Virus record (IMG/VR): IMGVR_UViG_3300029286_002355
Coordinates: 1-64,000 of that record
Origin: a virus
Direction: 5' to 3' (one strand)
Length of the DNA stretch: 64,000 nucleotides
Position numbers and translations under genes: made by a program. This document shows, in pieces, positions 1-64,000 of the stretch (within the stretch, counting starts at the first letter, position 1; the number at the start of each line of letters is the position of its first letter). Below the pieces are notes generated by a model. It saw nothing but the letters and a program-made list of their open reading frames with translations, did not search any database and was not told the DNA's origin.

Positions 1-402
1 ATATGCGTAGAAGACCTATCAGTTAAGAATATGATGAAGAACCATTGCTTATCAAAGAGTATTTCGGATGCTTCTTGGGGTGAGTTCCTAAGACAACTGA
101 AATATAAAAGTGAGTGGAACGGAAGAAATCTTGTTAGTATAAACAAGTTCTTCCCTTCAAGTAAAACCTGCAATAAGTGTAAGTTCATTAATCAGGACTT
201 AACCTTAGCAGATAGGGAATGGGTCTGTCCTAGTTGTGGTGAAAAACTAAATAGAGACCTTAATGCTTCAAAAAACATATTGGAGCAAGGTATAAATAAT
301 TTCAACTCTGGATGTGGAATATATTCGGAGTCTAAACAAAAACTTGTGGAGGCGTTACCAAGTAAGGTAAGTCTTAGAAGCAAGAAACCCAGCGATCTTT
401 AG
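1..402 (+). CDS. tnpB: TnpB RNA-guided nuclease, 3' part (gene starts before the window)
   Basis: Open frame from base 1: ICVEDL (RuvC-II), FFPSSKTCNKC..WVCPSCG zinc finger, RDLNAS (RuvC-III). Confidence 0.92.
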   Translation: MCVEDLSVKNMMKNHCLSKSISDASWGEFLRQLKYKSEWNGRNLVSINKFFPSSKTCNKCKFINQDLTLADREWVCPSCGEKLNRDLNASKNILEQGINNFNSGCGIYSESKQKLVEALPSKVSLRSKKPSDL

Positions 403-417
403 TCGCTGGGTAGTTCA
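388..417 (+). mobile_element. IS200/IS605 right-end hairpin
   Basis: CCCAGCGA-TCTTTAG-TCGCTGGG then TAGTTCA; same loop as the ends at 30277 and 41376. Confidence 0.85.
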
Positions 418-433
418 TGCATTTTGGTTCCTC

Positions 434-772
434 CTAAATATTTGTCCATTTTTTATCAATGGCAATTTTGTCTTCTCGTTCTTTTCTTTCTTTGTTTATT
501 TGATCTTGTGCCCTCTTGTCTTTTAAGGTTGGCGTATAGAGACATACCACTTCGTTTCCAGAACTATCTAGCCACTTATGGAGTTCTGGTTTAGCTCTTT
601 TTTCTACTTTTGTTTTCTTTACTAGCCTTCCCTCTTTCCATTCCATTTTATAAGCAGAGGGTGGGGCATAGAGATGGCAATGGGGACAATGTATCCACTT
701 ACCTTTTTCGCTCAGGAGACCATGTTCTGCAAGAAATCCTACATTGTCAAGATGTTCACATTTTTTATTCAT
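434..772 (-). CDS. hypothetical protein (CxxC)
   Basis: ORF in the minus-strand gene train. Confidence 0.65.
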   Translation of the reverse strand: MNKKCEHLDNVGFLAEHGLLSEKGKWIHCPHCHLYAPPSAYKMEWKEGRLVKKTKVEKRAKPELHKWLDSSGNEVVCLYTPTLKDKRAQDQINKERKEREDKIAIDKKWTNI

Positions 773-983
773 CTATTACGCCCTTTACCTTTACGATCTC
801 GCCATAAAAAAATGCTTTAGCTGAATAATGACTTCCATATATACCCAGTTTAACTTCAGGGTGTTTTTCCTCTAAAATTTTGATGGCTTCCGATAGACTG
901 TTTGCCAACAATAAATAATGTTCTTCGGGATATCTGTCTGCTATAGTAATCCTATAAAGATCAAATGGTTCTGCTCCCAACAT
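765..983 (-). CDS. hypothetical protein
   Basis: ORF with GGAG SD, overlaps next gene. Confidence 0.65.
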   Translation of the reverse strand: MLGAEPFDLYRITIADRYPEEHYLLLANSLSEAIKILEEKHPEVKLGIYGSHYSAKAFFYGEIVKVKGVIDE

Positions 984-991
984 AGGTCTCC

Positions 992-1405
992 TTATTTTTC
1001 CAATACGGTATTATTTGTTGCGACCACGTTATAATCATTATTCACTTTGCTTCCCCATAGATTTTTCCCCTTGGTTTCTTCTATGACTATTTTTTCAGCG
1101 GTCCAAAAGGATACTTCTTTATAATCCCAACTTCTAACCGTTCCCTTTTCATCAAGAAACATTATAACGGTGGTGTTATTGGTTCTTATTATTGCTGTGG
1201 GTTCTTTATATTCAATGTTTTTATCTCCAATTTTTGCTACAAAAGTCGGTAATAGTAAAAATACAATAGGAAAGAGTAGCATAAACGCAAGAAAACCTTC
1301 AGCTTCAGAATCAGACCAAGGGCTCTCAACAATTAAATACACTTGCGCTAGAAAACATATGATGGCTGCAATCAAGCACAAAACAACTAAAATGGTAACG
1401 ATCAT
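992..1405 (-). CDS. membrane protein (2 TM)
   Basis: Two N-terminal hydrophobic stretches. Confidence 0.7.
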   Translation of the reverse strand: MIVTILVVLCLIAAIICFLAQVYLIVESPWSDSEAEGFLAFMLLFPIVFLLLPTFVAKIGDKNIEYKEPTAIIRTNNTTVIMFLDEKGTVRSWDYKEVSFWTAEKIVIEETKGKNLWGSKVNNDYNVVATNNTVLEK

Positions 1406-1800
1406 ATTCTCCTTTTTGATGAAAGCTTTTGAATTTCTTTATCGAAAAACACAATTTCTTTCTGTAAAGATTTCATTTTGCTATTATTTTCTTTGAGGAA
1501 ATTTCTTTTTTGTTTCAGAAGATAAGAAATGTCCTGCTCTTTTATTTTCTTATTGTTTTTATAAAATAGTATAGATTGGTTAATGTCATCATCGGTGGCT
1601 ATTCTTATTCCGTAAATTCTTGCATTGATAGAATAATCTTCAACTTCGGGGCTTGTTCCTATGCGTTTAGTTCCTGCTTCAAACCTAAGATGTTTCCACC
1701 CTTCGTTTTTCAAGTTCACCATAGCTTGAGTTACTTCTTCATAGGGTGGATGTGGAGATTTAAGTTCGAAAGAGTCTTCATACCAAGTTGTCTTTTTCAT
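1402..1800 (-). CDS. hypothetical protein, C-terminal coiled coil
   Basis: ORF with ATGA overlap. Confidence 0.7.
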   Translation of the reverse strand: MKKTTWYEDSFELKSPHPPYEEVTQAMVNLKNEGWKHLRFEAGTKRIGTSPEVEDYSINARIYGIRIATDDDINQSILFYKNNKKIKEQDISYLLKQKRNFLKENNSKMKSLQKEIVFFDKEIQKLSSKRRI

Positions 1801-1802
1801 AT

Positions 1803-2195
1803 TTACACCGTTAGTTTTTGAACCCTATTTTCAAAATCAACATGAACCGCTACTAAGAGGGCTTTTTTCTTTTCTTCTCTCTTTGAATTACCCGATAGCT
1901 TTTTGAGATATTCCTTGTTTCTTTCTAGGAGGGTGGTTATTTCTTCTCTGGATCGTCTATCTTGTGGATAAATCGCAAAGTAGTCATCAGCCGTAATAGG
2001 TCTTATTTCTTCTTTAGCCATATTTTTCCCTTTCGTTTTTGCAACAAATGAAACTATATCGTCATTGTCATCAATAATTACATCGGCTTCTTCTGCATCG
2101 TCTTCGTCATCTTCGGATGTTTCTTCTGCGTCTTCGTCATCATAAACAACATCGTCATCAAAGTCATCTTGGTGTTGTGTTTTCTTAGGGCTCAT
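1803..2195 (-). CDS. hypothetical protein with acidic D/E-rich N-terminus
   Basis: DDFDDDVVYDDEDAEETSEDDEDD tract. Confidence 0.7.
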   Translation of the reverse strand: MSPKKTQHQDDFDDDVVYDDEDAEETSEDDEDDAEEADVIIDDNDDIVSFVAKTKGKNMAKEEIRPITADDYFAIYPQDRRSREEITTLLERNKEYLKKLSGNSKREEKKKALLVAVHVDFENRVQKLTV

Positions 2196-2410
2196 AACGC
2201 TCCTAACTTAATAACGTTTAATTTAAGAAAAGTGAGTGTTACAATGACCAACATAAAAACGCAGATTAATCTGAACATTTCCATAGCGGCATCGTGCGGT
2301 ACATATTCTTTAATATGGATTCCGTAAAGAACAAAAAGAAATGACACCAGAGTTGAAGGCCATCTCCAACTTTTAATGCCTTGTAATAATTGAGTCATAT
2401 CGTTTGTCAT
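2192..2410 (-). CDS. small membrane protein
   Basis: Two hydrophobic segments. Confidence 0.65.
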   Translation of the reverse strand: MTNDMTQLLQGIKSWRWPSTLVSFLFVLYGIHIKEYVPHDAAMEMFRLICVFMLVIVTLTFLKLNVIKLGAL

Positions 2411-2421
2411 TTTATCTCGTT

Positions 2422-2613
2422 TTATGATACATAGATTTTCATCAAATCTCCCGCCTCATAAGTCATTACGCTTTTTTCAACTACATATTCTTTGTCTTCA
2501 ATATGTATAAAATTTGAACAAGAATAACCTATAAGCTGACATACCGTTGCGGAAGGTATAGATAACAATTCTTTATCGCCATAGCTAGATAATTTTATAA
2601 TTTTAATGTCCAT
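2422..2613 (-). CDS. hypothetical protein
   Basis: ORF in gene train with SD. Confidence 0.6.
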   Translation of the reverse strand: MDIKIIKLSSYGDKELLSIPSATVCQLIGYSCSNFIHIEDKEYVVEKSVMTYEAGDLMKIYVS

Positions 2614-2642
2614 AATTTCCCTTTATTATACAGGATCGACAA

Positions 2643-2837
2643 CTATAATTTTATTTCGTTTGTTGCGGATATAGTTGTATTTGTTTTCCACTGAAATTTC
2701 CCTTGATTATAGGTAGCATGGTTATTTTCAACCGCTTCGTCCTTAATAGACTTTTCTCCATACTGATAGAACATGATACAACACGCCAAACAGAAAACAG
2801 TTATGCACCATATACTAGCTAATTTACATGCATCCAT
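2643..2837 (-). CDS. small membrane protein
   Basis: One TM segment, SD. Confidence 0.6.
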   Translation of the reverse strand: MDACKLASIWCITVFCLACCIMFYQYGEKSIKDEAVENNHATYNQGKFQWKTNTTISATNEIKL

Positions 2838-2853
2838 TTCTTACCCCCTTGTA

Positions 2854-3240
2854 CTATTGGTTTTCTTCTAATAGAGTTAATTCGTTTCTTGTAAAATTAA
2901 TTTTGTTACCATAAGCGTTGATATCCCAAGCCCTAATGACACGGATAGAAGATTCGGGGGCAGTAAACAGTTTAATATCTGAAGTTTGATAGGTTTGACC
3001 CTGACAAGTGACAAACATGGTATATTGGCTTTTAGCTATTTCATCGGGTACTATAATTTCAGTTTGTGTTCCACCCCAAGCTCCAACATTAGCAATCATT
3101 CCAAAACCTAAAAGAATATCAACCCCCAAGGCAAAGAGAAAAGATCCCCAAACATTACTATCTTTCATTGCAAGCCCAACAACGGTTCCAAAGATACATA
3201 TGTATGCGATCATCCAACATATAAATAATATCATAAGCAT
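2854..3240 (-). CDS. membrane protein (2 TM)
   Basis: Hydrophobic N-terminal half, GGAG SD. Confidence 0.7.
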   Translation of the reverse strand: MLMILFICWMIAYICIFGTVVGLAMKDSNVWGSFLFALGVDILLGFGMIANVGAWGGTQTEIIVPDEIAKSQYTMFVTCQGQTYQTSDIKLFTAPESSIRVIRAWDINAYGNKINFTRNELTLLEENQ

Positions 3241-3241
3241 G

Positions 3242-3478
3242 TTACTCCTTCATGTTGTCTAGGGTTTCGTTCCATTGATCAATCATTTTGTCCAATAAAT
3301 CTTCTGCGGTTATTGTCTGAGAAAGCTCATCAAATTTCACTGTCATTCCCCAATAACATTCTTTATTGCTGCAACAAATAGAAACAGAAGGAAAAGAATG
3401 CATACTCCCATAGGTGTTATGCACCTCCATCTTTCCCTTACAACGTGGGCAGTTATTGATATGACGATACGTTTCCAT
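3242..3478 (-). CDS. zinc-ribbon protein (Lar-like)
   Basis: CPRC ... CSNKEC motifs. Confidence 0.6.
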   Translation of the reverse strand: METYRHINNCPRCKGKMEVHNTYGSMHSFPSVSICCSNKECYWGMTVKFDELSQTITAEDLLDKMIDQWNETLDNMKE

Positions 3479-3480
3479 AA

Positions 3481-3726
3481 TTACTCATCCTCCCAGTTAT
3501 CAAAGCATAAACTGTCTCTGTTATTTTCTCCAATATTGCAACCCACATGAAACCTACCTCCAACTTCCATTTTATCAAAGATGGCGGGAGGAATACCGTG
3601 CCAGTCTATGAAAACAGGAATATCTATCTCCCATCCCGGAATGATTACGACCACTCCTTTGCTTGTAAGGCTATGAACTCTGACTAGGGTTCTCCACATT
3701 CTCTTTTTTGGATCTTCCTTTTTCAT
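3481..3726 (-). CDS. hypothetical protein
   Basis: ORF with ATGA overlap. Confidence 0.65.
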   Translation of the reverse strand: MKKEDPKKRMWRTLVRVHSLTSKGVVVIIPGWEIDIPVFIDWHGIPPAIFDKMEVGGRFHVGCNIGENNRDSLCFDNWEDE

Positions 3727-3977
3727 TCCTGAACCTGCGTTATTTCCGGGTGGTTTTTAATATATGTGTCTTTCCCCTCGCAAAAGTAAAAGATTGACCA
3801 TCCTAGCCAAATAATAAGAAGCAGGATTATATGGGCGACAATAACATTTCTTGTCTCTTCTTCGGAATCATAAGCCATTTCTTTTGGAATAAACCATAAA
3901 AGAAAGTAATAAACACCAATAATAATAGCCGCAATGGGAACATACGCTAATGCTGTTAATAGTATAACCGGAATCAT
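3723..3977 (-). CDS. membrane protein (2 TM)
   Basis: Two hydrophobic segments. Confidence 0.65.
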   Translation of the reverse strand: MIPVILLTALAYVPIAAIIIGVYYFLLWFIPKEMAYDSEEETRNVIVAHIILLLIIWLGWSIFYFCEGKDTYIKNHPEITQVQE

Positions 3978-4189
3978 TTAACTCTCCTTTGTTTTTTGCA
4001 ACGTTTAAACGGTTCAAGATTAATGTTTAACAGCTTTTTGGCAACCTTCTCTTGCTCTTTGGGAGACAGATAGCGAAACCACATATCGGGAGATTCTTCG
4101 TCTTGAGGGCAACCCAATTCCGCCAAATTTTCACAAAAACCAAGTATGACCTTAGCAACAATTTTTTCCAGTTTTTTTTCCAGTTTCAT
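3974..4189 (-). CDS. hypothetical protein
   Basis: ORF in gene train. Confidence 0.6.
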   Translation of the reverse strand: MKLEKKLEKIVAKVILGFCENLAELGCPQDEESPDMWFRYLSPKEQEKVAKKLLNINLEPFKRCKKQRRVK

Positions 4190-4201
4190 AGTCCCTTTCG
4201 T

Positions 4202-5389
4202 TTATCCGTTTAGTCTGACGTACTCTTTATTCAATTCTATTTGTTGCAGCAAAATATGAAGTTCGTGACCCATATTTCCTCTTGCCTTAGCTTCATACAT
4301 CTCATAAAACGGTTCCCAAGCAAATATTTTCTTTCTAGCCAACATTTTTGTAAGGAAATCACTTCTCCCCTGTAGCCATTTACCTTCGAATTCGTTTTTG
4401 GTTAAGCCACTGTTCTTTAGATACTCTTCTTTAACCCTCTTAACATAATTATCGTAACCATCAACGTCTGAAGCCAATACCAGCAAATCAATACTGGAAA
4501 ACCTTTCTTCAAGTTCGGTTTTATATTCGCAAGTTTCATGTTTGGTTGAAGCAATAAGAGTCTTAACTAATTCACGACTTTTTTCATCACAGCGAAGCAG
4601 CCTTATATGTGCATAACTCATACAATCATCTACTGTCGCAAAAACGTCATGCAACCAAAAAGCCATTTCAACTTCGAAACGTTTATCTATCGTGGCCATA
4701 GAATCGAATGTTTCCAAGCAATTTAGGATGTGATTGATGTTATGATAAGCGTTTGAATTCATTCCTTTTATTCTCAACCACATTTCTTCTCTGACATTTG
4801 GAGATGGCGGAACATTAAATCCCATTTCTCCATTTACTAATTTCATAAAACGCTTTTCGGCATATTGAGTAACTAGATAATCCAAGGTAAGCGGAGAAAC
4901 ATATTGCTCCACAACTTTTCGCCACCCTCTTTGTCCTACCAATCCCTTAACCCAAGAAGAACTAACCAAACTTAAAGCTTCATCGGGCATTAAATAAAGC
5001 GTTTCTACGGATGGCTGAATAATCTTGTTGGTATGGTAAATCTGATTCTCGTAATGAAAATCCATAGAATCTCGAATGCCACGAACCAGAAACTTTGCCC
5101 CTATCTCCTTGGCAAAATCTACTAGATAGGTTGTGTCAGGTAGAGTTTGAATAACCACATTGTTTTCTTGGACTCCTGCAATATATTGAATGGTGTCTCG
5201 CAGCATTTCAACTCTGTCTTCAATAGGGAAGGAAGGCGTTTTATTTACGTTAGTTGCAACAACAATATGGAGTTTATCAAAAACAGAACAAGCTTTCTTG
5301 ATAATTTGAGAATGGCCCAAGGTGCAAGGGTCAAAAGTTCCTCCATAGGCGGCAATAAGTTCTCCAGAGTTATTCATATTTTCCCTCAC
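4202..5389 (-). CDS. coaD: phosphopantetheine adenylyltransferase fused to an HD-superfamily phosphohydrolase domain
   Basis: AYGGTFDPCTLGH and LVRGIRDSMDFHYE (CoaD motifs); C-terminal YHNINH..LHDV..TKH..DLLVLA (COG4339-type HD domain). Confidence 0.88.
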   Translation of the reverse strand: MRENMNNSGELIAAYGGTFDPCTLGHSQIIKKACSVFDKLHIVVATNVNKTPSFPIEDRVEMLRDTIQYIAGVQENNVVIQTLPDTTYLVDFAKEIGAKFLVRGIRDSMDFHYENQIYHTNKIIQPSVETLYLMPDEALSLVSSSWVKGLVGQRGWRKVVEQYVSPLTLDYLVTQYAEKRFMKLVNGEMGFNVPPSPNVREEMWLRIKGMNSNAYHNINHILNCLETFDSMATIDKRFEVEMAFWLHDVFATVDDCMSYAHIRLLRCDEKSRELVKTLIASTKHETCEYKTELEERFSSIDLLVLASDVDGYDNYVKRVKEEYLKNSGLTKNEFEGKWLQGRSDFLTKMLARKKIFAWEPFYEMYEAKARGNMGHELHILLQQIELNKEYVRLNG

Positions 5390-5711
5390 TAACTCTCTTT
5401 ATAGAATTGCGAATATCAATTTGTTGCAGTTTCTTCCTGTCTTCGGAAATCCCTCTCGCTTTATCTAAGTTGCTTTCTATCCAATAATATAATCCTGCTA
5501 TTGTGTAAAAAACGATAAGAAATGCAATCACAACCCCCGGCATGAAATAAACCATAAAAACCAGCCATACATTTGCGCTTAAGAACATCCAAGAAGCCAA
5601 TAACCATAAAAGAGAACCTATAATTACTATGGCGGCAAGCATTCCCAGAACCATAGCAATTTCCTTAATCTTTAGCCAACAAAAAATAAGCGCAACATTT
5701 GTGGTTTTCAT
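5370..5711 (-). CDS. membrane protein
   Basis: Long hydrophobic segments. Confidence 0.65.
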   Translation of the reverse strand: MKTTNVALIFCWLKIKEIAMVLGMLAAIVIIGSLLWLLASWMFLSANVWLVFMVYFMPGVVIAFLIVFYTIAGLYYWIESNLDKARGISEDRKKLQQIDIRNSIKRVSEGKYE

Positions 5712-5718
5712 TTTCCCC

Positions 5719-6249
5719 TCAGTTTTTTTGATTCTGAAATAGTGCCGAAAGCATATTATCTATTATTTTGCTTTTCGACCCATTCCCATTTTTAATTTCT
5801 TTCTGCATCGCTTTACCAAATTCAGTAAGATGATACTTAACGCTCTTCCCCGAAAGCAAACCATCACCGCTTATACTAACGATTCCTTTCCGCCTCAGAC
5901 CTTCCATTACTACCATGCCAAAAAGATTAGGGATCTTATCTTGAACATTTCCATACATAAAGTCTTCGCTATCATCATAATCAAATACACCTTCTCTACC
6001 CAGAACAAGAGATACAAGAGCCATGATGTCTTCCCATTCTTCTTCGTTAACTTCATGGCCTTCGTCAAAGTTGTCCATATACTTTTCTAACATGGAAAGA
6101 GTATCTTTGTCAATGCTTTCCAACCATTTTTGAAAGGCCCAATCTCCCTTGACTTTCTTTTCGGTTTCTACAAAATACACCGACATAGGAAGATCAGTAA
6201 TGGTAGATCGGTCAATATTATCAAACCGGTTTACTTTATTGGAATTCAT
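5719..6249 (-). CDS. hypothetical protein
   Basis: 176-aa ORF with SD. Confidence 0.7.
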   Translation of the reverse strand: MNSNKVNRFDNIDRSTITDLPMSVYFVETEKKVKGDWAFQKWLESIDKDTLSMLEKYMDNFDEGHEVNEEEWEDIMALVSLVLGREGVFDYDDSEDFMYGNVQDKIPNLFGMVVMEGLRRKGIVSISGDGLLSGKSVKYHLTEFGKAMQKEIKNGNGSKSKIIDNMLSALFQNQKN

Positions 6250-6313
6250 AAATATCCCCTGTTTTACGTCTCGGATACATTATGATAGGTTTTTAAAAAA
6301 ATGCAAGAAGAAT

Positions 6314-6532
6314 TTAGGATTTCTTATCGGTGAAGGAATGGATAAGTTTCATGGCATGAGTAGTGCAAAGACAGAAACCTTCAATAAAGATTTCTGATTG
6401 TTTTTTGCAACTGAGGAATTCGCAACCTGTTTTTCGTTCTTCGGGTAGAATTTCGGCAAAGAGCTGGCTTTTAATGGCTTGCTCTATTACCTCATTTACG
6501 GTTACGGGCTGTTCTTTTGTTTTCTTTTTCAT
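6314..6532 (-). CDS. hypothetical protein (Cys/His motif)
   Basis: ORF in gene train. Confidence 0.55.
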   Translation of the reverse strand: MKKKTKEQPVTVNEVIEQAIKSQLFAEILPEERKTGCEFLSCKKQSEIFIEGFCLCTTHAMKLIHSFTDKKS

Positions 6533-6563
6533 ATCAAGTTTTTGTTTTACTTGCCCATGATAT

Positions 6564-7118
6564 TTACTTATTATGCCAGATCCACGTTATTATACCTAGG
6601 TGATCCCCATTACTTAAAAGTATTTTTGCCTGTGATTTAGAAGAACTTCCATCGGTAGGAAGACAACCTATATTATAGCCATGTCCCATGAATGCTGTAC
6701 CTACATTTGAACACTTTAGCTGGCACTCACTTTCTTCGTTTTTAAATATGAAATCCTTTGTCCATTCGGCATCCCAAAACATGTCATAGAGACTGTCGCT
6801 GTAAGCTTCCGTTCTATATTTTTGAATATCCTTGGCAATAATAGCAACAGGGTAAGCGTAATAATAAGTTCTTTTTTCAGAATCATCGGAGAAAGGACAG
6901 TCGTATTTTAGAATTTTTCGAAGGTCAAACATTCTATGCTTATAGTATCCCATTAAAACTAAATTCTTCCAAACGTTGTATCCCCACATTTCTATAGGCA
7001 ATAAGTCGTTATCTTTAAGGTCATTATTTTCAAGTGGAACAATATAGTCTCCTCCGTAAAGCAAATCCCCATATTCGGGTTGCCACCTTTTTTGAGCTTT
7101 TACTACAGAAAAGTTCAT
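6564..7118 (-). CDS. hypothetical protein
   Basis: 184-aa ORF with SD. Confidence 0.7.
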   Translation of the reverse strand: MNFSVVKAQKRWQPEYGDLLYGGDYIVPLENNDLKDNDLLPIEMWGYNVWKNLVLMGYYKHRMFDLRKILKYDCPFSDDSEKRTYYYAYPVAIIAKDIQKYRTEAYSDSLYDMFWDAEWTKDFIFKNEESECQLKCSNVGTAFMGHGYNIGCLPTDGSSSKSQAKILLSNGDHLGIITWIWHNK

Positions 7119-7127
7119 GATTTTACC

Positions 7128-7319
7128 TCACTTGATTTTTACTTCGGGAGATTTATCGTTTTCGGTTTCAATATCTTCAAGCAAACACCATGGCGGAAAC
7201 TCTTTTGCTTCGTCTTCTTTTGAAAAATACTTATTGCTCTTCTCGCAAAATCCACCGGCCAAGTAACCAAACTTATGTAGAATACATTGGTGGCAACTTA
7301 ATATGGGTAAATATTTCAT
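7128..7319 (-). CDS. small Cys-rich hypothetical protein
   Basis: CHQC..FCEK..WCLL. Confidence 0.6.
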   Translation of the reverse strand: MKYLPILSCHQCILHKFGYLAGGFCEKSNKYFSKEDEAKEFPPWCLLEDIETENDKSPEVKIK

Positions 7320-7795
7320 TTTATCTCCAATAGTTCTTTTAGTTGTTTAATAGTTATGCTAGAAACATCAGATATCCTACTACCCTTGCATTTACTACAG
7401 GTTACTTTCTTTTCTCCGTTACATTTCCTACATGGCCCATCATAAGACTCTACGCCGTTGGGTGATCCATATTCAAACCATCCCTTAACATGCTCTTTAC
7501 CTTTACCGTTGCAGACATAGCAAGTTTCTTTACCATCTGTACAATCACATTTTTCTTTTCCAATAACTTTTATCGCAAAGTCTTCAGGGTTAAGACTGCT
7601 TTTGACAGGTTCAACTTCTGAAAAATGTATTCCCAAATGACTACCGAACATTAATCCTTCTCCATCAATGGCAATACTTTCTACCTCTTCCTCGTCGCCT
7701 TTATAATGCCATATCTCACCATAAGCATCCCGAATGTCGTGTAGTATTTTAACTGTATCTCCAACCTTATAGGGGTTTTTCTTATGGGGTTTCAT
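7316..7795 (-). CDS. protein with DnaJ-type CxxCxGxG zinc-finger repeats
   Basis: CYVCNGKG, CRKCNGEK, CSKCKGS. Confidence 0.7.
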   Translation of the reverse strand: MKPHKKNPYKVGDTVKILHDIRDAYGEIWHYKGDEEEVESIAIDGEGLMFGSHLGIHFSEVEPVKSSLNPEDFAIKVIGKEKCDCTDGKETCYVCNGKGKEHVKGWFEYGSPNGVESYDGPCRKCNGEKKVTCSKCKGSRISDVSSITIKQLKELLEIK

Positions 7796-7797
7796 GG

Positions 7798-8031
7798 TTA
7801 CTTCTTTTTCTTCTTGGATTCCACCATATCAATCAACAAACTATTTATGGCATAGTCAACCAAGGCATCCTTATCTTCGGTTATTTTTCTAAGTCCATAT
7901 TCGGCAAGCTTATCCATAACCTTTTCGTCTGCCGTAAAATCCACCTTATATGTTTTAGCAGGAATAAACTTGCCAAACTTGATCGAGCCAACAACTCCAC
8001 CTTCATCTACTTTACCTATTTTCTTTTTCAT
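7798..8031 (-). CDS. hypothetical protein (possible ribbon-helix-helix DNA binder)
   Basis: ORF with GGGAG SD directly after pentamer array B. Confidence 0.6.
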   Translation of the reverse strand: MKKKIGKVDEGGVVGSIKFGKFIPAKTYKVDFTADEKVMDKLAEYGLRKITEDKDALVDYAINSLLIDMVESKKKKK

Positions 8032-8047
8032 ATATCTCCCTATTTAA

Positions 8048-8107
8048 AAACCGTGCCTTGCCTTGCCCTGCCTAGCCGCCCCAGTGCTTGCCTCACCGAA
8101 CCTGACC
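8048..8107 (-). ncRNA. GGY-NN pentamer array B (candidate VIPR-type guide RNA)
   Basis: Minus strand GGTCA GGTTC GGTGA GGCAA GCACT GGGGC GGCTA GGCAG GGCAA GGCAA GGCAC GGTTT: 12 units, 10 start with GGY; intergenic. Confidence 0.75.
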
Positions 8108-8110
8108 ATT

Positions 8111-8386
8111 TCATTTTAAAGCTTCACTTGCCACTGGATGTATTCCCGTTCCTTTACACCCACTACAAGGGCAATCATCATAAGGATAAGGATCGGGCTG
8201 TTTACCACTCCCTTGACAGGAAGGACATTTAATAGATGCCAAAGCCTTTCTTAGCTTTTGTATTTCTTCTGTTAGTTTTTTAATTTCTTTTGCTGCTTCT
8301 TCCGCCAAAGGGTCTCCGGGTGACAAATCCAATCCTATTGAACCTGCCTCTACAAGTCTATCAATTAAATCATTGTGAATGCTCAT
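8111..8386 (-). CDS. small protein with coiled coil and CxxCxGxG zinc finger, between the two pentamer arrays
   Basis: CPSCQGSG..CSGCKGTG; ATG follows array A directly and the stop precedes array B. Confidence 0.7.
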   Translation of the reverse strand: MSIHNDLIDRLVEAGSIGLDLSPGDPLAEEAAKEIKKLTEEIQKLRKALASIKCPSCQGSGKQPDPYPYDDCPCSGCKGTGIHPVASEALK

Positions 8387-8387
8387 A

Positions 8388-8447
8388 AAACCGTGCCTTG
8401 CCTTGCCATGCCTCGCAAAAACGCACCTTGCCTAGCCATGCAACACC
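8388..8447 (-). ncRNA. GGY-NN pentamer array A (candidate VIPR-type guide RNA)
   Basis: Minus strand GGTGT TGCAT GGCTA GGCAA GGTGC GTTTT TGCGA GGCAT GGCAA GGCAA GGCAC GGTTT: 12 units, 9 start with GGY; begins 6 nt after the RAMP gene stop. Confidence 0.75.
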
Positions 8448-8453
8448 TCGAAA

Positions 8454-8984
8454 TTAATCAATCTTTTCGAAACTCAACATCTTACTTCTTCCGTAAAGTC
8501 CCTTATTGGCGGGACGGAAATCCATGAGCCCAACTTTCTTACCCATGTCTTCAATCACTTGTTTAACCTGCTCAATATTCATCATGGTTTCATCCCACTC
8601 AATACCAAAAGTAACTTTCCAACTATCAATTCTGGGACGATGACGCATAACTCGCCCCCTTGTTGAAGGAATAACCACAGGCCTCGAATCAACGGAATAC
8701 CTTTCTGTTCCCAAACCAACATATTCTGGCTCAACCATCAAGCAAGCAGCAACAGTTTTTTGAAGAGATGCCCGGCCTTTGCCCTTACTGTATGCAGCGG
8801 CCCCAACTAGTGCTCTTTGAATGTTGATGCCGGGAATATAAAGCTCTCTTGACCCCGGAATTCTATAGGCAGCAATTTCGGCTTGCTCTTCTTTGGGTTT
8901 CTTATCTAATCCTTGAATTGGAGTGTCTGGAAACCGATTCATTAATAGTGCCGAAGTACCTTCTATCGTTACTTTTGCCTTCAT
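8454..8984 (-). CDS. stand-alone RAMP/Cas7-like protein (Vipr-like)
   Basis: N-terminal beta strand VTIEGTSALLMN, LYIPGINIQRALVGAA (RAMP IPGSSxKGAxR-like), C-terminal Gly-rich loop GLMDFRPANKGLYGR; start moved to ATG 8984 after AAGGGAG. Confidence 0.75.
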   Translation of the reverse strand: MKAKVTIEGTSALLMNRFPDTPIQGLDKKPKEEQAEIAAYRIPGSRELYIPGINIQRALVGAAAYSKGKGRASLQKTVAACLMVEPEYVGLGTERYSVDSRPVVIPSTRGRVMRHRPRIDSWKVTFGIEWDETMMNIEQVKQVIEDMGKKVGLMDFRPANKGLYGRSKMLSFEKID

Positions 8985-9003
8985 TATTTCTCCCTTGGTT
9001 TCG

Positions 9004-9177
9004 TTAATTTTTCTTGTCAAAAATTCGGCTACAGTTTTTGCATCTTTGATCTACTAAATAATTCCATGCACCTAGTCCATCAACTGAATATTTTTTTGCT
9101 CGACACAATGGTTTACCTTTCATGTCAAAAAAATGGACTTTGTGAGGATCTCTTACTCTTACACTTAGTCCATGCAT
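9004..9177 (-). CDS. 57-aa hypothetical protein (not in the ORF track)
   Basis: GGAG SD, MHGLSVRVRDPHKVHFF..CKNCSRIFDKKN. Confidence 0.55.
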   Translation of the reverse strand: MHGLSVRVRDPHKVHFFDMKGKPLCRAKKYSVDGLGAWNYLVDQRCKNCSRIFDKKN

Positions 9178-9186
9178 TGTTTCTCC

Positions 9187-9411
9187 TTATATTCTCCCCT
9201 GAGCCGCCATAGAACCAAATTGCCCTAAAGACATTGTATCGCACATTCCAATATCACCTATTCTTGATTTGATTACTTTTACGATTTGGCCTGTTTCGTC
9301 TATTTTTCCAACCACATCAAAATCCGCAACTAACATTTTGTAATAGGCTATACTGTCATCGGAATCTGCCCCCTTGTCTTCCCCGTATTCTAACAATAGT
9401 ATTTTTCTCAT
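9187..9411 (-). CDS. hypothetical protein
   Basis: ORF with SD. Confidence 0.6.
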   Translation of the reverse strand: MRKILLLEYGEDKGADSDDSIAYYKMLVADFDVVGKIDETGQIVKVIKSRIGDIGMCDTMSLGQFGSMAAQGRI

Positions 9412-9450
9412 GGTATACCTATTATAACTGATTCGAAGTATAAATCAATA

Positions 9451-9873
9451 TCAATTACGCTTTTTTTTACCCCTCATACATATTGAAAAATCAGTAGGCT
9501 TTTTAGAAACCCATGCTACCCATTTTCGAATTTCAGGATGAGAACAAATAGCCTCTGGAGTATTATAGGTAGACCTTAACTCCTTTAGTGATAACAACTT
9601 ATGAATTTGGTCTCCGCATGAAACACAAACATGAATGGTTTCTTTACCTTTCATTGAGCGTGGGATGAGATGATGATGTTCCCAACAATCTTCTGGGACT
9701 TCTCTTTTACAAATAGGACAATGAGTTAACTCTTCTTCTTCGTATATTGGGCAAGCTTCTTTGGTACAGAAACATTGGAAATCAATACTACACCCGCTTC
9801 CAAGATCGCATATGGCCCATCCCAGTTTATCAGTCCATCCGTGCTCACATTCGATTTCTTCGTAAAATTTCAT
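9451..9873 (-). CDS. HNH endonuclease
   Basis: CPIC..HHHLIPRS..CVSCGDQIH. Confidence 0.75.
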   Translation of the reverse strand: MKFYEEIECEHGWTDKLGWAICDLGSGCSIDFQCFCTKEACPIYEEEELTHCPICKREVPEDCWEHHHLIPRSMKGKETIHVCVSCGDQIHKLLSLKELRSTYNTPEAICSHPEIRKWVAWVSKKPTDFSICMRGKKKRN

Positions 9874-10021
9874 GGCTGATTCCTATAGGGCGCATTATGC
9901 TGCGCTTTAATAATTACAACATTTTCTGTTTTATCGTTGTAAGTGGTTTATTGCAAATTACATGCGATCTTATTTTGCGATGTTCCAAAAATATGAATGC
10001 GCTGTATGTTACCACTTATGT

Positions 10022-10561
10022 CTATTTGCTGACTTCGTTTGCTTCTTTGTTTTCTTCAGGTATTTCAGATTGCAGAATTTTTTCTATGGTTAGTGGGCCT
10101 TCTTCTTTATATTTTTCAATTTGGCGTTGGATTTCTTCTAAGGTAAGTCCATGCCGATTACGTTCAGCTAATTCTTCTGGTTTCTTCCCGCCAGTTCCAA
10201 GATCCACAATTTTTACTTCATAGCCATATTTTAATGCAGCTTCAACATATCGTTTAGAATTCCACGCCCGAATACCAAGATTATCTATGACAATAGGCGT
10301 TCTACCTTCCCGCATGGCATTTATCGCCCTCTTTAGATTATTCTTAGAAACGGCAACCAAAGGAGTGTAATTGTCTTGTTCCTTCATCTTTGCAAAAAAA
10401 GCTATATATTCTTCGTCATTGTTAGAAATAAGATCGTCGGAAGAGAATATATTTTCTGGAACCACTCCGGGTAAATTTCTAGAGGCTGTACTTTTACCAC
10501 TTCCTGAAATTCCACGAAGTAGGAAGAGGATTTTTTTTTGCGATAGCCTATACCAGTTCAT
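10022..10561 (-). CDS. P-loop kinase (AAA_33, polynucleotide kinase-like)
   Basis: LLRGISGSGKST, IVIDNL, RNRHG. Confidence 0.8.
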   Translation of the reverse strand: MNWYRLSQKKILFLLRGISGSGKSTASRNLPGVVPENIFSSDDLISNNDEEYIAFFAKMKEQDNYTPLVAVSKNNLKRAINAMREGRTPIVIDNLGIRAWNSKRYVEAALKYGYEVKIVDLGTGGKKPEELAERNRHGLTLEEIQRQIEKYKEEGPLTIEKILQSEIPEENKEANEVSK

Positions 10562-11439
10562 GCTATTTCCTTGTAGAACTTTTCTCTAAATTTCTTGTCA
10601 TAAAATTCCGTAAACGTTATCTTATCTTCTTCATATAGTTTTGTTAAATCTCCTGTTGACAATTTTGGTATATCAACCATTTGATAAATAAGACCTTTTT
10701 TATTACAAAACTTTTCAGCAGCCTCCCTTTTCAGTTTATTAGAAGGAGTATTAAATAGTTTTTTTGGTTTGCATTCTATCAAGTATTTATCTTCTACAAA
10801 AAAGTCGGCTCTATACGTTCTTCTAGTACCGTCCCAGTTTACATATTCTATAGTTAAATCTTTTCTTTCAGCCGATATCCACTTTTTATTTTCTTTTTCT
10901 ATTATATTAATCATGTAAGATAGTTCTAAAATGCTTCTGAAATACCATTTGTTATACCAACCGCTCCATCCGTTTCCTGCCCCATGAGGAGAACATTTGC
11001 CAAACATGGAATTTTTTTCACCACTGTTATTTATAGATTGCTTTTTTCTATAGGCATCCATTTTTCTGTCTGCCTCTTCTTTGCCATATTTTTTTACCCA
11101 CTGTTGATATACGGTTTTTCCATACATCGGATTATTTTTACCTTGAGCGAGTTTAGTAAGTAATTTGATTCTTTCTGGTGATTTAAGATAAGCGTAATCT
11201 CTTGCCCTTAATACCGCTTTTGTTTCTTCTGTGTGGTGTTTACCCTCAAAGCCATTAGGATTATTTTTGGCATATTCTCTAAATTGTTTTGTTCTTAGTT
11301 TATGTATTTCTGGTCTATTGTTGATTTCGGAAGCGGAACAAGATCTACATGGTCTATTATTTACTTTGGAATTATAGTGGGAATGATATGATGAATAAAT
11401 GAGTTCTTTCCCACATTTAGGGCAATTTCTGGTATACAT
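10558..11439 (-). CDS. free-standing homing endonuclease: NUMOD3 repeats plus TnsA-like PD-(D/E)xK domain
   Basis: GKHHTEETK, KNNPMYGK, FRSILELSY..YRADF..LIECKP. Confidence 0.75.
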   Translation of the reverse strand: MYTRNCPKCGKELIYSSYHSHYNSKVNNRPCRSCSASEINNRPEIHKLRTKQFREYAKNNPNGFEGKHHTEETKAVLRARDYAYLKSPERIKLLTKLAQGKNNPMYGKTVYQQWVKKYGKEEADRKMDAYRKKQSINNSGEKNSMFGKCSPHGAGNGWSGWYNKWYFRSILELSYMINIIEKENKKWISAERKDLTIEYVNWDGTRRTYRADFFVEDKYLIECKPKKLFNTPSNKLKREAAEKFCNKKGLIYQMVDIPKLSTGDLTKLYEEDKITFTEFYDKKFREKFYKEIA

Positions 11440-11514
11440 TACTATCTCCTTTTAGCAATGTAATTCTGTCAGGGAACCAGAAATACTTCTTATTATTTTA
11501 ATTTATTTTTACGT

Positions 11515-11730
11515 CTATATTTCCCCATCAGGCATCGGTCCATATTCCTTTTCCAACTCTGCCACAGACATCAAGGCAATATCTATATCTCCATAGGCGT
11601 CTTCGGTTGTGACTACCCAAAATTCAGGGCATTCATCACCGATACATTGAGCGGCAGGAATAGCTCGAACCACATCCTTATTATTCTTATTGGTAAGGGT
11701 CAAAACCTTTTCTAGGGATTCTGTTATCAT
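11515..11730 (-). CDS. hypothetical protein
   Basis: ORF with ATGA overlap. Confidence 0.6.
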   Translation of the reverse strand: MITESLEKVLTLTNKNNKDVVRAIPAAQCIGDECPEFWVVTTEDAYGDIDIALMSVAELEKEYGPMPDGEI

Positions 11731-11820
11731 AATTGCTCCACCTCTGCATCTCCTTCGATTGCAACCTTGGCCGATTTGTGATCTAAAAAATCATCAACTG
11801 CTTCATCCTGATCAACACAC
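11727..11820 (-). pseudogene. 3' half of a gene interrupted by the IS605-type element
   Basis: CVDQDEAVDDFLDHKSAKVAIEGDAEVEQL* joins in frame to 13640-13480. Confidence 0.65.
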
Positions 11821-11854
11821 TGACATACTCTCCATGCTAAAGCCACGGAGGTTC

Positions 11855-12916
11855 TTAGTTAACAAACGCCTCATTACATTTCGGCATTTGATTTTCTAAT
11901 CTGAGGATATCAGTGTTCCTCTTAGTATTATCTCTGTCTAATACTAAATGACCATTGCCTTCAGTGTTATTCAATAATTCAAATGCCGCTATATTAAAAG
12001 CGGCATTTGAATCCGCATGGTCAGCGTGTCCACAACTAACACATTTGAATACTTTTCCATTCCTGTTTCCTATAACTCCACATCTACTACATTTTTGACT
12101 AGTATATGCAGGATTGATATAGACAACTGGTATTCCTAATATTTTGGATTTGTATTCTATCATGGTTTTAAGCTGATAGAAACTCCAACTATTTAAGGAG
12201 TACTTGAATGACGGTTGTGTTTTCTTATTTCTCTTTTCTCTAATTTGCGTTAAGTCTTCCAACTTAATTCCACAATTATTCTTTTGAGCAACTTGAACTA
12301 TCTTTCTACTAATCTCATGGTTCAAATTCTTAATTCTGTTTTGTTCTCTTCTCTTGATTTTCTTTAGTTGATATTTTGCTCCTTTCTTTTGTAGTTTTGT
12401 TCTCAGGTTCTTATATTTTAAGTGAAGATGATTTGCTTCTTTTCCTAATTTGATAACCTTTTTGGTTTTAGGAATTGCTACAACTGCACAATGACCAGTA
12501 GTATTTAAGTCCACTCCGATATAATCTTTAACTTTCATTTCCTGCTTGTTAGGCACTTCGCAGGAAATATAGCAATAGGTATTATCAACCTCTATCTGAT
12601 TGATTTTAGTGAAGTTGTTTGGAAATTGATATTGAAGCTCTAATTTAATTACTGAAACTTTGATTGTCTTAGTTTCTTGATTTACTTTAATACCTTGGTT
12701 TGGAATGGTTAGTTTAACAGATTTGATTGACTTACACTTTTTGTTCTTTGAATACTTTTTTAGGATTTGGTTAGATATTTGTGACTTTAGACCGAAGTGT
12801 TTTACGTCCTTAGAACTTCTAGATTTTGTTTTGATAGCAAAGGAAGCAATTTTTCTAGCAATATTCAATTCGCTAGAAAAATCTTTGTCGTGCTTCACTT
12901 TGTAGGTTAATATCAT
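11855..12916 (-). CDS. tnpB: TnpB RNA-guided nuclease
   Basis: GVDLN, LEDL, AYTSQKCSRC..CVSC..HADSNAA. Confidence 0.92.
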   Translation of the reverse strand: MILTYKVKHDKDFSSELNIARKIASFAIKTKSRSSKDVKHFGLKSQISNQILKKYSKNKKCKSIKSVKLTIPNQGIKVNQETKTIKVSVIKLELQYQFPNNFTKINQIEVDNTYCYISCEVPNKQEMKVKDYIGVDLNTTGHCAVVAIPKTKKVIKLGKEANHLHLKYKNLRTKLQKKGAKYQLKKIKRREQNRIKNLNHEISRKIVQVAQKNNCGIKLEDLTQIREKRNKKTQPSFKYSLNSWSFYQLKTMIEYKSKILGIPVVYINPAYTSQKCSRCGVIGNRNGKVFKCVSCGHADHADSNAAFNIAAFELLNNTEGNGHLVLDRDNTKRNTDILRLENQMPKCNEAFVN

Positions 12917-13326
12917 TTGTTCTTTTGGTCTTCTATATATTTCTTAACAACCGCTAAAGTTACTGCTCCAACTGTTGAAATGAATCTGGAATTAGTCCAA
13001 AGAGTAGGAAGTCTTGATTTCAGTTCTGGAAATTGGTTTCTAAGTTCATGAGAAGTATAACCTTTGATTTTAGAAACCACCTTGTATATTCCTTCTTTTG
13101 GATTAGTACTAATTATCAAGTGAACGTGGTCTAATAGCACTTCCATGTCTAGCACCTTGAACTTATATTCTTCTTGTTTTGAAAGAATCAATTCCTTAAG
13201 TCGTTTTGCAATATCTTCTGTCAAAACCTTTCTTCTATATTTAGGACAGAAGATAACGTGGTATTGACAAGAGTAGATGAAATCTCCATCTGACTCATAC
13301 TTCTTTTCGCTTTGTTGTATTTCCAT
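12913..13326 (-). CDS. tnpA: IS200 Y1 (HUH) transposase
   Basis: YHVIFCPKYRR, DHVHLII, LWTNSRF, KYIEDQ. Confidence 0.95.
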   Translation of the reverse strand: MEIQQSEKKYESDGDFIYSCQYHVIFCPKYRRKVLTEDIAKRLKELILSKQEEYKFKVLDMEVLLDHVHLIISTNPKEGIYKVVSKIKGYTSHELRNQFPELKSRLPTLWTNSRFISTVGAVTLAVVKKYIEDQKNK

Positions 13327-13479
13327 ATACTAGTCCTTAATATCTTCTACTTACATTATACAAGAAATTAAGAAATAATCCTGCATAAAAGTGAAAATAT
13401 TTTTTTAGGTATAGAAATGGTTGAAATTGACGGCATTCATCCCCATGCTAAAGCAACGGGGCTTTCTGCCGTTTTCCCG

Positions 13480-13640
13480 GTAATTTTTAAACCACTCATC
13501 CATGATCCCAATTCGATTTGAGCCATACCTTCAATGTTCATATCAACGACATTTCCCAATGCTTCTACCAGATCTCTTTGATGTGAATCTTCGTAGGTTG
13601 AAAAAGTGCCTCTAATGGTTGCTGCTGGAATTTTTTTCAT
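13480..13640 (-). pseudogene. 5' half of the gene interrupted by the IS605-type element
   Basis: MKKIPAATIRG..SGLKIT; the tail of track ORF 13437-13655 is IS left-end sequence. Confidence 0.65.
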
Positions 13641-13661
13641 AATGTCTCCTTTCATAGTCTC

Positions 13662-14135
13662 CTATCTTATGTCATACAACTCTAGCAATGCGGCCCATCC
13701 CGACGATATAACTTCTTTTTGCTCTTTTTTTAAACTAATGATTTTCAACAGCATATCAAGGAAATATTTTGAATGAAAGAAAGCCTCCGCAATAGGACGA
13801 GTATGAAATGTCCACCTGTTGTTATGTTTTTTCTGAAATTCCTTACCTGTTCCATCCTTGAGTATCTCCGTATAAAAATCACATAAATGCTTGTCTTTAT
13901 TTGGGTTAATTTTTTGGATAATTTTTAGAATTTCTTCTGTATATTCTTGAAGCCAGTAAATCTTGAAAGAATAGTGATAGAAGCGATAAATCCTGTCTTC
14001 GTAAGCATAATCGATTCTCTTACCAAGACCTTCAATCTCTTTAGAGCATTTATTTATCTTCCTGAATAAAGCAGATCGTTTCCTTTTAATTGCCGCATAT
14101 TCTTTATCGTAGTCTACTTTTACGATTACACTCAT
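13662..14135 (-). CDS. hypothetical protein
   Basis: 157-aa ORF with ATGA overlap. Confidence 0.7.
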   Translation of the reverse strand: MSVIVKVDYDKEYAAIKRKRSALFRKINKCSKEIEGLGKRIDYAYEDRIYRFYHYSFKIYWLQEYTEEILKIIQKINPNKDKHLCDFYTEILKDGTGKEFQKKHNNRWTFHTRPIAEAFFHSKYFLDMLLKIISLKKEQKEVISSGWAALLELYDIR

Positions 14136-14623
14136 TGAATCATCTCCCTAATTTCCATTCTCGCCTTGGACACTTCCCAAAGTTTCAAGCTAACGTCCAT
14201 CATAGAAGAAAAAGTGGAAACAATATAAACATTATCAAAATTAAGTTTAAGTAGATGTTGTTGGACTAACGCTCTTGCTCTGATAGATTCTTTTGCCGCT
14301 ACCGGATTATCTTTTACCAAATCAGGAGTAAGTGTCTGATCAATCATGATAACAAAGTCTCTTCGACTTTCCAATTTAATTGCGTTAAGAATAGAAAATC
14401 CCGTTTCGGCTAAAGATCCTGTTGCGTAAGTTTCATTGGTGACAGGAAACAAAATGATACTATCGTTAGCCAAATGTTCTGCTTCAATTACTGCCAATTC
14501 GGGTTTCCAATCGTCTACTTGGGGGTTAAAAAATTCAATACCTTTTTCTTTATAAACCTCCATAAAGGGTTGTCGCCAAGTGCTTTTACCACATGTTCCA
14601 AATAATCCAATGCACAATTTCAT
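14132..14623 (-). CDS. nucleoside 2-deoxyribosyltransferase-like protein
   Basis: GLFGTCG..WRQ..FFNPQVDDW..E..GSLAETG. Confidence 0.7.
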   Translation of the reverse strand: MKLCIGLFGTCGKSTWRQPFMEVYKEKGIEFFNPQVDDWKPELAVIEAEHLANDSIILFPVTNETYATGSLAETGFSILNAIKLESRRDFVIMIDQTLTPDLVKDNPVAAKESIRARALVQQHLLKLNFDNVYIVSTFSSMMDVSLKLWEVSKARMEIREMIQ

Positions 14624-14633
14624 TTATTTCTCC

Positions 14634-15356
14634 TTAATTAATGCGTTCTATCGGTTTTGCGTTTGAAAGTGTTTCTATTTTTTTATTGGTTTTATAAACA
14701 TCTGAAGCAAGGAGTTCAGCAGGAGGTATTAAATCTTTTGCTTTGATTTCTGGGACTTCTTCTACCACCTCATCCTTTTCGATTTCTTTAATTAGAGCTT
14801 GTGCCTGTTCCAAAGAATGCTGACAAGATTTCGAAATTGCTTCTGTAACTTGCTCGTCAGATAACACAACAGCTTCAACCTTCATACCAAACGAATTAGC
14901 CGCTGTAATTTCTTTTGTTTCTGCTTCTGCTTTTGACTTTGCCTCTTGTTCGGCCTTTTCCCTTGCTTCCTTTTCAGCCTTTTCCCTTGCTTCCCTTTCG
15001 GCCTGTTTCTTGGCTATTTTTTCGGCTTTTTCTGAAGCTGCTTTATCCGCTCTTTCTGCCGCCTCTATTTCTTCAAGTGCTTTAGCTTCCGCAATAAGCT
15101 TTTCATCCGCTTCTTTTTTTACTCTGGCAACTTCTTCGGCTTCTGCTTTAACCCTTGCAACTTCTTCGGCTTTAATTCTAACTATTTCGTCAGCCTTTTC
15201 TTTAGCGATTTTCTTTTGTTCTGCCTTATAAGCTTTTCTGTCAAACTTTTCATAAGGAACGCAAGCAGGACTATTAGCCTTATCCGTACCGCAATTCTTT
15301 TCATGGGCCGGTTTACGTCTACAACCACAAACAATACAACGAATATTTTTCTTCAT
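14634..15356 (-). CDS. Ala/Glu/Lys-rich coiled-coil protein with N-terminal Cys motif
   Basis: EVARVK and EAREKAE repeats; start moved to MKKNIRC. Confidence 0.7.
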   Translation of the reverse strand: MKKNIRCIVCGCRRKPAHEKNCGTDKANSPACVPYEKFDRKAYKAEQKKIAKEKADEIVRIKAEEVARVKAEAEEVARVKKEADEKLIAEAKALEEIEAAERADKAASEKAEKIAKKQAEREAREKAEKEAREKAEQEAKSKAEAETKEITAANSFGMKVEAVVLSDEQVTEAISKSCQHSLEQAQALIKEIEKDEVVEEVPEIKAKDLIPPAELLASDVYKTNKKIETLSNAKPIERIN

Positions 15357-15370
15357 GTTACTCCTTTTTC

Positions 15371-15598
15371 TTACCATGTTACTTCTTTTTCGCAATCGAT
15401 AACACTTTCTTTTGTATAGTGTCCATAGAAAGTCCCATCCACCATGACCAATCTAACCATGCCCATTTTTTCCCCAAAAGCAAATGCATGTTCAGCAACT
15501 CCCGGACACATCTCGTAATATACCGATCTTGGCTTGGGATAAGGGGTATAACAAAACCACTTCAAAATATTTGCTACAATTTTTGGGATGTGGTTCAT
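15371..15598 (-). CDS. hypothetical protein
   Basis: ORF in gene train. Confidence 0.6.
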   Translation of the reverse strand: MNHIPKIVANILKWFCYTPYPKPRSVYYEMCPGVAEHAFAFGEKMGMVRLVMVDGTFYGHYTKESVIDCEKEVTW

Positions 15599-15599
15599 T

Positions 15600-15764
15600 T
15601 TAATACCCTGCTTCTTTTAGTTCTTTTTTGAGATTGTTTAGTACATGTGCTGAGGAGTCTTCATTGGTTGGTATAATCCACTCGCTTGTAATTCCGTTAG
15701 AGTCGATATACTTTACAATAAGATCATTCCCCCTAATACTTATGGTAGCTATCTTTTTCTTCAT
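15600..15764 (-). CDS. 54-aa hypothetical protein (not in the ORF track)
   Basis: GGGAG SD, MKKKIATISIRGNDLIVKY..; fills the gap exactly. Confidence 0.55.
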   Translation of the reverse strand: MKKKIATISIRGNDLIVKYIDSNGITSEWIIPTNEDSSAHVLNNLKKELKEAGY

Positions 15765-15765
15765 G

Positions 15766-16362
15766 TTACTCCCTTTCTAGTTTTTCACTTGGTTTTCTGT
15801 CTTTTACCTTATGTAAGGCCGCTTCTATTTCGCCCAACTGTTCTATCCCATTATACCGAATAAGATTAGAATGGGTAAAATCTTCGTTATAGTCATAAGC
15901 AGGCATAATGACTAATCCCCTTGGTCTATGCTCAACCCATTTTTCTATATACTTAGGAAAATCGTCAACTAGAACTTTGCCATAAACTATCCCCTTATCT
16001 CTGGTAATCGTTATATCATTACAAAAAGGCATATTCTTATTGACCCACCGAACCTTGCCTTCCCATGCAGCAGGATTTACTCTTGGCCCTTGAGTTAGAA
16101 TAATAATACGGAATTCAAGTTTTCTTAATAGATCAACCAATTGCATTCCACGATCAATGACAGGAAGATTCTCCCACCACTCCCTAGAGGCTCGAATAAG
16201 ATTCATCCTTGCAAAAATGTAATCGGGTTCTTCTCCTTTTTTCCAAGAGAAAGTTTTTGGCTCGTTAGGAGAACGAAGCTTTTCAAGATCAACATAAAGC
16301 TGTTCATCATGTCCTGCTACGCTACCATCTAAATCCACTAATGCTATATCGTCTCCAAGCAT
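15766..16362 (-). CDS. HAD-family 5'(3')-deoxyribonucleotidase
   Basis: LVDLDG, LTQGP, GKVRW, LVDD. Confidence 0.8.
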   Translation of the reverse strand: MLGDDIALVDLDGSVAGHDEQLYVDLEKLRSPNEPKTFSWKKGEEPDYIFARMNLIRASREWWENLPVIDRGMQLVDLLRKLEFRIIILTQGPRVNPAAWEGKVRWVNKNMPFCNDITITRDKGIVYGKVLVDDFPKYIEKWVEHRPRGLVIMPAYDYNEDFTHSNLIRYNGIEQLGEIEAALHKVKDRKPSEKLERE

Positions 16363-16371
16363 GGTTCTCCT

Positions 16372-16587
16372 TTACTCATTACAGTTAACACAATCACATT
16401 TCATTTCCCCATCATATTCGTTCATGGCTTCTCTTATATCGTTTTCATTCTCGCTTTTTATCATATCGGGATATTCGCCCTCTTCGTCTGGAATCATACG
16501 AAGTTGCCATATTCTTACTACTTCACCAGTATCTTTGCATCTTAAAATCAATTCAAATTTGGGATGAGGTTTAAGACACGCTTTCAT
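16372..16587 (-). CDS. hypothetical protein
   Basis: Start moved to the ATGA overlap with the NADAR gene. Confidence 0.6.
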   Translation of the reverse strand: MKACLKPHPKFELILRCKDTGEVVRIWQLRMIPDEEGEYPDMIKSENENDIREAMNEYDGEMKCDCVNCNE

Positions 16588-17150
16588 AAGTCCCTCAGTT
16601 CTTGTCTTACTTCCATCAAAATTCTTCCAAGATGATTCATGCCAGCTTTCTTGTCGCAACCCCTATCGCACTCCTTGTTAATACAGATGCCCCACTCAGA
16701 ATCATGCCATGTTGTTCCTTCAACAAGATAAGCATTCCCTGTAGCCAAAAGTTTTTGTTTAAGATCGTGATTTTGAAACTTAAGCAATACAATCTTTTTC
16801 ATTATACCAAGTTTTATGCTCTCCCAATCTTCTCTTATAGTAATTTGTTTGCCGTATTTTTTGGCTTTTCCGGGGCTAGGTTCCAGTCTTATCTTTTCTC
16901 TCCACGTTTCGCCTTCCTCATTATCTCTGGCCTTTTCTGCTTGGTAAATATGCTCCGTTGAAAACCAAAGCTTATTTTTCCAAGTCAAGAGGGGGGAAAC
17001 AACATGGAAGTTACTGAGGAAACGATACTCTCCATTAAACCAATAAATTACGGGTTGAGTGGTATCGAAAAAATCTTCTACATGAAGTCGTCCCCACCAT
17101 TTACTAATGTCGGTTTCAGCTTTATCAGAACCATATCCTGTTATTTCCAT
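16584..17150 (-). CDS. NADAR (YbiA-like) family protein
   Basis: FLSNFH, STEHIYQAEK, LLATG..LVE..DSEWG, NHLGRILMEVR. Confidence 0.9.
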   Translation of the reverse strand: MEITGYGSDKAETDISKWWGRLHVEDFFDTTQPVIYWFNGEYRFLSNFHVVSPLLTWKNKLWFSTEHIYQAEKARDNEEGETWREKIRLEPSPGKAKKYGKQITIREDWESIKLGIMKKIVLLKFQNHDLKQKLLATGNAYLVEGTTWHDSEWGICINKECDRGCDKKAGMNHLGRILMEVRQELRDL

Positions 17151-17158
17151 AAATCTCC

Positions 17159-17467
17159 TTAAGTAACCACAGATTGTGCAATTGCCAAAAGCTTTTCTTC
17201 TTTTGCCGCATTTTTTAGTGCTTCTTTCTGTCTCTTTTTAAATTCCCTATTTTGTCTACCTGTCCATCGCATATTTTTTATAAGACGGTTATGGGCAGCT
17301 TGTATTTGGTCAAAGCAGTTAGTACAACAAGTAGATGGAGTACTATTGGGTTCTCGATATAACAATAGTTTCTTGTCTCCCTCAATATTTTTATCCCCTT
17401 CTTCAGGAGTAATGAGTTCGTAACAAACAGGACAGTATATTTTTTCGGCCATAAATTTTCTAGACAT
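17159..17467 (-). CDS. zinc-binding hypothetical protein
   Basis: CPVC..CTNC. Confidence 0.65.
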   Translation of the reverse strand: MSRKFMAEKIYCPVCYELITPEEGDKNIEGDKKLLLYREPNSTPSTCCTNCFDQIQAAHNRLIKNMRWTGRQNREFKKRQKEALKNAAKEEKLLAIAQSVVT

Positions 17468-17479
17468 ACTTACCCCCTC

Positions 17480-17755
17480 TCACCTATCTCTATCGGCCCA
17501 TCCTATATCGTTTCCCCAATCATCTGCCATTCTATTGAGCTTACTAAGACGATCAGAAGCCCTATCGTTAGCCTTAATCAATGCGGCAACCAAATCCTTT
17601 GTTTTATGAACAGAATTGGGAATAAGCCATTCGTCCTGTTCTTCGTCATATACTGTTCCGCAATCCTTACACCAAAAAATACGAAATGGTTTAGTATATT
17701 CTTCCCTATTAATATTGATTACTACTTCCATTTTCGATTGACAATTACAATTCAT
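17480..17755 (-). CDS. zinc-binding hypothetical protein
   Basis: CNC..CKDC. Confidence 0.6.
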   Translation of the reverse strand: MNCNCQSKMEVVININREEYTKPFRIFWCKDCGTVYDEEQDEWLIPNSVHKTKDLVAALIKANDRASDRLSKLNRMADDWGNDIGWADRDR

Positions 17756-17761
17756 GCGGAC

Positions 17762-17789
17762 ATCATAGCAGAAAAGATTAATAAGTCAA
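17762..17789 (-). promoter_or_regulatory. sigma70-type promoter
   Basis: TTGACT-N16-TATGAT with TTCTGC before the -10. Confidence 0.6.
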
Positions 17790-18034
17790 GAAGTTTTTAA
17801 TAGGGCCATAGGTGCTATTGCTTCACAAAATTTCTTATAAGATAAAGGTTTAGGACATTTGTTGACTGGAATAGCTTCGTGATCATAAGCCTGTTCATGC
17901 TTAACTACGGCAGACTTAACGGGATAATGCAAGGTGCAAAAAGCGGTTCCACCCGTATGATAAAAGTTACCGGGAAACGAAATGCAATGGGCAAAACAAC
18001 CTACGCAAGTTTTATGTTTCTTGACTTTAATCAT
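17786..18034 (-). CDS. Cys-rich hypothetical protein
   Basis: ORF with ATGA overlap. Confidence 0.6.
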   Translation of the reverse strand: MIKVKKHKTCVGCFAHCISFPGNFYHTGGTAFCTLHYPVKSAVVKHEQAYDHEAIPVNKCPKPLSYKKFCEAIAPMALLKTS

Positions 18035-18501
18035 TCAAGCCATCCTAATTCAATGACTGTATTTTTCAACATTTCTTTCCTCTGCCCCTCAATCTTGAAT
18101 TTCTTGCAACAGATATCGAAAGATTGTTTAAATGATCCTCCATGGGTTCGCAGACTTGAACTTTTCCAATCCGCAAGCATCTCAAGCAAATCAAAAAGAT
18201 TCATGTCATCAATACCGTTTTTGAAATGTTCGGGATGATGTTTGTTTTTGCTATAGTGCTCTTGAATGGCAACATCCATTTCTTTGAAAATTTCTAGGTA
18301 TTCCGGCGAACCAAACTTTAATGTGCTAAGTTTTGGAGAATACTTATCAAAGATAGGCTTCTCTAATGGATTTAACTTGGAATTGTCATGATGGTTAGCC
18401 CGATGAAGCAAAATATCTATCATGTTTTGAATGAACCTTTCCACGTTATCCTTATGGGTCAAAGTGTCTTGTTCGGAATCATAGGGCTTATTTTTTTTCA
18501 T
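18031..18501 (-). CDS. DUF5662-like HD-type protein
   Basis: HDNSK, HYSKNKHHPEHF, LLEMLADW. Confidence 0.7.
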   Translation of the reverse strand: MKKNKPYDSEQDTLTHKDNVERFIQNMIDILLHRANHHDNSKLNPLEKPIFDKYSPKLSTLKFGSPEYLEIFKEMDVAIQEHYSKNKHHPEHFKNGIDDMNLFDLLEMLADWKSSSLRTHGGSFKQSFDICCKKFKIEGQRKEMLKNTVIELGWLE

Positions 18502-19051
18502 GTTCTTTTTCTTCCATGGCTAATGCGTTGTTTTTCCACTGGTTCATCGTTTCTTTTGACAATCTGCCATCACAAGTAGATATTTGGCAATCGTTTCTAA
18601 CGTATATCCCGTTTCTGAGGTCACCAAGTCTACTAATATCAAAAAGATAATGTTCTGATTTCCCGTAATGTACCATTCTTCCAGACCAATACCCATGTCC
18701 GGTATTAGTAGCAATAATAAATCTCTTTTGGGGAGAAATCCATTTTACCGTAAACCCTTTCGGCCCCCAATCGCACCCACGGTAAAGTCGTTCTAAAAAA
18801 TCCTTGACTTCTTGTGGGATTTCTATTTCCGTCTTCTTTTCAAGTTCTTCCACTTTTTTACGAAGAGCCCATTGATCTTGAGCTATTTTAGTAGTTTTTA
18901 TTTCTACATTTTTCCTAACCTTCTTAATGATTTTGTCGTAAGCTTCTTTTGCTCTTTTGACATCGGGATCGGAATCAATAGAAAGAATCAAATTGTCCAT
19001 TTCTGTTCTGTTTTTGGCAATTTGCTTTTTCAATGAGGATAGGGTTTCCAT
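18488..19051 (-). CDS. hypothetical protein with N-terminal coiled coil
   Basis: 187-aa ORF with GGAG SD. Confidence 0.7.
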   Translation of the reverse strand: METLSSLKKQIAKNRTEMDNLILSIDSDPDVKRAKEAYDKIIKKVRKNVEIKTTKIAQDQWALRKKVEELEKKTEIEIPQEVKDFLERLYRGCDWGPKGFTVKWISPQKRFIIATNTGHGYWSGRMVHYGKSEHYLFDISRLGDLRNGIYVRNDCQISTCDGRLSKETMNQWKNNALAMEEKEHEKK

Positions 19052-19073
19052 GGTATCTCCATTTTTAATACTC

Positions 19074-19107
19074 CCGCCTCCTAGAAGTATTACCTTCTAG
19101 GAGGCGG
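19074..19107. terminator. perfect 14-bp GC-rich hairpin, possible terminator or processing site
   Basis: CCGCCTCCTAGAAG-TATTAC-CTTCTAGGAGGCGG, intergenic. Confidence 0.5.
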
Positions 19108-19138
19108 TTTCTCTGCAACCCTACGAGTGGCTTAAGAC

Positions 19139-19876
19139 TTAGGCCGCAGAAATCACAATCTGACTGTTTCGACTAACCAAGAACTTGTTGCCTGTTGAGA
19201 TATTCTTGAGAATCTTACGGCAGATTCTAATTCGCCCATCCTTGTTAACCGTAACGGGATATTCAATTGATGCACCATGTCCCGATAGGCTACTTAACAC
19301 AAGGCCAGCGGTTCCCACAACAACATAAACCTCTTGATGCGGGATATACCCCTGATTTCGTGCCATGTGGATAGGAATTTGAAGCCTTCCATTCTTTGTG
19401 GTAAGACGTTCCCCCTTTGCCAACTTTACTTTAGTCGTCGGTGCAAAAGGGCTTGATACCTGCGCTCCTGTTCCGCTTGAGGCAACAGTTACGGGAGCAG
19501 AAGTACCATCCAAGGAAGGAGGGGTATATCCGCCCGAAGAAGTTGGATTTGTGGGAGCCGTTGCCGTATCAACTTTCATTCCGGTTTGAGTGGGATTAGA
19601 ATTTGTCCAATCCTGATCGTACTTGGAGACATCACCGTAAGGATGGTAATAGACGAAAGGCATTACACTGGCATTGACATCTACCGCATCCCGAACATAG
19701 GAGCCCATTTCACTATTTTTGAACATGCCCTGAATGAGTGTATTGACTTCCTTGTGATGGAGACTTGTACCGGCCTTACGAAGCGTCCTTGTGACATCGT
19801 AAGCGGTAAACATGTAGCCATCCGTAACAAACTGTGTAACCGTATCTCGCACCAACTTTTCTGTGTTTGTATCCAT
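19139..19876 (-). CDS. putative DNA-binding protein with tandem AbrB/MraZ-like C-terminal motifs
   Basis: TTKNGRLQIP and VNKDGRIRIC; S/T/P-rich linker. Confidence 0.55.
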   Translation of the reverse strand: MDTNTEKLVRDTVTQFVTDGYMFTAYDVTRTLRKAGTSLHHKEVNTLIQGMFKNSEMGSYVRDAVDVNASVMPFVYYHPYGDVSKYDQDWTNSNPTQTGMKVDTATAPTNPTSSGGYTPPSLDGTSAPVTVASSGTGAQVSSPFAPTTKVKLAKGERLTTKNGRLQIPIHMARNQGYIPHQEVYVVVGTAGLVLSSLSGHGASIEYPVTVNKDGRIRICRKILKNISTGNKFLVSRNSQIVISAA

Positions 19877-19930
19877 TTTATTAACTCCCTTTCTTTGTTT
19901 ATTTTTTACTTACTCGATCTTTATATAAGC

Positions 19931-19958
19931 ATCATAACAGAATACTTGGAGAAGTCAA
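19931..19958 (-). promoter_or_regulatory. sigma70-type promoter
   Basis: TTGACT-N16-TATGAT, TTCTGT before the -10. Confidence 0.6.
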
Positions 19959-19964
19959 GTATTA

Positions 19965-20370
19965 TTATTTTTTGAGACTTGTTTTTCTAACAATTTTATT
20001 AATCCAAGCCATAAACTCCCCTAGATTATAAACATAAAAGTTCATGTGGGTTATAAGTTTTGCCTGATCTTTTATATAATCAACCATCCCTTCACTTGCT
20101 CCATTTCCGCCTACAACAAGAACAAAATTGCTTTCCGGGAATCTTTTCTGTCTAGCGTTTTCAAGGGGGAAAATTAATTTTTCATCGCACGACCCGCTTA
20201 CCCTTTGTATTTTACAATCAATTCTTATCCGAATGTATCCGTCAAGATCGTGCTTAACTGAATCAATCCTGTTTGATAGGTGGTTTGGGACAACTATAAC
20301 AAACTTTGCCTACCGCACCTGTTCTTGTTTTTAATGCTGGGGTACGGATAATTTTTAACAATGGCAATCG
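19965..20370 (-). pseudogene. decayed PD-(D/E)xK nuclease (restriction-like), frameshifted and 5'-truncated
   Basis: Manual translation KNYPYPSIK../AKFVIVVP..IRIDCKIQRVSGSCDEKLIFPLEN..VVGGNG..KTSLKK*; frameshift near 20310. Confidence 0.55.
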
Positions 20371-20798
20371 TTAATTAAAACATTTTTATAGTTTGTATTT
20401 AGAAACACTACGCCACTACCCACAAATGGCTCTATTATCCTCTTTGCGGAAATTGGAAATTGGGCAATCAAAAATGGCAATATCTTTCCTTTGCCCCCTG
20501 CCCATTTTAAAAAACTATGTTTGTAATTTTTGGTTTTTTTTATTCGATTCGTTTTTGAGGGGTTGATGTAGTCAAGCTCAAACCCATCATGGTAATCTGA
20601 GGACTTTAACACCTTACCAGACGGAATCAATCTGTCGTTAATAAACATCAGTATTTTGTCTTTTCTTAACCTAGAAGCAGACAGCATACAGCCTAATCCA
20701 TTCCTAAAAACAAGTTGACTATCTTCAATTTTAAACAAGCCCCTACAATGTCCGTCAATTATTCTATTCAATTCGTCAACGTAACTTGCAATAATCAT
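20355..20798 (-). pseudogene. dam: truncated Dam-type DNA adenine methylase
   Basis: LKWAGGK..IEPFVGSGVVFL..LIND then stop; catalytic DPPY absent. Confidence 0.75.
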
Positions 20799-21060
20799 AA
20801 AATCTCCTTTTTAATTCTTTATGCGTATATCATATCATACCGCTTCAAAAAGTCAACAACTATTTTCAATTATTTATTAAGCTAACCGAATCACATTGTC
20901 CTGACATACTACCCATGCCAAAGGCACAGGTGTTCTAGGCTTACACCAAAGCACTTGCCCGTGCTTTTACTAAATTTACCAAAATTTATACGAATACCTT
21001 CTTTTTATTAAATATATTTGGTTATCTTTGTTTTGTTCGGATTCATCTCTTAACGCCAAA

Positions 21061-21726
21061 TTACAGAGTCTTACTACAGAGTCTTATAACGTTGTCATAA
21101 ATGGACTGAGCAATATCATCCTTTGATCTTAACACTTCTTCCCAATCCGCCATTAACAATACACCAACATGTTCCCCACTCTTTTCAATAGCCTTCTTAT
21201 CATTTGCAAAAACCATGTCCAATTTATTATCTTCCCACAACTTTTTGGCAATTTCCACCATCTCTTTCGAAGACTTGCCACTTGTAAACTTAAACCCCAC
21301 CAAAATAGCATCCTTATTCCATTTTCTGAAATTGGAAATAACCTTGGGCGTTTTACGGATTGTCTTACGCATATGCTCAATCAATGCATCAGACGAATCA
21401 CTACTAACCTTTACCGCCCCCTCATAATCAAAAGTAAAATCAGAAATTGCCATTGGATGAATCACTACATCCGCTTGAGGAACCAAAGACTTCATAGCCT
21501 CCATTACCGATTCCGTATTGGTAACTTTTACAAAAGAATAGCAATAAAGATCGGACGGCTTTACGGCAGATTCAGGAGCTACATAAGTAACGTTATGCCC
21601 ATGTTCTAGGAATGTCTGGGCAATTAAAGCTCCCAGTCTTCCTGTAGAAATATTCGTGAGAACCCTTATGTCGTCTATGTGCTCAGCCGTTCCACCACTA
21701 GTAACTACTACGTTTAATTTCTTCAT
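21061..21726 (-). CDS. coaB: phosphopantothenate--cysteine ligase (monofunctional)
   Basis: VVVTSGGTAEHIDDIRVLTNISTGRLG, HPMAISDF, LVGFK, FAND. Confidence 0.9.
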   Translation of the reverse strand: MKKLNVVVTSGGTAEHIDDIRVLTNISTGRLGALIAQTFLEHGHNVTYVAPESAVKPSDLYCYSFVKVTNTESVMEAMKSLVPQADVVIHPMAISDFTFDYEGAVKVSSDSSDALIEHMRKTIRKTPKVISNFRKWNKDAILVGFKFTSGKSSKEMVEIAKKLWEDNKLDMVFANDKKAIEKSGEHVGVLLMADWEEVLRSKDDIAQSIYDNVIRLCSKTL

Positions 21727-23084
21727 GCGAATGCCTCCTTTGCTATTTCTATATTTTTATCTTCCCCATCTTCTAACCATAGTACAATTACCTTGAACCC
21801 TTTTTTCGTGGCAAATCTATTTTTTTCTTCATCAAAGCTACTTTTAACATCCGCAGCTTCTTTTGTCCAAGGGTGCCTCCATGAATCCCACCTATTATAA
21901 TCGCTAGACTTCCATACAGGGTTAGGATGAACGTGCTCTCCGTTAAATTCCAATATAACCTTTTTTGATTTAACTACAAAATCGTAAACGTAAAATTTTT
22001 CTTTGTCGCCTAAAAACCATTCTTGAGAACCGCTTATGCCAAAGAATATATCGTCTCTTCCAATACCGTTTTTCCTTAAATACTTATATAGTGGAATAAA
22101 AACCCTAAGAGAATATTTAGACGCCATCCTGTTACGAGACTTTAACTGTTCCATCCAGTTTATATATCTTTTCTTACCTTCATTTTTCCCATACTTTTTA
22201 GTGAGATATTCTAGCGTATGCGAATAGGCTATGGTTTTGCATTTTTCTTTATGTCTTATGTGCCCTTCTTTTTCCCCATATTTTTCTACATACCACTTCA
22301 AAGACCCCTTTTCTCTAGCTTTGGTTAAATATTGAGACCATTTTAGTAGCCCATCCTCTAAACCGTATAATGCAACACACTTTTCGTAAGAATAACTTAC
22401 TTTTTTGCATAAACTTTCATATTTCTTTTTACCTTCTTTCTTGCCATATTTCGCTTCAAACTTTTTTAAACTAAACCCACTATTTTTTTTAAATTCTTCC
22501 CAACGCTTCGAGCCATTTTTTTCCCCATACAGTCCTATATAGTTTTGCAATGTATTTTTCCATGTTTTTTGCTCGGCGGATTTTTCGGCAGCTTCTTTTT
22601 CCCCATACCCTCGCTTAATCCAAAACTCAGGATTATGTGGAGAAAACTCTTTTTTAAATTTTGGATCGGAATTTAGTTTTTCAATAAGTATTTTTCTTGA
22701 ATCGTTTTGAAACTTTTCTTTAAGCAATTGGGCTTCTTTTTTTGTATAGCCTTTTCTTAACCAATATTGAAGGGACATTTTTCCACGTCCAGATTGTAAT
22801 TTGGATATTTTAGTTTTGGCGTCAGCTATGTCCCATCCTCTTATCGTCCAATATTCTGTTGATAATTTAGATTTAATACAGAAATATTTACTCCTAATAA
22901 GCCTGAGCAATCTTACAATTCCAATAGAATTAAAGCCTGATAAAATTTCTTCGAAAACCCCCATAAGGCTTGGCGTCATCTTTTTTATGTCTACTATGTG
23001 TTTATGACGTATAAACTCAAAAAGCTCTTGGGGACTACTAACTGTACCTAAAATTTCATTATATTTACATATTTTCATAATCAC
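21723..23084 (-). CDS. free-standing homing endonuclease: YGxxxG helical repeats plus Vsr-like PD-(D/E)xK domain
   Basis: Repeated KYG.EEG..KW/Y units; YVYDF..ILEFNGEHVH. Confidence 0.7.
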   Translation of the reverse strand: MIMKICKYNEILGTVSSPQELFEFIRHKHIVDIKKMTPSLMGVFEEILSGFNSIGIVRLLRLIRSKYFCIKSKLSTEYWTIRGWDIADAKTKISKLQSGRGKMSLQYWLRKGYTKKEAQLLKEKFQNDSRKILIEKLNSDPKFKKEFSPHNPEFWIKRGYGEKEAAEKSAEQKTWKNTLQNYIGLYGEKNGSKRWEEFKKNSGFSLKKFEAKYGKKEGKKKYESLCKKVSYSYEKCVALYGLEDGLLKWSQYLTKAREKGSLKWYVEKYGEKEGHIRHKEKCKTIAYSHTLEYLTKKYGKNEGKKRYINWMEQLKSRNRMASKYSLRVFIPLYKYLRKNGIGRDDIFFGISGSQEWFLGDKEKFYVYDFVVKSKKVILEFNGEHVHPNPVWKSSDYNRWDSWRHPWTKEAADVKSSFDEEKNRFATKKGFKVIVLWLEDGEDKNIEIAKEAFA

Positions 23085-23204
23085 TCCTTATATTTGCGCT
23101 ACGAGTGATTATTCTTTATTTATCTCTCTAGTTCCTTCAAAAATAACAACTTTTTCTCCCTTGCTCCGCCTGCCGTAATTAAGCTTTTTCATTTTTCTCC
23201 TATT

Positions 23205-23540
23205 TTACACTTCTTTTGGCGGCTTCGGATTCCAATCTACACTTGCGAAAACCTGATAGTCTTTAACATTGTTGGCGATTTTAGCAACTTCACTCATTGT
23301 CGTTTTACTCCCGCACATTTGGAGAAACTCGAACAATCCACGTGGCCCCTCCCCATAATAGCCCCAACTAAAACCACTAAAAGTAAAGATGTTGTTTGTC
23401 CACTCTGCTTTGACCAAATACTCCCAAGGGTCATCAACATAAGTCAGAGTAATCCTTATAGGCTTACCAAACGCCTTAATCAACATCTTGGCGTTATCTA
23501 GCGAATTTTCTGTTACTCCGCATTCTTCTTTGATTTTCAT
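23205..23540 (-). CDS. hypothetical protein
   Basis: FSGFSWGYYGEGPRGL, a motif I associate with phage hypothetical proteins. Confidence 0.65.
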   Translation of the reverse strand: MKIKEECGVTENSLDNAKMLIKAFGKPIRITLTYVDDPWEYLVKAEWTNNIFTFSGFSWGYYGEGPRGLFEFLQMCGSKTTMSEVAKIANNVKDYQVFASVDWNPKPPKEV

Positions 23541-23541
23541 G

Positions 23542-24087
23542 TTATCCTCTTTTCTTTTCGATTACCATGTTTATGAACTCAATAGCATCTCTTGGCTTCA
23601 TAACTCCACCATTACCAACATCTCCACAAGCTAACTTCGTTTCTATGGTTGCCGCTACCCAAGTCCCATGAACCTTAAGCATTTCAATATTCCTAACCGT
23701 AGTAAAATGTTCCAACATGTTTGTATTCATTGCCGGGAACACTATTTTTATTGTTTTTTTCGGTAGAGCCAAATAAACCGTAGAAAGCAAATCGTCGGCA
23801 ATACCACAAGAAAACTTAGCAATGATATTGGCTGTGGCAGGATAGACTACAAAAATTTCACTCCATTTTGCCACCTCAATATGCTCTACTAAACCATTTC
23901 TTTCTACCCACATATCGTTCATTACAGGATGATTAGACAAAGTAGATAAGGTCAATGGGGTAATGAATTTGGTAGCACTATCAGTCATGATTACTCTAAC
24001 ATCATGCCCTTGCGCCTTTAATCCCGTAATCAAATCACAAGCCTTGTAACAAGCTATCCCCCCTGTTATTCCAACAATGATATTCAT
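23542..24087 (-). CDS. coaC: phosphopantothenoylcysteine decarboxylase (flavoprotein)
   Basis: GITGGIACYK, HIEVAKW, PATANIIAK..GIADDL, PAMNTNM, LACGDVGNG. Confidence 0.92.
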   Translation of the reverse strand: MNIIVGITGGIACYKACDLITGLKAQGHDVRVIMTDSATKFITPLTLSTLSNHPVMNDMWVERNGLVEHIEVAKWSEIFVVYPATANIIAKFSCGIADDLLSTVYLALPKKTIKIVFPAMNTNMLEHFTTVRNIEMLKVHGTWVAATIETKLACGDVGNGGVMKPRDAIEFINMVIEKKRG

Positions 24088-24284
24088 GATTGCCCCTCTA
24101 CGATTCTCTTTACATTCTCGGTTACAGATTGAAGTTCATCAAGAGTCCATCGTTGTCTTGGGGTCTCAAAATGTAAAACCCCATTCTCTTCCATTACCCT
24201 ACCAATCCACTCTTCAGATCCATTGGGGTGGTTGGCATAGAAATCCCAATTTGATCCCCTATCTCGTATAACAATGGTAGTCAT
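24084..24284 (-). CDS. hypothetical protein
   Basis: ORF with ATGA overlap. Confidence 0.6.
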   Translation of the reverse strand: MTTIVIRDRGSNWDFYANHPNGSEEWIGRVMEENGVLHFETPRQRWTLDELQSVTENVKRIVEGQS

Positions 24285-24309
24285 ATTACCTTTCCTTTAT
24301 TTCCTTAGC

Positions 24310-24337
24310 ATCATAACAGAAGCGGCGAATAAATCAA
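24310..24337 (-). promoter_or_regulatory. sigma70-type promoter
   Basis: TTGATT-N16-TATGAT, TTCTGT before the -10. Confidence 0.55.
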
Positions 24338-24342
24338 GTTAA

Positions 24343-24537
24343 TTATCTTACTCTTTCTAGAACAAGTCGATATTTTGGGACATCAAGGCTCCACAGTTCT
24401 GATGGAAACTTAAGGGGTATTCGTTTACCAACTATTTGATCGGGATAAAGAACAACTTCAAAATAGGGGTCTGTTCCATTAGCCCAAGGATATCCTGCGC
24501 CCAACACATAACGCTTTTTGAATGTAGTCTTTTTCAT
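24343..24537 (-). CDS. hypothetical protein
   Basis: Start moved to MKKTTFKK. Confidence 0.55.
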   Translation of the reverse strand: MKKTTFKKRYVLGAGYPWANGTDPYFEVVLYPDQIVGKRIPLKFPSELWSLDVPKYRLVLERVR

Positions 24538-24700
24538 ATTTTCCTCGCATTCTTTCTTTGATAACTTCGTCCAGCTTTCCATCCCCTGACATAAGCAAAT
24601 TTGAATAACCAAGCAGGAATTAGATCGGACACATTGTATTTTTTACTTAATTTATTCCAGTGTATCATCATTACTTTTTCAGGATGCATTTGATTCTTTT

Positions 24701-24871
24701 TCATTGTATTTCTCCTTCATCTATAAAGGTTTCTGCCGTAGCACAAATCTCTATTACGCTATTTTCCAACATTTTTCGAAGAACTTCCTTTTGCCCTTCG
24801 ATGTCATAAAGAGGAACCTTCCACAATTCACGGAGAGATTGATCTATTAATGCTTCTCTATTTTTTATCAT
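24701..24871 (-). CDS. hypothetical protein
   Basis: Start moved to MIKNREAL. Confidence 0.5.
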   Translation of the reverse strand: MIKNREALIDQSLRELWKVPLYDIEGQKEVLRKMLENSVIEICATAETFIDEGEIQ

Positions 24872-25799
24872 GGAACCCTGCCTCTCTAAACTCAGGAGCA
24901 ATGTAACCCATCCCAAGAGCTTTGAAAATATCCTCTTCCCTTAATCCCGCAATCCACTTCCCCTTGAAAAGGCCATACTCATTCAGCTTCATGCCTTTGG
25001 AAATTGCTAATCGTCGCATTTCTATATTGAATTCGTAAGAACCCGTAAGGCTCATCATCATAGCACCAAACTGATGCTTATTGACAAACCGAATATCAAC
25101 CCCAATGCCTTTATAGATTGCGCTAAATTTCTTTGCCCCAACCTCAATTACTTCCTCCCAACCAATCTTTTTAACCGCACTGTAACCCTTGGCAATCGTG
25201 TTTTTATCCCCAGCCATGACAATATCAATATCACCAGAAGTAGCAGCGTTTCTACGAATACTTCCACAAACAATCATCATGGCTTTGGGGACTTCAAGCC
25301 TAAGAGGGAACATAATTTCATTGGACAAGTCAATTGCTTCCGCACGGCTCATCCTACGCCCCTTTAACTTCATTTCCCTAACCACATGACGTTCTAGCTT
25401 GCCATCAACAATGATTTTCTTTTGAATAAGAGCATAAAGTTCTTTGAGAGTCTTTATCTTGTATTCTTTAAAGAGTTTTTGTGCTTTAACCGGGCCAATT
25501 CCTTTAACCTTCATCAGTTCGGAATAATCTTTATCTGAACCCGCAAACTTATTCAATTTGCTTAGTTTTCCTGTCTTAAGCATCTCTTCCACTTTGGCAT
25601 AGATACTCTTACCAATTCCCTGCATATTAATAACTTGATTGGCCGAAACAAGTGGAACCTTCATATTGGCAATTGTTTTAGCCGCTTTAAGATAGGCAAC
25701 CTTCTTAAAACGAGCATAGGGATTATCAGGCTCCATAACCATGACTACATCCCCAAGCTTCTTTAGACTTTCAACAATGTATGCTTTATGATCTTTCAT
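24858..25799 (-). CDS. polX: family X DNA polymerase, no PHP domain
   Basis: HhH QGIGKSI and KGIGPVKA, CGSIRR, GDIDIV, DIR, LTGS..FN..MR..LNEYGL. Confidence 0.9.
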   Translation of the reverse strand: MKDHKAYIVESLKKLGDVVMVMEPDNPYARFKKVAYLKAAKTIANMKVPLVSANQVINMQGIGKSIYAKVEEMLKTGKLSKLNKFAGSDKDYSELMKVKGIGPVKAQKLFKEYKIKTLKELYALIQKKIIVDGKLERHVVREMKLKGRRMSRAEAIDLSNEIMFPLRLEVPKAMMIVCGSIRRNAATSGDIDIVMAGDKNTIAKGYSAVKKIGWEEVIEVGAKKFSAIYKGIGVDIRFVNKHQFGAMMMSLTGSYEFNIEMRRLAISKGMKLNEYGLFKGKWIAGLREEDIFKALGMGYIAPEFREAGFHDKK

Positions 25800-25973
25800 G
25801 CCATTACATTATCAAAAAACCGTCTATTTGTCAAGCGTAATTTTTGGGTCTAGGATACCAAGCATTTACATTATGCGCCCTAACGGTTATAGCATTAAAC
25901 CACCAACGAAGCTCAGGATGTTCGGTTATGATTCTCTTAGGCTTTTCAACATCTTTTTCTTTCGTTTCGTTTT

Positions 25974-26579
25974 TCATGAATTTCCATTCCAATGCATTAT
26001 TGATGGTCGCATAATATCTGCTTTACTCTTTAGTTGGATTAACAATGGAGTCGGGTCAACCTGTAAATCATAGAAGTGTTCTTTGTTTGGGTCTTGTTGA
26101 TCTTCATACAAATATTGCCAACCGTGATGATGCATTGCGAAATGGAGCATTGACATAGCCTTACCCTTATCCTTTTTTAGGATTTGTAGAACCGTACCAA
26201 TAACCTGCCCACTATTAACCGATTGTCCTTCTTTTAAAGAGTCAAGTGGTTTGATTTCTCCGTAGCAAATAACGCCTGAATATCCTTCAACATCAACAGC
26301 CCAACTTGTTTTCCAATGAGAACATCCAGCTTCTTTCCCAGTGAAATAACGGATTTTGACTATTTCTCCATTTTCTACGGCATAAACCTTGGAACCAACA
26401 GGAGAATATAGATCCACTCCTGTATGTACATCAAACTTCCTTTTGGCTAAAAAGGAACCATAGTGAAGGCATACAGGAATATCGGGCATGGGCAAAAGCG
26501 GCGGATGATAAAAATTCATGTGATGGGAATAGTCACCAATAACCCCGCTATCAATTTTAGGATGTAATTGCTTTTCCAT
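25974..26579 (-). CDS. M23 family peptidase
   Basis: HTGVDLY, YGEI, MLHF. Confidence 0.8.
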   Translation of the reverse strand: MEKQLHPKIDSGVIGDYSHHMNFYHPPLLPMPDIPVCLHYGSFLAKRKFDVHTGVDLYSPVGSKVYAVENGEIVKIRYFTGKEAGCSHWKTSWAVDVEGYSGVICYGEIKPLDSLKEGQSVNSGQVIGTVLQILKKDKGKAMSMLHFAMHHHGWQYLYEDQQDPNKEHFYDLQVDPTPLLIQLKSKADIMRPSIMHWNGNS

Positions 26580-27018
26580 GATCTATTCTTTCAAATTCTT
26601 CATCAATAATAGCTTCAATTTTGGCCTGTGATTTTTCAAAAATTTCTTTTGACCATTCCTGCCCTGCATTAGCCATATCAACCGCCGTTTCGGGCAATGT
26701 TTTTAAAAGCTTTTTCCCTGTCGCACTTTGATAGAATTTCAACATAGCAGAAATATCTTTACCATTATAGTATTTCAGGTAAATTTCTGTTACTTTCCCC
26801 CGGAAGAAATCCATAGACTCTTTAGTGAAAATTGCAGCCAAAATCTTAGATACAACCACCTTGGATGTTAATCCTGCCTCGGATGCTTCTCCGTAAGGCA
26901 TATTGGCTAATCTCGCCTGAGTAACAGAGTTGATTAATGACTTTATTGAGTTTTCTGATAGCACTAACCCAATAAGCTTTTTTAGGTCTTTATCTTTTTT
27001 CGTAATTTTCTTTTTCAT
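26557..27018 (-). CDS. DUF2059-like protein
   Basis: IYLKYYNGKDISAMLKFYQSATGKKLLKTLP. Confidence 0.7.
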   Translation of the reverse strand: MKKKITKKDKDLKKLIGLVLSENSIKSLINSVTQARLANMPYGEASEAGLTSKVVVSKILAAIFTKESMDFFRGKVTEIYLKYYNGKDISAMLKFYQSATGKKLLKTLPETAVDMANAGQEWSKEIFEKSQAKIEAIIDEEFERIDHGKAITS

Positions 27019-27019
27019 A

Positions 27020-28150
27020 TTACTCCTTTCCATATGTTAGTTGAAACCTTCGAGAAATTGCCTTAATAGAAAGCCTTCCACCCCTAAGAGCATAACTTGT
27101 CATTTCCTTTACGGGCCTGATGACTACCCCTTCCGCAGGAGTCCCATTCGCATAGTTTTGAGCATCAGCAAATTCAACTAGTTCATCCACGGTCTTCCAT
27201 TTGAAAACTCCAACATAAATAACAGGAACCCTAGGAATATTATGAGTATCGCAGAAAGAAACAAAATCAGCATAGTCAAGATACCTGTGTCCCAAGATGC
27301 TAAATACATCAAAAGCCGCAATTTGAACATCTTTCATTCCCAGTTTGTTTCCTTGGACTCCATTGCCGTAAATTTCACTTTGTAATGCGCTATTTGTTCC
27401 TTTAAGGATATCAATAATGCCATACTTTTTAGTCATGTTCCAATAGGTGTTACCCTCTGTATCCTTTAGCTCAATGTTTCTAGAACATACACCAAAAATA
27501 TGACCTTCGGCAATGTTTTCTGTCTTGCTGTAGGCGGTAAAGCTCGTTCCGTCTATTTTTGTGGTCACATAGACTTCTACTCCCTGAAGCTCTTCAATGG
27601 TTCCGGGATAGGCTTGCACTCGATGTACGTCTGTTTTAATAAGAAATCCGGGGAAGTTCCCTTTCATCAATCCCTTAAGTTCGGCGGGAATATCGGGAGT
27701 ATATTGTGTAACCCCAAAGAACTCTCCGACATCATCATCAACAGAATGAACAGCCTTAGTGATTCCAAGCTTGATTTTGGCTTCCATGTAGGCACAATAT
27801 TTATCATTGTCAATAATAGAAAGGGGCATAGCCAAACCTTGCGAAACTTGGCCCCTCAACTTTACGGTTTTCAATCTAATAGGTTTATCGGGACGGTTCT
27901 TATCAACAAGAAACTCATTCCAAGTATCTTTTTTAAGAATGGAATCTACCTCAAAATAAACGCAAAGATCGCCAACATTGAATTCACCTTTCTTGACTAC
28001 AACTTTCCATCCAAGAACAGAAGCGCATTCAATCTTGTCGGCATTCGGGATAGGATCAAGGGCAGTAACCTTCTGAATGGTTGCGAGATGACGAACCACT
28101 TCAACCTTCTCTTCCACTTTTTCTTTTACTTCTGTAGTATTCTCGTCCAT
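27020..28150 (-). CDS. ATP-dependent RNA ligase, Rnl2/DRB0094 family with N-terminal OB fold
   Basis: LATIQKVTALDPIPNADKIE, TKIDGTS, SEIYG, AFDV, EGVVIR, IKAIS. Confidence 0.88.
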   Translation of the reverse strand: MDENTTEVKEKVEEKVEVVRHLATIQKVTALDPIPNADKIECASVLGWKVVVKKGEFNVGDLCVYFEVDSILKKDTWNEFLVDKNRPDKPIRLKTVKLRGQVSQGLAMPLSIIDNDKYCAYMEAKIKLGITKAVHSVDDDVGEFFGVTQYTPDIPAELKGLMKGNFPGFLIKTDVHRVQAYPGTIEELQGVEVYVTTKIDGTSFTAYSKTENIAEGHIFGVCSRNIELKDTEGNTYWNMTKKYGIIDILKGTNSALQSEIYGNGVQGNKLGMKDVQIAAFDVFSILGHRYLDYADFVSFCDTHNIPRVPVIYVGVFKWKTVDELVEFADAQNYANGTPAEGVVIRPVKEMTSYALRGGRLSIKAISRRFQLTYGKE

Positions 28151-28151
28151 A

Positions 28152-28373
28152 TTACTTCCTCAACTTTATTTCATCAATTTTATCAGCAATTTCCCTAAGC
28201 TCGCTAGACCTAAACATAGTCTCTTCCCCGCAAACAAAAAAATACAAATTATCCCCTTTGAAAATTCTTGGATTAGCCCTTACAATATTGCCCCACCATT
28301 GCGAACCTTTAATCAGTTTTCGGTAAACCCTAACATCACTTTTCTTACCTACTTTTTGAGTTACAAATTGCAT
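28152..28373 (-). CDS. hypothetical protein
   Basis: ORF in gene train. Confidence 0.6.
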   Translation of the reverse strand: MQFVTQKVGKKSDVRVYRKLIKGSQWWGNIVRANPRIFKGDNLYFFVCGEETMFRSSELREIADKIDEIKLRK

Positions 28374-28588
28374 TACTTCACCTTTGCATCGATTGATTCC
28401 AAAGAGGTTGCGATACGTTCCAATGCTCTTGTTTGCTTGGCATATTCCCCTGACTGAACCCTCATGGATATAGCACTATCTACTCCCGGTGCAACCCAAG
28501 CTCTAGGAGAACAACCAACAAATTTTCCTAGAACCAATACCAAAACCAAAACAACTGCCGAAATTATAGCCGTTCTCTTAATATTCAT
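28373..28588 (-). CDS. small membrane or lipoprotein
   Basis: Signal-like N-terminus ending in FVGC. Confidence 0.6.
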   Translation of the reverse strand: MNIKRTAIISAVVLVLVLVLGKFVGCSPRAWVAPGVDSAISMRVQSGEYAKQTRALERIATSLESIDAKVK

Positions 28589-28600
28589 TTCTTCTCCTTT

Positions 28601-28816
28601 TTATCCCACATCTATTCCGTCTTTGTAAATCTGCAAATCTCTAAGCTTTAACCACTCTTTTTTAAGATAATCGGGTTTCCCCACCGCCTTAGTCCAAAGA
28701 GTGTGGAAAATGGTCTTAGTTTCTGACCAAGGAATATTTTGCCCTTCATTACCTGATATCTTTTTTTGCTTCATGTGCCTTTCTTGGCTTATACAGTCGA
28801 ATATGTATTGAGCCAC
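28601..28816 (-). CDS. hypothetical protein
   Basis: ORF; real start uncertain. Confidence 0.5.
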   Translation of the reverse strand: MAQYIFDCISQERHMKQKKISGNEGQNIPWSETKTIFHTLWTKAVGKPDYLKKEWLKLRDLQIYKDGIDVG

Positions 28817-28928
28817 ATGTTTTGCAACTAGAAAATTTCAACGGATAGGCTTTCGGTTGCTCGTTAATATATCCGCAATCGTCACATTCAACTTGTTTTT
28901 GGGGGTATGTTCCAAAAAACTTTTTCAT
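28749..28928 (-). CDS. 59-aa zinc-ribbon protein (not in the ORF track)
   Basis: MKKFFGTYPQKQVECDDCG..CKTCGS.. Confidence 0.6.
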   Translation of the reverse strand: MKKFFGTYPQKQVECDDCGYINEQPKAYPLKFSSCKTCGSIHIRLYKPRKAHEAKKDIR

Positions 28929-28940
28929 TTCATATATTAC

Positions 28941-30306
28941 GAGCGGAAACCCCGATATCTTTAGTGTCGGGGAGGTAAGCGAGTTACTAACTTACTTTCC
29001 ACTACTCCTTTCTTTAGCCATTATTATACATTAATATCTCCCAAATTCAAGCAAAAAGAAATATTAAAATAATAGAAGGAATTTGTATAATAATTAAAGA
29101 AAGTAATATATATGAAAACATACAATGTTCAACTTGAGTTTCAGAGCGAAGAAGACAAAGATCTTCTTCTCGCTACCTTTGAAGTTCATAAGAATATTTG
29201 GAATTATACCTCTAAATACGTCTTTGCCCATAAACTGAAGGCTTGGGGCAAAGACGTTCACGAAGCTACTTACCACAAATGCAGAAAGAAATTCCCTACC
29301 TCTCCTTCCCAAATTATAATTAGAGCAAGAGAGGATGTTGTAGCTACTTTCAAAACCATAAAGTCTAACAATCATAAGATTGAAGAATGTCCAGTTAAAA
29401 CTCATTATTCAATAAGATTGGACAAGAGGCTTTATACTTTACAAAGGGATTCAATCAAACTAACTACAGTAGAAAAAAGGATAATTTGTAAACTCAAACT
29501 CTATAAGAAACTTGAAGAGTTATTTAAGTATGAGGTTAAAGATCCATTAATTTTTGTTAGAAACAATCAGATTTATTTAGCCTTAACCTTTGATACTCCT
29601 GAGCCTATATTCAATCCCAATCAATGCGTTGGAATTGATTTGGGATTGAATCGTATTGCAGTAACTTCAGAAGGTAAAATAATTTCAGGTAGTAATTACA
29701 TTAGAACCAAAAGAAAAATCAGATATTTAAAGAGATGTTTACAACGCAAGAAAAAATTAAGAGTTAAGAAATCTGATTCAGCAAGAAAACATTTGAGAAA
29801 ACTAAAAAGAAAAGAACTCAATTATTCCAAAAATTATATCCACCATTTGGCTAATGAACTACTTAAAACTAATTGTAATACTTTAGTTTTAGAAGATCTT
29901 AGTTCCCTCAAAGACCATAGCAAAGGAAGATTACAAAATAATAAATTATCTCAAGTTCCATTTTTCCAGTTACTAACAATATTAAAATACAAGGCACAAG
30001 CTCTAGGTAAAAGAGTAGAAACTGTTAATCCTGCTTATACCTCTAAAGATGACTATAGAGGAATTGAAAAAGGCATAAGAAAAGGATGTAGGTATTATGC
30101 ATCAGATAAGGTAGTTCTTGATGCAGACCTCAACGCTTCCATAAATATTGGGAAGCGTTGGGGTGATAAAAATAAACTTCCTGTTTCGTTTGTAGTCCCC
30201 TTAGACGGGAAATACAAACTAAATGGGCAGGCTGTGTGTCAACCAGCCAATCGTTTAGTGCCTTTGACTAGACAAGCCCAGACATCTTTAGTGTCTGGGT
30301 AGTTGA
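28941..30306 (+). mobile_element. tnpB-only IS200/IS605 (IS1341-like) element
   Basis: Left end GAGCGGAAACCCCGATA-TCTTTAG-TGTCGGGG after TTAC; right end CCCAGACA-TCTTTAG-TGTCTGGG-TAGTTGA. Confidence 0.85.
29112..30302 (+). CDS. tnpB: TnpB nuclease (zinc finger absent)
   Basis: GIDLG, VLEDL, PAYTSK, DADLNAS. Confidence 0.9.
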   Translation: MKTYNVQLEFQSEEDKDLLLATFEVHKNIWNYTSKYVFAHKLKAWGKDVHEATYHKCRKKFPTSPSQIIIRAREDVVATFKTIKSNNHKIEECPVKTHYSIRLDKRLYTLQRDSIKLTTVEKRIICKLKLYKKLEELFKYEVKDPLIFVRNNQIYLALTFDTPEPIFNPNQCVGIDLGLNRIAVTSEGKIISGSNYIRTKRKIRYLKRCLQRKKKLRVKKSDSARKHLRKLKRKELNYSKNYIHHLANELLKTNCNTLVLEDLSSLKDHSKGRLQNNKLSQVPFFQLLTILKYKAQALGKRVETVNPAYTSKDDYRGIEKGIRKGCRYYASDKVVLDADLNASINIGKRWGDKNKLPVSFVVPLDGKYKLNGQAVCQPANRLVPLTRQAQTSLVSG

Positions 30307-30313
30307 CATTGTT

Positions 30314-30342
30314 ACTATAACAGAAAGCCTTGAAGAAATCAA
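30314..30342 (-). promoter_or_regulatory. sigma70-type promoter
   Basis: TTGATT-N17-TATAGT, TTCTGT before the -10. Confidence 0.55.
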
Positions 30343-30350
30343 GTCTTATT

Positions 30351-30602
30351 TTATCTTTCCATAGTAATCGAATTGGACTTAGGCAGGGCTACGCAAAAGC
30401 ACTCCCCGTAATGGCTAAACTTATAAATATTAAAATTTTCTATCTCTCTAATCTTTGTTTCACATAGAGACCAAGAATTTTTAGCGTTCGTCTCTCTACT
30501 TTTATCGACTATAAACGAAGTTGCGGCTATAGTGGCAAACAAACCAATAATTACAACGGTAAGCATAAGAATATATGTTGCGAATGATTTATTTAGTTTC
30601 AT
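30351..30602 (-). CDS. degenerate prepilin-like paralog
   Basis: TM helix plus C-terminal EI.N..IY.F..VALPKSNSITMER shared with neighbours. Confidence 0.6.
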   Translation of the reverse strand: MKLNKSFATYILMLTVVIIGLFATIAATSFIVDKSRETNAKNSWSLCETKIREIENFNIYKFSHYGECFCVALPKSNSITMER

Positions 30603-30832
30603 GGTTTCTCCAATTCTTTTTTAGGTACTGCCACATAATGTTCTCCACCACGATCCCTAAATCGGTATATTTCGTAATCGTTTATTTCCCCTACTTTTAC
30701 CTCAAGCAAATTATTAGGACTTTCTGCTCTTTTTTTGGCATCTATAAACGAAGGAAGGGCTATAGCAACAAGCAAACCAAGAATTGCAATGACAATCGCA
30801 ACCTCTAACCACGTAAATCCTGCTTTTTTCAT
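30599..30832 (-). CDS. type IV prepilin-like protein
   Basis: MKKAG-FTWLEVAIVIAILGLLVAIALP; start moved to the ATGA overlap. Confidence 0.8.
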   Translation of the reverse strand: MKKAGFTWLEVAIVIAILGLLVAIALPSFIDAKKRAESPNNLLEVKVGEINDYEIYRFRDRGGEHYVAVPKKELEKP

Positions 30833-31107
30833 GGCCTCTCCAAAGTTATCGAGTTTGTTTTGGAAATTGGAATTGGAATTGCAACACAATGCATACCACT
30901 TATAGCCCATATATTGTACCCATCAATTTCACATATTTTCTTAATCTGTAGTCTTTCTTTTTGCTTCTCGTTAAATTGTTCGGGTGTCATATTTTCCATT
31001 GTTTTCTTATTTTTTGCCTCTACAAACAAAGGAATGGCTATAGCGGCAATGAGTCCCAATATTGCTGTTATAATCATTGCTTCCACCAAGGTAAATGCTT
31101 TTTTCAT
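30829..31107 (-). CDS. type IV prepilin-like protein
   Basis: MKKA-FTLVEAMIITAILGLIAAIAIP. Confidence 0.8.
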   Translation of the reverse strand: MKKAFTLVEAMIITAILGLIAAIAIPLFVEAKNKKTMENMTPEQFNEKQKERLQIKKICEIDGYNIWAISGMHCVAIPIPISKTNSITLERP

Positions 31108-31114
31108 ATTCTCC

Positions 31115-31495
31115 TTATCGTATTTGGGTTATATTAGCACCATAATAATTAACAGCAATAATTATGTCACCATACCGTCCATCTCCGCCCCATCCATCCG
31201 AATATCTAGCCTTATAAAAAGTAGTCCCATGAAGGACAAACATTTTTTCCACATTGTATTTCTTGAGAGCTACTTCGTTCACTTCGTTCTCTGAAAGCGG
31301 GACAGCAACCTTATTTTCGTAGGTTGTATTGGTAACTACTGTTCCGTTTTCTTGCTTCTCTAGAACAATTGTTGGCTGATTAATTTGATGTCGTCGTTTC
31401 AATGCTTCTTTAATGGCAGGTATTAACATTCCCGCTAATATTCCAACAATGGCTATAACTACCAAAAGCTCTATCAATGTGAATGCTTTTTTCAT
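31115..31495 (-). CDS. type IV prepilin-like protein
   Basis: MKKA-FTLIELLVVIAIVGILAGMLIPAI. Confidence 0.85.
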   Translation of the reverse strand: MKKAFTLIELLVVIAIVGILAGMLIPAIKEALKRRHQINQPTIVLEKQENGTVVTNTTYENKVAVPLSENEVNEVALKKYNVEKMFVLHGTTFYKARYSDGWGGDGRYGDIIIAVNYYGANITQIR

Positions 31496-31513
31496 TTTTA
31501 TTCCTTTCTGTTT

Positions 31514-32380
31514 TTAGAAACCATAAGTCAATCCAACCTTCCCGACAACCTCATCCCCCGAACCGTAAATTGCTTTAGCCCCACTCTTAATTTTTGAGTC
31601 CAGCAAATCTACATACCGAATACTGGCTACCAAACCTACTTGTGATATTGGGGAAACGTTTAGGGTTAATCCACTTGACCAATCGTTAATGGCATCATCC
31701 GCAACAGCAAAATAGAATTCGTTATAATTTTCGTTTCCGAATCCTAGCCCTGTATCTACGGTTGCCGAAATCTTATCTAGTAATTGAATGGTATGACCAA
31801 TACTTGCTACTCCATAAAAACCCTTAGCTTCTTTAAAATCGTAATAAAGAGCTAATGATGGATTAAACAACACGGAATAGGTTGCGCTAATATATCCTTC
31901 ACGTGTATTGGCAATGTTTTGTCCCGAATAGATATACTCAATAAGACCTGCTCCATAAGTCAATTTCCCTTTCGTGTCTGTATATCCTAGTGTCAAATCG
32001 ACTTCGTTAAACGTGGTATTCTCCGCACCCATATTCCCCCATGTATTGATTGAGAACGAACCGACACTTGTGGGTTTAATAACCGTAACATTGGGCTCAA
32101 GTACGGTTTCGTTTTGGAATACTCGTCCCCTACTCACAAATGACGAAAACATAGGTATTTCCAAGCTTCCAAGAGTAGCGGTTGAATCGGCACTTGCAAT
32201 ATTAAAACTGTTGGTAGTTGCAACAATGAAATTGCTGGTGCTGAGGTTACTTATAGAATTGCTATTGATGGTGTTTAGGTTACTTATAGAATTGCTAAAC
32301 GTATTGCTTTCTGCCCAAGCTCCCGCAACAGAAAACAAAATTAGCATTATTAGGATTCCGACAGTCTTCATGTTTTTCAT
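31514..32380 (-). CDS. outer-membrane beta-barrel protein (TIGR02001/Gcw_chp-like)
   Basis: Signal peptide, S/N/T-rich repeat linker, FVSRG, EVDLTLGY, amphipathic strands, C-terminal F. Confidence 0.75.
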   Translation of the reverse strand: MKNMKTVGILIMLILFSVAGAWAESNTFSNSISNLNTINSNSISNLSTSNFIVATTNSFNIASADSTATLGSLEIPMFSSFVSRGRVFQNETVLEPNVTVIKPTSVGSFSINTWGNMGAENTTFNEVDLTLGYTDTKGKLTYGAGLIEYIYSGQNIANTREGYISATYSVLFNPSLALYYDFKEAKGFYGVASIGHTIQLLDKISATVDTGLGFGNENYNEFYFAVADDAINDWSSGLTLNVSPISQVGLVASIRYVDLLDSKIKSGAKAIYGSGDEVVGKVGLTYGF

Positions 32381-32416
32381 ATTTTACTCCTTTGTATTGT
32401 TTTTCGTAGCTTTTAC

Positions 32417-32773
32417 TTACCATATATCGGGGCCATGATATACCTTACCGTCAACCATATCTCCGTCTTCAATCCACGGAGTATCAATATCGGGATCGGG
32501 ATGGGCCTTCTCTTTCCCAAATTGCTTTTTAAGTCTTTCTTGAACACCTTTTTCTGTCAACATGGCATAGTTGTAACTCTGCTCCCCATTGTTAACGTCA
32601 ATAAACCATTCCATTTTTCCTCCACTCATACCGTAATGAGCACTAGTAATAGTGGCAAGTCCTCCAGAATAATCATCGCTTCCACGTGAAATATGCAACC
32701 TTGATTCTACATAAATCTCGCTTCCAACAACGGGATCTTTCGGCAGACCCTTTGTTTTTTTATTTTTTTCCAT
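32417..32773 (-). CDS. hypothetical protein
   Basis: ORF with SD. Confidence 0.65.
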   Translation of the reverse strand: MEKNKKTKGLPKDPVVGSEIYVESRLHISRGSDDYSGGLATITSAHYGMSGGKMEWFIDVNNGEQSYNYAMLTEKGVQERLKKQFGKEKAHPDPDIDTPWIEDGDMVDGKVYHGPDIW

Positions 32774-32782
32774 GATTTTCCT

Positions 32783-33061
32783 TTATTTAGTTGACATATA
32801 TTCCGTATAGCAAACAAACCCGAATCCTGTCATCTCTCTTCCCTTGACCTTTTTACTCTGCATGGTTGCGCTCATACATATCTTGTAAGCCTTGCGTTTG
32901 AAGTCTCCACTAATAACTCTCATGTTGTTTAAACCGACAAGTCTCACAAACCTATATACATCCTGATTCCCCGTAACAAAACAACTATAGACTCCACCCT
33001 TACGAATCTTATTTAGGATTCGCTTCAGTTTGTTTTTGTCATTGTTTAGATCTGATTTCAT
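32783..33061 (-). CDS. hypothetical protein
   Basis: Start moved to MKSDLNND, downstream of a promoter. Confidence 0.55.
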   Translation of the reverse strand: MKSDLNNDKNKLKRILNKIRKGGVYSCFVTGNQDVYRFVRLVGLNNMRVISGDFKRKAYKICMSATMQSKKVKGREMTGFGFVCYTEYMSTK

Positions 33062-33107
33062 TATTATGGATACATCATAGCAGAATAGAATAAAAAAGCA
33101 AGAGAAA

Positions 33108-33950
33108 TTATTGCAGATGCCAACCATAATAGGGCTTGCCATTTTTAATAGCGATTCTAGATAGTTCTTTTCGATTTAATCCGTATTTTTCGGCAAACTT
33201 ACGCAAGCTAATAACTTCTTCTCTACATCCTCTTTCATTCACAAAAACTATTTTTTTACCAAGTCTCGCAAAAGAAGCCTTACCTTTCATTGTATCTGAT
33301 TTTTTAATTCCTTTTGTTGCCTTAGACATCATTCTCTTGTATTTTGAGGTGTTCTGCCTCTTAATTTTGTCCTCTAGTTGTTCTGGTGTCAATTTCTTTC
33401 CAGTCATAATTCTTGATATTTTTTCCTTAAACTCTTTTGATTTTAGAACGGCAATACGCTTAGTATCATCTCTGACTTTGGCAGATTTTCTCATTCTTTT
33501 TATTGTCTTTTCAGTATGCTTGCTCCCTAGTCTGTGCCTCCTAGTGCATTCTCCAATTTCTTTTGCCCTGCTTCTAGATATAGCTTGTAATTTCGCTATT
33601 GTTTCCGGCGTATGTTTCCTACCACTCATCGGAGCAGTAGCATTAGAGCAAATATTATAGCAGTAATCCTTACCGATGTTTGAATCAAGTACCTTTTGCT
33701 CTTCTTTTATAGCCTTGGAGTGGCGAAGAACTTTAACAATAACAAAAGAAAAATTTTCGTCTCCATACTTGTTATATGCCCCTTGCAAATGCGGGTTTGA
33801 GTGCCTGTTTTTTCTTAGAAGATCTAGATGCTTAGAAAAACGTTTTGAAAAACTATTTTTTGTAGATCCAACATACCATTTGCCGTTAATCTCGTTGATA
33901 ATTGTGTATAAACCAGATTTCCCCATTAATTCTTTATTACATGTCTTCAT
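33108..33950 (-). CDS. GIY-YIG homing endonuclease with NUMOD3 repeats
   Basis: SGLYTI..WYVGS..RF..H, GRKHTPET, GSKHTEKT. Confidence 0.88.
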   Translation of the reverse strand: MKTCNKELMGKSGLYTIINEINGKWYVGSTKNSFSKRFSKHLDLLRKNRHSNPHLQGAYNKYGDENFSFVIVKVLRHSKAIKEEQKVLDSNIGKDYCYNICSNATAPMSGRKHTPETIAKLQAISRSRAKEIGECTRRHRLGSKHTEKTIKRMRKSAKVRDDTKRIAVLKSKEFKEKISRIMTGKKLTPEQLEDKIKRQNTSKYKRMMSKATKGIKKSDTMKGKASFARLGKKIVFVNERGCREEVISLRKFAEKYGLNRKELSRIAIKNGKPYYGWHLQ

Positions 33951-34028
33951 AATATAACCTCCTAGTGTTATTGCTGTTCGGTTATATTATACAACAAATT
34001 CGCCCCAATAACCTTTAGGATAATTCAA

Positions 34029-35339
34029 TTATTTTCCAGAGGGACTAAACTCCACCAGATAGTTAAGACGACATTGACTTGTACGAAACACTATCATTTC
34101 GTTGTTCATGACTCCACTCTGATGGGCTTTTGCAAAATAACTATCATGACCAGTAGGCGGATTGCGACTACATGGACCAGAAGGAACGTAGTAATTACCC
34201 ATTGCAACAGAACAAATAAACATAAACGGATTGTTGTCTTTCGCCCCACCACTCCAATAATTTGTTGCATAGTTTAACGATTTTGTGCTTTGATCGGAGA
34301 AATAAAGTCCATTGTGGAACATCCTGCCGCAGACATGTGGAGAGCTAGCAGGAGGAATAATAAGTCCAGCCCTTAATATTGACAATAGATTACTACACTT
34401 CGTGCCATGCCACAAATCCCAAATATTAGACATCTTAGCTCCGTCTTTTATAAAGGCAGAACTTACCGTATTAATATCAACCGAATAGACCATTTTAACA
34501 TCAAGATTGGCAGACTGATGAACGCTTTGCCAAGTCTTTTTGTAAAATTTACGTATTCTATCAATTTCCTTGCCATCTTCGACAAGGTGAAGCTGGCAAT
34601 CGAAAACTTTTTCCTCTGGAGCAACAACAGCTTTCGTACCATTAACAGGAATAGATGTTGCCGAAACAAGAGATGCTTGTAAACTATCCAAAATTTGCTT
34701 TTGGGCTTGAACCTTAGCAAGATCGCTCCACCACTCCCTAACATCTAATTTTCTATGTCCAATATCGCTAGGTATTAGCATAAGGTAATCATTTGTTTTT
34801 CGCCCCAGATCAATCCCGTAATTTTTTGCCACAACCATGTCTGCAATTTCCTCTAGAATACCGCTGGCAGCATCAATAGTTTTCTGCCCGACCACATCAC
34901 CTGTTGCTGTTGTAAATAAGCCAGTTGTATCATTATATACAATTTTTCCGCCTGTTGATGTCATAATTGAATGGGCGTTTTCTTTAACCAGCCTATCAAT
35001 CAGTTTGGTAACAAGAGGATTATTAGATTTAATTTGACTATGGGCAATGTTTTTTAAATCAGGCGAATTATGATTAACACTTTTGGTTGATGTGGAAGAA
35101 GATGGAGTTCCTACACTTTCTATAACTCTATAGCCCTTCCCCTCTTTTTCCCTCAGCTTTTTTTCTAGAAATGAAACGCCTGCCCCCGGAAACTCTTTAG
35201 ATTGACCAGAATCCCCCACTCGTCCCCATCTTGTAATAACCATTCCGTCACTATAGAGTTCGCCAGTCCAAAACTTATTATGGTTTTCCTCAACGCAATC
35301 GGTCATAATTCTTTTTTCAACTCTGATAGGCGTAGCCAT
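34029..35339 (-). CDS. PARP-family ADP-ribosyltransferase with WGR and regulatory domains
   Basis: RWGRVG (WGR), YLMLIP, LWHGT, GRMFHNGLYF..SLNY, NNEMIVF (H-Y-E triad); start moved to MATPIRV. Confidence 0.9.
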   Translation of the reverse strand: MATPIRVEKRIMTDCVEENHNKFWTGELYSDGMVITRWGRVGDSGQSKEFPGAGVSFLEKKLREKEGKGYRVIESVGTPSSSTSTKSVNHNSPDLKNIAHSQIKSNNPLVTKLIDRLVKENAHSIMTSTGGKIVYNDTTGLFTTATGDVVGQKTIDAASGILEEIADMVVAKNYGIDLGRKTNDYLMLIPSDIGHRKLDVREWWSDLAKVQAQKQILDSLQASLVSATSIPVNGTKAVVAPEEKVFDCQLHLVEDGKEIDRIRKFYKKTWQSVHQSANLDVKMVYSVDINTVSSAFIKDGAKMSNIWDLWHGTKCSNLLSILRAGLIIPPASSPHVCGRMFHNGLYFSDQSTKSLNYATNYWSGGAKDNNPFMFICSVAMGNYYVPSGPCSRNPPTGHDSYFAKAHQSGVMNNEMIVFRTSQCRLNYLVEFSPSGK

Positions 35340-35355
35340 TTTAGTTCTCCTATTT

Positions 35356-35565
35356 TTACAGATTTTCAGTTGAGATATCTTTAAACTCACCCTTTAATAC
35401 AGCCTTGTGCATTTCAAGAGCATCTCCGGCAACCTGTTCATTGATTTCATTGGTGACGAAACCTTTTCCTATAACGCCAAACTTCTTTCTCAAGGCGTTA
35501 AGTTCTTCGATAACCGTCAATCCTCTCATTGGTATTTTGACAATCTTATTTCTTCCCTTTTTCAT
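35356..35565 (-). CDS. hypothetical protein
   Basis: ORF in gene train. Confidence 0.55.
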   Translation of the reverse strand: MKKGRNKIVKIPMRGLTVIEELNALRKKFGVIGKGFVTNEINEQVAGDALEMHKAVLKGEFKDISTENL

Positions 35566-35619
35566 TTTGATAAAACCATCATAACCTATTTCGACATAAA
35601 TTGCAAGCTTTTTCTTTGT

Positions 35620-35976
35620 CTACATTGCTTCGTATCCGCCACATATTTGTAAAAATCTAGACCACTCATCTATAAAATCGGAAAAATCTTTTAGTGATCC
35701 GCTAAACAGATCTTTATTTTCCTGATACAATGCCTGTCTGGTTTTTTCATCTAAGGCTTTTATTTTTTTGGCCGCTTCCCTACTTTCCTTGGCGTTAATC
35801 TTAAACGGGGTTTCTTTGTTGCCATATTTTTCCCATAACACTTTTGAATAAAAACCCGCTTCCCACGATATGATGCCCAAGAGATTTGCTCCTGCCGAAT
35901 TAACATCAAAATAGTGTCCTCCACAACTATTTTTGTAATTAAGCTTTTTTTTGTTCGGATAATATTGTCGGCTCAT
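35620..35976 (-). CDS. hypothetical protein
   Basis: ORF in gene train. Confidence 0.65.
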   Translation of the reverse strand: MSRQYYPNKKKLNYKNSCGGHYFDVNSAGANLLGIISWEAGFYSKVLWEKYGNKETPFKINAKESREAAKKIKALDEKTRQALYQENKDLFSGSLKDFSDFIDEWSRFLQICGGYEAM

Positions 35977-35977
35977 T

Positions 35978-36379
35978 TTATTCCTTTGTTACCAGCTTCT
36001 TTAACCGCTCAACTTCTGCTTCTGAGGTTTTCAAATTTAGAACAGCCCTATCATAATCCATTTTGGCATGAAACGCAAGGTTTTTCTTTTGTTGAAGCAA
36101 CTTTTTTTCAGCCTGCTTCTTTACACGTTCTTCTTCGTTATGGATTTTTGTAGCCGAAACCGTAAATTCAACTATTTCGGGAACACCAAACTCAGGATAG
36201 GCATTAGAGAAATAGGTAACTTGTGTTCTTGCCCCACCGATTCTGGTATAGAGTCTTGCGCCTTTCAATTCAACCCAAGTTTCTCCGTATCCGCCATAGC
36301 CTTTTCTGCGAAACCACTTGCCCTCTTTGTTTCTAACCGCAAAAAAGCTTAGGTCATTTGATTTAATATTCTTTGCCAT
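35978..36379 (-). CDS. hypothetical protein
   Basis: ORF with GGAGG SD. Confidence 0.7.
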   Translation of the reverse strand: MAKNIKSNDLSFFAVRNKEGKWFRRKGYGGYGETWVELKGARLYTRIGGARTQVTYFSNAYPEFGVPEIVEFTVSATKIHNEEERVKKQAEKKLLQQKKNLAFHAKMDYDRAVLNLKTSEAEVERLKKLVTKE

Positions 36380-36382
36380 AAT

Positions 36383-36730
36383 TTACCTCCTTAACAATTT
36401 TTTAACGAATTTCAAAAATTTATCTTTTGTCCCGAACACATTTTGAAAATCGCCCCTGAAATCAATAATGGGATTTTCTATATATTTACCACCGCTAGCG
36501 CAACAACAGCCAATCGGAACCAAACTCAATTTCCCATTTTTGAATTCTTTATATTGTGATTGGCTCAGAGAAAAATGTGATATAGATTGATCCGGATCTA
36601 GACTACTTATGATATACACTTTGCATTGTTTGGGGAGAGTGGCATAGTAGAACTGATGCCATTTTGAATCATCGAACATTCCATTACCCTTGAAACCCAA
36701 TGGCGCAACATCTTTGGCATATATTTTCAT
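36383..36730 (-). CDS. hypothetical protein
   Basis: ORF in gene train. Confidence 0.65.
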   Translation of the reverse strand: MKIYAKDVAPLGFKGNGMFDDSKWHQFYYATLPKQCKVYIISSLDPDQSISHFSLSQSQYKEFKNGKLSLVPIGCCCASGGKYIENPIIDFRGDFQNVFGTKDKFLKFVKKLLRR

Positions 36731-36740
36731 AAATTTCTTT

Positions 36741-37031
36741 TTATTTTCTCACCAGACTTTTCCACTCTTTAGAAGGAGCCCCGTATTCGTTTTCGCCAAC
36801 TAACCATTGAGCAGCTTCTATTGCGCCTTCTCTAACATTGTCGGCGTAACCCTTATTTTCATAATTATCGTAAACTTCGTCTTCAGTCATGCGTTCGGTT
36901 AACACATGAATCTGAGCGTCAATAGAATTCCAATGATTATCACCAAACATAGATTGCCTTACTACTGTGGGCTTCATGGCTTTCAGGGTTTCAATTTCCG
37001 CTTCAATTTCTTTTGTATTTGGAATTTTCAT
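36741..37031 (-). CDS. hypothetical protein
   Basis: ORF with ATGA overlap. Confidence 0.65.
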   Translation of the reverse strand: MKIPNTKEIEAEIETLKAMKPTVVRQSMFGDNHWNSIDAQIHVLTERMTEDEVYDNYENKGYADNVREGAIEAAQWLVGENEYGAPSKEWKSLVRK

Positions 37032-37276
37032 ATCGTCCCTCCTTGTTTTCTTAACGCATTTTTTATATCTCTGAGAACTGCATATAGGTTTACGTCCTGA
37101 TCAATAGAAAGTTTTTTCCCTTCCTTTTTCCACTTGCCATAAGTTTCTCCCGTATGACAACTCCAAAGCAACTCATGGGTATCTTCGTCTCTTATAGTAA
37201 TGATTGTATTTGATAAAATAGCAGACTTGATTGCTTCCACCAAAGCATTTGCCTTTATTATTCTATCGATGTCCAT
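37028..37276 (-). CDS. hypothetical protein
   Basis: ORF with SD. Confidence 0.6.
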   Translation of the reverse strand: MDIDRIIKANALVEAIKSAILSNTIITIRDEDTHELLWSCHTGETYGKWKKEGKKLSIDQDVNLYAVLRDIKNALRKQGGTI

Positions 37277-37282
37277 AAGACC

Positions 37283-37573
37283 TCACTTGTATTCAGGTTT
37301 ATATGTCCAAAACACCGTATGATCGTTATTGTAGGTTGGCATGAGTCCAAAGAACTTGCAGAAGAGTAGTTGGTTGATAAATTCAAACTTCTCGCTAATG
37401 CTAATTATGCCATGCTGATAAAAAGGATCGGACTTAAGACGGATTTCAAAACGAACACAATCAACACCATTAGAAGCTTCATCATCAATGAACTTCACTT
37501 CGCAATGTTGTGTTTCTCTGTTGATCGCTCTTAGGTAGCCTTTAACAGCATTTATTTTTTTAGATACATCCAT
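37283..37573 (-). CDS. hypothetical protein
   Basis: ORF downstream of a promoter. Confidence 0.65.
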   Translation of the reverse strand: MDVSKKINAVKGYLRAINRETQHCEVKFIDDEASNGVDCVRFEIRLKSDPFYQHGIISISEKFEFINQLLFCKFFGLMPTYNNDHTVFWTYKPEYK

Positions 37574-37600
37574 AAATCCTTTCTTAATTATTATGCGGTC

Positions 37601-37629
37601 ATCATATCATAAAAGAATGGAAATGTCAA
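37601..37629 (-). promoter_or_regulatory. sigma70-type promoter
   Basis: TTGACA-N17-TATGAT. Confidence 0.65.
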
Positions 37630-37632
37630 GAA

Positions 37633-38004
37633 CTATTCTATTTTTTGGGTTGTTCCTGATGCCGTTGTCCCTCCTGTTTTTACCGTCCATCCGGCCCCCT
37701 TAATATCGTCGGAGGATCGAACATGTAGCCTAACCCCATCCACATATCCAATATTTTCCGTATAAACCGCTTCATAATAGCAAGACTGTCCATTGGTGAC
37801 ATCCGTAAAGATTCTAACGCTTCCATCGCCAAAATCTTTTGTCAGAAGTTCGCTCCCTTCTTTTATCATAACGCTATAATGTCCGGGCTCATGAAGATAA
37901 ATCGCATCCACATCGTATTTTTCCTGAATTTTGTCGCAGCCACATAAAACGACAAGCAATAAAGCGATAAAAATTGCCGTCATAAACATAATATTAGTTT
38001 TCAT
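37633..38004 (-). CDS. predicted lipoprotein
   Basis: Signal peptide ending in VLCG-C. Confidence 0.65.
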   Translation of the reverse strand: MKTNIMFMTAIFIALLLVVLCGCDKIQEKYDVDAIYLHEPGHYSVMIKEGSELLTKDFGDGSVRIFTDVTNGQSCYYEAVYTENIGYVDGVRLHVRSSDDIKGAGWTVKTGGTTASGTTQKIE

Positions 38005-38150
38005 TTTTGCCTCCTATTATCGTTAAAAAAACTTCCAAGCAGTCCAAGCTATTGCACCTATAACAATTGCGGCCAGAATAACAGATCCTAAAAATGAAAA
38101 TACAAATGACCACAACATGCTTTTCTGCGATTGAATTTCGTTTCCGTTAT

Positions 38151-38369
38151 TCATTTTTTCACATCCTCACGGCTAATCAGTATTCGCATGGCTATATTAC
38201 AGGCAAATCCTATGCTCAACAGAACCCAATCAACCCAAGTCAGGTATTTAAACATAAGAAGATTGTAAGGTTTATCCCATACGTGACAGGTACTGGTTAC
38301 GGTTCCTACCAATACAAAAATACCAGTCAAAACAAGTAATATTTCTATCCATATATCAGATTTTCTCAT
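38151..38369 (-). CDS. small membrane protein
   Basis: Two hydrophobic segments. Confidence 0.6.
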   Translation of the reverse strand: MRKSDIWIEILLVLTGIFVLVGTVTSTCHVWDKPYNLLMFKYLTWVDWVLLSIGFACNIAMRILISREDVKK

Positions 38370-39652
38370 TCTTCACCTGCATCTTTCCAAGAAACAAGAG
38401 GAAAAAGTTTGAACAATGGCAATACCAAATCGGCCTCATTAGAAATTACGTCTTCGATATCCTTATAGGCTTGAGGAGCTTCACTAAAATCCATCATACC
38501 CAAGTCCTTTCCCTTACGAGATACAGCCCTGCCATATTTAGTATGATAAACGCCTTCCATTGCTTTTTCTATTTCCTTGATCTTTTCAGGAGTATTGTAT
38601 TCTTGATTAAAGGCATTACGGCCCATTCTACGACCTGCCCCATGAGAACAAGATGACAATGATTCTTTTTGCCCACGTCCCCTTACGATGTAGGAAGCGG
38701 TGCCTTGAGAACCGGGTATGATTCCAATGGTCTTTTCACTTGCCAATGTAGCTCCCTTACGATGAACCCAAATATTTCTTCCAAAATGGTTTTCTATAGA
38801 GGCATAGTTATGATGAATGTTGATGAGATCCTTTACCCCCACTATTTCTCCCGAAGTGTTTTGCATATTAGGGAAGTAATGAAGCAGATTGTCCCAAATA
38901 TCATCCAACATAGCTTTGCGGTTATAGAAGGCAAAGTTAAGGCACATATTCATCCATCCCAAATAAGCCTTTCCTTCTTGGGAAGTAACAGGCAAGAAAG
39001 GAACAGAAGATTGCGAATACCACTCATGATTTATTTTTGCAGCAACATCATTAAAGTGATCGCATACTTTCTTACCTATATTACGGGAGCCAGAATGAAC
39101 CATAACCCAAATGTTTCCATTTTCGTCATATTGGAGTTCTATGAAGTGGTTGCCGCCTCCCAAGGTTCCCATTTGAGAAAAGAAAGCATCGGGTTTAACA
39201 ATCACGGGAACGGAAAGAACATCCAATCTATTTTCTCCCATGCAGAGATGTTTTGTGAGAGCATAATTAATCTTGTCACTGTATTTCTGTTCCATTATCT
39301 TTCGGCGTTGGTCTGTGTTATGCGAAAAGCCCATAGGAATAGCTCGTTCAATAGCATGATGAAGGATTTCTTCTTTCCCTTTAATATCTTGAACAGTAAG
39401 GTTGGTACGGAAAGCACCAAGGCCGCAGCCGATATCGACACCCACGAAGTTAGGAACAACAACACTAGTGCATGCAACAACTCCACCAATTGGCATGCTC
39501 ATTCCCTGATGACAGTCCGGCATCAAAGCAAAATGCTCGACAAATGGGAGTTTAGCAATGGCCTCTATCTGTTCAATAGCTCCCGCCTCAATATCGGAAC
39601 ACCAAGAAAAAACGGGCTTTCCATTCGATAACTTTATTTCCATAGTTTTCAT
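38366..39652 (-). CDS. rtcB: RtcB 3'-5' RNA ligase
   Basis: MPDCHQG, GVDIGCG, GTLGGGNHFIE, HSGSR, HHNY, HRKGA, HGAGR, EAPQAYK. Confidence 0.95.
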   Translation of the reverse strand: MKTMEIKLSNGKPVFSWCSDIEAGAIEQIEAIAKLPFVEHFALMPDCHQGMSMPIGGVVACTSVVVPNFVGVDIGCGLGAFRTNLTVQDIKGKEEILHHAIERAIPMGFSHNTDQRRKIMEQKYSDKINYALTKHLCMGENRLDVLSVPVIVKPDAFFSQMGTLGGGNHFIELQYDENGNIWVMVHSGSRNIGKKVCDHFNDVAAKINHEWYSQSSVPFLPVTSQEGKAYLGWMNMCLNFAFYNRKAMLDDIWDNLLHYFPNMQNTSGEIVGVKDLINIHHNYASIENHFGRNIWVHRKGATLASEKTIGIIPGSQGTASYIVRGRGQKESLSSCSHGAGRRMGRNAFNQEYNTPEKIKEIEKAMEGVYHTKYGRAVSRKGKDLGMMDFSEAPQAYKDIEDVISNEADLVLPLFKLFPLVSWKDAGEE

Positions 39653-39682
39653 GTATACATCGTAGCATATTTACTAAAAAAG

Positions 39683-40030
39683 TCAAGGACTAATTTCATC
39701 TTTTTTAATAGAATACAGTTTCCAACCCCTATGGTTCATGCTAGTTCTTTCGTCTATTTTACTACCACCATTTCTTACCTCAAATTGTTGGTAGTCCACT
39801 CCATACTTTTTTATTTCTCTTTTTATGCCTCCTTCTATAATAAATTCTTCACCAAGAGGAGAAACTAACTTCCATAACTTTGCATGAGGGTTTTTAAGTC
39901 CCATTTTTGAATCCGATATGTGTCTTCTAACCCTTGGCAACGTAGCAACATTTTTCCCTGTTTTCTTGTCAATCCAAGGCTTATTTTTCCTACATCTATC
40001 GGAAGCTTCTTTCTTCTGTTCATTTGACAC
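39683..40030 (-). pseudogene. C-terminal NUMOD3-like fragment of a homing endonuclease truncated by the IS
   Basis: RHISDSKMGLKNPHAK; the first codons of track ORF 39683-40090 lie inside the IS left end. Confidence 0.55.
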
Positions 40031-41405
40031 GAGCGGAAACCCCGACATCTTTAGTGTGGGGGAGGTAAGCGAGTTACTATATCCACTCATCTCCTTTCTT
40101 TAACTTTCTACTATTATACATCTTTAATTCCTGAAATGCAAGAAAATAATCAAAGAAATAAAGAGGAAAAGACTAAATAGTTATAGAAGAACATAATATA
40201 TGAATATCTTAACGTATAATATAAAACTTGAACCGAAAGATAAGGAAGAATATGATCTTCTTTATTCTACACTACTTGAACACCAGAAGGTTTGGAATTA
40301 TATGTCAGAATACGTTTTTAAGTCAAAGAACGTAGATAAACGATTAATCCACGACAAAAATTACCATAAGTGCAGAAAACTGTTTCCCGATTGTCCTTCC
40401 CAAATAATAATTAGAGCCAAGGATTCTGTATTTTCTACCTATAAAACTATTCAATCTAATCATCACAAATTAGAAAAGCCAGCAAAACAAGAAAATCTCT
40501 CTGTTAGGCTTGACAAAAGAATATATACGTTCTTTCCTAATAATAAAATCAAACTAACTACGACAGGAAAAAGAATAATGTGCTCTTACGTTCCCTATTC
40601 TAAATTTCAAGAGATGTTCAATAGATATGCCGTATGTGATCCACTTTTGTTTTTTAAAGACAATCAGTTTTGGCTTTCTGTTTCTTTTGAGGTTAATACC
40701 CCAACTCTTATAGAAAATAGCTGTATTGGAGTGGATTTAGGTATTAAACGGTTTGCAACAACCTCTGAGGGAATTTCTTTTATAGATAGAACGTTCCTTA
40801 AAGAAAAAAGAAAATTGAGATATCTAAAGCGAATCTTACAGTCAAAATCCAAATCTACCTTTTCTCGTTCTGCTCAAAGAAAACTAAAGAACCTTAAGAA
40901 AAGAGAACAAAATAAGAATAAAAATCAAACTCATCTCATTGCTAACAAAATTCTAAACACTAAGTCTAATGTTATTGTTATGGAAGATTTAAGTGGAATT
41001 AAATCTTCTAATAAAGGTAAGAAATTTAATAACAGACAATCTCAAGTTCCTTATTTTGATTTAAGAAGGATACTAACATACAAGGCACTATTGCAAGGAA
41101 AAACAATAGTAACGGTTGACCCTGCTTATACCTCTAAAGATGACTATACTGGTCTTGAACGAGGAATAAGAAGTGGATGCAGATATTACACCTCAGACGG
41201 CAGAGTTTATGATGCAGATTGGAATGCTGCTATAAATATTGCTCAACGTTATTCTATAAGAAAAAGAGTAAAAGGTGTAAAACTCCCTGTTTCGTTTAAT
41301 ATACCTATTGATGGTAAATTAAACCTTATAGGCAAGCCACATCAACTGGCTAATCGTGAGATAAGGTCTCGCAAACCCAATGATCTTTAGTCATTGGGTA
41401 GTTGA
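40031..41405 (+). mobile_element. tnpB-only IS200/IS605 (IS1341-like) element
   Basis: Left end nearly identical to 28941-28990; right end CCCAATGA-TCTTTAG-TCATTGGG-TAGTTGA. Confidence 0.85.
40200..41390 (+). CDS. tnpB: TnpB nuclease (zinc finger absent)
   Basis: GVDLG, VMEDL, PAYTSK, DADWNAA; paralog of 29112-30302. Confidence 0.9.
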   Translation: MNILTYNIKLEPKDKEEYDLLYSTLLEHQKVWNYMSEYVFKSKNVDKRLIHDKNYHKCRKLFPDCPSQIIIRAKDSVFSTYKTIQSNHHKLEKPAKQENLSVRLDKRIYTFFPNNKIKLTTTGKRIMCSYVPYSKFQEMFNRYAVCDPLLFFKDNQFWLSVSFEVNTPTLIENSCIGVDLGIKRFATTSEGISFIDRTFLKEKRKLRYLKRILQSKSKSTFSRSAQRKLKNLKKREQNKNKNQTHLIANKILNTKSNVIVMEDLSGIKSSNKGKKFNNRQSQVPYFDLRRILTYKALLQGKTIVTVDPAYTSKDDYTGLERGIRSGCRYYTSDGRVYDADWNAAINIAQRYSIRKRVKGVKLPVSFNIPIDGKLNLIGKPHQLANREIRSRKPNDL

Positions 41406-42137
41406 TTATGCCCCCTTGAATAACCGATCTGATAAATACGATGACAAACTAGCATACTTAATAGCCGACTCTGTTTTGGCAATATTGTAAAACACCCTTC
41501 TAAGAGTAAAAGTAACATTATCGCCAAAATCAAAAATACCATAACAAGCCCTGCAATCTCCGTCTCTGGGTTGTCCTACACTTCCAACATTTACAATAAA
41601 CTTTTGGTCTTTATCTAGAACCATATCATCTGTCAAGAATTCATATAGTCCATTTTTACTTCCAAAAACAAATGGATTGTGCGTATGTCCAACCAAACAT
41701 ATTCTAGACGGAGTTATTTTCAGTTCTTCCCTTGCCTTGTGTTTGGCATCTATATAATTCCATAGAGAAGGTTCTGAAAAAGATCCATGACATAAAACCA
41801 TATCCAATTCAGGAATATTTATGGTATGTGGAAGATTGGCTATAGCTTTTATTGCTTCTTCGCTAAGATTTTTTCTCGCATAACGAACCCCCTCAATGGC
41901 ATAAAGATTCAATTCTTTCTCCATAACGGCATTACAAACGCATTCTTCGTGATTTCCCTTGATCATTTTCTGGCAAAGAGAAGAGACAATACCCAAACAT
42001 TTAAGTGGATCTGGCCCATATCCTACAACATCTCCAAGACAATAAACTACGCCAATATCTTGTGACTTTAGATCCTCTACAACAGCCTGTAAAGCTTCCA
42101 AGTTTCCATGAATGTCAGATATGATGGCTATTTTCAT
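41406..42137 (-). CDS. calcineurin-like metallophosphoesterase
   Basis: SDIHGN, LGDVVGYG, GNHE, HGS, GHTH, NVGSVGQPRD. Confidence 0.9.
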   Translation of the reverse strand: MKIAIISDIHGNLEALQAVVEDLKSQDIGVVYCLGDVVGYGPDPLKCLGIVSSLCQKMIKGNHEECVCNAVMEKELNLYAIEGVRYARKNLSEEAIKAIANLPHTINIPELDMVLCHGSFSEPSLWNYIDAKHKAREELKITPSRICLVGHTHNPFVFGSKNGLYEFLTDDMVLDKDQKFIVNVGSVGQPRDGDCRACYGIFDFGDNVTFTLRRVFYNIAKTESAIKYASLSSYLSDRLFKGA

Positions 42138-42901
42138 TTGACGACAACTCCCTTCAAGAAATTTACGGGTTTTGGGTATTCCATATTGAGCATGGTCATT
42201 TCTTTAACCGTAATTTTTGCAATGAGTAAATTTCTATACCACTGAGAGTTTGATGGAATAATTTGCCAATATTTAGTATTAGTTGCATTGATAACTTGAT
42301 CGTATGCATCTATATATTTGTCCCACAGAAGTCTTTCTTTAAGGTCTGCTTCTGATATTTTCCAGTTTTTAGCTGGGTCATCAATTCTCTCCTGAAGCCT
42401 TTCCCTTTGTTTCTCTTTGGATATATGCAGGAAAAACTTTAAAATTGTGGTTCCTTGCCGCCACAACATATCTTCAAAAGTGTTAATATATCTATATCTG
42501 TCTCGAATTTCATCATTCCCTACTAATTCATGAACCTTGGGGAACAGAACATCCTCATAATAACTTCTATTAAAAATAACAATTTCTCCTTTGGCCGGAA
42601 CTTGTTTATGTATTCTCCACAAAAAGTCATGATCAGATTCCTCTTGGGTTGGAGTTTTAAACGAAACTACCCTTACCCCTTGAGGATTAAAACCGCTAAA
42701 GGAATGGCGAATAACTCCATCTTTACCCGAAGCATCCATACCCTGCAAAACAATTAAAATACTATGTTGGTGTCCTGCATATAACAACTCTTGTAATTTA
42801 GACAATTCTTCCTGAACCATAACCATTTCTTTTATGGCTTCTTCTTTTTGGCCTTTTTTGAAAGCAGGGTCTATGTTTTTAAGATTCATTTTATCAATCA
42901 A
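42134..42901 (-). CDS. ppk2: polyphosphate kinase 2 family protein
   Basis: QGMDASGKDG, FKTPT, DFLWR, FNRSYYE, KFFLHISK. Confidence 0.92.
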   Translation of the reverse strand: MIDKMNLKNIDPAFKKGQKEEAIKEMVMVQEELSKLQELLYAGHQHSILIVLQGMDASGKDGVIRHSFSGFNPQGVRVVSFKTPTQEESDHDFLWRIHKQVPAKGEIVIFNRSYYEDVLFPKVHELVGNDEIRDRYRYINTFEDMLWRQGTTILKFFLHISKEKQRERLQERIDDPAKNWKISEADLKERLLWDKYIDAYDQVINATNTKYWQIIPSNSQWYRNLLIAKITVKEMTMLNMEYPKPVNFLKGVVVK

Positions 42902-43628
42902 AAGTAAGTGTTTCTGGCATCTTCCGCTTGTGTTCGGAGTTTTTTATCCTTCTCATAATATTACTAACTTTATCTTCGCCTAAATTTAACTTTAAGTCAT
43001 GCAGTTGCCCCTGAACCCTTCCTGTCAGTAGTTTTAGAATATTATCCATTTCACTATAGGGCATCCCAATTTCGCTTTCATCGGTTTGCCCAGCCCACAA
43101 TTCCGCAGAAGGAGGCTTGTTAAGAATGCTTGGTGGGAAGTTCGGATAAGTTTTGGCAACTTCCCATACTTCGGTTTTGAATAAGCCGCCAATAGGTTCT
43201 ACATCACATCCACCATCGCCATACTTAGTAAAATATCCAAGCATCATTTCTGTTCTATTACTCGTACCAATAACCAAACCATTATTTTCAGAAGCTAGTC
43301 CGTAAAGAATAGCCATGCGAACTCTTGCTCTGGTATTTCCCATGGTTAGACGGTTGGTAAAACCAAATCCGTCCACAATCAACTTAATGTTTGTACATCC
43401 ATAATTGGGAAGTTCTAGGATCGAAGCCACTTTATCTGCATCACCGGTTGATTGATCGCCATAAGGCATTGTTCTTGCAAAAATTTTATCTTTACCCAAA
43501 GCTTCAACGCAGAGAAATGTAATAAGGGCAGAGTCCACCCCACCCGATTCCCCTATAATAGCGTTTCGTCCATTCATAAAAGAACGTATTTTTTCAACCA
43601 AATTGGCTCTGACTTTTATATAATCCAT
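42894..43628 (-). CDS. nadE: NH3-dependent NAD+ synthetase
   Basis: SGGVDS, GNTRARVRM, GTSNRTE, GYFTKYGDG, PPSAEL. Confidence 0.93.
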   Translation of the reverse strand: MDYIKVRANLVEKIRSFMNGRNAIIGESGGVDSALITFLCVEALGKDKIFARTMPYGDQSTGDADKVASILELPNYGCTNIKLIVDGFGFTNRLTMGNTRARVRMAILYGLASENNGLVIGTSNRTEMMLGYFTKYGDGGCDVEPIGGLFKTEVWEVAKTYPNFPPSILNKPPSAELWAGQTDESEIGMPYSEMDNILKLLTGRVQGQLHDLKLNLGEDKVSNIMRRIKNSEHKRKMPETLTFD

Positions 43629-43680
43629 TGTTATCTCCTTGTCTTTCTTTACATTGTATTTGATTCGGAAAATAAATCAA

Positions 43681-44418
43681 TCATTTTTTACAAATATAAA
43701 TCAGGGATGATTCTTCCCCTACCGTTATGTTCATATTCACTACATCCGAAAAAACCTCCCTTAATACCACTTCGAGCCTTTCTTCCGGAATCCAAAGAAA
43801 CGAAGTATGGTGCGGCTCATGTCCTTCTACATAAACAGACCGATGAATGAAACCGTTAGCATCCAAACAATGTATCTCCACATACTCTTTACCATTTGCT
43901 TTGAAAGTTCTAGTTACAGGCTTTTCGCTTGGGGTCTCAGGGAAAGTGCTGAATACGAATTTAGAATTTTTTGTCATTGATCTTTTAAGAAGAAGCAGGT
44001 TGTCTTTATCGAACCAATAGTTGATACCCTGTTGACAAATGACCGCATCATAAGTATCGGCATAAGCATAATACTTTAGGAAGCTGTGGGTAGAACCATT
44101 AAAAAGAAGGACTTCCCTATCATAGTCGTTAGAGCAAGAAAGCAAGTTCCCATCTTTATTAAAACCTCTTTTGTTAAATCCTATTTTTTGTGGTATTTCG
44201 TAGATATGTGGGTTGGTATCTACGCCGGTTACAGAATAGGCTCCCATTTCAACAGCTTCTTTAATCCCGTTCCCATTGACGCCACAACAAAGTTCTAATA
44301 CCATTTTTTTATCTATGGGGATAGCAAACGCCAAGAGTTCTCTGGGGGTTTTTTCGACAAGATGAGGATATAAAATCGCATATTCGTCACTTGCCATTTT
44401 AAATTTTGGTTCCGACAT
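43681..44418 (-). CDS. class I SAM-dependent methyltransferase
   Basis: VLELCCG, GVD, YDAVICQQG. Confidence 0.75.
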   Translation of the reverse strand: MSEPKFKMASDEYAILYPHLVEKTPRELLAFAIPIDKKMVLELCCGVNGNGIKEAVEMGAYSVTGVDTNPHIYEIPQKIGFNKRGFNKDGNLLSCSNDYDREVLLFNGSTHSFLKYYAYADTYDAVICQQGINYWFDKDNLLLLKRSMTKNSKFVFSTFPETPSEKPVTRTFKANGKEYVEIHCLDANGFIHRSVYVEGHEPHHTSFLWIPEERLEVVLREVFSDVVNMNITVGEESSLIYICKK

Positions 44419-44428
44419 ATTTATCCTT

Positions 44429-46111
44429 TCATTTTTTCATCTTTACAGAATACAATTTCTTCCCATCGGTATAATACATTCCACCCGAAACATTAAACAT
44501 TCTATCAGAGGCACCAAAAGGAGGATTATCAATAACCTTTACGTTCTCCCCCTTAAATACTTCAACATTGGAATCGCTTACCAAAACAGCAACCCCATTA
44601 GGCATAACGGTTAAATTCATATTACAGTAAGATACATCGTGGGTTATTCTAATGGTATATTTTGCATAGGAAGGATCAAATGACAACACCAGTCTAGTAT
44701 ACTCTCCCTTCTTTTCTGCAATAATAGCACATACGTTTCTTTCCGATCTAGCATCAATAATCCGAAGACCATCCAATTCCTTAACATGAATACTTTGGCA
44801 AGAACCTTTTACATAAGGAATGGTTACATATTTTTTCCCTAGCAAATCCTGTATGATTACTCCATCAAAAACTTGGGTAGAAAGATCCATAACCGAAAGA
44901 GCCATGCGTGTTCCATGCACCGTCTTTTCTCCAAATCGAGTAAAACTATTTTCAATTAATTTGCCATCAAAAACGGTGTAAATGCATCCGTTTCGATACA
45001 TCATATCTTCTGCCGCAATCTTCCCTACGTCTTTTCCGTTATCGTCAAAAATAGAAACTATTCCGTCCTTAAGAATACAAACCACAGGAGCTACCCCATT
45101 CGATTCGCACATAAGAACCTTCTTTGCGTCGTCAATGATAACAGGAAGTTTAGCTCTACCCTTATAAATATTTTTCTTGCCAATTAAGAAGTTGATACCC
45201 ATGAAATTGAAAACGTTCAAAATGACTTCGGGACATTCTTCCGAAAGAACCGTGATGAATGCATCTGTAGCCGATATGATATTGAAAGTATGTGGAATAG
45301 CTACCGAAACAATATCTCCCATGCTAGGCGGGGAACATCGGGCATTGTCAACGAAAACTTGCTTAAGCCATTTTAAATGACTACTTGGAATAATGGAAAA
45401 ATCATTACAGGATTTGGGGAGAGAAACTTTGGGATCAAAAATAGAGATGCCCTTTTCCATTCTCTTCAACCACTCGCTATTTTTGTAATCAGGATGAGAA
45501 CCTTTAAATGGATGAATTCCCACCCACAATTGAGTAGCTAAGACAGCAAAAGAGAACCAATCGCTTCCTTCATTCCATTTGTTAGCCTTAATGGTTCTGT
45601 CACGAATACTCTCCATGATTGCCGTAGCTCTAAAAGATGGGGTTTGATAAGAATCTACATCAATAAAAAATACATCATCAAATTTCTTAGCAACCAATTC
45701 GTTCATTTCGTTAAGGTCTACTATAAGACAATTCGCATCATGAATGGACTGAACGACCACTTGCATTTGAGATATCAATTCGTTTACCTGCTCATTACTT
45801 ATGTTATTTTGCTGTTTGAAACTATTGGTAAATAGTTGGCAGAGAGGGTAAGAGCCCTTCTTAAACTCCAAAGCATATCCGACAGGTTTATTGTCTTCAT
45901 AAACAATAGCTAATGGGATAAGAACATTAGGGTGTTTGATTTGCTTTAATTCATCAATTTTTTGAGAAGGAAGCATTTGTTGTGGGTCATTGTAAATCTT
46001 GTATGCAGTTTTATCTTTGACGTAGATAGAAGCTTCTCCACCGCTTGCTAGGTAGTCATTATCGGTAAGGGTTATCTTCCCCATCCCTTCAACTGTATAA
46101 GTAGTCTTCAT
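44429..46111 (-). CDS. Ser/Thr protein kinase, YegI/TerY-associated type
   Basis: SGGEASIY, AYKIY, VDLNEMN, IDVDSY, SDWFSFAV, HPF. Confidence 0.82.
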   Translation of the reverse strand: MKTTYTVEGMGKITLTDNDYLASGGEASIYVKDKTAYKIYNDPQQMLPSQKIDELKQIKHPNVLIPLAIVYEDNKPVGYALEFKKGSYPLCQLFTNSFKQQNNISNEQVNELISQMQVVVQSIHDANCLIVDLNEMNELVAKKFDDVFFIDVDSYQTPSFRATAIMESIRDRTIKANKWNEGSDWFSFAVLATQLWVGIHPFKGSHPDYKNSEWLKRMEKGISIFDPKVSLPKSCNDFSIIPSSHLKWLKQVFVDNARCSPPSMGDIVSVAIPHTFNIISATDAFITVLSEECPEVILNVFNFMGINFLIGKKNIYKGRAKLPVIIDDAKKVLMCESNGVAPVVCILKDGIVSIFDDNGKDVGKIAAEDMMYRNGCIYTVFDGKLIENSFTRFGEKTVHGTRMALSVMDLSTQVFDGVIIQDLLGKKYVTIPYVKGSCQSIHVKELDGLRIIDARSERNVCAIIAEKKGEYTRLVLSFDPSYAKYTIRITHDVSYCNMNLTVMPNGVAVLVSDSNVEVFKGENVKVIDNPPFGASDRMFNVSGGMYYTDGKKLYSVKMKK

Positions 46112-46362
46112 TCATCTTTCTTCCAAACAATTTTATACCTTCTCACAATTGTATCTACGTCAAATGCCCTACAATCATCGCATACTCCACCAAGTTTATT
46201 TATGTTCCCAACAAGAAATATACCTATTTTTGTATCAATGAGAGTACCGGGAATATTGAGATGTCTCTTGCAAAAAGAATCTAATTCGTCCAATTCTTTT
46301 CCCTTTTCGTTTGAGTAAATAGTCCCAAAAGGTAATCCGCACTTAATCCATCCATCTTTCAT
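46108..46362 (-). CDS. hypothetical protein
   Basis: VGNINKLGGVCDDC; ATGA overlap. Confidence 0.65.
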   Translation of the reverse strand: MKDGWIKCGLPFGTIYSNEKGKELDELDSFCKRHLNIPGTLIDTKIGIFLVGNINKLGGVCDDCRAFDVDTIVRRYKIVWKKDE

Positions 46363-46371
46363 AACTCCTCC

Positions 46372-47250
46372 TTATACCACTACGGTTGCTATAGAAATGT
46401 CATCAAAATGAGACATAAGTAGTTTTTTGTGATCTTTCTGCAAAGCCTTCATCCTTCTTTGGACAAAAACCCCCGATGTATTCTTGTAAGCCACAAAGCT
46501 ATTAACAATATCTTCCGATAGGACATTATTCATTCCATTGTCAGATTGCTTTTGATAGCTTTTTACTCCATCCGACATAAGCGATATACTTTCTATATCC
46601 TTGAACGTAAATGAAGTATTGTCCCACCCTATTGAAGGATGAGGAGATAAATTAATTTGCTTGCTTGCATTTTTCCTGAGTCCATTTAGTTGTTGTAGGT
46701 TTTGACATACATCTAACATCCCACCAAATTCTTGAACATAACACGCCAACCGATTAGAATCTAAGGGATAAGATGGGTAGTAAGGTGCTCCACTTAAATA
46801 GGTTACGTCAATGATATTCAGATCCCCATTCTTGAATTTAATAGCCGCAACGCCATCTCCGAACATAAAGAGATTGGCCTTATCTTTGTCAACAACGGTC
46901 AGGAGCAATGTGCAATCGGAGAACAGGGGAGAAAGGTCAAGATGTTTTCTTACAATTTCTACCTCTTGCATAATACAATCTCTAATTTTTTCTTGCTCAC
47001 TAGAGAATTCGGTTCCTCTTTCTTTGTCAATTTCCGAAAGGGTTTTTACGACATCCGAATGCATCAATAATTTTCTTGCGGCATAGGCAACAACCCTAGC
47101 CCCTAAATCTGCTTGACCACTTATGTTATGGGATTCGGAGCAACCATCTGTAACAATGGCAAAACCAATTCCATCCTTCTCCCCTGTTAAAGCATAATCT
47201 TGACAGGATTCGTGAGAAGAACCAATTTCAAAATAGCAATCGGTTTTCAT
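46372..47250 (-). CDS. PP2C-like protein phosphatase, YegK/TerY-associated type
   Basis: GSSH..CQDY, VTDGCS, FGDG, MSDG, DDISI. Confidence 0.85.
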   Translation of the reverse strand: MKTDCYFEIGSSHESCQDYALTGEKDGIGFAIVTDGCSESHNISGQADLGARVVAYAARKLLMHSDVVKTLSEIDKERGTEFSSEQEKIRDCIMQEVEIVRKHLDLSPLFSDCTLLLTVVDKDKANLFMFGDGVAAIKFKNGDLNIIDVTYLSGAPYYPSYPLDSNRLACYVQEFGGMLDVCQNLQQLNGLRKNASKQINLSPHPSIGWDNTSFTFKDIESISLMSDGVKSYQKQSDNGMNNVLSEDIVNSFVAYKNTSGVFVQRRMKALQKDHKKLLMSHFDDISIATVVV

Positions 47251-47657
47251 ATTTGTTTTACCCGATATTCAGGGAAGGGTTTTGCGCCACGGAATTTTTC
47301 AACAACAATATCGACATGCGGAGCTTTGTTAATAAGAACCAACACAAATCCACCTATTTTGACTACAGAATAAGAGTATCTGAAGTTAATGACGCTAAGT
47401 AGTTCTCTTTTGAGTGTAGGGCCAAAATCAAAAGCCTTTATCTTTCCGTCTGAGGCATCAATAACATTTGACCTATAGCGAATATGTCCTTTGGCGTTAT
47501 CTTTCTCGCAACATGGACAACCTTTAAAATGTTTTTGATAGGTAACAACAGGACTATCGGGAAGGATACGAATTTTTACAGGTTCTCCATCTTGCAGCTT
47601 AATGAATTCGAGTTTTGTTGGCCCCAAATAATCTTTCATTTTATCATATATTAGCAT
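47247..47657 (-). CDS. putative ssDNA-binding (gp32-like) protein, short
   Basis: FIKLQDG..IRIL, CPCC, NVID..DG.IK.FDFG. Confidence 0.4.
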   Translation of the reverse strand: MLIYDKMKDYLGPTKLEFIKLQDGEPVKIRILPDSPVVTYQKHFKGCPCCEKDNAKGHIRYRSNVIDASDGKIKAFDFGPTLKRELLSVINFRYSYSVVKIGGFVLVLINKAPHVDIVVEKFRGAKPFPEYRVKQI

Positions 47658-47729
47658 ACGTCCTTTCTAAGACAAAGGGCGAGATATTCCATCCCGCCCT
47701 CCACTTACAAATCAATTGCCCAATACAAA

Positions 47730-48068
47730 CTATTCCAAACAAGTAACGGAATCTGCAACATAAGTTCCGGGAGGAGCAACTTCAATATCTGACTTGCACA
47801 AAGTATTTTCCCATAAATACTTTATGCCACCCAAATATTTTGCGATACGTTTTTGTTTTCGTGGATTTTTTGCAATACATTTTACAACCAATATATCTGT
47901 GTATTGAGAAGCAAAAGCAGTGGCATCTTTTTTTTCTTTAAAAAAGAATAGTTTTGATCCTATTAGAGATGGAAACACTTCAACATTAACAGGATAGGTT
48001 AGAGCAAAGTAGTTTCCATATGAACTAATAGAATCTCTTCGGTTGTTAAGAACTTTCCATCCATTCAT
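47730..48068 (-). CDS. paralog family member 1 (unknown function)
   Basis: GWKV..YPVNVEVFP..GSKLFFF..GTYVADS.TCL. Confidence 0.7.
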   Translation of the reverse strand: MNGWKVLNNRRDSISSYGNYFALTYPVNVEVFPSLIGSKLFFFKEKKDATAFASQYTDILVVKCIAKNPRKQKRIAKYLGGIKYLWENTLCKSDIEVAPPGTYVADSVTCLE

Positions 48069-48076
48069 ATTTCACC

Positions 48077-48853
48077 TTAGAACGTAAGTTTAGATGAAGC
48101 TACCGTTGACGTTCCCGAAGCAAGAGCCTGAGACGTAGAAGAAATACTACGACTGATATATCCTGCCAATTTAGCCAAGGTCTTTTCAGGAGATGTCTTT
48201 TGGAACAAATCCGTCAAATCAACAAACTGAGTGATATCCGCATCCTTTCTGAAATCGTCCAAATAAACAACGGTACTGTTATCGCTATATCCAACCCCAA
48301 CAAGAATAACAGCAATAGATTCCAGCTTTTCTTCCTTCTTAGCCTTGTCAATAGCTTTCTTACAAGTCTTAGCTGTAGCCTTACCCATATTGTTAGCCCC
48401 ATCAGTTAGAACATAGATAACTCCATTAGCGGAGTAATCCTGATCCACAAGAAGCTTTCCGTAATCCGCTGTAGCTTCAACACAAGATTGAACGGCATCG
48501 AATAAGGAAGTACAGCCACCAATTTGAACGGCATCGGTATATTCCTTTTCTTTAATGTCTGTAAGAAGCCTGAAACCGTGGACTTCTACAACCGTATCGC
48601 TAAACATAACTAGACGAAAGAGAAGATTATGTTTTCTTGGAGAGCTTTGACAAGACTTTAAAATGGTCTTCAAGCAATCTTCCAACTGTTTTCGATAGCT
48701 ACTTACCGAACCTGATACGTCAACCACCACTGTAGCTAACGTATATTCACTTGCTCCTGACAGCGAATCCAATCCAACGGCACTAAACCGATAATTGGAA
48801 GCAGTTGAAAGCTGCTGCATACTCACATTTTCATCTACAACGATATCCGGCAT
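48077..48853 (-). CDS. von Willebrand factor A domain protein (TerY/YegL-like)
   Basis: MIDAS DVSGS, GGCTSLFDA, LTDG. Confidence 0.88.
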   Translation of the reverse strand: MPDIVVDENVSMQQLSTASNYRFSAVGLDSLSGASEYTLATVVVDVSGSVSSYRKQLEDCLKTILKSCQSSPRKHNLLFRLVMFSDTVVEVHGFRLLTDIKEKEYTDAVQIGGCTSLFDAVQSCVEATADYGKLLVDQDYSANGVIYVLTDGANNMGKATAKTCKKAIDKAKKEEKLESIAVILVGVGYSDNSTVVYLDDFRKDADITQFVDLTDLFQKTSPEKTLAKLAGYISRSISSTSQALASGTSTVASSKLTF

Positions 48854-49040
48854 ATTTCCTCCTTTATTTACTCAGTTATACTTTCTTCAATTATTTTACG
48901 CCATGCTTGTTTTATTTCTTTTTGGATCGTACTATCAATTGCATCCCACTCGTTCCCTATTCCTCCACGATCAGAAATATCTTCTACGATCATGTCAACT
49001 ATATGTTTTGATATTTTTTGTTTTTTGTCCATATTTCTCC

Positions 49041-49262
49041 TTAAAACTCCAAGTGCATTCCACCACCACCTTTACTGGTAAGATCGATTCCTCTGAGGAT
49101 TTTGAATCCAAGGAATTTCCGATAATACAGAACCACATGATGCAAGCTTTCGTTCGGTGGCTCAAAAGAATTTCCTACAATAGGCTGTTCTCTGCTATCC
49201 CACGTAACTTCGCTACCAAACGGGCTTCGCTTTTCCACTGGATCGTAAAATCCTTTCTTCAC
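49041..49262 (-). CDS. hypothetical protein
   Basis: ORF in gene train. Confidence 0.55.
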   Translation of the reverse strand: MKKGFYDPVEKRSPFGSEVTWDSREQPIVGNSFEPPNESLHHVVLYYRKFLGFKILRGIDLTSKGGGGMHLEF

Positions 49263-49270
49263 AAATTCTC

Positions 49271-49573
49271 CTATACGGTCTTTATTAAAAGACTACAATT
49301 AGCCTGCGCCCTCTCAAAAGTAAAGGCGTGATGGGTTACGATAACTCTTAGCCCCTTTATTTTATCCAATGCGGAACTTAATAGTGTATATGCTTCATCA
49401 ATATCTTCTTTAATTGCAGGTTTTTTATCATTGCCAATTCTAACAATAATAAGCTTGCCTGATAGAGATGCTTTCTTTATGGCAACAATGTCATAAGGCT
49501 TACGTCCATCTGATTTCTGCAAAGTCTCTTCAAGCAAATTGGTTTTATTGGGCATAGTATCCTTTCGTTCCAT
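49271..49573 (-). CDS. hypothetical protein
   Basis: ORF in gene train. Confidence 0.6.
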   Translation of the reverse strand: MERKDTMPNKTNLLEETLQKSDGRKPYDIVAIKKASLSGKLIIVRIGNDKKPAIKEDIDEAYTLLSSALDKIKGLRVIVTHHAFTFERAQANCSLLIKTV

Positions 49574-49576
49574 TAT

Positions 49577-49990
49577 TTACTCAATAGGTTCGTCAAGTAA
49601 GTTTTTCACAACCTGTTCAACATCTATAATTCCTAATTTATCCAATGGTTTTTCTTCAAAGGACTTAGCAAGAGTGGTTAATATTCTACCTGCTTCTGCT
49701 AGTTTACCAATATAATCAGTTACCGTACCAGCAACGCCTTCATAGTGGCATCCATTAGGAGATAACCATGACCATCCATCGGGGCATTGATAGGTTGGAT
49801 CACAGGGAACTTTTTGCCAACCCATTAGAAAATGAATCTGTTCGTTAACTTCCGCTCTAGTAAGTTTTGTTGGGTTAGATCGGATACGAATTTTGATTGG
49901 TTCTGGATGCACGTTTTTTAGTCTAGCATTGACATCTTTTGTTTTCTTAACCGTTGCTTTTCTTTCTGCATCTGTAAGTCTTGTAGCCAT
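49577..49990 (-). CDS. hypothetical protein
   Basis: ORF with GGAG SD. Confidence 0.65.
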   Translation of the reverse strand: MATRLTDAERKATVKKTKDVNARLKNVHPEPIKIRIRSNPTKLTRAEVNEQIHFLMGWQKVPCDPTYQCPDGWSWLSPNGCHYEGVAGTVTDYIGKLAEAGRILTTLAKSFEEKPLDKLGIIDVEQVVKNLLDEPIE

Positions 49991-49999
49991 ATTTACTCC

Positions 50000-50188
50000 T
50001 TATTCTTTAACCCATTGATGACCGCATTTATGACAAGTAACCTTAATAGCTCTCTTGGATAAGGCCCAATTGAACACCTTACGATAAAAGAATTGTTTTA
50101 CAATACCACCAAACAATCCATAAGTTGTTATCGTAAGGTTTCGCTTACAATTAGGGCATACCAAATCGAGTTTAGTTACCAGTTGCAT
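50000..50188 (-). CDS. small zinc-ribbon protein
   Basis: CPNC..CHKC. Confidence 0.6.
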   Translation of the reverse strand: MQLVTKLDLVCPNCKRNLTITTYGLFGGIVKQFFYRKVFNWALSKRAIKVTCHKCGHQWVKE

Positions 50189-50982
50189 TAAGCAAGGTAC
50201 TCCGTAGACTTCTCAACCCTCATTCCACGTTTAATCATGTCGATAACGAAGTCTTTACCAAGCTTATCAAAGCCGGTTACATTCGAACAGCAATCTTCTA
50301 GGAGAACGAATTTCTTGATATTTTCGTCACCAAAAGCTTTAGCCACTTGTTCAACGGTAGCTTTTACGCAATGGCTTAACGCCTCTCCTGCTATTAAAAG
50401 AGAGTCCGCCTCCTGAAGAGTCTTTATTAGTCCAGTATTTAACATGGTGCTAGGTTCTTCGGGAGAGGGAACTTCCGCCTCAAGTGCCCCATAATGCTCC
50501 GACATATAGAAATCGCCTTTAACACAATAATCCGCCATTCTCTTCCTGTCTTTTTCCCATTGAATAATAGCATCAGAAACGTTAGGGACAAGAGCATGGC
50601 CCCAAGATCCTATAAGACAGTGATAGGGCCAAATAATTAGTGGATATTTACCCTTTGTCGATAGCTCTTCAACATAATCAATTCCCCTTTTTCTCAGTCC
50701 CAAAAGGGTTGTTTGCCACACACTCTTCCTGACATCATCTACGCTAATAACCGTAAATGGCTGAGGATGCTCGTTTTTGGAATTAACCCAGAAAGCAGAA
50801 TGGAATACCTGCATTACTTTGTGTGAATCTAAAGTTGCATGTATACGGTCAATTTTCTTGCCCACCCTATTGATGAATTTAGACAATCTATCCATATCCC
50901 CATCGGCACCGGGAACGAACAAATTCCCTTTTGGACTAGAAAAATCATTTTGACAATCAATAGCTAACAGATGTACTTTCAT
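50188..50982 (-). CDS. pncA: nicotinamidase/isochorismatase-family cysteine hydrolase
   Basis: IDCQNDF, DSH, WPYHC, KG, GEALSHCV. Confidence 0.8.
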   Translation of the reverse strand: MKVHLLAIDCQNDFSSPKGNLFVPGADGDMDRLSKFINRVGKKIDRIHATLDSHKVMQVFHSAFWVNSKNEHPQPFTVISVDDVRKSVWQTTLLGLRKRGIDYVEELSTKGKYPLIIWPYHCLIGSWGHALVPNVSDAIIQWEKDRKRMADYCVKGDFYMSEHYGALEAEVPSPEEPSTMLNTGLIKTLQEADSLLIAGEALSHCVKATVEQVAKAFGDENIKKFVLLEDCCSNVTGFDKLGKDFVIDMIKRGMRVEKSTEYLA

Positions 50983-51061
50983 ATTTTCTCCTTTGTTACT
51001 TTGTTTATCTTAATCCTATCTTAATTACAAACATTGTAGTCGAAGTAAAAAAAAATGCAAG

Positions 51062-52030
51062 CTATTTTTTCATATTTTTTTCAACATAATCTTTTTCCTC
51101 TTTACTCAGGGTATGACAAATAAACCTAAATTTTCCACCCATCACCCGTACAACATACTTCTTTTTAGATACGACATTCCTAAGATAATGCATCCATCCT
51201 TTCCCTAAAAAGTTTTTCTTGTTAAATCCCGTAACCTCCACATATGTATTTGTTTCTGGAAAAAAGAAATCGTATCTTTTTAGCCCTCTTTTCCCAAGAT
51301 GCCCATATTTTTCATTGTGGATAAAGTTTAAATTATCTTTTTTGTATTTCAAATAAAAGAATGCTTCTGTTTTAGATGCGCACCTTGCACCATCCTTAAG
51401 AACTATCTTGTTTGCCTTACTACATTTTGGACAGTGGTTCCCGTCATTTCTATGATAAACCTCTGTTTCCCATTCATGCCTACAGGTAGAACATATCCAC
51501 CATGCCACAAAATTACTTCCGGGAGATACATCGAATGGAGTACGCTTCCTATTTTTTGTGGGGTGCCATTCTTTTGCTATTTTAGGCAGTTGGGTCTTCA
51601 AACAATTACTTTTACAAACCTTATGTCCGCTACAATATGGACAGCCGTTACCGCTATTTCTATAATTAATTCCGGCTTTCCATTCATGTGTTTCACCATT
51701 AACAATATGCTCCCACCATACGGATTTGCTAGAACCCGGCAAAAAATCAAATGGGCCTCTTACATTTTTGTGTCCCCACTCTTTAGAAAGTAATGGGTTA
51801 ACAGATCCTAACGATATACACTTAGGACATTGACCATAATTAAAGAGAGTCCTGTAATATATTTTTGTTTTCCATTCATTTCCGCATTTTATACATTTCC
51901 ACCATGCTTTTCTGTCAGATCCATAACCAATTTTTGTTACATCGAGTTTTCCATTTTTTGTAGGGTGCCATTCTTTTGCCAATATTGGATTGTGTATAGC
52001 AAGGGATATCTTTTTACAATTTTTTTTCAT
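51062..52030 (-). CDS. zinc-ribbon-repeat protein with C-terminal PD-(D/E)xK nuclease (homing endonuclease-like)
   Basis: Repeated LAKEWHPTKN..WW.C..C units; YDFF..YVEV. Confidence 0.75.
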   Translation of the reverse strand: MKKNCKKISLAIHNPILAKEWHPTKNGKLDVTKIGYGSDRKAWWKCIKCGNEWKTKIYYRTLFNYGQCPKCISLGSVNPLLSKEWGHKNVRGPFDFLPGSSKSVWWEHIVNGETHEWKAGINYRNSGNGCPYCSGHKVCKSNCLKTQLPKIAKEWHPTKNRKRTPFDVSPGSNFVAWWICSTCRHEWETEVYHRNDGNHCPKCSKANKIVLKDGARCASKTEAFFYLKYKKDNLNFIHNEKYGHLGKRGLKRYDFFFPETNTYVEVTGFNKKNFLGKGWMHYLRNVVSKKKYVVRVMGGKFRFICHTLSKEEKDYVEKNMKK

Positions 52031-52212
52031 TGTTTTACCCCTTCTATTTTTATATTATACACATTTATGATAATATCTTCTATGTATTGGGATAGAAACG
52101 ATTCTAATTCTTCTACTATAAGCGATTCTATATCAATGTGGTGTGATCTAATTACTTCTAGTTTTTGGACTAAATCAACTAACCTAACAGTACTGGTAAT
52201 ATTGAGTTGCAT
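52027..52212 (-). CDS. hypothetical protein
   Basis: AAGGAG SD; start embedded in a leader repeat. Confidence 0.6.
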   Translation of the reverse strand: MQLNITSTVRLVDLVQKLEVIRSHHIDIESLIVEELESFLSQYIEDIIINVYNIKIEGVKQ

Positions 52213-52343
52213 TGGCGGCTTCTCCTTATTATATTAAACACAAAAGCCCAAGAATACCTCCATAGAAGCCGCCAAGCTAACAGGGGAGAGTCTCCAAGGG
52301 CTTTTGTTATGTTCATTTTATTTAGCTTTGGCGGCTTTTTCAT
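52210..52343 (-). promoter_or_regulatory. structured 5' leader with alternative pairings (possible translational switch)
   Basis: AAGCCGCCAA occurs twice with one complementary TTGGCGGCTT between; ACAAAAGCCC/GGGCTTTTGT pair; -10 TATAAT at 52352-52357. Confidence 0.5.
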
Positions 52344-52380
52344 ACACTAATATTATACAATAAAAGCCATCAAAATACCT

Positions 52381-53145
52381 TTATTTGTTCTTCATTATCT
52401 TTCCTAATCTTTTCACAATAATATCGTAATATTTTTGCTCTTTTTCAATTCCAATAAATCTACGATTAAGGTTGTAAGCAGCTTCTAATGTTGAGCCTGA
52501 ACCAGCACAATTATCTAAAACCAAATTTCCTTCATTGGTATAAGTTCTGATCAAATATTCCATGAGCGCAACAGGTTTTTCAGAAGGATGATTTTTGTTT
52601 TTCCCATTATTAACCACGGGGAAATTTAGTATAGAAGTAGGGTAACGATCTGTTTGTCCACCGCCCTTGATTCCCCACTTTGTTTTTCCGTAAGTCAAAG
52701 TTGCGGCCCCTTCATGATGGGTAAACGAATTAACAGGTTTATGTCCTGTTGTTTTTTGGGGATTATAAGTTGGTGGATTTCTATAAAAAACTAAAACGGA
52801 TTCATGCTTCCTCAGGGGTTGTTTTTTGGCGTTTAAAAATCCTGTTACTTTATTTTTTACCCAAATCAAGTCGTACCTAAAAATGGACATATTGCTAGCT
52901 ATTAACTTTGTTCTAAAGGGTTCTACGGCAGTAAAAACCATTGCGGCGTTACTTTTTGTTATTCTTAGATATTGTTCCCATAGCGGTTCAAAGGGTATGA
53001 TTACGTCCCATGTTTGGCGATTGGTTACAGAATAAGGCAAATCACACAAGACCATATCAATTGATTGGTCTGGAATATTTTTCATTAGTTCCAAACAATC
53101 GCCCAACCAAACTCCCCGACTAAATTTATCCGAATTGTTTTTCAT
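52381..53145 (-). CDS. DNA methyltransferase (N6-adenine/N4-cytosine, beta class)
   Basis: CDLPY, HPSEKP, DNCAGSGST, GIE. Confidence 0.9.
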   Translation of the reverse strand: MKNNSDKFSRGVWLGDCLELMKNIPDQSIDMVLCDLPYSVTNRQTWDVIIPFEPLWEQYLRITKSNAAMVFTAVEPFRTKLIASNMSIFRYDLIWVKNKVTGFLNAKKQPLRKHESVLVFYRNPPTYNPQKTTGHKPVNSFTHHEGAATLTYGKTKWGIKGGGQTDRYPTSILNFPVVNNGKNKNHPSEKPVALMEYLIRTYTNEGNLVLDNCAGSGSTLEAAYNLNRRFIGIEKEQKYYDIIVKRLGKIMKNK

Positions 53146-53834
53146 GGATTTTGATTAATTTTTATGACCAATTTATCACTTAAATATTTTGCCCCCAACA
53201 AGAAATCAAACTCTTCTTTATTGGTTGGTAATTCTCCGAAAACATCTTTAATAACATTTACTAAATAAAGAGGATGGCTTTGTTTATCCCATGCGTCAAT
53301 AGGATGGTTTTCGTCTCCATCTGACTCCCAGTGATCTTCTAGCCATTTATAACTACAAGCAATCCCTATTTCAACTACTTCATTTAATATCCATGATGGC
53401 AAATGATGGAGGGATAGTTTGGTTACGTTTTTATATCCTGCCAAAATAGGATTACAAAATGGTGAGTGTCTATCGTTTTTCGGTTCATGACATAACGCTA
53501 TATCCAATCGAATGTTAAAGGGGTGCATCCAAACAAAGGCGTTCCTATTTTTAACCCAATTAGCCCATGTTCCACAATTCAATTTGGGCCTTAAAGCTTT
53601 ATTACAACTATCATATCCGTTATTGCTGATATCCGAATGATAATCTAGGTTAATAATACGATCACAATGAGATTTATTTATAAATGGGAGTAGGTCGGCG
53701 TGATCATCCACAATTTTGATTGGTAGACCAGTAGCCTTAATTTGCCGCATGAATTTAAGGCATTCTTTTGCGGGTCTATCGTTCCAAAAATCTAGATCTA
53801 TGGATAGATACGTTTTCAAGGTTATCTCAAACAA
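53142..53834 (-). CDS. UPF0489-like protein
   Basis: LSIDLDFW, DDH, NLDYHSD, NCGTW. Confidence 0.6.
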   Translation of the reverse strand: MFEITLKTYLSIDLDFWNDRPAKECLKFMRQIKATGLPIKIVDDHADLLPFINKSHCDRIINLDYHSDISNNGYDSCNKALRPKLNCGTWANWVKNRNAFVWMHPFNIRLDIALCHEPKNDRHSPFCNPILAGYKNVTKLSLHHLPSWILNEVVEIGIACSYKWLEDHWESDGDENHPIDAWDKQSHPLYLVNVIKDVFGELPTNKEEFDFLLGAKYLSDKLVIKINQNP

Positions 53835-54226
53835 GTAATGGAATCTGCGACATAAGTTCCGTGAGGGGCGTTTTCGGTAAAAGGGACAGAAGCACCTTTT
53901 GTTTTATTTACATAATCCCAAAAATATGTTAGCTGGGTTAAGCTATTAGTAATGAATGGTTGTTTTTTGGGGTTAGTGGCAATACATTTTACAGTAATAT
54001 ATTCTACTCCATTATACCTGCCTAACCTGCCTATGTAATTTTTGGCATCTTTTTCACTTTTAAAAAAGAATAATTTTGATCCTTTTAGAGACGGAAACAC
54101 TTCAACATTGACCGGATAACGTATAGAATGAATATTTAGATTATCCCAATCGCTAATGGAGCGTCTATTCTTTTTAAGTAAAACTTTCCACCCCTTACAC
54201 TTATTTATTGTTTTTGATTTTTTCAT
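53822..54226 (-). CDS. paralog family member 2 (unknown function)
   Basis: Same motifs as 47730-48068; start moved to MKKSKT. Confidence 0.7.
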   Translation of the reverse strand: MKKSKTINKCKGWKVLLKKNRRSISDWDNLNIHSIRYPVNVEVFPSLKGSKLFFFKSEKDAKNYIGRLGRYNGVEYITVKCIATNPKKQPFITNSLTQLTYFWDYVNKTKGASVPFTENAPHGTYVADSITCLR

Positions 54227-54254
54227 ACTTGTCTCCTTCTCTGCAATACGAACG

Positions 54255-54497
54255 TCATTTTTCATAAGTTACTGTTCTTTTTCTTTTGGGAACAGGAGCC
54301 GAAGCTTTGGGTTCTTTACACTCGTCTTGATCTAGCGGAACCACGTAAGTATCAACTCCGCAACCGCAACCGCATGTAAAATGAATTATTTTACCTTTAA
54401 TAATTCCTCTTTTGATTCTGGAATTGAGAACTGAGTCTATCCACTTGGACTCTCTCATTTGTTTCCCGCTTAAGAAATACTTATCCGATCTTTTCAT
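54255..54497 (-). CDS. hypothetical protein (CGCGC)
   Basis: Start moved to MKRSDK. Confidence 0.55.
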   Translation of the reverse strand: MKRSDKYFLSGKQMRESKWIDSVLNSRIKRGIIKGKIIHFTCGCGCGVDTYVVPLDQDECKEPKASAPVPKRKRTVTYEK

Positions 54498-55485
54498 CTT
54501 CCTCCTCCACAACAACATGAAACTTATCTATGAATTTCTGTTTAAGATTAATTCCTATAGAAATCTTTTTTGCCCCAACATTCTTAAGCTCTTCCTCCAT
54601 GGTTGAGCCATTCTTGCGAAGAGAGAAGATGATTCCCTTTTCGAAAGCATAAACGGTTTTAGGTATAATGGTAAGCGCAAACTCCTTCTGCTCCTTGATA
54701 TCCTTATGATCTTGGTAAACAGAAGCAATACGGTTTTTGATTTCCGTATAAATACCATCCACAAAAGTAAAGTACGGTTCATCTTCGGGAAAATAACGAA
54801 GATATTCAGGGTGTTCATTTCCCATAATAAGATTTAGGACATTCTTGGGCGAAATATTTCCGTTCTCCCTCATGTGGGCTACGGCAACAAAAGAAGGGTT
54901 CTTTGTTTTAACTCTATGATGAGACCCATTTTCATTTTCAATTACAACCACCACTCCTTCTTGAAGCGTTGGAAAAGATTCTACCAACTTAAATAGCTCG
55001 GCAAAATCCTTACAAACGAAAATTTCTGGGCGATCAACTTCCATCATCCTTGCAACATTATTTAGCTCCGTATTGGAAAGTTCCCGATAGTTGTTGCGCT
55101 CAAGATTGTTCCTGCCACCAATAAGTGTAATTTTGTTTTCCGTATAGGGAGAAACAACCCGGTTTTCTGGCCCCGTAAGCTCGAATACAAGAGTAAATTC
55201 TTTCATTTCTAAAAGTGTAAGAAACTCCTTAAGACCTGTTTTCTTTTCAGCATCCCAAAATACTTCGGCAAAAGTTCTTCCTAGATTGGTTTGTCCCTCT
55301 GCGAAAGCCATTTTTCGAGTAGCTACGCACCACTTCTCTCCGTCAAAATAAAGCGAAAGCAGAGAGTTATGAACCAGCATATCGTTTGCAAAATAATTTT
55401 CGGTAGTAGTTTGCAAATCATAGCGTTTTGACTTACACTCTACCTTCTTAATCAATTTTATTTTGGCGAGCATAGGTTTACCCAT
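54481..55485 (-). CDS. split intein C-fragment plus C-terminal half of an Rnl1-type RNA ligase
   Basis: YDLQT..NYFANDMLVHN/S then SLLSLY, FEL..PENRVV, EGVVV, VKTK. Confidence 0.9.
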   Translation of the reverse strand: MGKPMLAKIKLIKKVECKSKRYDLQTTTENYFANDMLVHNSLLSLYFDGEKWCVATRKMAFAEGQTNLGRTFAEVFWDAEKKTGLKEFLTLLEMKEFTLVFELTGPENRVVSPYTENKITLIGGRNNLERNNYRELSNTELNNVARMMEVDRPEIFVCKDFAELFKLVESFPTLQEGVVVVIENENGSHHRVKTKNPSFVAVAHMRENGNISPKNVLNLIMGNEHPEYLRYFPEDEPYFTFVDGIYTEIKNRIASVYQDHKDIKEQKEFALTIIPKTVYAFEKGIIFSLRKNGSTMEEELKNVGAKKISIGINLKQKFIDKFHVVVEEEDEKIG

Positions 55486-55524
55486 AAAGCCCCTTTCTCA
55501 ATTGTTTGCGCTATCATAACATTT

Positions 55525-56677
55525 TTATTTAATAAGGCAAGATAAATCTTCTGTTAACAAAAGTTTTTCTGCCACCAACTTTTCTAGCTCTTCGTCATTG
55601 CATCTTCTAATTTCGTTTTCCCAAACATAAACCACAAAATATCCCATTTTTTCTGCCATGTTCTTTTTTTTCAAATCCCTATTCCATAGTTCTTGTGCTA
55701 ATATTTTATTACCAAACGGAAACGGCAACATATCATTATGCTTGTATTTGTCGGGATTGGCATGATAAAAGTCTCCGTTCACCTCCAACAAAATCTTGCC
55801 AATCCTAAAATCAAACTGCTTAAATTTCAAATAAAAAGAATGAGTATATTCTAGCCCCCATTTTAATAATATGTTGTTTACTCTACCCTCTATGCTCGAT
55901 ACCGTTACGTGGTGCAATCTTGACAAAATTTTGCTTTTTTCTTCATCTGATAGTTTTTCCCATCTACGCTTACATCCATCACTGAATTCATTTCTTTTCT
56001 TCGGGCAATTCTTTCCAGTATTTTTTAACAACTTCACTTTTTTCTTTTCTTTTCTTTTTCGTCTGACAAGGCCAATCGGTCCCATAATTTTTCCTTGAGG
56101 TCGCCACTCGTTTCTTTTCTATATCTCCCCATTTTTCATCGTTAAATTTCAATCGTGCTTCTGATATTTTTTCTGGATTACAAACCCTTTTTACACCATA
56201 TCTTCCCATAATTGTTGAGGTTATTTTTTCTTTTATTACTTCTATCTGAAATACATTATTTACGCCATATCTTTCTTGAACGGTTTTGTTTCTTTTGTCA
56301 TAAGCATCTGTTCCCCTACTCAACACGTTTATTTTCCCATATTTTTTTAAGCAAGTAGTTTCAAATTTTTTCTTTCGTTGTGGTAAACTGGAACTAACTT
56401 TAATACTTCTAGTCTCGAAGCCATAATATTTTAAAAGGAAAATTGTTTCTTTGAACCATAATCCAAATTCGTTTTTTATGTCTGGTAAACTTTTTTGTTT
56501 TACCACGTATTCTTCTTCTAGCTTTTCTTTGGTCGCTATAAGTGGGAAATTATATGCCAAGAAACTTGCTTTTATATCATTTTTGCCAAGATCTCCCCTG
56601 CTTTCGCACTTATATATGTGATGGCCCTTTATTTCCCCAAATGATAATTCTTTATAACAAAATGGACATTTTCTCAT
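55525..56677 (-). pseudogene. Vsr-like (EDxHD) homing endonuclease split by a +1 frameshift near 55990
   Basis: ORF 55988-56677 (KYG/RYG repeats) continues in ORF 55525-56085 (SSIE..FDF..LEVNGDFYH) if one base is removed from AAG AAA TGA. Confidence 0.75.
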
Positions 56678-56724
56678 TTTTTATCCCCAAGACAAACATG
56701 ACCCACTCATATTTGTCGTGTATA

Positions 56725-57441
56725 TTAGTTCGATAGAAAAACAGAATCTCCTTCTTTTAATTCTTTTACTTTTCTATAGCACTTAAATTCTGGTAGCCAT
56801 ACATAATGTTCGCTTGTTAGTTTAATGGTTTTCCCGTTTTCTAGTTCTATTTCAAACCAATCGTCATTATTGTTTTTAATAGAAAACGCAAGAACATCAG
56901 CCCAAACAGTTTCCCCTGTATCGGTATCATACGCCAATATCTCTACCTTTTTTTTAGCCTCGCATATTTCTTTTATTGTTTTGTCACCGTCACGAGTTGT
57001 TATGAGCACATCTTCGGAACAACACCCATCTAGCTTGTTTTGAATCAACGCATCATTGAGACAAAGCTTCCATGTTCTAGGTTCATCAAAACTAGCTTCA
57101 CGTTGATTCCCTGAAAGCTTATCCTTTTCTTCGATCCCTTCTGCAAAATTATAAAAACGAACGAAGGACATTGCCATAACTTCCCAAGTTCCTTTGCGCA
57201 GGATTAGTCCACGGCATTCATCGCAGATTGGATTGAACTTAGGGCTATCAATTTGCGAGTAATTTAGTGTTACTCTGTCGGGATATTCTTTGACTTCAAT
57301 ATGGAATTCGTCTTGGAGTTTTTGAAGACCGTTTTTTATTAGATATTCTTGGACGTTAAGCATAGTATCCTTAAATTTCTTTCTTGCATCCTGAACAATT
57401 AGTTGACCTGATCGTGCAATAACAACCCTTATTTTTATCAA
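56725..57441 (-). CDS. N-terminal half of an Rnl1-type RNA ligase plus split intein N-fragment
   Basis: ECRGLI, RFYNF, motif I NKLDG then C1 CSEDVLITTRDG..LTSEHYVW..ELKEGD. Confidence 0.9.
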   Translation of the reverse strand: MIKIRVVIARSGQLIVQDARKKFKDTMLNVQEYLIKNGLQKLQDEFHIEVKEYPDRVTLNYSQIDSPKFNPICDECRGLILRKGTWEVMAMSFVRFYNFAEGIEEKDKLSGNQREASFDEPRTWKLCLNDALIQNKLDGCCSEDVLITTRDGDKTIKEICEAKKKVEILAYDTDTGETVWADVLAFSIKNNNDDWFEIELENGKTIKLTSEHYVWLPEFKCYRKVKELKEGDSVFLSN

Positions 57442-57571
57442 ACAACTTTTTGGCCTTTTTTACAGCCGATACACTATTGCGAGCTTCAACTTCATAAGTT
57501 GCGCTATCGTTATGATCGTACCCATTATATCCTTCGTATGAATAGTCAAATTGTATTTTGTATCTTTTCAC
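57371..57571 (-). CDS. hypothetical protein
   Basis: ORF with AGAAGG SD; overlaps the annotated ligase start, whose real start may be internal. Confidence 0.55.
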   Translation of the reverse strand: MKRYKIQFDYSYEGYNGYDHNDSATYEVEARNSVSAVKKAKKLFDKNKGCYCTIRSTNCSGCKKEI

Positions 57572-57590
57572 GTTGCCTTCTTAGTCTTTC

Positions 57591-57884
57591 TTACATTCTA
57601 TCTTCGGTATAGATACATGGGTTTTTACCAAGAGCATCTCTCCACCCCTTTCGCATAAGCTTGAAATGTTTCTTCTTTTGTGCCATATATTTCTTTTTGG
57701 CTTCCTCTCCGTGTCGCCATATATCTTCGATTTCTTGGGCCAACTGAGGAATTCTACCAAAACCATGCTCCTTACAAAGCAGCAATAGGTCAATAAGAAC
57801 ATTCTTTTCTCGGTAATAGCCTACAGTTTCCTTCGGCCAAACATTAATACAATCCAGATCTTCTACTTTTGGTGTTTTGTGCAT
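57591..57884 (-). CDS. hypothetical protein
   Basis: ORF with SD. Confidence 0.65.
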   Translation of the reverse strand: MHKTPKVEDLDCINVWPKETVGYYREKNVLIDLLLLCKEHGFGRIPQLAQEIEDIWRHGEEAKKKYMAQKKKHFKLMRKGWRDALGKNPCIYTEDRM

Positions 57885-57899
57885 TTTCGTTCCTTTCTT

Positions 57900-58151
57900 T
57901 TATGCCACTTTCTCTCTGAGTTTTTCTATTGGTTTTACTCCTGCCATTTTTGCCACTTTCTCTTCGGCTTCTTTTTTCTCGTTATATTTGTCCATTGCTG
58001 TCTCAAATTCATCCATGCTCCACCCATTCTCTTCTCTTGTTTTCGACCATTCCACAAGTAGATTGAAAGTTTTAACCCTGTATCTGCCCCAAGCCTCGTC
58101 AAATAGACGTTTCATGGTTTCAAAATCCGCCTGAACAGGTTTCTTTTTCAT
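57900..58151 (-). CDS. hypothetical protein
   Basis: Start moved to MKKKPVQ. Confidence 0.6.
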   Translation of the reverse strand: MKKKPVQADFETMKRLFDEAWGRYRVKTFNLLVEWSKTREENGWSMDEFETAMDKYNEKKEAEEKVAKMAGVKPIEKLREKVA

Positions 58152-58161
58152 ATTTATCCTT

Positions 58162-58536
58162 TCATTCCAAACAAGTGATGGAGTCAGCAACGTAAGTTCC
58201 TTCTGGTGCAAGATTTAAAAGACTGCTGATACCTGTTATTTCCCAAGAATATTTTATATCTTCTCTCATTGCGGCAACATATTTTTTCTTTTTTGGATTT
58301 TTAGCAATGCACTTCACAATTATACAATCGCTACAACTAGCCCTATCGAAACAAACAGCATCGGCATATTTTTTAAAAAAGAACAGTTTTGATCCAGTTA
58401 GTGTTGGGAACATTTCGACATTAACTGGATAGGTTATAGCGAACTCGTTTTTACCACTCCAATCGCTGATAGAACGTCTATTCTTTCTAAGTAAAACTTT
58501 CCACCCTTCGCACATCTTTGCCTTTTGTTTTTTCAT
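58162..58536 (-). CDS. paralog family member 3 (unknown function)
   Basis: Same motifs as 47730-48068. Confidence 0.7.
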   Translation of the reverse strand: MKKQKAKMCEGWKVLLRKNRRSISDWSGKNEFAITYPVNVEMFPTLTGSKLFFFKKYADAVCFDRASCSDCIIVKCIAKNPKKKKYVAAMREDIKYSWEITGISSLLNLAPEGTYVADSITCLE

Positions 58537-58693
58537 TCTGGCTTCCCTTCTGCTTTTTCTGCTTGTTCTAATATCCCCAAAACAATTCGTTTAACATACG
58601 CTTCTGATAGCACTCTTTGCTGACTTATAGAAAAGGCAAAGAGATCAAACACCTTCTTTGTTATATCGTAGGCAATTTTATCTTTATTTTTCA

Positions 58694-59671
58694 TTATCTC
58701 CTTACTTTAGCCAGATATTTCTTCCCATCCTCTGTAAGAATTCGGCCCTTTGTTGTGCTCCGAATCATTCCCAGTTCTCTAGGACGAACTTCAATTTCCG
58801 ACTCAATGTTTTCTTCGTTAACCATCATTTTGAAAGCAATGTTGGCGCAGGAAATTGGCTGCTCATTTTCAATTATACCTAAAAGATCAACTTCCTGACG
58901 ATTTAATCCTTTCGGGAAAATACCCAATATGTTTTTCAATTCTCGCCAATGATTTTCTGTCAGAACCATAGCTGCTTGTCTTGTAAAATATCGTGTATTT
59001 TTGAAATAACGCTTAATATCATCGGCCAACATATAAGCGTCTCTTCCTCTGCCTCTACAAGCATCAGACAAATCTTCTGTATTGCAAGTTATCTTTACGT
59101 TCGGACAATAGAGTGCTAGCATTTTCAGCAATTCTGCATTACTGTATGCATTAAAATAAACTCTCTTGCAACGATCCAACAGTGGTTTAAACATTTTGAA
59201 AGCATCCGTAGTGGCGAAAACCATATTGATCTTACTTTTGTCATAGTTGATAGCCGAATCCCCGGACAGGATAGTTCTAATATTTTTTGTCCCTGTATCC
59301 AGAAGCGTCAATAATACAGTGGTAATGTCTTTGCTTAACCGATGGGCTTCATCCATGAGAATACTTACTGGAGTTTCACCAAGAACTCTTTCAATTAAAA
59401 TCTTGGAGAAAAACTCATCAACGGTTTCAATAGAGCCGCAATTGACTTCCACAAACCTACGCTGCAGGCTCAGAGCAACTTTAGAGGCAATCAGGGTTTT
59501 ACCTAATCCGTGAGAACCCGTAAATAAGAGCGTAGGGACGTTGATTTCCTCATCATGAGTAAGATATAGGTCAAGCTTGTTACGAACTTCCATTTGACCA
59601 ATTACACCAGAGAAGTCAAGACAAGTGGGCTTTTCCACCGCATTCCCGCTAATCAAGTTAATCGTTTTCAT
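58694..59671 (-). CDS. ruvB: RuvB-like AAA+ branch-migration ATPase
   Basis: VIGQ, GSHGLGKT, MDEAHRL, ATT, L.DR, GRGR, GLNRQE..LL, RTTKGR. Confidence 0.8.
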   Translation of the reverse strand: MKTINLISGNAVEKPTCLDFSGVIGQMEVRNKLDLYLTHDEEINVPTLLFTGSHGLGKTLIASKVALSLQRRFVEVNCGSIETVDEFFSKILIERVLGETPVSILMDEAHRLSKDITTVLLTLLDTGTKNIRTILSGDSAINYDKSKINMVFATTDAFKMFKPLLDRCKRVYFNAYSNAELLKMLALYCPNVKITCNTEDLSDACRGRGRDAYMLADDIKRYFKNTRYFTRQAAMVLTENHWRELKNILGIFPKGLNRQEVDLLGIIENEQPISCANIAFKMMVNEENIESEIEVRPRELGMIRSTTKGRILTEDGKKYLAKVRR

Positions 59672-59697
59672 GTCATCCTTTCTTATTCTTTAAGGAT

Positions 59698-59726
59698 ACT
59701 ATAACAGAAAGACGGTTAATTGTCAA
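59698..59726 (-). promoter_or_regulatory. sigma70-type promoter
   Basis: TTGACA-N17-TATAGT, TTCTGT before the -10. Confidence 0.7.
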
Positions 59727-59735
59727 GCCCTTTTA

Positions 59736-60722
59736 TTAGCCTTTTTTCTTCTTCTTTATTTTCGCCTTTTTCTTCTTTTTAGGAGGCCCGAATTTAAAAT
59801 GACGATCCTGAACTTGGAAAGGCAATTGCAAAATACCTTCCCCATGTTTTATTTTTATCATTAGCTTCTTTTTGAGATTGGCAAGAGCTTTTTCCCTGAT
59901 TTGTCGAATTCTTTCTCCTGTAATTCCATATTTTTTACCAAGGGTTGATAGTTTTGTTTTGTCGGCATCGAGACATTGAGAAATAACCACATCCCTGCTT
60001 ATCTCGTCCAGTTCATCCAGAATTTCATAAAGATAATTATAGTCTCCAAGTGATTTTGCGTTACCATCGGGAGAAACAGTTTTTTCGTCAGCAATGAAAT
60101 CCCCGAAAGAAGCGGCATTTTCCTCTTCACCATTTCCGATAGGCTGGTTCATAGAAATCGATGAGATATGAGCCTGTCGTATCTTGTCAACAGCTTTTGA
60201 AGTAATTTCAAGTTCTTCCTTGAGTTCATCGTTAGTGACATCGATTCCGTCATTTTCTTCTACCATCTTTTTATGTTTGATAACCCCATTGACAACATGA
60301 ATGGGTATCTTGACAGGAGCCGAATGATAGATCAACTCTTTTATTCTTTGTTGAATCCACTGAGTTGCGTAAGTTGAAAAACGGGTTTTAAACTTAGGAT
60401 CGAACATAAGTGCCGCTTTTACCAAGCCAGATTTTGCCGCAGAATAGAGTTCTCCGACATCAGTAGAACAACGGTGAGAGTAATAAAAAGCTTGTTTAGC
60501 AGCCCATCGAAGATTGTGTTTAACTAGTTCCTCAATAGCTTTTTCTCTTTGCTTACCACCCTTGAAGGAACGGATGGTGCGGATAAGCTCTTTTTCTCGT
60601 TTAACGGTCAAAAGAGGTATCCCCTTAACTTCTTCGATAAAATTCATAGAACTGTTCAACATATTACCTATTCCTTTCTTGGGCGCACAACGTATCATGA
60701 ATAGATGATGAATGTCAAGCAT
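59736..60722 (-). CDS. sigma70-family RNA polymerase sigma factor
   Basis: LVKHNLRW, GLVKAALMFDP..RFSTYATQWI (region 2), ISSISMNQPI (3), LGKKYGITGERIRQI (4.2). Confidence 0.9.
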   Translation of the reverse strand: MLDIHHLFMIRCAPKKGIGNMLNSSMNFIEEVKGIPLLTVKREKELIRTIRSFKGGKQREKAIEELVKHNLRWAAKQAFYYSHRCSTDVGELYSAAKSGLVKAALMFDPKFKTRFSTYATQWIQQRIKELIYHSAPVKIPIHVVNGVIKHKKMVEENDGIDVTNDELKEELEITSKAVDKIRQAHISSISMNQPIGNGEEENAASFGDFIADEKTVSPDGNAKSLGDYNYLYEILDELDEISRDVVISQCLDADKTKLSTLGKKYGITGERIRQIREKALANLKKKLMIKIKHGEGILQLPFQVQDRHFKFGPPKKKKKAKIKKKKKG

Positions 60723-60735
60723 TATTTACAATTTT

Positions 60736-61623
60736 TTATAACAGTACGGCTCCTGTATATTTCCAATCATACCCGATGGTTCCGTCAGGGTAGAAAATAA
60801 TTTGGCGCATGTTCTCACTCGTATCGTTAGTTGTCAAGCAATTACTCAGGCAAAGATTCTGCCCCCTAAAATCATAGACTGTTGCACCATGAGCCAGATG
60901 CAATATGGGTTTCCCAACCGATTCAACGTGATGAATAATTGCTCTCTTTTTCAATTCCGGCAAGGTATGTAAGTCTACCCATTGCGCTACTTTACTGTTA
61001 TCTTCAACTCTTACAATCGGACGCAAAGTAAGTTGCTTGATTTTGTTTTCTATGCAAAAATTCACAACGTCATCAATGTCCCCGCAATTTGAAACAAAAC
61101 CATTCAGCATCATAATCGAGAGGCGAACAGTAAACCCCTTATCTATCAGAATTTTTGCGGTTGTCTTGATGTCAGGATATTTGTCTCCATAAATCTTCTT
61201 ATTGGCTGTTTGATGAACACTGACAGCAGACAAAGCCACGGTTGTCAAGCCTAGTTTGTACCAATCGGCCAAGTAGTCAAAAGAGTAGTCAACTGTTTCT
61301 TCATTTAAATCTCCTTTGAGTTCACCATTGCCAATTTGCATACCGTTGGTTTGGAGTTCGATGAATGGGAATTTAAATCCACTATCCCTGATGATACTAA
61401 GATAGCTTGAAATCAAACTGGGATACAAAGTGGGTTCTCCTTTCCCTGTAAATAGGATTGTCGTTGCATCTGCTCTGTCTGCCAACGAAAGGGCTACATT
61501 GAAGTTACGCCAGTTGACTTTGGTTGAAAGTTTATGCTTGGGCGTTTGTTTGGACACACAAAACGGACATGTGGCATTACAAGCGTTAGTTCCAACCACA
61601 ACCGACATTGTTTGAATCTTCAT
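60736..61623 (-). CDS. radical SAM protein
   Basis: CNATCPFC, FTGKGEP, LQTNG. Confidence 0.88.
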   Translation of the reverse strand: MKIQTMSVVVGTNACNATCPFCVSKQTPKHKLSTKVNWRNFNVALSLADRADATTILFTGKGEPTLYPSLISSYLSIIRDSGFKFPFIELQTNGMQIGNGELKGDLNEETVDYSFDYLADWYKLGLTTVALSAVSVHQTANKKIYGDKYPDIKTTAKILIDKGFTVRLSIMMLNGFVSNCGDIDDVVNFCIENKIKQLTLRPIVRVEDNSKVAQWVDLHTLPELKKRAIIHHVESVGKPILHLAHGATVYDFRGQNLCLSNCLTTNDTSENMRQIIFYPDGTIGYDWKYTGAVLL

Positions 61624-61653
61624 AATAGATACTCCTTTCCTATTGTTCTAAGC

Positions 61654-61682
61654 ATACTACTAGAAGAAGGAATAAATGTCAA
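61654..61682 (-). promoter_or_regulatory. sigma70-type promoter (weak -10)
   Basis: TTGACA-N17-TAGTAT. Confidence 0.45.
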
Positions 61683-61690
61683 GAGGAAAT

Positions 61691-61900
61691 TTAATCTATT
61701 TCTAGGCTTCTGATAGGGCCTAATTCTTCAAAATTTATGTCGGGCGTTTCCATCTTTTCAAAATTAGAAGAAATCGACACAGTTTTTATCATATCTGGTT
61801 TCATCAGTGCTTTACCAGCGACAATGGTATCATAATATCCCTTGCCATAAAGCTGATCAATTGCTTTTTTATAATCTAGTTCTTGTTCGTCTTTAGTCAT
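61691..61900 (-). CDS. hypothetical protein
   Basis: ORF with ATGA overlap. Confidence 0.55.
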   Translation of the reverse strand: MTKDEQELDYKKAIDQLYGKGYYDTIVAGKALMKPDMIKTVSISSNFEKMETPDINFEELGPIRSLEID

Positions 61901-62151
61901 ATTTCCAAGCTCCCAATGGTATTAAATTCCACTGCTGGTTCGTTATTGTTCGTTAAAGAATTTTCTTTTTTAGACCCGTCATCAGATAAGTTTTTCCCCA
62001 TAAGTTTCTCAATGTCTGTTCGCTCTAGTATCCCGATAAGAAATTTCAGTTCATCCTTATTTTTACATAACACTTTAATATCGGCCAATATAACAGGAGA
62101 AAAATCGTTGCTTCGATACAAATTTTCTATACTACTAATTTTCGCTTCCAT
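61897..62151 (-). CDS. hypothetical protein
   Basis: ORF in gene train. Confidence 0.55.
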   Translation of the reverse strand: MEAKISSIENLYRSNDFSPVILADIKVLCKNKDELKFLIGILERTDIEKLMGKNLSDDGSKKENSLTNNNEPAVEFNTIGSLEI

Positions 62152-62752
62152 CTTTCTCCGAAAATATATCAGGTTTTGAATTCATGTGATCTATTATTTC
62201 TTTCCAAGACCAAGGGAAAAATCTCTTATGGGTTTCAGTTTCCATGTCCACTCCTACATCCGTTGATTTATGAAGATCAGGAAGATTTGAATGAGAGTGT
62301 CCATATAAATGTATGCTGCCCTTAAATGCACTGGGCCAGCTTCTAAGAGCATAATGTCCCACAAAAACTCTTTGGCCTTCTATTTCCAACATTTTGTAAA
62401 TAGAAAAAGTAGGATCTTGAATAGCTAATTCTCCACCCATTATCTGCAATTTACCGGACTTAATCATATCCCTTAACAAACCCCTTGCGTAAGCCTGTCG
62501 TAGAGGTTTGTCGTGATTGCCCAAAAAAATTGTATGTTTACCGTTTAGTTGTTTAAGGAAATCGGCAACATAAAAAGGCGAACATTTATAGCCGACATCT
62601 CCAAGATTAGTAGTTTCATCGGCATCGGTAACAATTGAATTGTGATTAGAAACAATCGTTTTGTCTTGATCCTGAATATACTTAAATGGTCTATTGCATA
62701 GGAAAAGAATATTCGAATGACCGGCGTGATAATCTGAAGTAAAATAGTGCAT
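62135..62752 (-). CDS. phage-type calcineurin-like phosphoesterase
   Basis: FTSDYH.GH, LGD, GNHD, HY, GHSH, DVGVD. Confidence 0.85.
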   Translation of the reverse strand: MHYFTSDYHAGHSNILFLCNRPFKYIQDQDKTIVSNHNSIVTDADETTNLGDVGYKCSPFYVADFLKQLNGKHTIFLGNHDKPLRQAYARGLLRDMIKSGKLQIMGGELAIQDPTFSIYKMLEIEGQRVFVGHYALRSWPSAFKGSIHLYGHSHSNLPDLHKSTDVGVDMETETHKRFFPWSWKEIIDHMNSKPDIFSEKDGSEN

Positions 62753-62754
62753 AT

Positions 62755-63378
62755 TTAATAAAGTTTCCCATCTTTTCTAGCTAATTGGCCCAGATACCCT
62801 GAATGGTGATATTTTCCATATTCTTCTCTTGTTAGCCCTTTCTCTTCTGATGCAATAAGAGCTAAGGCATCGGTTAAGCACTGTATAACCAAAATAGAAG
62901 TTGTTGGGGCAAGTTTAAGTTCCCCTGCTTCTTCAATTTCTCCCATATCAATTACAAAATCAGCTTTTTCTCTTACAGGGCTATCGGGATGAGAAGTTAT
63001 ACCAATAATATATTTAACATTAACATTTCTAGCCAAATCCATTATCTCCATGACTTCTCTTGTTTTACCCGAAGTAGAAGCCACAAATAGAATATCTTTA
63101 GATCCAACAAGTCCTAGATCACCATGAGAAGCTTCGCCGGGGTGGAGATAACAAGAAGGCATACCCAACGAACAAAGGGTAGAAGAAAACTTTTGCATGG
63201 CTATACCGGCTTTTCCCATGCCTGTGGTAATTATTTTTCCCTTGCAAGTTTTAAGGAGATCAACAACCCTAAGAAAATTATTGTCGGCACTTAAACGTTC
63301 TATGGTTGCTGAAAACTGTTTAAATATTTGATTTGCCTTTTTGATTCTTTCGTTGCTTTTTCTTTTCATTTTTTGCAT
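62755..63378 (-). CDS. SIS-domain sugar-phosphate isomerase (KdsD/GutQ-like, no CBS)
   Basis: TGMGKAG, HPGEASHGDLG, SGKTRE, LAPTTS, HHSGYLG. Confidence 0.85.
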   Translation of the reverse strand: MQKMKRKSNERIKKANQIFKQFSATIERLSADNNFLRVVDLLKTCKGKIITTGMGKAGIAMQKFSSTLCSLGMPSCYLHPGEASHGDLGLVGSKDILFVASTSGKTREVMEIMDLARNVNVKYIIGITSHPDSPVREKADFVIDMGEIEEAGELKLAPTTSILVIQCLTDALALIASEEKGLTREEYGKYHHSGYLGQLARKDGKLY

Positions 63379-63883
63379 CCTTTGTCTCTTTCAAGTCTTT
63401 TGATCGCTCTGGGTTTTCTATTGATTGCGAATTTGGCGTAGCGGGGATAAAGAATGGCCCTCTTATAACAACATCGGAAGAATCGGAAGAATCGGATTGA
63501 TTTTTTTCCACAATATCTTCCATTATCTTATGCAAAATGTCCTGAATAGCATTTGGGTATTGGGAGCTTTTAGAACTATCTTTTTCTACTTGACTATTCT
63601 TAAGTACCAACTCCAACGATTCATCAAAAGACTTGTTCTTATTTTCATGTGGGATGGGGCCATTTCGCATAATAACTAATTGTTGAAGTTCTTCGATAGT
63701 ACATTCTCCATTTTGAATCATCCGCTTGAAAAAGTTAAATTTTTGAGCTATAGCTTTTTGAATAGATACAGCTTCGTCTATATCACCGGGGACAAAAGCA
63801 AGTCCACTGGTCGCTTCGTAGTTTGCCAACTGGAATAGAAGTTGATCCATCATCATTACTTCTCTTAGTGAATATCTTCTCAT
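63320..63883 (-). CDS. hypothetical protein
   Basis: 187-aa ORF in gene train. Confidence 0.6.
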   Translation of the reverse strand: MRRYSLREVMMMDQLLFQLANYEATSGLAFVPGDIDEAVSIQKAIAQKFNFFKRMIQNGECTIEELQQLVIMRNGPIPHENKNKSFDESLELVLKNSQVEKDSSKSSQYPNAIQDILHKIMEDIVEKNQSDSSDSSDVVIRGPFFIPATPNSQSIENPERSKDLKETKDAKNEKKKQRKNQKGKSNI

Positions 63884-64000
63884 ATTTTGTTACTTCTTAA
63901 TTTGGCTGTCTTTCCCCTAGTTTTTTTTCAATATATTTAGAATCTCGAATAATTTAAATCGGCACATTTTCGGAATATGCAGCACCGTTGGGAATATGCA

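What the first reader, a model, noticed from the sequence alone, without database searches (positions are those of the whole stretch)
8048..8984. Stand-alone RAMP/Cas7-like gene with two GGY-NN pentamer arrays: candidate compact RNA-guided (VIPR-type) system
Seen: the 176-aa gene 8454-8984 has RAMP-like hallmarks (N-terminal strand, LYIPGINIQRAL, C-terminal Gly-rich loop) and no other cas gene or CRISPR array lies in the window. Six bases after its stop is a 60-nt run of twelve pentamers (8447-8388); a second 60-nt, twelve-pentamer run lies at 8107-8048. Most units start with GGT or GGC (9/12 and 10/12) followed by a variable dinucleotide. Both arrays end in the same 21 nt (GGCAAGGCAAGGCACGGTTTT). 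They are GC-rich islands in an AT-rich genome and I saw no other copies. Established: Cas7/RAMP proteins polymerise on guide RNA with fixed periodicity. From memory of recent literature, not checked here, this layout matches viral interference programmable repeat (VIPR) systems, where GGY is scaffold and NN encodes a gapped target. Inference: an RNA-guided DNA-binding or repression module aimed at competing phages or the host.
Basis: partly seen in the sequence, partly recalled or inferred. Interest (0 to 1): 0.95.

Follow-up and report, generated by a model that had tools for sequence, protein, structure and literature searches.

The report
Phage VIPR system: Vipr plus two guides
This 186-kb phage carries a small VIPR system (a CRISPR-related, RNA-guided DNA-silencing system first described in 2026 preprints), made of one Cas7-like protein gene and two 60-base guide-RNA genes; it is a new example of a known kind and its targets remain unknown.

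Summary

- **Arrays.** The two 12-pentamer GGY-NN arrays (8447-8388 and 8107-8048) are the only ones in the 186-kb virus record. They fill the gaps between genes on the gene strand.
- **Relatives.** All 38 IMG/VR loci and all 4 Logan loci that encode homologs carry such arrays. In 34 non-redundant loci there are 81 runs on the gene strand and none on the other strand.

VIPR is already in print (bioRxiv 10.64898/2026.04.26.720920, .720927 and 2026.10.15.759431). This scan's index already holds 212 earlier notes with the VIPR search words, from at least 162 other genomes. I therefore rate it a new member of a known kind.

This clade differs from the studied type II systems in three ways:
- no conserved accessory (vap) gene;
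- no structured 3' tail; instead the last 3-4 units have a near-constant A-rich NN;
- short, partly degenerate arrays that sit between small genes.

No convincing target was found under the published 1-nt-skip rule. A 22/22 match in Gemella genomes is compatible with chance. Expression could not be tested.

The parts
8454..8984 (-). vipr gene: 176-aa single-RRM RAMP/Cas7-like protein (Vipr homolog)
8388..8447 (-). vrRNA-A array: 12 pentamers, 9 GGY. NN code is GT-AT-TA-AA-GC-TT-GA-AT, then the constant AA-AA-AC-TT.
   Evidence: It fills the gap between the vipr stop codon and the next ATG. No significant secondary structure (z -0.52).
8048..8107 (-). vrRNA-B array: 12 pentamers, 10 GGY. NN code is CA-TC-GA-AA-CT-GC-TA-AG, then the constant AA-AA-AC-TT.
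   Evidence: No significant secondary structure (z -0.55).
8387..8407 (-). Constant 21-nt 3' end of array A (three GGCAA/GGCAC units, then GGTTTT): candidate 3' handle
   Evidence: Exact duplicate of 8047-8067. Relatives also end their arrays in A-rich constant units: NN entropy is 2.7 bits at units -2 and -3 against 3.7-3.8 bits further 5'.
8047..8067 (-). Constant 21-nt 3' end of array B
8111..8386 (-). 91-aa DnaJ-type zinc-finger ORF between the two arrays. It is interleaved cargo and is not shown to belong to the system.
   Evidence: phrog_6060 scores 5.4e-10; the Pfam Anti-TRAP and DnaJ_CXXCXGXG matches are below their cut-offs. No homolog lies next to vipr in 42 related loci.
9421..9448 (-). 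Candidate sigma-70-type promoter upstream of the co-directional gene run that holds vipr and both arrays
   Evidence: Consensus match only, 10 of 12. No terminator-like site between it and the arrays.

Best explanation
This is a VIPR (Viral Interference Programmable Repeat) locus of a large AT-rich phage: one vipr gene followed by two guide-RNA genes (vrRNA-A and vrRNA-B), embedded as spacers between genes in a single co-directional gene run.

Mechanism, inferred by homology with SUSP1 VIPR:
1. The run is transcribed on the minus strand.
2. One Vipr protomer binds each pentamer. It holds G1, G2 and Y3 through the G-loop (D155, F156, R157) and the thumb (R116). About 12 protomers build a helical filament on about 60 nt of RNA and expose the NN dinucleotides.
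3. Host RNases probably trim the unprotected flanks.
4. The NN pairs read double-stranded DNA, skipping every third base (the NNx code). This forms a gapped R-loop that blocks transcription of a competing mobile element or another target.

No nuclease or other conserved partner gene is linked, so silencing is more likely than cleavage. The last 3-4 units have a fixed A-rich NN in this clade and probably act as a handle in place of the pseudoknot tail of type II vrRNAs.

Shown here: the fold, the homology, residue conservation, array anatomy, and co-occurrence of gene and arrays across the clade. Inferred: transcription, processing, filament assembly, DNA binding, silencing and the handle role.
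For: 2. Homology to characterised Vipr proteins. The profile hit to PDB 36pp_D 'SUSP1 Vipr protein' (E 3.9e-8) is the only significant one. BLASTP to the SUSP2 protein gives 7e-11 and to the Pseudomonas phage LESphi2 protein 2e-18. My scanner finds GGYNN arrays beside both of those genes.
3. Contact residues. SUSP1 R138, D177, W178 and R179 (paper .720927) align with R116, D155, F156 and R157. R116 and R157 are invariant in alignment A2, and D155 is nearly so.
4. Arrays. Two 12-unit arrays match the published 9-16 YNNGG units and the 12-repeat vrRNA used for cryo-EM. They are far above chance.
5. Co-occurrence. 38/38 IMG/VR loci and 4/4 Logan loci with homologs carry arrays. In 34 non-redundant loci (196 kb) there are 81 runs on the gene strand and 0 on the opposite strand; 90.5% of 1,549 units are GGY. 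NN is near-random in the 5' units and constant in the 3' units.
6. Virus context. The record is an IMG/VR virus record estimated 82% complete.
7. No self-target above a permuted-guide null, as the paper reports for its own systems.
Against:
- The arrays are more degenerate than the clade average: 75-83% GGY against 90.5%. Two or three of the eight variable units are broken.
- SUSP1 H17, which contacts G1, is N16 here; the clade consensus is H.
- There is no ~40-nt structured tail as in type II.
- No promoter or terminator is specific to the arrays.
Confidence: 0.87

Rival explanations
1. A decaying or inactive VIPR remnant. The vipr gene is intact, but the two short arrays have drifted and no longer guide anything useful.
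For: Only 9/12 and 10/12 units are GGY, against 90.5% in the clade. Each array has two or three broken internal units. The G1-contact His is Asn here.
Against: The protein keeps all 41 columns that are invariant across the 36 homologs. The 21-nt ends of the two arrays are identical, which argues for recent selection or gene conversion. The closest AT-rich relative with DNA (76% identity) also has short, partly degenerate arrays between small genes, so this is the local style of the subclade. The VIPR paper reports frequent internal degeneracy of vrRNAs.
Confidence: 0.08
2. An active Vipr-vrRNA complex that acts on RNA (binding or masking transcripts) rather than on double-stranded DNA.
For: The closest solved folds are the RNA-targeting Csm3 and type VII Cas7. 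SUSP1 VIPR can form a vrRNA-RNA duplex in vitro. This clade has a shorter helical-bundle insertion than type II (alignment A2), and in SUSP1 that bundle holds the skipped DNA base and the non-target strand.
Against: In the studied systems full filaments and silencing need DNA and the triplex. A basic loop at the helix-1 tip (SKGKGR, invariant in the clade) is well placed to clamp a non-target strand, like K82/K88 of SUSP1. No catalytic Asp of the Csm3 type was tested.
Confidence: 0.04
3. The pentamer runs are not guide RNAs. They are ordinary G-rich leaders between genes (translation or mRNA-stability elements) that happen to lie next to a RAMP-fold gene.
For: The arrays abut the start codons of the downstream genes, and the constant end supplies an AAGG-type purine run upstream of the ATG at 8386.
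Against: Arrays accompany the homolog in 42/42 loci whatever the downstream gene, always on the gene strand. They occur nowhere else in the 186-kb record. The same repeat is the experimentally shown ligand of homologous proteins.
Confidence: 0.01

Closest known systems
Type II VIPR of Escherichia phage SUSP1 (and SUSP2) - bioRxiv 10.64898/2026.04.26.720920 and .720927; PDB 36pp
   Same: A single small RAMP protein with an RRM core, thumb and G-loop. The G-loop keeps the D-aromatic-R-P motif and the thumb keeps its Arg. The vrRNAs are about 12 GGY-NN pentamers on the gene strand beside the gene. The locus is phage-encoded, with no CRISPR array and no other cas genes.
   Different: Only 26% identity in the alignment, with local BLASTP similarity over 49 aa. 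The helical-bundle insertion is shorter. There is no vap1 homolog anywhere in the record. There is no ~40-nt pseudoknot tail; the 3' end is made of constant A-rich pentamers. The arrays fill short gaps between genes instead of long intergenic regions.
Pseudomonas prophage VIPR (P. fulva clade; here represented by phage LESphi2, OQ594955 gene P21_9)
   Same: 31% identity over the full length (E 2e-18). GGC-rich arrays that end in GGCAA then GGG.
   Different: LESphi2 has three arrays upstream of vipr and a downstream partner gene. The window has its arrays downstream, interleaved with unrelated small ORFs.
Metagenomic ~176-aa Vipr clade: 799 clusters at 90% identity; the profile finds 4,270 representatives at 50% identity across the wider family
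   Same: 55-95% identity. Same array style, same constant A-rich 3' units, and no conserved neighbouring gene.
   Different: Most members sit in GC-richer contigs with longer and cleaner arrays (median 16 units, up to 81). The window and its 76% relative are AT-rich, with short, partly degenerate arrays.
Csm3/Cas7 backbone subunits of type III-A and type VII CRISPR-Cas (for example 6ifk_E, 8yhe_F)
   Different: 11-18% identity. No CRISPR array, no Cas10/Csm partners, a 5-nt rather than 6-nt period, and no second domain.

Membership tests
VIPR system (Vipr + vrRNA) | Sequence homology to an experimentally characterised Vipr | tested here: met
   PDB 36pp_D 'SUSP1 Vipr protein', E 3.9e-8 with the clade profile. 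SUSP2 protein 7e-11 and LESphi2 protein 2e-18.
VIPR system (Vipr + vrRNA) | Residues that hold the GGY motif (SUSP1 H17, R138, D177, W178, R179) | tested here: met
   These align with N16, R116, D155, F156 and R157. Four of five are conserved or conservative. His17 is Asn here, while the clade consensus is His.
VIPR system (Vipr + vrRNA) | Adjacent tandem YNNGG/GGYNN repeats on the gene strand (at least 4 units for calling; typically 9-16) | tested here: met
   Two arrays of 12 units, with 9 and 10 GGY.
VIPR system (Vipr + vrRNA) | GGY conserved and NN hypervariable among related loci | tested here: met
   81 runs in 34 loci; 90.5% of units are GGY; NN entropy is 3.7-3.8 of 4 bits in the 5' units.
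VIPR system (Vipr + vrRNA) | Invariable 3' tail after the repeat tract | tested here: inconclusive
   The two arrays share an identical 21-nt end. It consists of pentamers with constant NN, not a ~40-nt structured tail. The folds are not better than shuffles and there is no Rfam hit. In relatives only GG is common after the last unit (33 of 81 runs).
VIPR system (Vipr + vrRNA) | Accessory vap gene next to vipr (typical, but not universal) | tested here: not met
   No neighbouring gene is shared with 42 related loci. No vap1 homolog in the record. The paper lists seven types but six vap genes and mentions stand-alone genes, so a type without vap exists.
VIPR system (Vipr + vrRNA) | vrRNAs are expressed and co-purify with Vipr | not testable with these tools
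VIPR system (Vipr + vrRNA) | Natural targets found by the 1-nt-skip rule (at least 80% NN match) | tested here: inconclusive
   Only exact-pattern scans of the collections were possible. Full-length patterns gave no hit in viral or metagenome contigs. Relaxed patterns gave chance-level hits.
VIPR type II (SUSP1 / P. fulva) | Close Vipr phylogeny, vap1 partner and pseudoknot tail | tested here: not met
   26-32% identity in the alignment, no vap1 and no structured tail. The locus belongs to another type. By elimination a type without vap, possibly type I; the figures that define the types are not held.
CRISPR-Cas (class 1) | CRISPR repeat-spacer array and further cas genes beside the Cas7 | tested here: not met
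   No CRISPR-like tandem repeats in the window. A single RAMP gene in the record. The neighbours are small phage ORFs, an AAA_33 kinase and homing-endonuclease-like genes.

The most novel reading that the evidence does not exclude
vrRNA-A is aimed at a bacterial gene rather than a rival mobile element. All 22 NN positions of its units 1-11 match, under the 1-nt-skip rule, a site in three Gemella species genomes. The site lies between an FMN riboswitch aptamer and the start of an ECF-transporter S-component gene (probably a riboflavin transporter). On this reading the phage would silence a host vitamin-uptake gene by RNA guidance.
Probability: 0.04. Interest if true: 0.7.

Novelty: new member of a known kind. 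Interest (0 to 1): 0.3.

Why it matters
VIPR is a very recent class of RNA-guided DNA-binding systems and is proposed as an ancestor of CRISPR RAMPs. This locus adds a compact example: a 176-aa protein and two 60-nt guides with no partner gene and no structured tail. They are packed as spacers between genes in a large AT-rich phage.

It belongs to a large metagenomic clade (799 clusters at 90% identity) in which the last three or four repeat units are constant. If those units serve as the handle, the minimal requirement for a working VIPR guide may be nothing but pentamers. That is relevant to engineering small programmable repressors and to understanding how vrRNAs are matured.

None of this changes the known picture of the class.

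Tried and rejected
1. **Close relatives by single sequence.** The search for related loci with the protein alone found nothing in viral contigs. The alignment was needed.
2. **Closest relative.** The contigs of the 95% relative P0001 have no DNA on hand, so guide turnover between near-identical phages could not be compared. Only the gene order was seen, and it looks similar.
3. **Self-targeting.** The best NN matches in the 186-kb record were 19/24 for A and 17/24 for B, within the permuted-guide null.
4. **Targets in viral and metagenome contigs.** Exact 22-position patterns for A and B gave 0 hits in both collections.
5. **Relaxed B pattern (18 positions).** Three hits, two of them independent. 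The open units do not match and the site holds an in-frame stop.
6. **Relaxed A pattern (20 positions).** No hit in viral contigs. In genome contigs it hit three Gemella MAGs and one Bacteroidales MAG.
   - The Gemella site matches 22/22. It lies between an FMN riboswitch and an ECF S-component gene.
   - My rough expectation for a 22/22 hit in 596 Gb is about 0.1-0.3.
   - vrRNA-B has no match with 3 or fewer mismatches in those genomes.
   - The phage is noted elsewhere to carry diderm-type envelope genes (unchecked note).
   - I therefore treat the Gemella match as chance.
   - The Bacteroidales hit (20/22) is in wobble phase inside a chemoreceptor gene and is also at chance level.
7. **Variable units only (16 positions).** 43 hits for A and 9 for B. 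They spread over many unrelated sequences. There is no excess of wobble phase (15 of 40 ORF assignments) and no excess of matches to the constant units.
8. **Relatives as targets.** No match to relatives' vipr loci above the null.
9. **RNA families.** Rfam found no hammerhead or other family in the window region or in 20 related loci. There is no terminator-like site.
11. **VIPR type.** The type (I-VII) could not be read, because the defining figures and tables are not held as text.

Full report
**Observation**

On the minus strand the 176-aa ORF 8454-8984 is followed, 6 nt after its stop, by twelve in-phase pentamers (8447-8388), nine of which start with GGY. This array ends 1 nt before the ATG of a 91-aa ORF (8386-8111). 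Three nt after that ORF's stop a second run of twelve pentamers follows (8107-8048, ten GGY). It ends 16 nt before the next ATG, and those 16 nt hold a ribosome-binding site.

- In 20 shuffles of the window the best 12-pentamer score was 3-5.
- The 21-nt end shared by the two arrays occurs exactly twice, against 0.00 expected.
- The arrays are GC peaks of 0.53-0.65 in a 0.37 background.
- The whole 186,119-base record, an IMG/VR virus record estimated 82% complete, has no further array and no second copy of the protein.
- TRF finds no CRISPR-like repeat in the window.

**The class is published**

A full-text search finds three 2026 preprints on Viral Interference Programmable Repeat systems. 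They describe the following.

- Vipr is a minimal RAMP found by structure search with Cas5, Cas6 and Cas7.
- vrRNAs hold 9-16 YNNGG repeats followed by an invariable tail.
- The NN dinucleotides read double-stranded DNA, skipping one base in three.
- One protomer binds per repeat.
- G1 is held by H17 and D177, G2 by R138 and W178, and Y3 by R179 and helix 1.
- There are seven types and six vap accessory genes, and some vipr genes stand alone.

**The protein**

- Pfam is silent. PHROGs gives an unnamed family, phrog_4652, at 2.8e-16.
- An AlphaFold2 model built from 36 homologs has pLDDT 87.8.
- tblastn against phage genomes gives weak hits in about 100 Felix-O1-like phages, including SUSP2, and fuller hits in a Pseudomonas prophage-type phage and in Gordonia phages.
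- BLASTP gives 39% identity over 49 aa to SUSP2 ALH47200 (7e-11) and 31% over the full length to LESphi2 P21_9 (2e-18).
- The SUSP2 protein carries the published SUSP1 residue numbers.
- The clade profile finds PDB 36pp_D, named "SUSP1 Vipr protein", at E 3.9e-8. Nothing else scores below E 0.3.

In the joint alignment, R138, D177, W178 and R179 of SUSP1 correspond to R116, D155, F156 and R157. H17 corresponds to N16, where the clade consensus is His. The helical-bundle insertion is shorter than in type II, and the tip of helix 1 carries an invariant basic loop.

**Relatives**

The protein has 799 cluster-level homologs at 90% clustering. The profile finds 4,270 representatives at 50% clustering, 1,228 of them at E 1e-10 or better.

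- All 38 IMG/VR loci found with the alignment carry GGYNN arrays next to the gene, upstream and/or downstream, and always on the gene strand.
- The four Logan contigs of the 76% relative, which is also AT-rich, carry several short arrays, each in the gap between small genes downstream of vipr. The window has the same style.
- In 34 non-redundant loci (196 kb) I count 81 runs on the gene strand and none on the other strand. There are 1,549 units, 90.5% of them GGY, with a median of 16 units per run.
- NN entropy is 3.7-3.8 bits in the 5' units. It falls to 2.7 bits at the second and third units from the 3' end, where AA and AG dominate. The window's constant AA-AA-AC units fit this pattern.
- After the last unit only GG is common (33 of 81 runs).
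- No neighbouring protein is shared among the loci, or with the window. The record has no vap1 homolog.
- Positive control: the same scanner recovers the arrays around the SUSP2 and LESphi2 genes.

**RNA features**

Neither array folds better than shuffled sequence (z about -0.5). This fits a protein-coated single strand. Rfam has no match in the window region or in 20 related loci, so no hammerhead-type processing is seen. There is no terminator-like site. The nearest consensus promoter lies about 430 nt upstream of vipr. Co-transcription followed by trimming is therefore inferred, not shown.

**Targets**

Using the published NNx rule I found no self-target above a permuted-guide null. Full-length patterns had no exact match in viral or metagenome contigs. 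Relaxed patterns gave only chance-level hits.

The one notable hit is a 22/22 match of vrRNA-A in three Gemella MAGs. It lies in the leader between an FMN riboswitch and an ECF S-component gene. I judge it compatible with chance, for these reasons:
- for an A/T-rich 22-position pattern in 596 Gb, I estimate 0.1-0.3 such hits by chance;
- vrRNA-B has no match with 3 or fewer mismatches in those genomes;
- an unchecked note of this scan suggests a diderm host for the phage.

The collection scans accept exact patterns only, so the paper's 80% criterion could not be applied there.

**Verdict**

It is not type II:
- identity to type II proteins is 26-32%;
- there is no vap1;
- there is no structured tail.

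By elimination it may belong to the type without a vap gene, but the figures that define the types are not held. This scan's index already holds 212 earlier notes with the VIPR search words, from at least 162 genomes. I rate it a new member of a known kind, with modest interest. That interest rests on three features: the partner-free and tail-less architecture, the constant repeat-type 3' end, and guides that serve as spacers between genes.

Noticed in passing
window 11855-12916 (-): A 353-aa TnpB-like ORF (Pfam Cas12f1-like TNB domain, 3e-24) lies 3 kb from the VIPR locus. It belongs to a second, unrelated RNA-guided protein family in the same phage region.
   Followed up: partly
window 8111-8386 (-) and 7316-7795 (-): Two small proteins with DnaJ-type CXXCXGXG zinc fingers. 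The first sits between the two arrays (phrog_6060 'Q-like antitermination', 5.4e-10). Neither is conserved next to vipr in relatives.
   Followed up: partly
L050:5063-5094 (also L048:2493-2524 and L051:6220-6251): Three Gemella MAGs share a site that matches all 22 NN positions of vrRNA-A units 1-11 under the 1-nt-skip rule. It lies between an FMN riboswitch (L050:5201-5313, minus strand) and the ECF S-component gene 4441-5001. Probably chance (about 0.1-0.3 such hits expected).
   Followed up: partly
L033:3630-4039 (same as L038) and L034:3512-3856: Relatives with uninterrupted in-phase pentamer runs of about 81 and 69 units and no visible boundaries. These may be the 'staggered, overlapping vrRNA' arrays mentioned in the preprint.
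   Followed up: no
L003:115-2682: In one relative the vipr gene and its arrays lie just downstream of a cluster of five tRNA genes.
   Followed up: no
window 9451-9873 (-) and 10558-11439 (-): Homing-endonuclease-like genes lie upstream of vipr. One is a weak HNH_5 match (4e-4, below cut-off) and the other has NUMOD3 plus a TnsA-like nuclease domain. The gene layout of the 95% relative has different gene sizes at this position, so they look like mobile insertions rather than VIPR accessories.
   Followed up: partly
L041:4532-6360: The 76% relative has at least six short arrays of 6-11 units, each in a gap between small ORFs over 1.8 kb downstream of vipr. Arrays as spacers between genes therefore seem typical of the AT-rich subclade.
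   Followed up: partly

What the first reader, a model, noticed from the sequence alone, without database searches (positions are those of the whole stretch)
8048..8447. The two arrays split into 8 variable units and 4 constant units, a readable target code
Seen: NN strings are array A = GT AT TA AA GC TT GA AT | AA AA AC TT and array B = CA TC GA AA CT GC TA AG | AA AA AC TT. The last four units are identical and the first eight differ, like a constant handle plus a 16-nt variable message. Unit 6 lacks GGY in both arrays. Inference: the variable dinucleotides specify two different discontinuous targets, and equal length suggests a ruler set by protein stoichiometry. I could not search for targets by eye.
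Basis: partly seen in the sequence, partly recalled or inferred. Interest (0 to 1): 0.75.

Follow-up and report, generated by a model that had tools for sequence, protein, structure and literature searches.

The report
Phage VIPR guide-RNA arrays
The two 60-base five-letter repeats are almost certainly the guide RNAs of a VIPR system, a CRISPR-like, RNA-guided DNA-silencing weapon of phages first described in 2026.

Summary
On the minus strand, 8447..8388 (A) and 8107..8048 (B) are each 12 phased GGY-NN units. Nothing similar occurs elsewhere in the 186-kb phage record.

The gene just upstream (8984..8454, 176 aa) is a Vipr protein. It matches the solved SUSP1 Vipr, keeps the GG-binding residues, and its model has a Cas7/Csm3 fold. 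Its homologues in 80 viral loci carry 169 such arrays, 167 of them on the vipr strand, with near-random NN.

This fits the VIPR systems published in 2026, where NN dinucleotides pair with DNA while skipping every third base. The "protein ruler" idea is not supported.

I could not find the targets. There is no self-target, and exact 8-unit matches in IMG/VR are no more frequent than reversed-pattern controls.

Local peculiarities:
- There is no structured 3' tail.
- Both arrays abut start codons.
- Guide A and its downstream zinc-finger gene recur, with all 8 NN identical, in a diverged lake-phage relative.

This scan has found VIPR arrays before on other DNA, so this is a new member of a known kind.

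The parts
8454..8984 (-). vipr gene: 176-aa RAMP/Cas7-like Vipr protein. The ATG at 8984 is the likely start; the longer TTG ORF begins at 9020.
   Evidence: phmmer hit to PDB 36pp_D 'SUSP1 Vipr protein', E 2.3e-5. hhalign of the family profile against a Felixounavirus Vipr gives prob 96.6%, E 6.3e-10 over the full length. The AF2 model has pLDDT 87, and Foldseek's top hits are Csm3/Cas7, E 6e-8. There are 855 homologues of ~176 aa.
8388..8447 (-). vrRNA A: 12 GGY-NN units, NN = GT AT TA AA GC TT GA AT AA AA AC TT. It starts 7 nt after the vipr stop and ends 1 nt before the ATG of the next gene.
   Evidence: An orthologous array with the same first 8 NN is found in L252.
8111..8386 (-). 91-aa protein (P0002): N-terminal helical part plus a DnaJ-type CxxCxGxG zinc finger. 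It is a candidate accessory (vap-like) gene.
   Evidence: Pfam hits are sub-threshold only: Anti-TRAP PF15777 E 7e-4 and DnaJ_CXXCXGXG; phrog_6060. A 57%-identical homologue sits directly behind the orthologous array in L252. It is absent from the other held vipr loci.
8048..8107 (-). vrRNA B: 12 GGY-NN units, NN = CA TC GA AA CT GC TA AG AA AA AC TT. It starts 3 nt after the P0002 stop. The SD-like GGGAGA and the ATG at 8031 follow.
   Evidence: Its first 5 units (CA TC GA AA CT, including the odd GCA scaffold) recur inside an array of relative L254.
8388..8407 (-). Constant 3' block of vrRNA A (ggcAA ggcAA ggcAC ggtTT). The identity with B extends over 8413..8387.
   Evidence: The same block continues into different units in another contig of the same lake (loose end at 8072).
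8048..8067 (-). Constant 3' block of vrRNA B (ggcAA ggcAA ggcAC ggtTT). The identity with A extends over 8073..8047.
7798..8031 (-). 77-aa protein (P0001) directly downstream of vrRNA B, of unknown function.
   Evidence: No Pfam or PHROG family. There is one weak tblastn match near vipr in L260, E 5e-4.
9421..9448 (-). Sigma-70-like promoter match (TTGATT-16-TATAAT). It is a possible start of the operon orf74-orf57-vipr-vrRNA A-P0002-vrRNA B-P0001.
   Evidence: This is a consensus match only, and such matches are no more frequent here than in shuffles.

Best explanation
The locus is a VIPR (Viral Interference Programmable Repeat) system of an uncultured lake-water phage.

Inferred mechanism: the minus-strand operon is transcribed through vipr and both arrays. 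Each array yields a guide RNA (vrRNA) of 12 GGY-NN units. By homology with the solved SUSP1 complex, one Vipr protomer binds each unit, sequesters the GGY bases and presents the NN bases. The NN bases pair with a double-stranded DNA target read as NNxNNx..., skipping one base per unit, and the bound filament silences transcription of a competing mobile element.

Units 1-8 carry the specificity. The shared 3' block (AA AA AC TT plus a U run) takes the place of the structured tail of the published type II vrRNAs.

Shown here:
- the array anatomy and its uniqueness in the genome;
- Vipr homology, conserved contact residues and fold;
- clade-wide linkage of vipr with same-strand arrays that have near-random NN.

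Inferred only: expression and processing of the RNAs, DNA binding, the identity of the targets, and the role of the 3' block.
For: Array anatomy and uniqueness.

Vipr identity:
- PDB 36pp_D 'SUSP1 Vipr protein', E 2.3e-5.
- R128, D167, F168 and R169 align to the SUSP1 residues R138, D177, W178 and R179, which contact G1/G2/Y3 (alignment, residue roles).
- The full-length profile match to a Felixounavirus Vipr has prob 96.6%. In it SUSP1 H17 aligns with N16 here, and my reading of the alignment is that most family members have H there.
- The AF2 model (pLDDT 87, pTM 0.83) hits Csm3/Cas7 of type III-A and type VII complexes, E 6e-8, prob 1.00.

Linkage:
- 80 IMG/VR loci with homologues hold 169 distinct arrays, 167 on the vipr strand and mostly abutting the gene.
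- The closest metagenome relatives carry same-strand arrays just downstream of vipr, many of 10-14 units.
- Interior NN entropy is 3.89 of 4 bits.

Other points:
- There is no self-target in the 186-kb record at gaps 0-2, as published for natural systems.
- The arrays show no significant RNA structure of their own (z 0.19 and -0.90) and no Rfam family. This fits an RNA that is held extended by protein.
- The orthologous array in L252 keeps all 8 guide dinucleotides while 7 of 24 scaffold bases differ.
Against: - No target was found. Exact 8-unit, 1-skip matches in IMG/VR number 43 loci for A and 9 for B, against 58 and 3 for the same patterns read backwards. Hits do not extend beyond chance, mostly do not put the skipped base at the codon wobble position, and lie in phages unrelated to this one.
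- Neither guide matches any held vipr locus above shuffled guides.
- There is no RNA evidence.
- There is no structured 3' tail or pseudoknot, unlike type II vrRNAs.
- No accessory gene is shared with the clade.
- Three of 12 scaffolds in A and two in B are not GGY. Published vrRNAs also show internal degeneracy.
Confidence: 0.85

Rival explanations
1. The arrays act mainly in cis as translational or mRNA-stability operators. Vipr coats the array within the polycistronic mRNA, directly in front of the start codons at 8386 and 8031, and so controls the two small downstream genes, in the way the TRAP ring works on (G/U)AG repeats. Any trans DNA targeting would be secondary or absent.
For: Both arrays end 1 nt and 17 nt before a start codon. 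For P0002 the only SD-like sequence (AAGG) lies inside the array. Array A and the P0002 gene are conserved together as a module in L252, again with GGTTTTATG. Many relatives have arrays ending just before AGGAG..ATG. P0002 has a weak Anti-TRAP/DnaJ zinc-finger match.
Against: The binding protein is a RAMP homologous to a protein shown to use such RNAs as DNA guides. No TRAP (TrpBP) family protein was seen among the neighbours scanned. A pure operator would not need near-random NN across the clade. The Anti-TRAP hit is below threshold and is explained by the generic CxxCxGxG finger. The two roles are not mutually exclusive.
Confidence: 0.08
2. The arrays are decaying or orphaned remnants of once-longer VIPR arrays. 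They are no longer functional guides and persist as intergenic filler.
For: Five of 24 scaffolds are not GGY. No target was found. The arrays are short compared with many relatives, which reach 93 units.
Against: An intact vipr gene with conserved contact residues lies 7 nt away. Twelve units is the length of the vrRNA solved by cryo-EM, and published vrRNAs are also internally degenerate. The eight guide dinucleotides of A are identical in a relative whose Vipr is only 69% identical, while the scaffold changed. The locus is identical in three lake-water data sets, two of which may be the source of this DNA.
Confidence: 0.05
3. It is a structure-forming element with no guide role at the RNA level. 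Examples are a two-tetrad G-quadruplex tract (GG-N3)n, or a DNA-level protein-binding repeat such as an origin, packaging or promoter element.
For: The GG runs are spaced by 3 nt over 60 nt, and the position is intergenic.
Against: The strand is strictly that of the adjacent vipr gene in 167 of 169 arrays. The third scaffold base is constrained to a pyrimidine, which a G-quadruplex does not require. The element always accompanies a RAMP gene. Published work shows such tracts are transcribed and bound by Vipr.
Confidence: 0.02

Closest known systems
VIPR systems (Vipr + vrRNA +/- vap), reference type II loci of Escherichia phage SUSP1 and a Pseudomonas fulva prophage (bioRxiv 10.64898/2026.04.26.720920, 10.64898/2026.04.26.720927, 10.64898/2026.10.15.759431)
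   Same: A small RAMP protein with the same GG-binding residues. GGY-NN pentanucleotide arrays of 12 units lie on the same strand beside the gene. NN is hypervariable across the clade. The system is phage-borne and shows no self-targeting.
   Different: Vipr is only distantly related: only the C-terminal third aligns by plain sequence search, and the full length aligns only by profile. There is no invariant structured tail or pseudoknot; the 3' end is three more repeat-like units with fixed NN plus a U run. No vap1 homologue is present, and the neighbouring gene is a DnaJ-type zinc-finger protein seen in only one relative. The arrays abut start codons. Targets are unknown. I could not assign the locus to one of the seven published types.
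Class 1 CRISPR-Cas backbone proteins (Cas7/Csm3 of type III-A and type VII effector complexes)
   Same: The predicted fold is an RRM core with a thumb and a glycine-rich loop (Foldseek E 6e-8). One protomer binds per short RNA segment, and bases are flipped out at a fixed period.
   Different: There is no CRISPR repeat-spacer array, and I saw no cas1/cas2, Cas10 or large-subunit gene among the neighbours I annotated. The period is 5 nt with 3 bases sequestered, instead of 6 nt with 1 flipped. The guide is non-contiguous.
TRAP (trp RNA-binding attenuation protein) and its (G/U)AG-NN repeats
   Same: An RNA site built from about a dozen triplets separated by 2-nt spacers, lying in front of a start codon. 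This was my first working analogy.
   Different: The triplet is GGY, not GAG/UAG. No TrpBP-family protein was found. In TRAP the spacers carry no information, whereas here they are the guide. This is an analogy of layout only.

Membership tests
VIPR system | A Vipr protein (stand-alone RAMP homologue with an RRM core, thumb and G-loop) is encoded at the locus. | tested here: met
   The 176-aa ORF at 8984..8454 matches PDB 36pp_D SUSP1 Vipr, E 2.3e-5. hhalign against a Felixounavirus Vipr gives prob 96.6%. The AF2 model matched against the PDB gives Csm3/Cas7, E 6e-8, prob 1.00.
VIPR system | The residues that read the GGY scaffold (SUSP1 H17, R138, D177, W178, R179) are conserved. | tested here: met
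   R128, D167, F168 (aromatic for W) and R169 align. H17 aligns with N16 here, and my reading of the alignment is that most family members have H there. R116, P117, D146, G148, G152 and P158 are invariant, and F156 and R157 nearly invariant.
VIPR system | vrRNA genes consist of tandem 5-nt GGY-NN (YNNGG) units, 9-16 per RNA, beside vipr on its strand. | tested here: met
   There are two arrays of 12 units, 7 nt and about 350 nt downstream of the vipr stop, on the same strand.
VIPR system | Across related loci the scaffold is conserved and NN is hypervariable. | tested here: met
   169 distinct arrays in 80 homologue loci, 167 on the vipr strand. Interior NN entropy is 3.89 of 4 bits.
VIPR system | The arrays are expressed as discrete small RNAs that co-purify with Vipr. 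| not testable with these tools
   No RNA run is listed for this DNA. Only DNA contigs of lake-water metagenomes hold it.
VIPR system | Natural targets match the guide under the 1-nt skip rule (at least 80% of NN) and are absent from the phage's own genome. | tested here: inconclusive
   No self-target exceeds shuffled guides. IMG/VR exact 8-unit matches are at control level: 43 against 58 and 9 against 3. There are none in the held vipr loci. With only 16 informative bases and an unknown host, the search has little power.
VIPR system | An accessory vap gene lies in the operon. | tested here: inconclusive
   No neighbour has a homologue in 80 IMG/VR loci. The zinc-finger gene P0002 recurs behind the orthologous array in one relative, L252. 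The paper notes that some Vipr genes stand alone.
VIPR type II (SUSP1 / P. fulva clade) | An invariant 3' tail with conserved secondary structure (a pseudoknot) follows the repeat tract, and vap1 is present. | tested here: not met
   The sequences after the last GGT share only a U run. Folding is no better than shuffles and there is no Rfam match. No vap1-like gene is shared. I therefore do not file the locus under type II.
CRISPR-Cas | A repeat-spacer array with identical direct repeats of 25-40 nt, plus adaptation and effector cas genes. | tested here: not met
   TRF and repeat scans find only the 5-nt period. The neighbours are small unknown ORFs, an HNH protein and a kinase-like ATPase.
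TRAP / anti-TRAP regulon | A TrpBP-family ring protein and (G/U)AG triplet repeats. | tested here: not met
   The triplet is GGY. No TrpBP hit was found among the neighbours. The Anti-TRAP hit of P0002 scores 20 bits against a cut-off of 32.

The most novel reading that the evidence does not exclude
This clade may represent a tail-less VIPR variant with two unusual properties.

First, the vrRNA would double as the 5' leader of the next gene. Vipr loading on the array would then both make a DNA guide and throttle translation of a dedicated zinc-finger partner (P0002), which would be a new kind of accessory protein.

Second, guide A would be kept identical between phages whose Vipr is only 69% identical because it is aimed at a conserved host or common-competitor site, not at a fast-changing rival.
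Probability: 0.2. Interest if true: 0.55.

Novelty: new member of a known kind. Interest (0 to 1): 0.35.

Why it matters
VIPR is a very recent discovery, a non-contiguous RNA-guided DNA recognition code thought to predate CRISPR. Its natural diversity has so far been charted mostly from NCBI records.

This locus adds a member from an uncultured lake phage of at least 186 kb, belonging to a large metagenomic Vipr clade (855 homologues). It has minimal 12-unit vrRNAs without a structured tail, which bears on what caps or terminates the Vipr filament.

It also offers a natural pair of orthologous guides in which all 16 guide bases are kept while the scaffold drifts. That is a useful natural experiment on which positions are under selection.

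It is also worth recording that a reader working from sequence alone derived the essentials of the published code.

Tried and rejected
**Working ideas dropped**
- My first ideas were a TRAP-like ring-protein site and a G-quadruplex tract. I dropped both once the neighbouring gene proved to be a Vipr/RAMP homologue.

**Searches for relatives that gave nothing**
- blastn of the region against the phage collection found no match.
- A single-protein search of IMG/VR found no close relative. The alignment-based search did work.

**Target searches**
- Own genome at gaps 0, 1 and 2: nothing above shuffled guides. The gap-3 hit is the array itself.
- IMG/VR exact 8-unit patterns with reversed-pattern controls came out at chance level.
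- The best-looking hit is in T4-like contigs (L144, L149, L153, L162). It matches 18/18 over 9 units, just 3' of the DNA polymerase gene and over a TATAAT-like site. I judged it to be chance: it comes from unrelated phages and its extension is as expected for random hits.
- The B hit cluster L177-L183 lies in a 227-aa ORF, but with the skipped base at codon position 2.
- No candidate locus is related to this phage.
- No target was found among 213 held loci, including about 160 vipr loci.

**Search for further orthologues of guide A**
- A 5-nt-register pattern gave 0 hits in IMG/VR and 18 in prokaryote genomes. None of the 18 had a GGY scaffold, so all are chance.

**Host inference**
- The DnaE-like polymerase has no phage relative above 39% identity, and there are no tRNAs in the window.

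**Other**
- No RNA holder is listed for this DNA.
- The contigs laid show no variation inside the arrays.
- The 17-mer GGCAAGGCAAGGCACGG is terminal in about half and internal in about half of its occurrences in other viral arrays, so it is not by itself a terminal signal.

Full report
**What is there**

The window is the first 64 kb of a 186,119-bp IMG/VR virus record. It is about 82% complete and 36-37% G+C, and its genes lie almost all on the minus strand.

Read on the minus strand, 8447..8388 and 8107..8048 are each twelve 5-nt units of the form GGY-NN.
- A = ggtGT tgcAT ggcTA ggcAA ggtGC gttTT tgcGA ggcAT ggcAA ggcAA ggcAC ggtTT
- B = ggtCA ggtTC ggtGA ggcAA gcaCT gggGC ggcTA ggcAG ggcAA ggcAA ggcAC ggtTT

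The identity actually spans 27 nt with one mismatch.

A four-unit GGY pattern occurs 6 times, all inside the arrays, against 0.03 expected. In the whole 186 kb, windows scoring 6/12 or more phased GGY all lie at the two arrays, which reach 9/12 and 10/12.

Both arrays are intergenic. A starts 7 nt after the stop of a 176-aa ORF and ends 1 nt before the ATG of a 91-aa ORF. B starts 3 nt after that ORF's stop and is followed by GGGAGA and the ATG of a 77-aa ORF.

**How the reading changed**

I first took the layout for a TRAP-like protein-binding site. An exact 17-mer from the constant block then turned up in 52 IMG/VR contigs, nearly all of which carry long NNGGC arrays. So this is a widespread phage feature.

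The scan's earlier notes named the VIPR systems. I read the three preprints myself. They report the following:
- VIPR is a phage-borne system of a small RAMP protein (Vipr) and vrRNAs of 9-16 GGY/NN repeats.
- One Vipr protomer binds each repeat and sequesters GGY.
- The NN bases pair with double-stranded DNA while every third target base is skipped.
- Binding silences transcription of rival phages, satellites or prophages.

**Membership tests**

*Protein.* The ORF upstream of array A (8984..8454) matches the solved 'SUSP1 Vipr protein' (PDB 36pp_D, E 2.3e-5).
- In that alignment R128, D167, F168 and R169 stand at the positions of SUSP1 R138, D177, W178 and R179. The structure paper names these as the contacts of G1, G2 and Y3.
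- A profile of 36 family members aligns over its full length with the Vipr of a Felixounavirus (hhalign prob 96.6%, E 6.3e-10). SUSP1 H17 falls on N16 here, and my reading of the alignment is that most family members have H there.
- An AlphaFold2 model (mean pLDDT 87, pTM 0.83) finds Csm3/Cas7 subunits of type III-A and type VII CRISPR complexes as its best structural matches (E 6e-8, prob 1.00).

*Family size.* The family is large: 855 homologues, mostly 175-180 aa.

*Linkage.* In 80 IMG/VR loci that encode a homologue I called 169 distinct arrays. Of these, 167 lie on the vipr strand, mostly directly before or after the gene.
- Their interior NN have 3.89 of 4 bits of entropy.
- The last three units lean towards AA (26-38%).
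- In the closest metagenome relatives (60-73% identity) the arrays downstream of vipr are often 10-14 units long and often end in ggtTT followed by T-rich sequence, as here.

*RNA properties.* The arrays have no Rfam match and no structure beyond shuffled controls.

I conclude that this is a VIPR locus. I do not assign it to type II, because the structured invariant tail and vap1 are missing.

**Targets**

This is the part I could not settle.
- *Own genome.* Under the published 1-nt skip rule neither guide has a match in the phage's own 186 kb above shuffled-guide expectation. The same holds for gaps 0 and 2. This agrees with the published absence of self-targeting.
- *IMG/VR counts.* The exact 8-unit patterns hit 43 (A) and 9 (B) loci. 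The same patterns read backwards hit 58 and 3, so there is no enrichment.
- *IMG/VR hit quality.* The hits fall into groups of redundant contigs, extend into flanking units no better than chance, mostly do not place the skipped base at the wobble position, and come from phages that share nothing with this one.
- *Other vipr loci.* Neither guide matches any of about 160 held vipr loci, so there is no sign of anti-VIPR targeting among those.
- *Power.* With 16 informative bases, an unknown host and only exact matching available in the public collections, this test has little power. It neither supports nor refutes the code at this locus.

**Local peculiarities**

- *Orthologous guide A.* A metagenome relative (L252, Vipr 69% identical) has an array directly in front of a 57%-identical homologue of the zinc-finger protein P0002, again ending GGTTTTATG.
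  - Its first eight NN are GT AT TA AA GC TT GA AT, identical to guide A.
  - 7 of 24 scaffold bases differ, one unit has an extra base, and the 3' units are GC AT GA GA instead of AA AA AC.
  - That all seven substitutions fall in scaffold positions has a hypergeometric probability of about 0.02. This is my own rough calculation from those sequences.
  - The eight units that differ between A and B inside this phage are therefore the ones conserved between phages. This is what one expects of a guide kept on a common target.
- *Guide B.* Its first five units, including the odd GCA scaffold, recur inside an array of another relative, L254.
- *Constant block.* It is shared by A, by B and by a third, different array in another contig of the same lake. 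This fits a handle specific to this lineage. The 17-mer is terminal in only about half of its occurrences elsewhere.
- *Accessory gene.* No accessory gene is shared across the clade. P0002 is a candidate partner on the strength of one relative only, and its Anti-TRAP Pfam hit is below threshold and reflects the generic CxxCxGxG finger.

**Environment**

The DNA is held by lake-water metagenomes, two of which may be its source. No RNA run is listed.

- The idea of a constant scaffold with a discontinuous dinucleotide code is right in kind, by membership in a family where it was shown experimentally.
- The 'ruler by protein stoichiometry' is not supported. The RNA sets the number of protomers, and array lengths vary (published 9-16 units; 5-19 in the closest relatives).

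**Novelty**

This is a new member of a known, very recently described kind. The scan has reported VIPR arrays on other DNA several times before.

Noticed in passing
L252:1399-1734 (ENA metagenome contig OFOH01000107.1): A relative whose Vipr is 69% identical carries an array with the same eight guide dinucleotides as array A but a drifted scaffold. The array directly abuts a 57%-identical homologue of the zinc-finger gene P0002. A 71-aa zinc-ribbon-like ORF is inserted between vipr and the array.
   Followed up: partly
L010, L018, L038 and other loci: In GC-rich viral contigs long NNGGC arrays are punctuated about every 11 units by GGCAGGC, a 4-nt unit that shifts the register. This looks like the 'staggered arrays with 1-nt overlapping vrRNAs' mentioned in the VIPR preprint.
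   Followed up: no
L124:3620-4809: Thirteen consecutive arrays of 12-19 units follow a vipr homologue. Nearly all are closed by a near-constant tail (AAGGAATGGT TTAATGAATTTAAT). This is a much larger guide repertoire than in the window.
   Followed up: no
window 8048-8072, lake-water run X2 (loose end at 8072): Another contig in the same lake shares the constant 3' block of array B and then continues into entirely different GGC-NN units. This is a third vrRNA with the same handle, in a co-occurring strain or phage.
   Followed up: no
window 7316-7795 (-): A 159-aa protein two genes downstream of array B also carries DnaJ-type CxxCxGxG zinc-finger repeats (sub-threshold Pfam hits). This is a second such protein in the same operon.
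   Followed up: no
window 11855-12916 (-), 29112-30302 (+), 40200-41390 (+): Three ORFs match the PHROG transposase family phrog_506 (the third is inferred from its equal size and was not scanned). The two 396-aa ORFs are not identical copies.
   Followed up: partly
window 10022-10561, 27020-28150, 38366-39652, 54481-55485 (all -): A cluster of RNA-repair-type genes is spread over the window: a polynucleotide-kinase-like ATPase, an RNA ligase, an RtcB tRNA-splicing ligase and an Rnl1-like ligase. This suggests the phage counters host tRNA-cleaving defences.
   Followed up: no
G000:C1:135802-138738 (-): The phage replicates with a DnaE-like (Pol III alpha) polymerase whose best phage relatives are below 40% identity. 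There is no close cultured relative and no host assignment.
   Followed up: partly
L144:2614-2636 (T4-like contig, 173 kb): Guide A matches 18/18 bases over nine units under the 1-skip rule, just downstream of the DNA polymerase gene and over a TATAAT-like promoter. I judged this to be chance, but it is the best single hit.
   Followed up: partly

Follow-up and report, generated by a model that had tools for sequence, protein, structure and literature searches.

A phage T4-type RNA ligase gene fractured at its catalytic lysine motif by a predicted trans-splicing split intein

Analysis of the open reading frames (ORFs) in the 186-kb record of an uncultured lake-water phage (IMG/VR record IMGVR_UViG_3300029286_002355; 36% GC) indicates that a T4-type RNA ligase is encoded as two minus-strand genes, and that a split intein cuts the ligase directly after its catalytic lysine motif. 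The window analyzed here is the first 64,000 nucleotides of that record, and all positions given below are positions in it. We consider it very likely from the sequence comparisons that this is a fractured Rnl1-type ligase gene which carries a cassette of split intein and Vsr-like endonuclease and whose two products would be rejoined by protein trans-splicing; the locus is real and, as judged by the same comparisons, probably functional. An initial annotation of the window had proposed an RNA ligase broken after KxDG by a split intein, and this was confirmed to the codon, with both exteins collinear with an intact homologue, P0002.

The first of the two genes encodes a 113 amino acid N-extein (57025..57363, minus strand like every feature below) that has the character of a T4 Rnl1-type RNA ligase and ends with motif I, KLDG. 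It is followed by IntN, the 99 amino acid N-half of the split intein (56728..57024), and a TAA stop codon at 56725-56727 comes straight after IntN. The ORF of this N-piece had been drawn from 56725 to 57441; its frame and end are right, and its start is not, the true start being the ATG at 57363 (MLNVQEYL), which has AAGGA at 57368-57372, 4 nt upstream. Since this ATG coincides with residue 1 of intact homologues, the N-piece is 212 and not 238 amino acids long. The second gene starts at ATG 55485 or ATG 55473, with AAAGGGG 4 nt before the former, and encodes IntC, the C-half of the intein (55366..55485; 40 amino acids, or 36 from ATG 55473), which ends VHN, and then the C-extein (54481..55365), made up of Ser+1 and 293 amino acids of ligase that include motifs III, IV and V, with a stop codon at 54481-54483. 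The two pieces thus have separate translation signals, a stop after IntN on one side and a start codon and ribosome binding site for IntC on the other, and the endonuclease ORFs lie between them.

By sequence, the exteins belong with the ATP-dependent RNA ligases of the T4 Rnl1 family (PF09511), and they have predicted ligase activity. The PHROG 562 profile (T4 RnlA) is divided between the pieces, the N-piece taking up positions 17-107 and the C-piece positions 107-362 (E 5e-27), and the C-piece scores 38.3 bits against PF09511, for which the cut-off is 28.3. Motifs III (FEL), IV (EGVV) and V (VKTK) of the C-piece align to the T4 Rnl1 structures 5tt6 and 2c5u, and these three motifs stand in invariant alignment columns, while the KLDG of motif I lies on the N-piece; we take the T4 Rnl1 motif residues to be K99, E159, E227, K240 and K242, as assigned by Wang, Schwer and Shuman (2006). 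T4 RNA ligase 1 (RnlA) shares family (PF09511, PHROG 562) and motifs I (KxDG), III, IV and V with the exteins; however, it is one uninterrupted polypeptide while the phage ligase is split, and the similarity between them is remote (E about 3e-4). P0002, which has 405 amino acids, allows an exact comparison: N-extein residues 1-113 align to its residues 1-114 and the C-extein from Ser41 onward to its residue 115 onward, so that the break falls between G114 and S115 with no residue lost or gained, and the C-extein is 77% identical to P0002 over residues 115-404. Across the junction P0002 reads NKLDG/SLLSCY and the predicted spliced phage ligase NKLDG-SLLSLY, which the initial annotation was right to call a normal Rnl1 motif I. 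The catalytic lysine lies three residues before the junction, on the N-piece. Since that lysine and motifs III-V are on different pieces, the active site would be occupied by the intein, and we expect no activity from the ligase before splicing.

The intein halves could be read directly from the ORF translations. The N-piece runs from IQNKLDG into CCSEDV, so that Cys1 (codon 57022-57024) is followed by Cys2, continues through the block B sequence LTSEH (T-S-E-H) and stops after FLSN; the C-piece begins MGKPMLAKIK, and its intein part ends MLVHN (Asn codon 55366-55368), after which Ser+1 opens the extein with SLLSLYFDG. These translations bear out the earlier description of a 99 amino acid IntN with Cys at 57022-57024 and LTSEH, and of an IntC of 36-40 amino acids with VHN at 55366 and Ser+1. 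IntN matches Pfam PF14890 and Hint, and the two halves are complementary on PF14890, IntN covering positions 7-96 (38.2 bits, above the cut-off) and IntC positions 114-155. In separate searches the N-piece alone scored 35.2 bits against PF14890, just below the gathering threshold of 35.8, and IntC matched positions 121-155. The closest solved intein to both halves is NrdJ-1 (8ubs, 9omb), so that the proposed alignment to NrdJ-1 succeeded with each of them: IntN matches NrdJ-1 residues 10-104 in 8ubs (E 2e-6 with the single sequence and 1.6e-13 with a family profile, for which the next matches are DnaE inteins), and IntC matches residues 113-149 (E 1e-3). On this evidence the halves are the two parts of a single predicted HINT splicing domain. 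They share Cys1, Ser+1 and a similar split point (about 100 + 40 amino acids) with NrdJ-1; the identity is low, though, about a third as judged by eye from the IntN alignment, and NrdJ-1 resides in a ribonucleotide reductase, at another insertion site, rather than in an RNA ligase. The ligase intein is therefore an allele and a clade distinct from NrdJ-1. It had been put forward as a possible new split-intein allele, which holds as far as NrdJ-1 is concerned; it is not a one-off, however, being part of a large metagenomic clade (below).

IntN carries a net charge of -7 and the core of IntC is basic (+2), and complementary charge of the halves has been described for natural split inteins (PMC2677866). 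Such halves bind tightly by way of that charge, and chemistry cannot be proved from sequence, so one might suppose that the intein parts serve only as a dimerization module which holds together a non-covalent, two-subunit ligase with no splicing. We regard this as very improbable. Residues that matter for the chemistry only, namely Cys1, the block B His, the terminal Asn and the +1 nucleophile, are invariant in the clade, and a folded HINT domain of 135 amino acids would part motif I between its Gly and its Ser, at a distance of three residues from the catalytic lysine.

The wider clade comprises 257 protein clusters at E<=1e-10. Among the best 148 of these 257 clusters, 138 have an end within 5 amino acids of the IntN end, and a single contiguous mini-intein form (P0286) is present among the 148 representatives; MAFFT set the C-pieces in the wrong columns in the alignment with P0286. 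Scanning IMG/VR with a C-piece alignment retrieved intact ligases only, and the N-piece alignment retrieved the split ones. In all 33 IMG/VR viral loci examined IntN is followed by IntC on one strand, and every recognized host in the clade is an RNA ligase of the Rnl1, Rnl2 or PHA02142 type. This appears, then, to be a large natural split-intein clade that is almost always split and is apparently specialized on phage RNA ligases, and that seems to have passed between ligases of three families (Rnl1, Rnl2 and PHA02142-OB type) while always keeping to motif I or its vicinity. In an intein tree built on 99 columns, most forks of which are unresolved, the host labels are clustered and not monophyletic. 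The closest split relatives of the phage ligase are P0003, P0009, P0010 and P0031; P0002 is the intact relative. We found no earlier description of this clade.

Over 25 distinct alleles of the clade, Cys1 and the block B T and H of IntN are invariant, as are the S, D, N, A, L and terminal HN of IntC, and the +1 residue is always Ser or Cys. Median dN/dS values are lower for IntN (0.13) and IntC (0.11) than for the exteins (0.21 and 0.27), and all of them are rough because dS is saturated (above 1). In three loci (L062, L065 and L090) the endonuclease has been deleted and the halves have nevertheless been kept, and in such endonuclease-less loci the spacing between the ORFs is only about 100-140 nt.

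The endonuclease between the halves is a member of the Vsr-like (I-Bth0305I) family by sequence: the family profile matches I-Bth0305I (3r3p) with E 5e-7 and the Vsr structures 1cw0 (E 0.014), 1vsr and 1odg, all three within E 0.014-0.1. A free-standing Vsr-like endonuclease had been predicted at this place, and both its presence and its family stood up; that it is encoded here by two overlapping ORFs in different frames had been missed. ORF A (55988..56677; 229 amino acids) has a CxxC..H..C zinc-finger-like N-terminus and DUF7487 repeats, matches Pfam DUF7487 (E 1e-10) and PHROG homing-endonuclease families, aligns to single-ORF relatives over their N-terminal two thirds, and ends at a TGA within an A-rich tract. 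ORF B (55525..56085; 186 amino acids) encodes the Vsr-like nuclease domain, matches PHROG 22677 (E 2.7e-18) at profile positions 264-346 of 353, and contains the motifs EVNGDFYHANP and VWENEI, with homology to relatives beginning near residue 34; the family motif E-V-N-G-D-x-W/Y-H is kept in it as E-V-N-G-D-F-Y-H, together with the later D and W-E. ORF B is in frame +1 relative to ORF A and overlaps it by 98 nt, and the frame is broken at about 55988-56000. In twelve relatives, unlike here, a single ORF of 304-372 amino acids joins the two parts. The same break is found in contigs from three lake-water runs, and the exact 229 amino acid product of ORF A occurs on 3 contigs of the protein collection; we conclude that the one-base frame break is real and that the endonuclease is probably decaying, although it still has a start codon and ribosome binding site of its own. 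Programmed frameshifting in the endonuclease is unsupported: it would have to be +1, the stretch 55988-56000 offers neither a long run of A nor a classic slippery site, and the relatives have plain single ORFs.

The kinship of this endonuclease bears on whether the interruption might be removed from RNA rather than from protein. ORF B and its relatives have a nuclease domain akin to that of I-Bth0305I, but the settings differ: the endonuclease described here lies between split-intein halves, with its DNA-binding N-terminal part and its nuclease domain in separate frames, and I-Bth0305I is housed by a group I intron within a phage recA gene. Its structure 3r3p is annotated as a 'mobile intron protein', and other Vsr-like endonucleases of the same family occur in group I introns as well (PMC2677866). 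That the endonuclease of this locus is borne by a group I intron or one of a similar kind, with the intein-like residues incidental, is nonetheless exceedingly improbable. No Rfam family, group I introns included, was found at E<=1 in 54000-58000; the flanks encode two HINT halves that significantly match a split intein of solved structure; and where the endonuclease is missing, the halves are still subject to purifying selection.

A different doubt is raised by the rest of the genome, which contains a second, intact RNA ligase of the PHA02142 type (27020-28150) and an uninterrupted RtcB gene (38366-39652), so the split ligase could be dispensable in this phage. The broken endonuclease indicates in addition that parts of the cassette are decaying. 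From these facts one could argue that the cassette has killed the ligase, that the halves are unspliced or unexpressed, and that the other RNA ligases serve in its place. We judge this quite improbable, because the two ligase pieces have open frames of full length, in which motifs I, III, IV and V all occur, and a C-extein still close to that of an intact homologue, because each piece is preceded by a ribosome binding site, and because the catalytic residues of the intein are all intact, in a clade where they are invariant over the 25 alleles and the dN/dS is low. Among related loci the endonuclease is intact, frameshifted, truncated, deleted or inverted with the intein still split, so that these loci display every stage of endonuclease decay.

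Signals for expression were sought throughout the region. A candidate promoter-like site (TTGCCT, 16 nt, TG-TATGAT) lies at 55513..55540, ~28 nt upstream of the C-piece start; across the region 10 such sites were found against 10.4 expected from shuffled sequence. A promoter and terminator scan of the region found no terminator on the coding strand. Since the genes share a strand and no terminator separates them, they are probably co-transcribed. RNA folding gave no significant fold before the C-piece. A hairpin with an 11-bp stem and a 5-nt loop is present at 56691..56717, in the 5' UTR of the endonuclease gene, shortly before the GGGGA ribosome binding site; the 81-nt stretch before the endonuclease has a minimum free energy of -17.4 kcal/mol (z -1.8), which is weak if taken alone. 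No joined form of the two halves was present in the contigs of the sequencing runs, and the stretch is in no RNA run among the sequencing runs listed; both results are silent on expression.

We propose the following scheme. A mobile cassette of class-1 HINT halves and an endonuclease gene would have entered exactly between the Gly and Ser of motif I (KLDG/S), the endonuclease having first spread it into empty ligase alleles; the endonuclease is now probably decaying, and the intein stays split. The genes would yield two polypeptides, N-extein plus IntN (212 amino acids) and IntC plus C-extein (330-334 amino acids), whose acidic IntN and basic IntC would associate and fold into one HINT domain. 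Trans-splicing by Cys1, the block B Thr and His, the terminal His-Asn and Ser+1 would then give a seamless ligase of 407 amino acids. As the genome also encodes a Pnkp-like protein and Tpt1, the spliced ligase would join these in RNA (tRNA) repair.

The fractured-gene layout itself has been known since 2009, when Dassa, London, Stoddard, Schueler-Furman and Pietrokovski described it in ocean and lake metagenomes (PMC2677866). Their loci (gp41-1 to -9, NrdA, NrdJ-1/2, IMPDH-1, DnaE, DNA ligase and terminase) have the same order in phage-like DNA, on one strand: host N-part plus IntN, a free-standing endonuclease, and IntC plus host C-part. Those loci and ours alike are broken where an endonuclease usually inserts into the HINT fold, pair an acidic IntN with a basic IntC, and include a Vsr-like endonuclease whose 5' UTR contains a hairpin (present in the 2009 set ahead of 15 of the 16 endonuclease genes that fracture a host gene; PMC2677866); in both cases there are also loci without an endonuclease. 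The claim that the phage locus follows this layout was thus upheld, by its canonical catalytic residues, its endonuclease between the halves and its precise motif I junction. It differs from the 2009 loci in that an ATP-dependent RNA ligase (Rnl1) is absent from their eight host types, in that the insertion here is directly after nucleotidyltransferase motif I, and in that the endonuclease here is frameshifted. RtcB-type RNA ligases of archaea and actinobacteriophages also have inteins (bioRxiv 10.1101/2025.01.02.630785) and are likewise RNA-repair ligases invaded by inteins; those inteins are reported as contiguous, however, and the fold and chemistry of RtcB are unrelated to those of the Rnl1-type ligase. 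The layout appears to be new for an RNA ligase, and no paper describing it there was found: the literature library searched contains no report of an ATP-dependent RNA ligase with a split intein, none of 50,697 GenBank phage records has one, and blastn of the locus against GenBank phages gave no match.

Fractured genes are thereby extended from DNA-metabolism to RNA-repair enzymes, and one intein lineage is found at the same catalytic motif in three ligase families. The inteins gp41-1, NrdJ-1 and IMPDH-1 are fast natural split inteins that have become standard tools in protein engineering, for which sets that do not cross-react are limited. The clade offers hundreds of natural 99 + 36-40 amino acid pairs whose junction is Gly(-1)/Ser(+1), and some of them may be orthogonal, given their only distant kinship to NrdJ-1. 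Phages use RNA-repair enzymes against host defences that cleave tRNA. An unlikely idea is that the split state is not a mere dead end of endonuclease invasion and is maintained as a post-translational switch, under which RNA-repair ligase activity would arise once both halves have accumulated and not before. Cys1 and Cys2, a vicinal pair kept in most Rnl1 alleles, might make such a switch redox-sensitive.

The minus strand carries every gene around the split-intein locus. ORF 56725-57441 reads ..ALIQNKLDG, then CCSEDVLITT...KLTSEH...VFLSN and a stop, with the Cys codon (intein residue 1) at 57022-57024, and ORF 54481-55485 starts MGKPMLAKIKLIKK...NDMLVHN and continues as SLLSLYFDGEKW, with the terminal Asn codon at 55366-55368 and a Ser at +1 after the terminal HN; these two codons and the Ser lie where the initial annotation had placed them. 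Its frame and stop for the N-piece also hold, but the real start is ATG 57363, which has AAGGA 4 nt upstream, immediately past the stop of the preceding ORF, and corresponds to residue 1 of intact homologues. The N-piece therefore consists of a 113-aa N-extein (the ligase part upstream of the junction) closed by a 99-aa intein half, IntN, and the C-piece of IntC (36-40 aa) and a 294-aa C-extein.

Sequence comparison identifies the host protein as an RNA ligase of the T4 Rnl1 type. The C-piece exceeds the Pfam PF09511 threshold (38.3 bits vs a cut-off of 28.3), and its C-extein can be aligned to the T4 Rnl1 structures 5tt6 and 2c5u across the segments of motifs III, IV and V. On the PHROG 562 (T4 RnlA) profile the N-piece covers positions 17-107 and the C-piece 107-362, so that the boundary between them falls on a single profile position. 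Many uninterrupted homologues, about 405-420 aa long, were present among 5.8 billion proteins searched; P0002, the best of them, is 77% identical over the C-extein and reads ..IQNKLDG|SLLSCYFDG.. at the junction. The N-extein ends at its G114 and the C-extein starts at its S115, with zero residues lost or gained. The observation of an RNA ligase fractured by a split intein is confirmed, and the fractured-gene interpretation of the locus is supported.

From their profile and structure matches, the two inserts together make up a single intein. The N-piece end matches Pfam PF14890 and Hint, and the C-piece start matches PF14890 121-155; read over the whole locus, PF14890 is covered at 7-96 (38.2 bits, above the cut-off) and 114-155. 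Comparison with NrdJ-1, proposed earlier, shows that both halves match that split intein (8ubs), the N-half over residues 10-104 (E 2e-6) and the C-half over 113-149 (E 1e-3); a family-profile search improves the match to 1.6e-13, with cyanobacterial DnaE inteins next. The catalytic set is complete (Cys1, block B T-S-E-H, terminal His-Asn and Ser+1). No second intein was found in the 186-kb virus record, where that of the split ligase is the sole one. Rfam gave no family at E<=1 over 54000-58000, and thus no known intron ribozyme there.

Since no terminator was found on the coding strand between the pieces, they are probably co-transcribed, and would be translated separately. IntN is acidic (net charge -7) and the IntC core basic, the same pattern as that described by Dassa et al. 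2009 (PMC2677866); the halves would associate through complementary charge and fold into a HINT domain, and trans-splicing would then yield a 407-aa ligase. Splicing alone would restore motif I, and ligase activity is thus predicted to depend on it; the split ligase is probably functional.

The initial annotation had a free-standing Vsr-like endonuclease between the halves. The relationship stands, as a profile of endonuclease relatives matches I-Bth0305I (3r3p) at E 5e-7, with a weaker match to E. coli Vsr, but the gene is not one ORF. It is split between ORF A (55988-56677, 229 aa), with DUF7487 repeats and a zinc-finger-like start, and ORF B (55525-56085, 186 aa), which lie in different frames and overlap by 98 nt; ORF B aligns with PHROG 22677 over the last third of that family and retains the conserved motifs E-V-N-G-D-x-Y-H, D and W-E. 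In related loci the equivalent parts are fused as a single ORF of 304-372 aa. The reading frame breaks where ORF A stops, within an A-rich tract at about 55988-56000. This break is real at the DNA level: the exact 229-aa ORF A product is found on three contigs from three sources, and three lake-water metagenome runs, including one not flagged as a possible source, have contigs that are identical across the break. Thus, the endonuclease is most likely decaying in this phage.

About 45 N-piece relatives of near length combine RNA-ligase and intein Pfam domains, and 33 related loci were found in IMG/VR, all 33 with IntN followed by IntC on one strand. The endonuclease is intact in about 12 of these relatives, frameshift-broken in L076 by a break resembling the window's, truncated in L067-L074, and absent from L062, L065 and L090, where the ORFs are about 100-140 nt apart; in L080, L081, L083 and L084 it lies between the intein halves on the strand opposite to the ligase pieces. 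Cys1, the block B T and H, the terminal HN and a Ser or Cys at +1 are invariant in 25 of 25 distinct alleles. Median dN/dS, a rough value because dS is saturated, is 0.13 for IntN and 0.11 for IntC vs 0.21 and 0.27 for the exteins. L061:4911-5795 lacks the stop codon that closes IntN elsewhere, and its N-piece is longer by about 70 residues.

A full HMMER search with IntN alone against 1.84 billion cluster representatives returned 692 clusters at E<=1e-3, of which 257 reach E<=1e-10. Among the best 148 representatives, the protein ends within 5 aa of the IntN end in 138, which are therefore split, and only P0286 (a metagenomic protein of 520 aa) is a contiguous mini-intein, in frame as ..LLREGG-MKLKSIRKI..LVHN|S. 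Because it keeps the IntC start Met at the join, its sequence suggests a re-fusion of split halves and not an ancestral mini-intein. Pfam domains among these 148 are PHA02142 OB-fold (67), Rnl1 (19) and AAA_33 (2), with no ribonucleotide reductase or helicase host. Individual loci have the same intein in pieces of PHA02142 + PF09414 ligases and, in L087, after the KxHG of a T4 Rnl2-type ligase. Host labels are clustered on the poorly resolved intein tree (28 changes vs 58 in shuffles), and since its well-supported branches still require 2-3 changes per label, it is probable that the intein moved between ligase families on more than one occasion. The N-pieces of PHA02142-type ligases in L077, L079 and L085 end ..KTDExR|C, about 25 residues upstream of motif I, and the clade therefore has at least two insertion points. 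In L079:4431-7800 two split inteins of the clade divide such a ligase into three or more pieces. IntC + 23 aa + IntN forms the middle one, and a further gap precedes the last ligase ORF.

Dassa et al. 2009 (PMC2677866) described an identical fractured-gene layout in gp41, IMPDH, DnaE, NrdA, NrdJ, DNA ligase, terminase and one unknown protein, in agreement with the earlier statement that it is known from phage gp41, NrdJ and IMPDH genes; RNA ligase, the host here, is not among them. A search of the available paper library found no report of a split intein in RNA ligase or RnlA, and reported RNA-ligase inteins are contiguous and in RtcB-type enzymes (bioRxiv 10.1101/2025.01.02.630785). The window IntN in an RNA ligase is absent from 50,697 GenBank phage records, where its nearest matches (31-35% identity) are inteins in Campylobacter phage ribonucleotide reductases. 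What is new is thus the host enzyme, the fractured-gene split-intein kind being already known. The locus is of use for the candidate, possibly orthogonal, split inteins that it offers and, with its relatives, for the view that it gives of endonuclease decay.

The window also encodes an uninterrupted PHA02142-OB + PF09414 RNA ligase (27020-28150, minus strand), which belongs to the clade's commonest host family yet is intein-free, and a third RNA ligase, RtcB (38366-39652, minus strand); given these, the split ligase may be redundant. Elsewhere in the virus record (about 150.5-152.2 kb, minus strand; L095:142-756 and L095:820-1794) a Pnkp-like kinase-phosphatase (AAA_33 + PNK3P) adjoins a Tpt1/KptA RNA 2'-phosphotransferase. 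With the three ligases this pair makes up a full RNA-repair kit, and the phage thus invests heavily in RNA repair.

The phage genome is rich in selfish elements. Mobile-type minus-strand genes in the window encode a three-DUF4379 treble-clef zinc-finger protein (51062-52030), a NUMOD3 + TnsA-like endonuclease (10558-11439), an HNH protein (9451-9873) and a transposase-like ORF (11855-12916). Two paralogous small minus-strand ORFs without a family match flank the ligase locus (53822-54265 and 58162-58536) and have in common CxGWKVLLxKNRRSISDW and a C-terminal GTYVADSITCL. Finally, a second, intact Vsr-like endonuclease of the PHROG 22677 family (453 aa; 21723-23084, minus strand) is flanked by a flavoprotein-like ORF, whose sequence on direct reading resembles CoaC, and a DFP/CoaB C-terminal-domain ORF (surrounding ORFs 23542-24087, 23205-23540 and 21061-21726); here a fused coaBC (dfp) gene may have been fractured without an intein.
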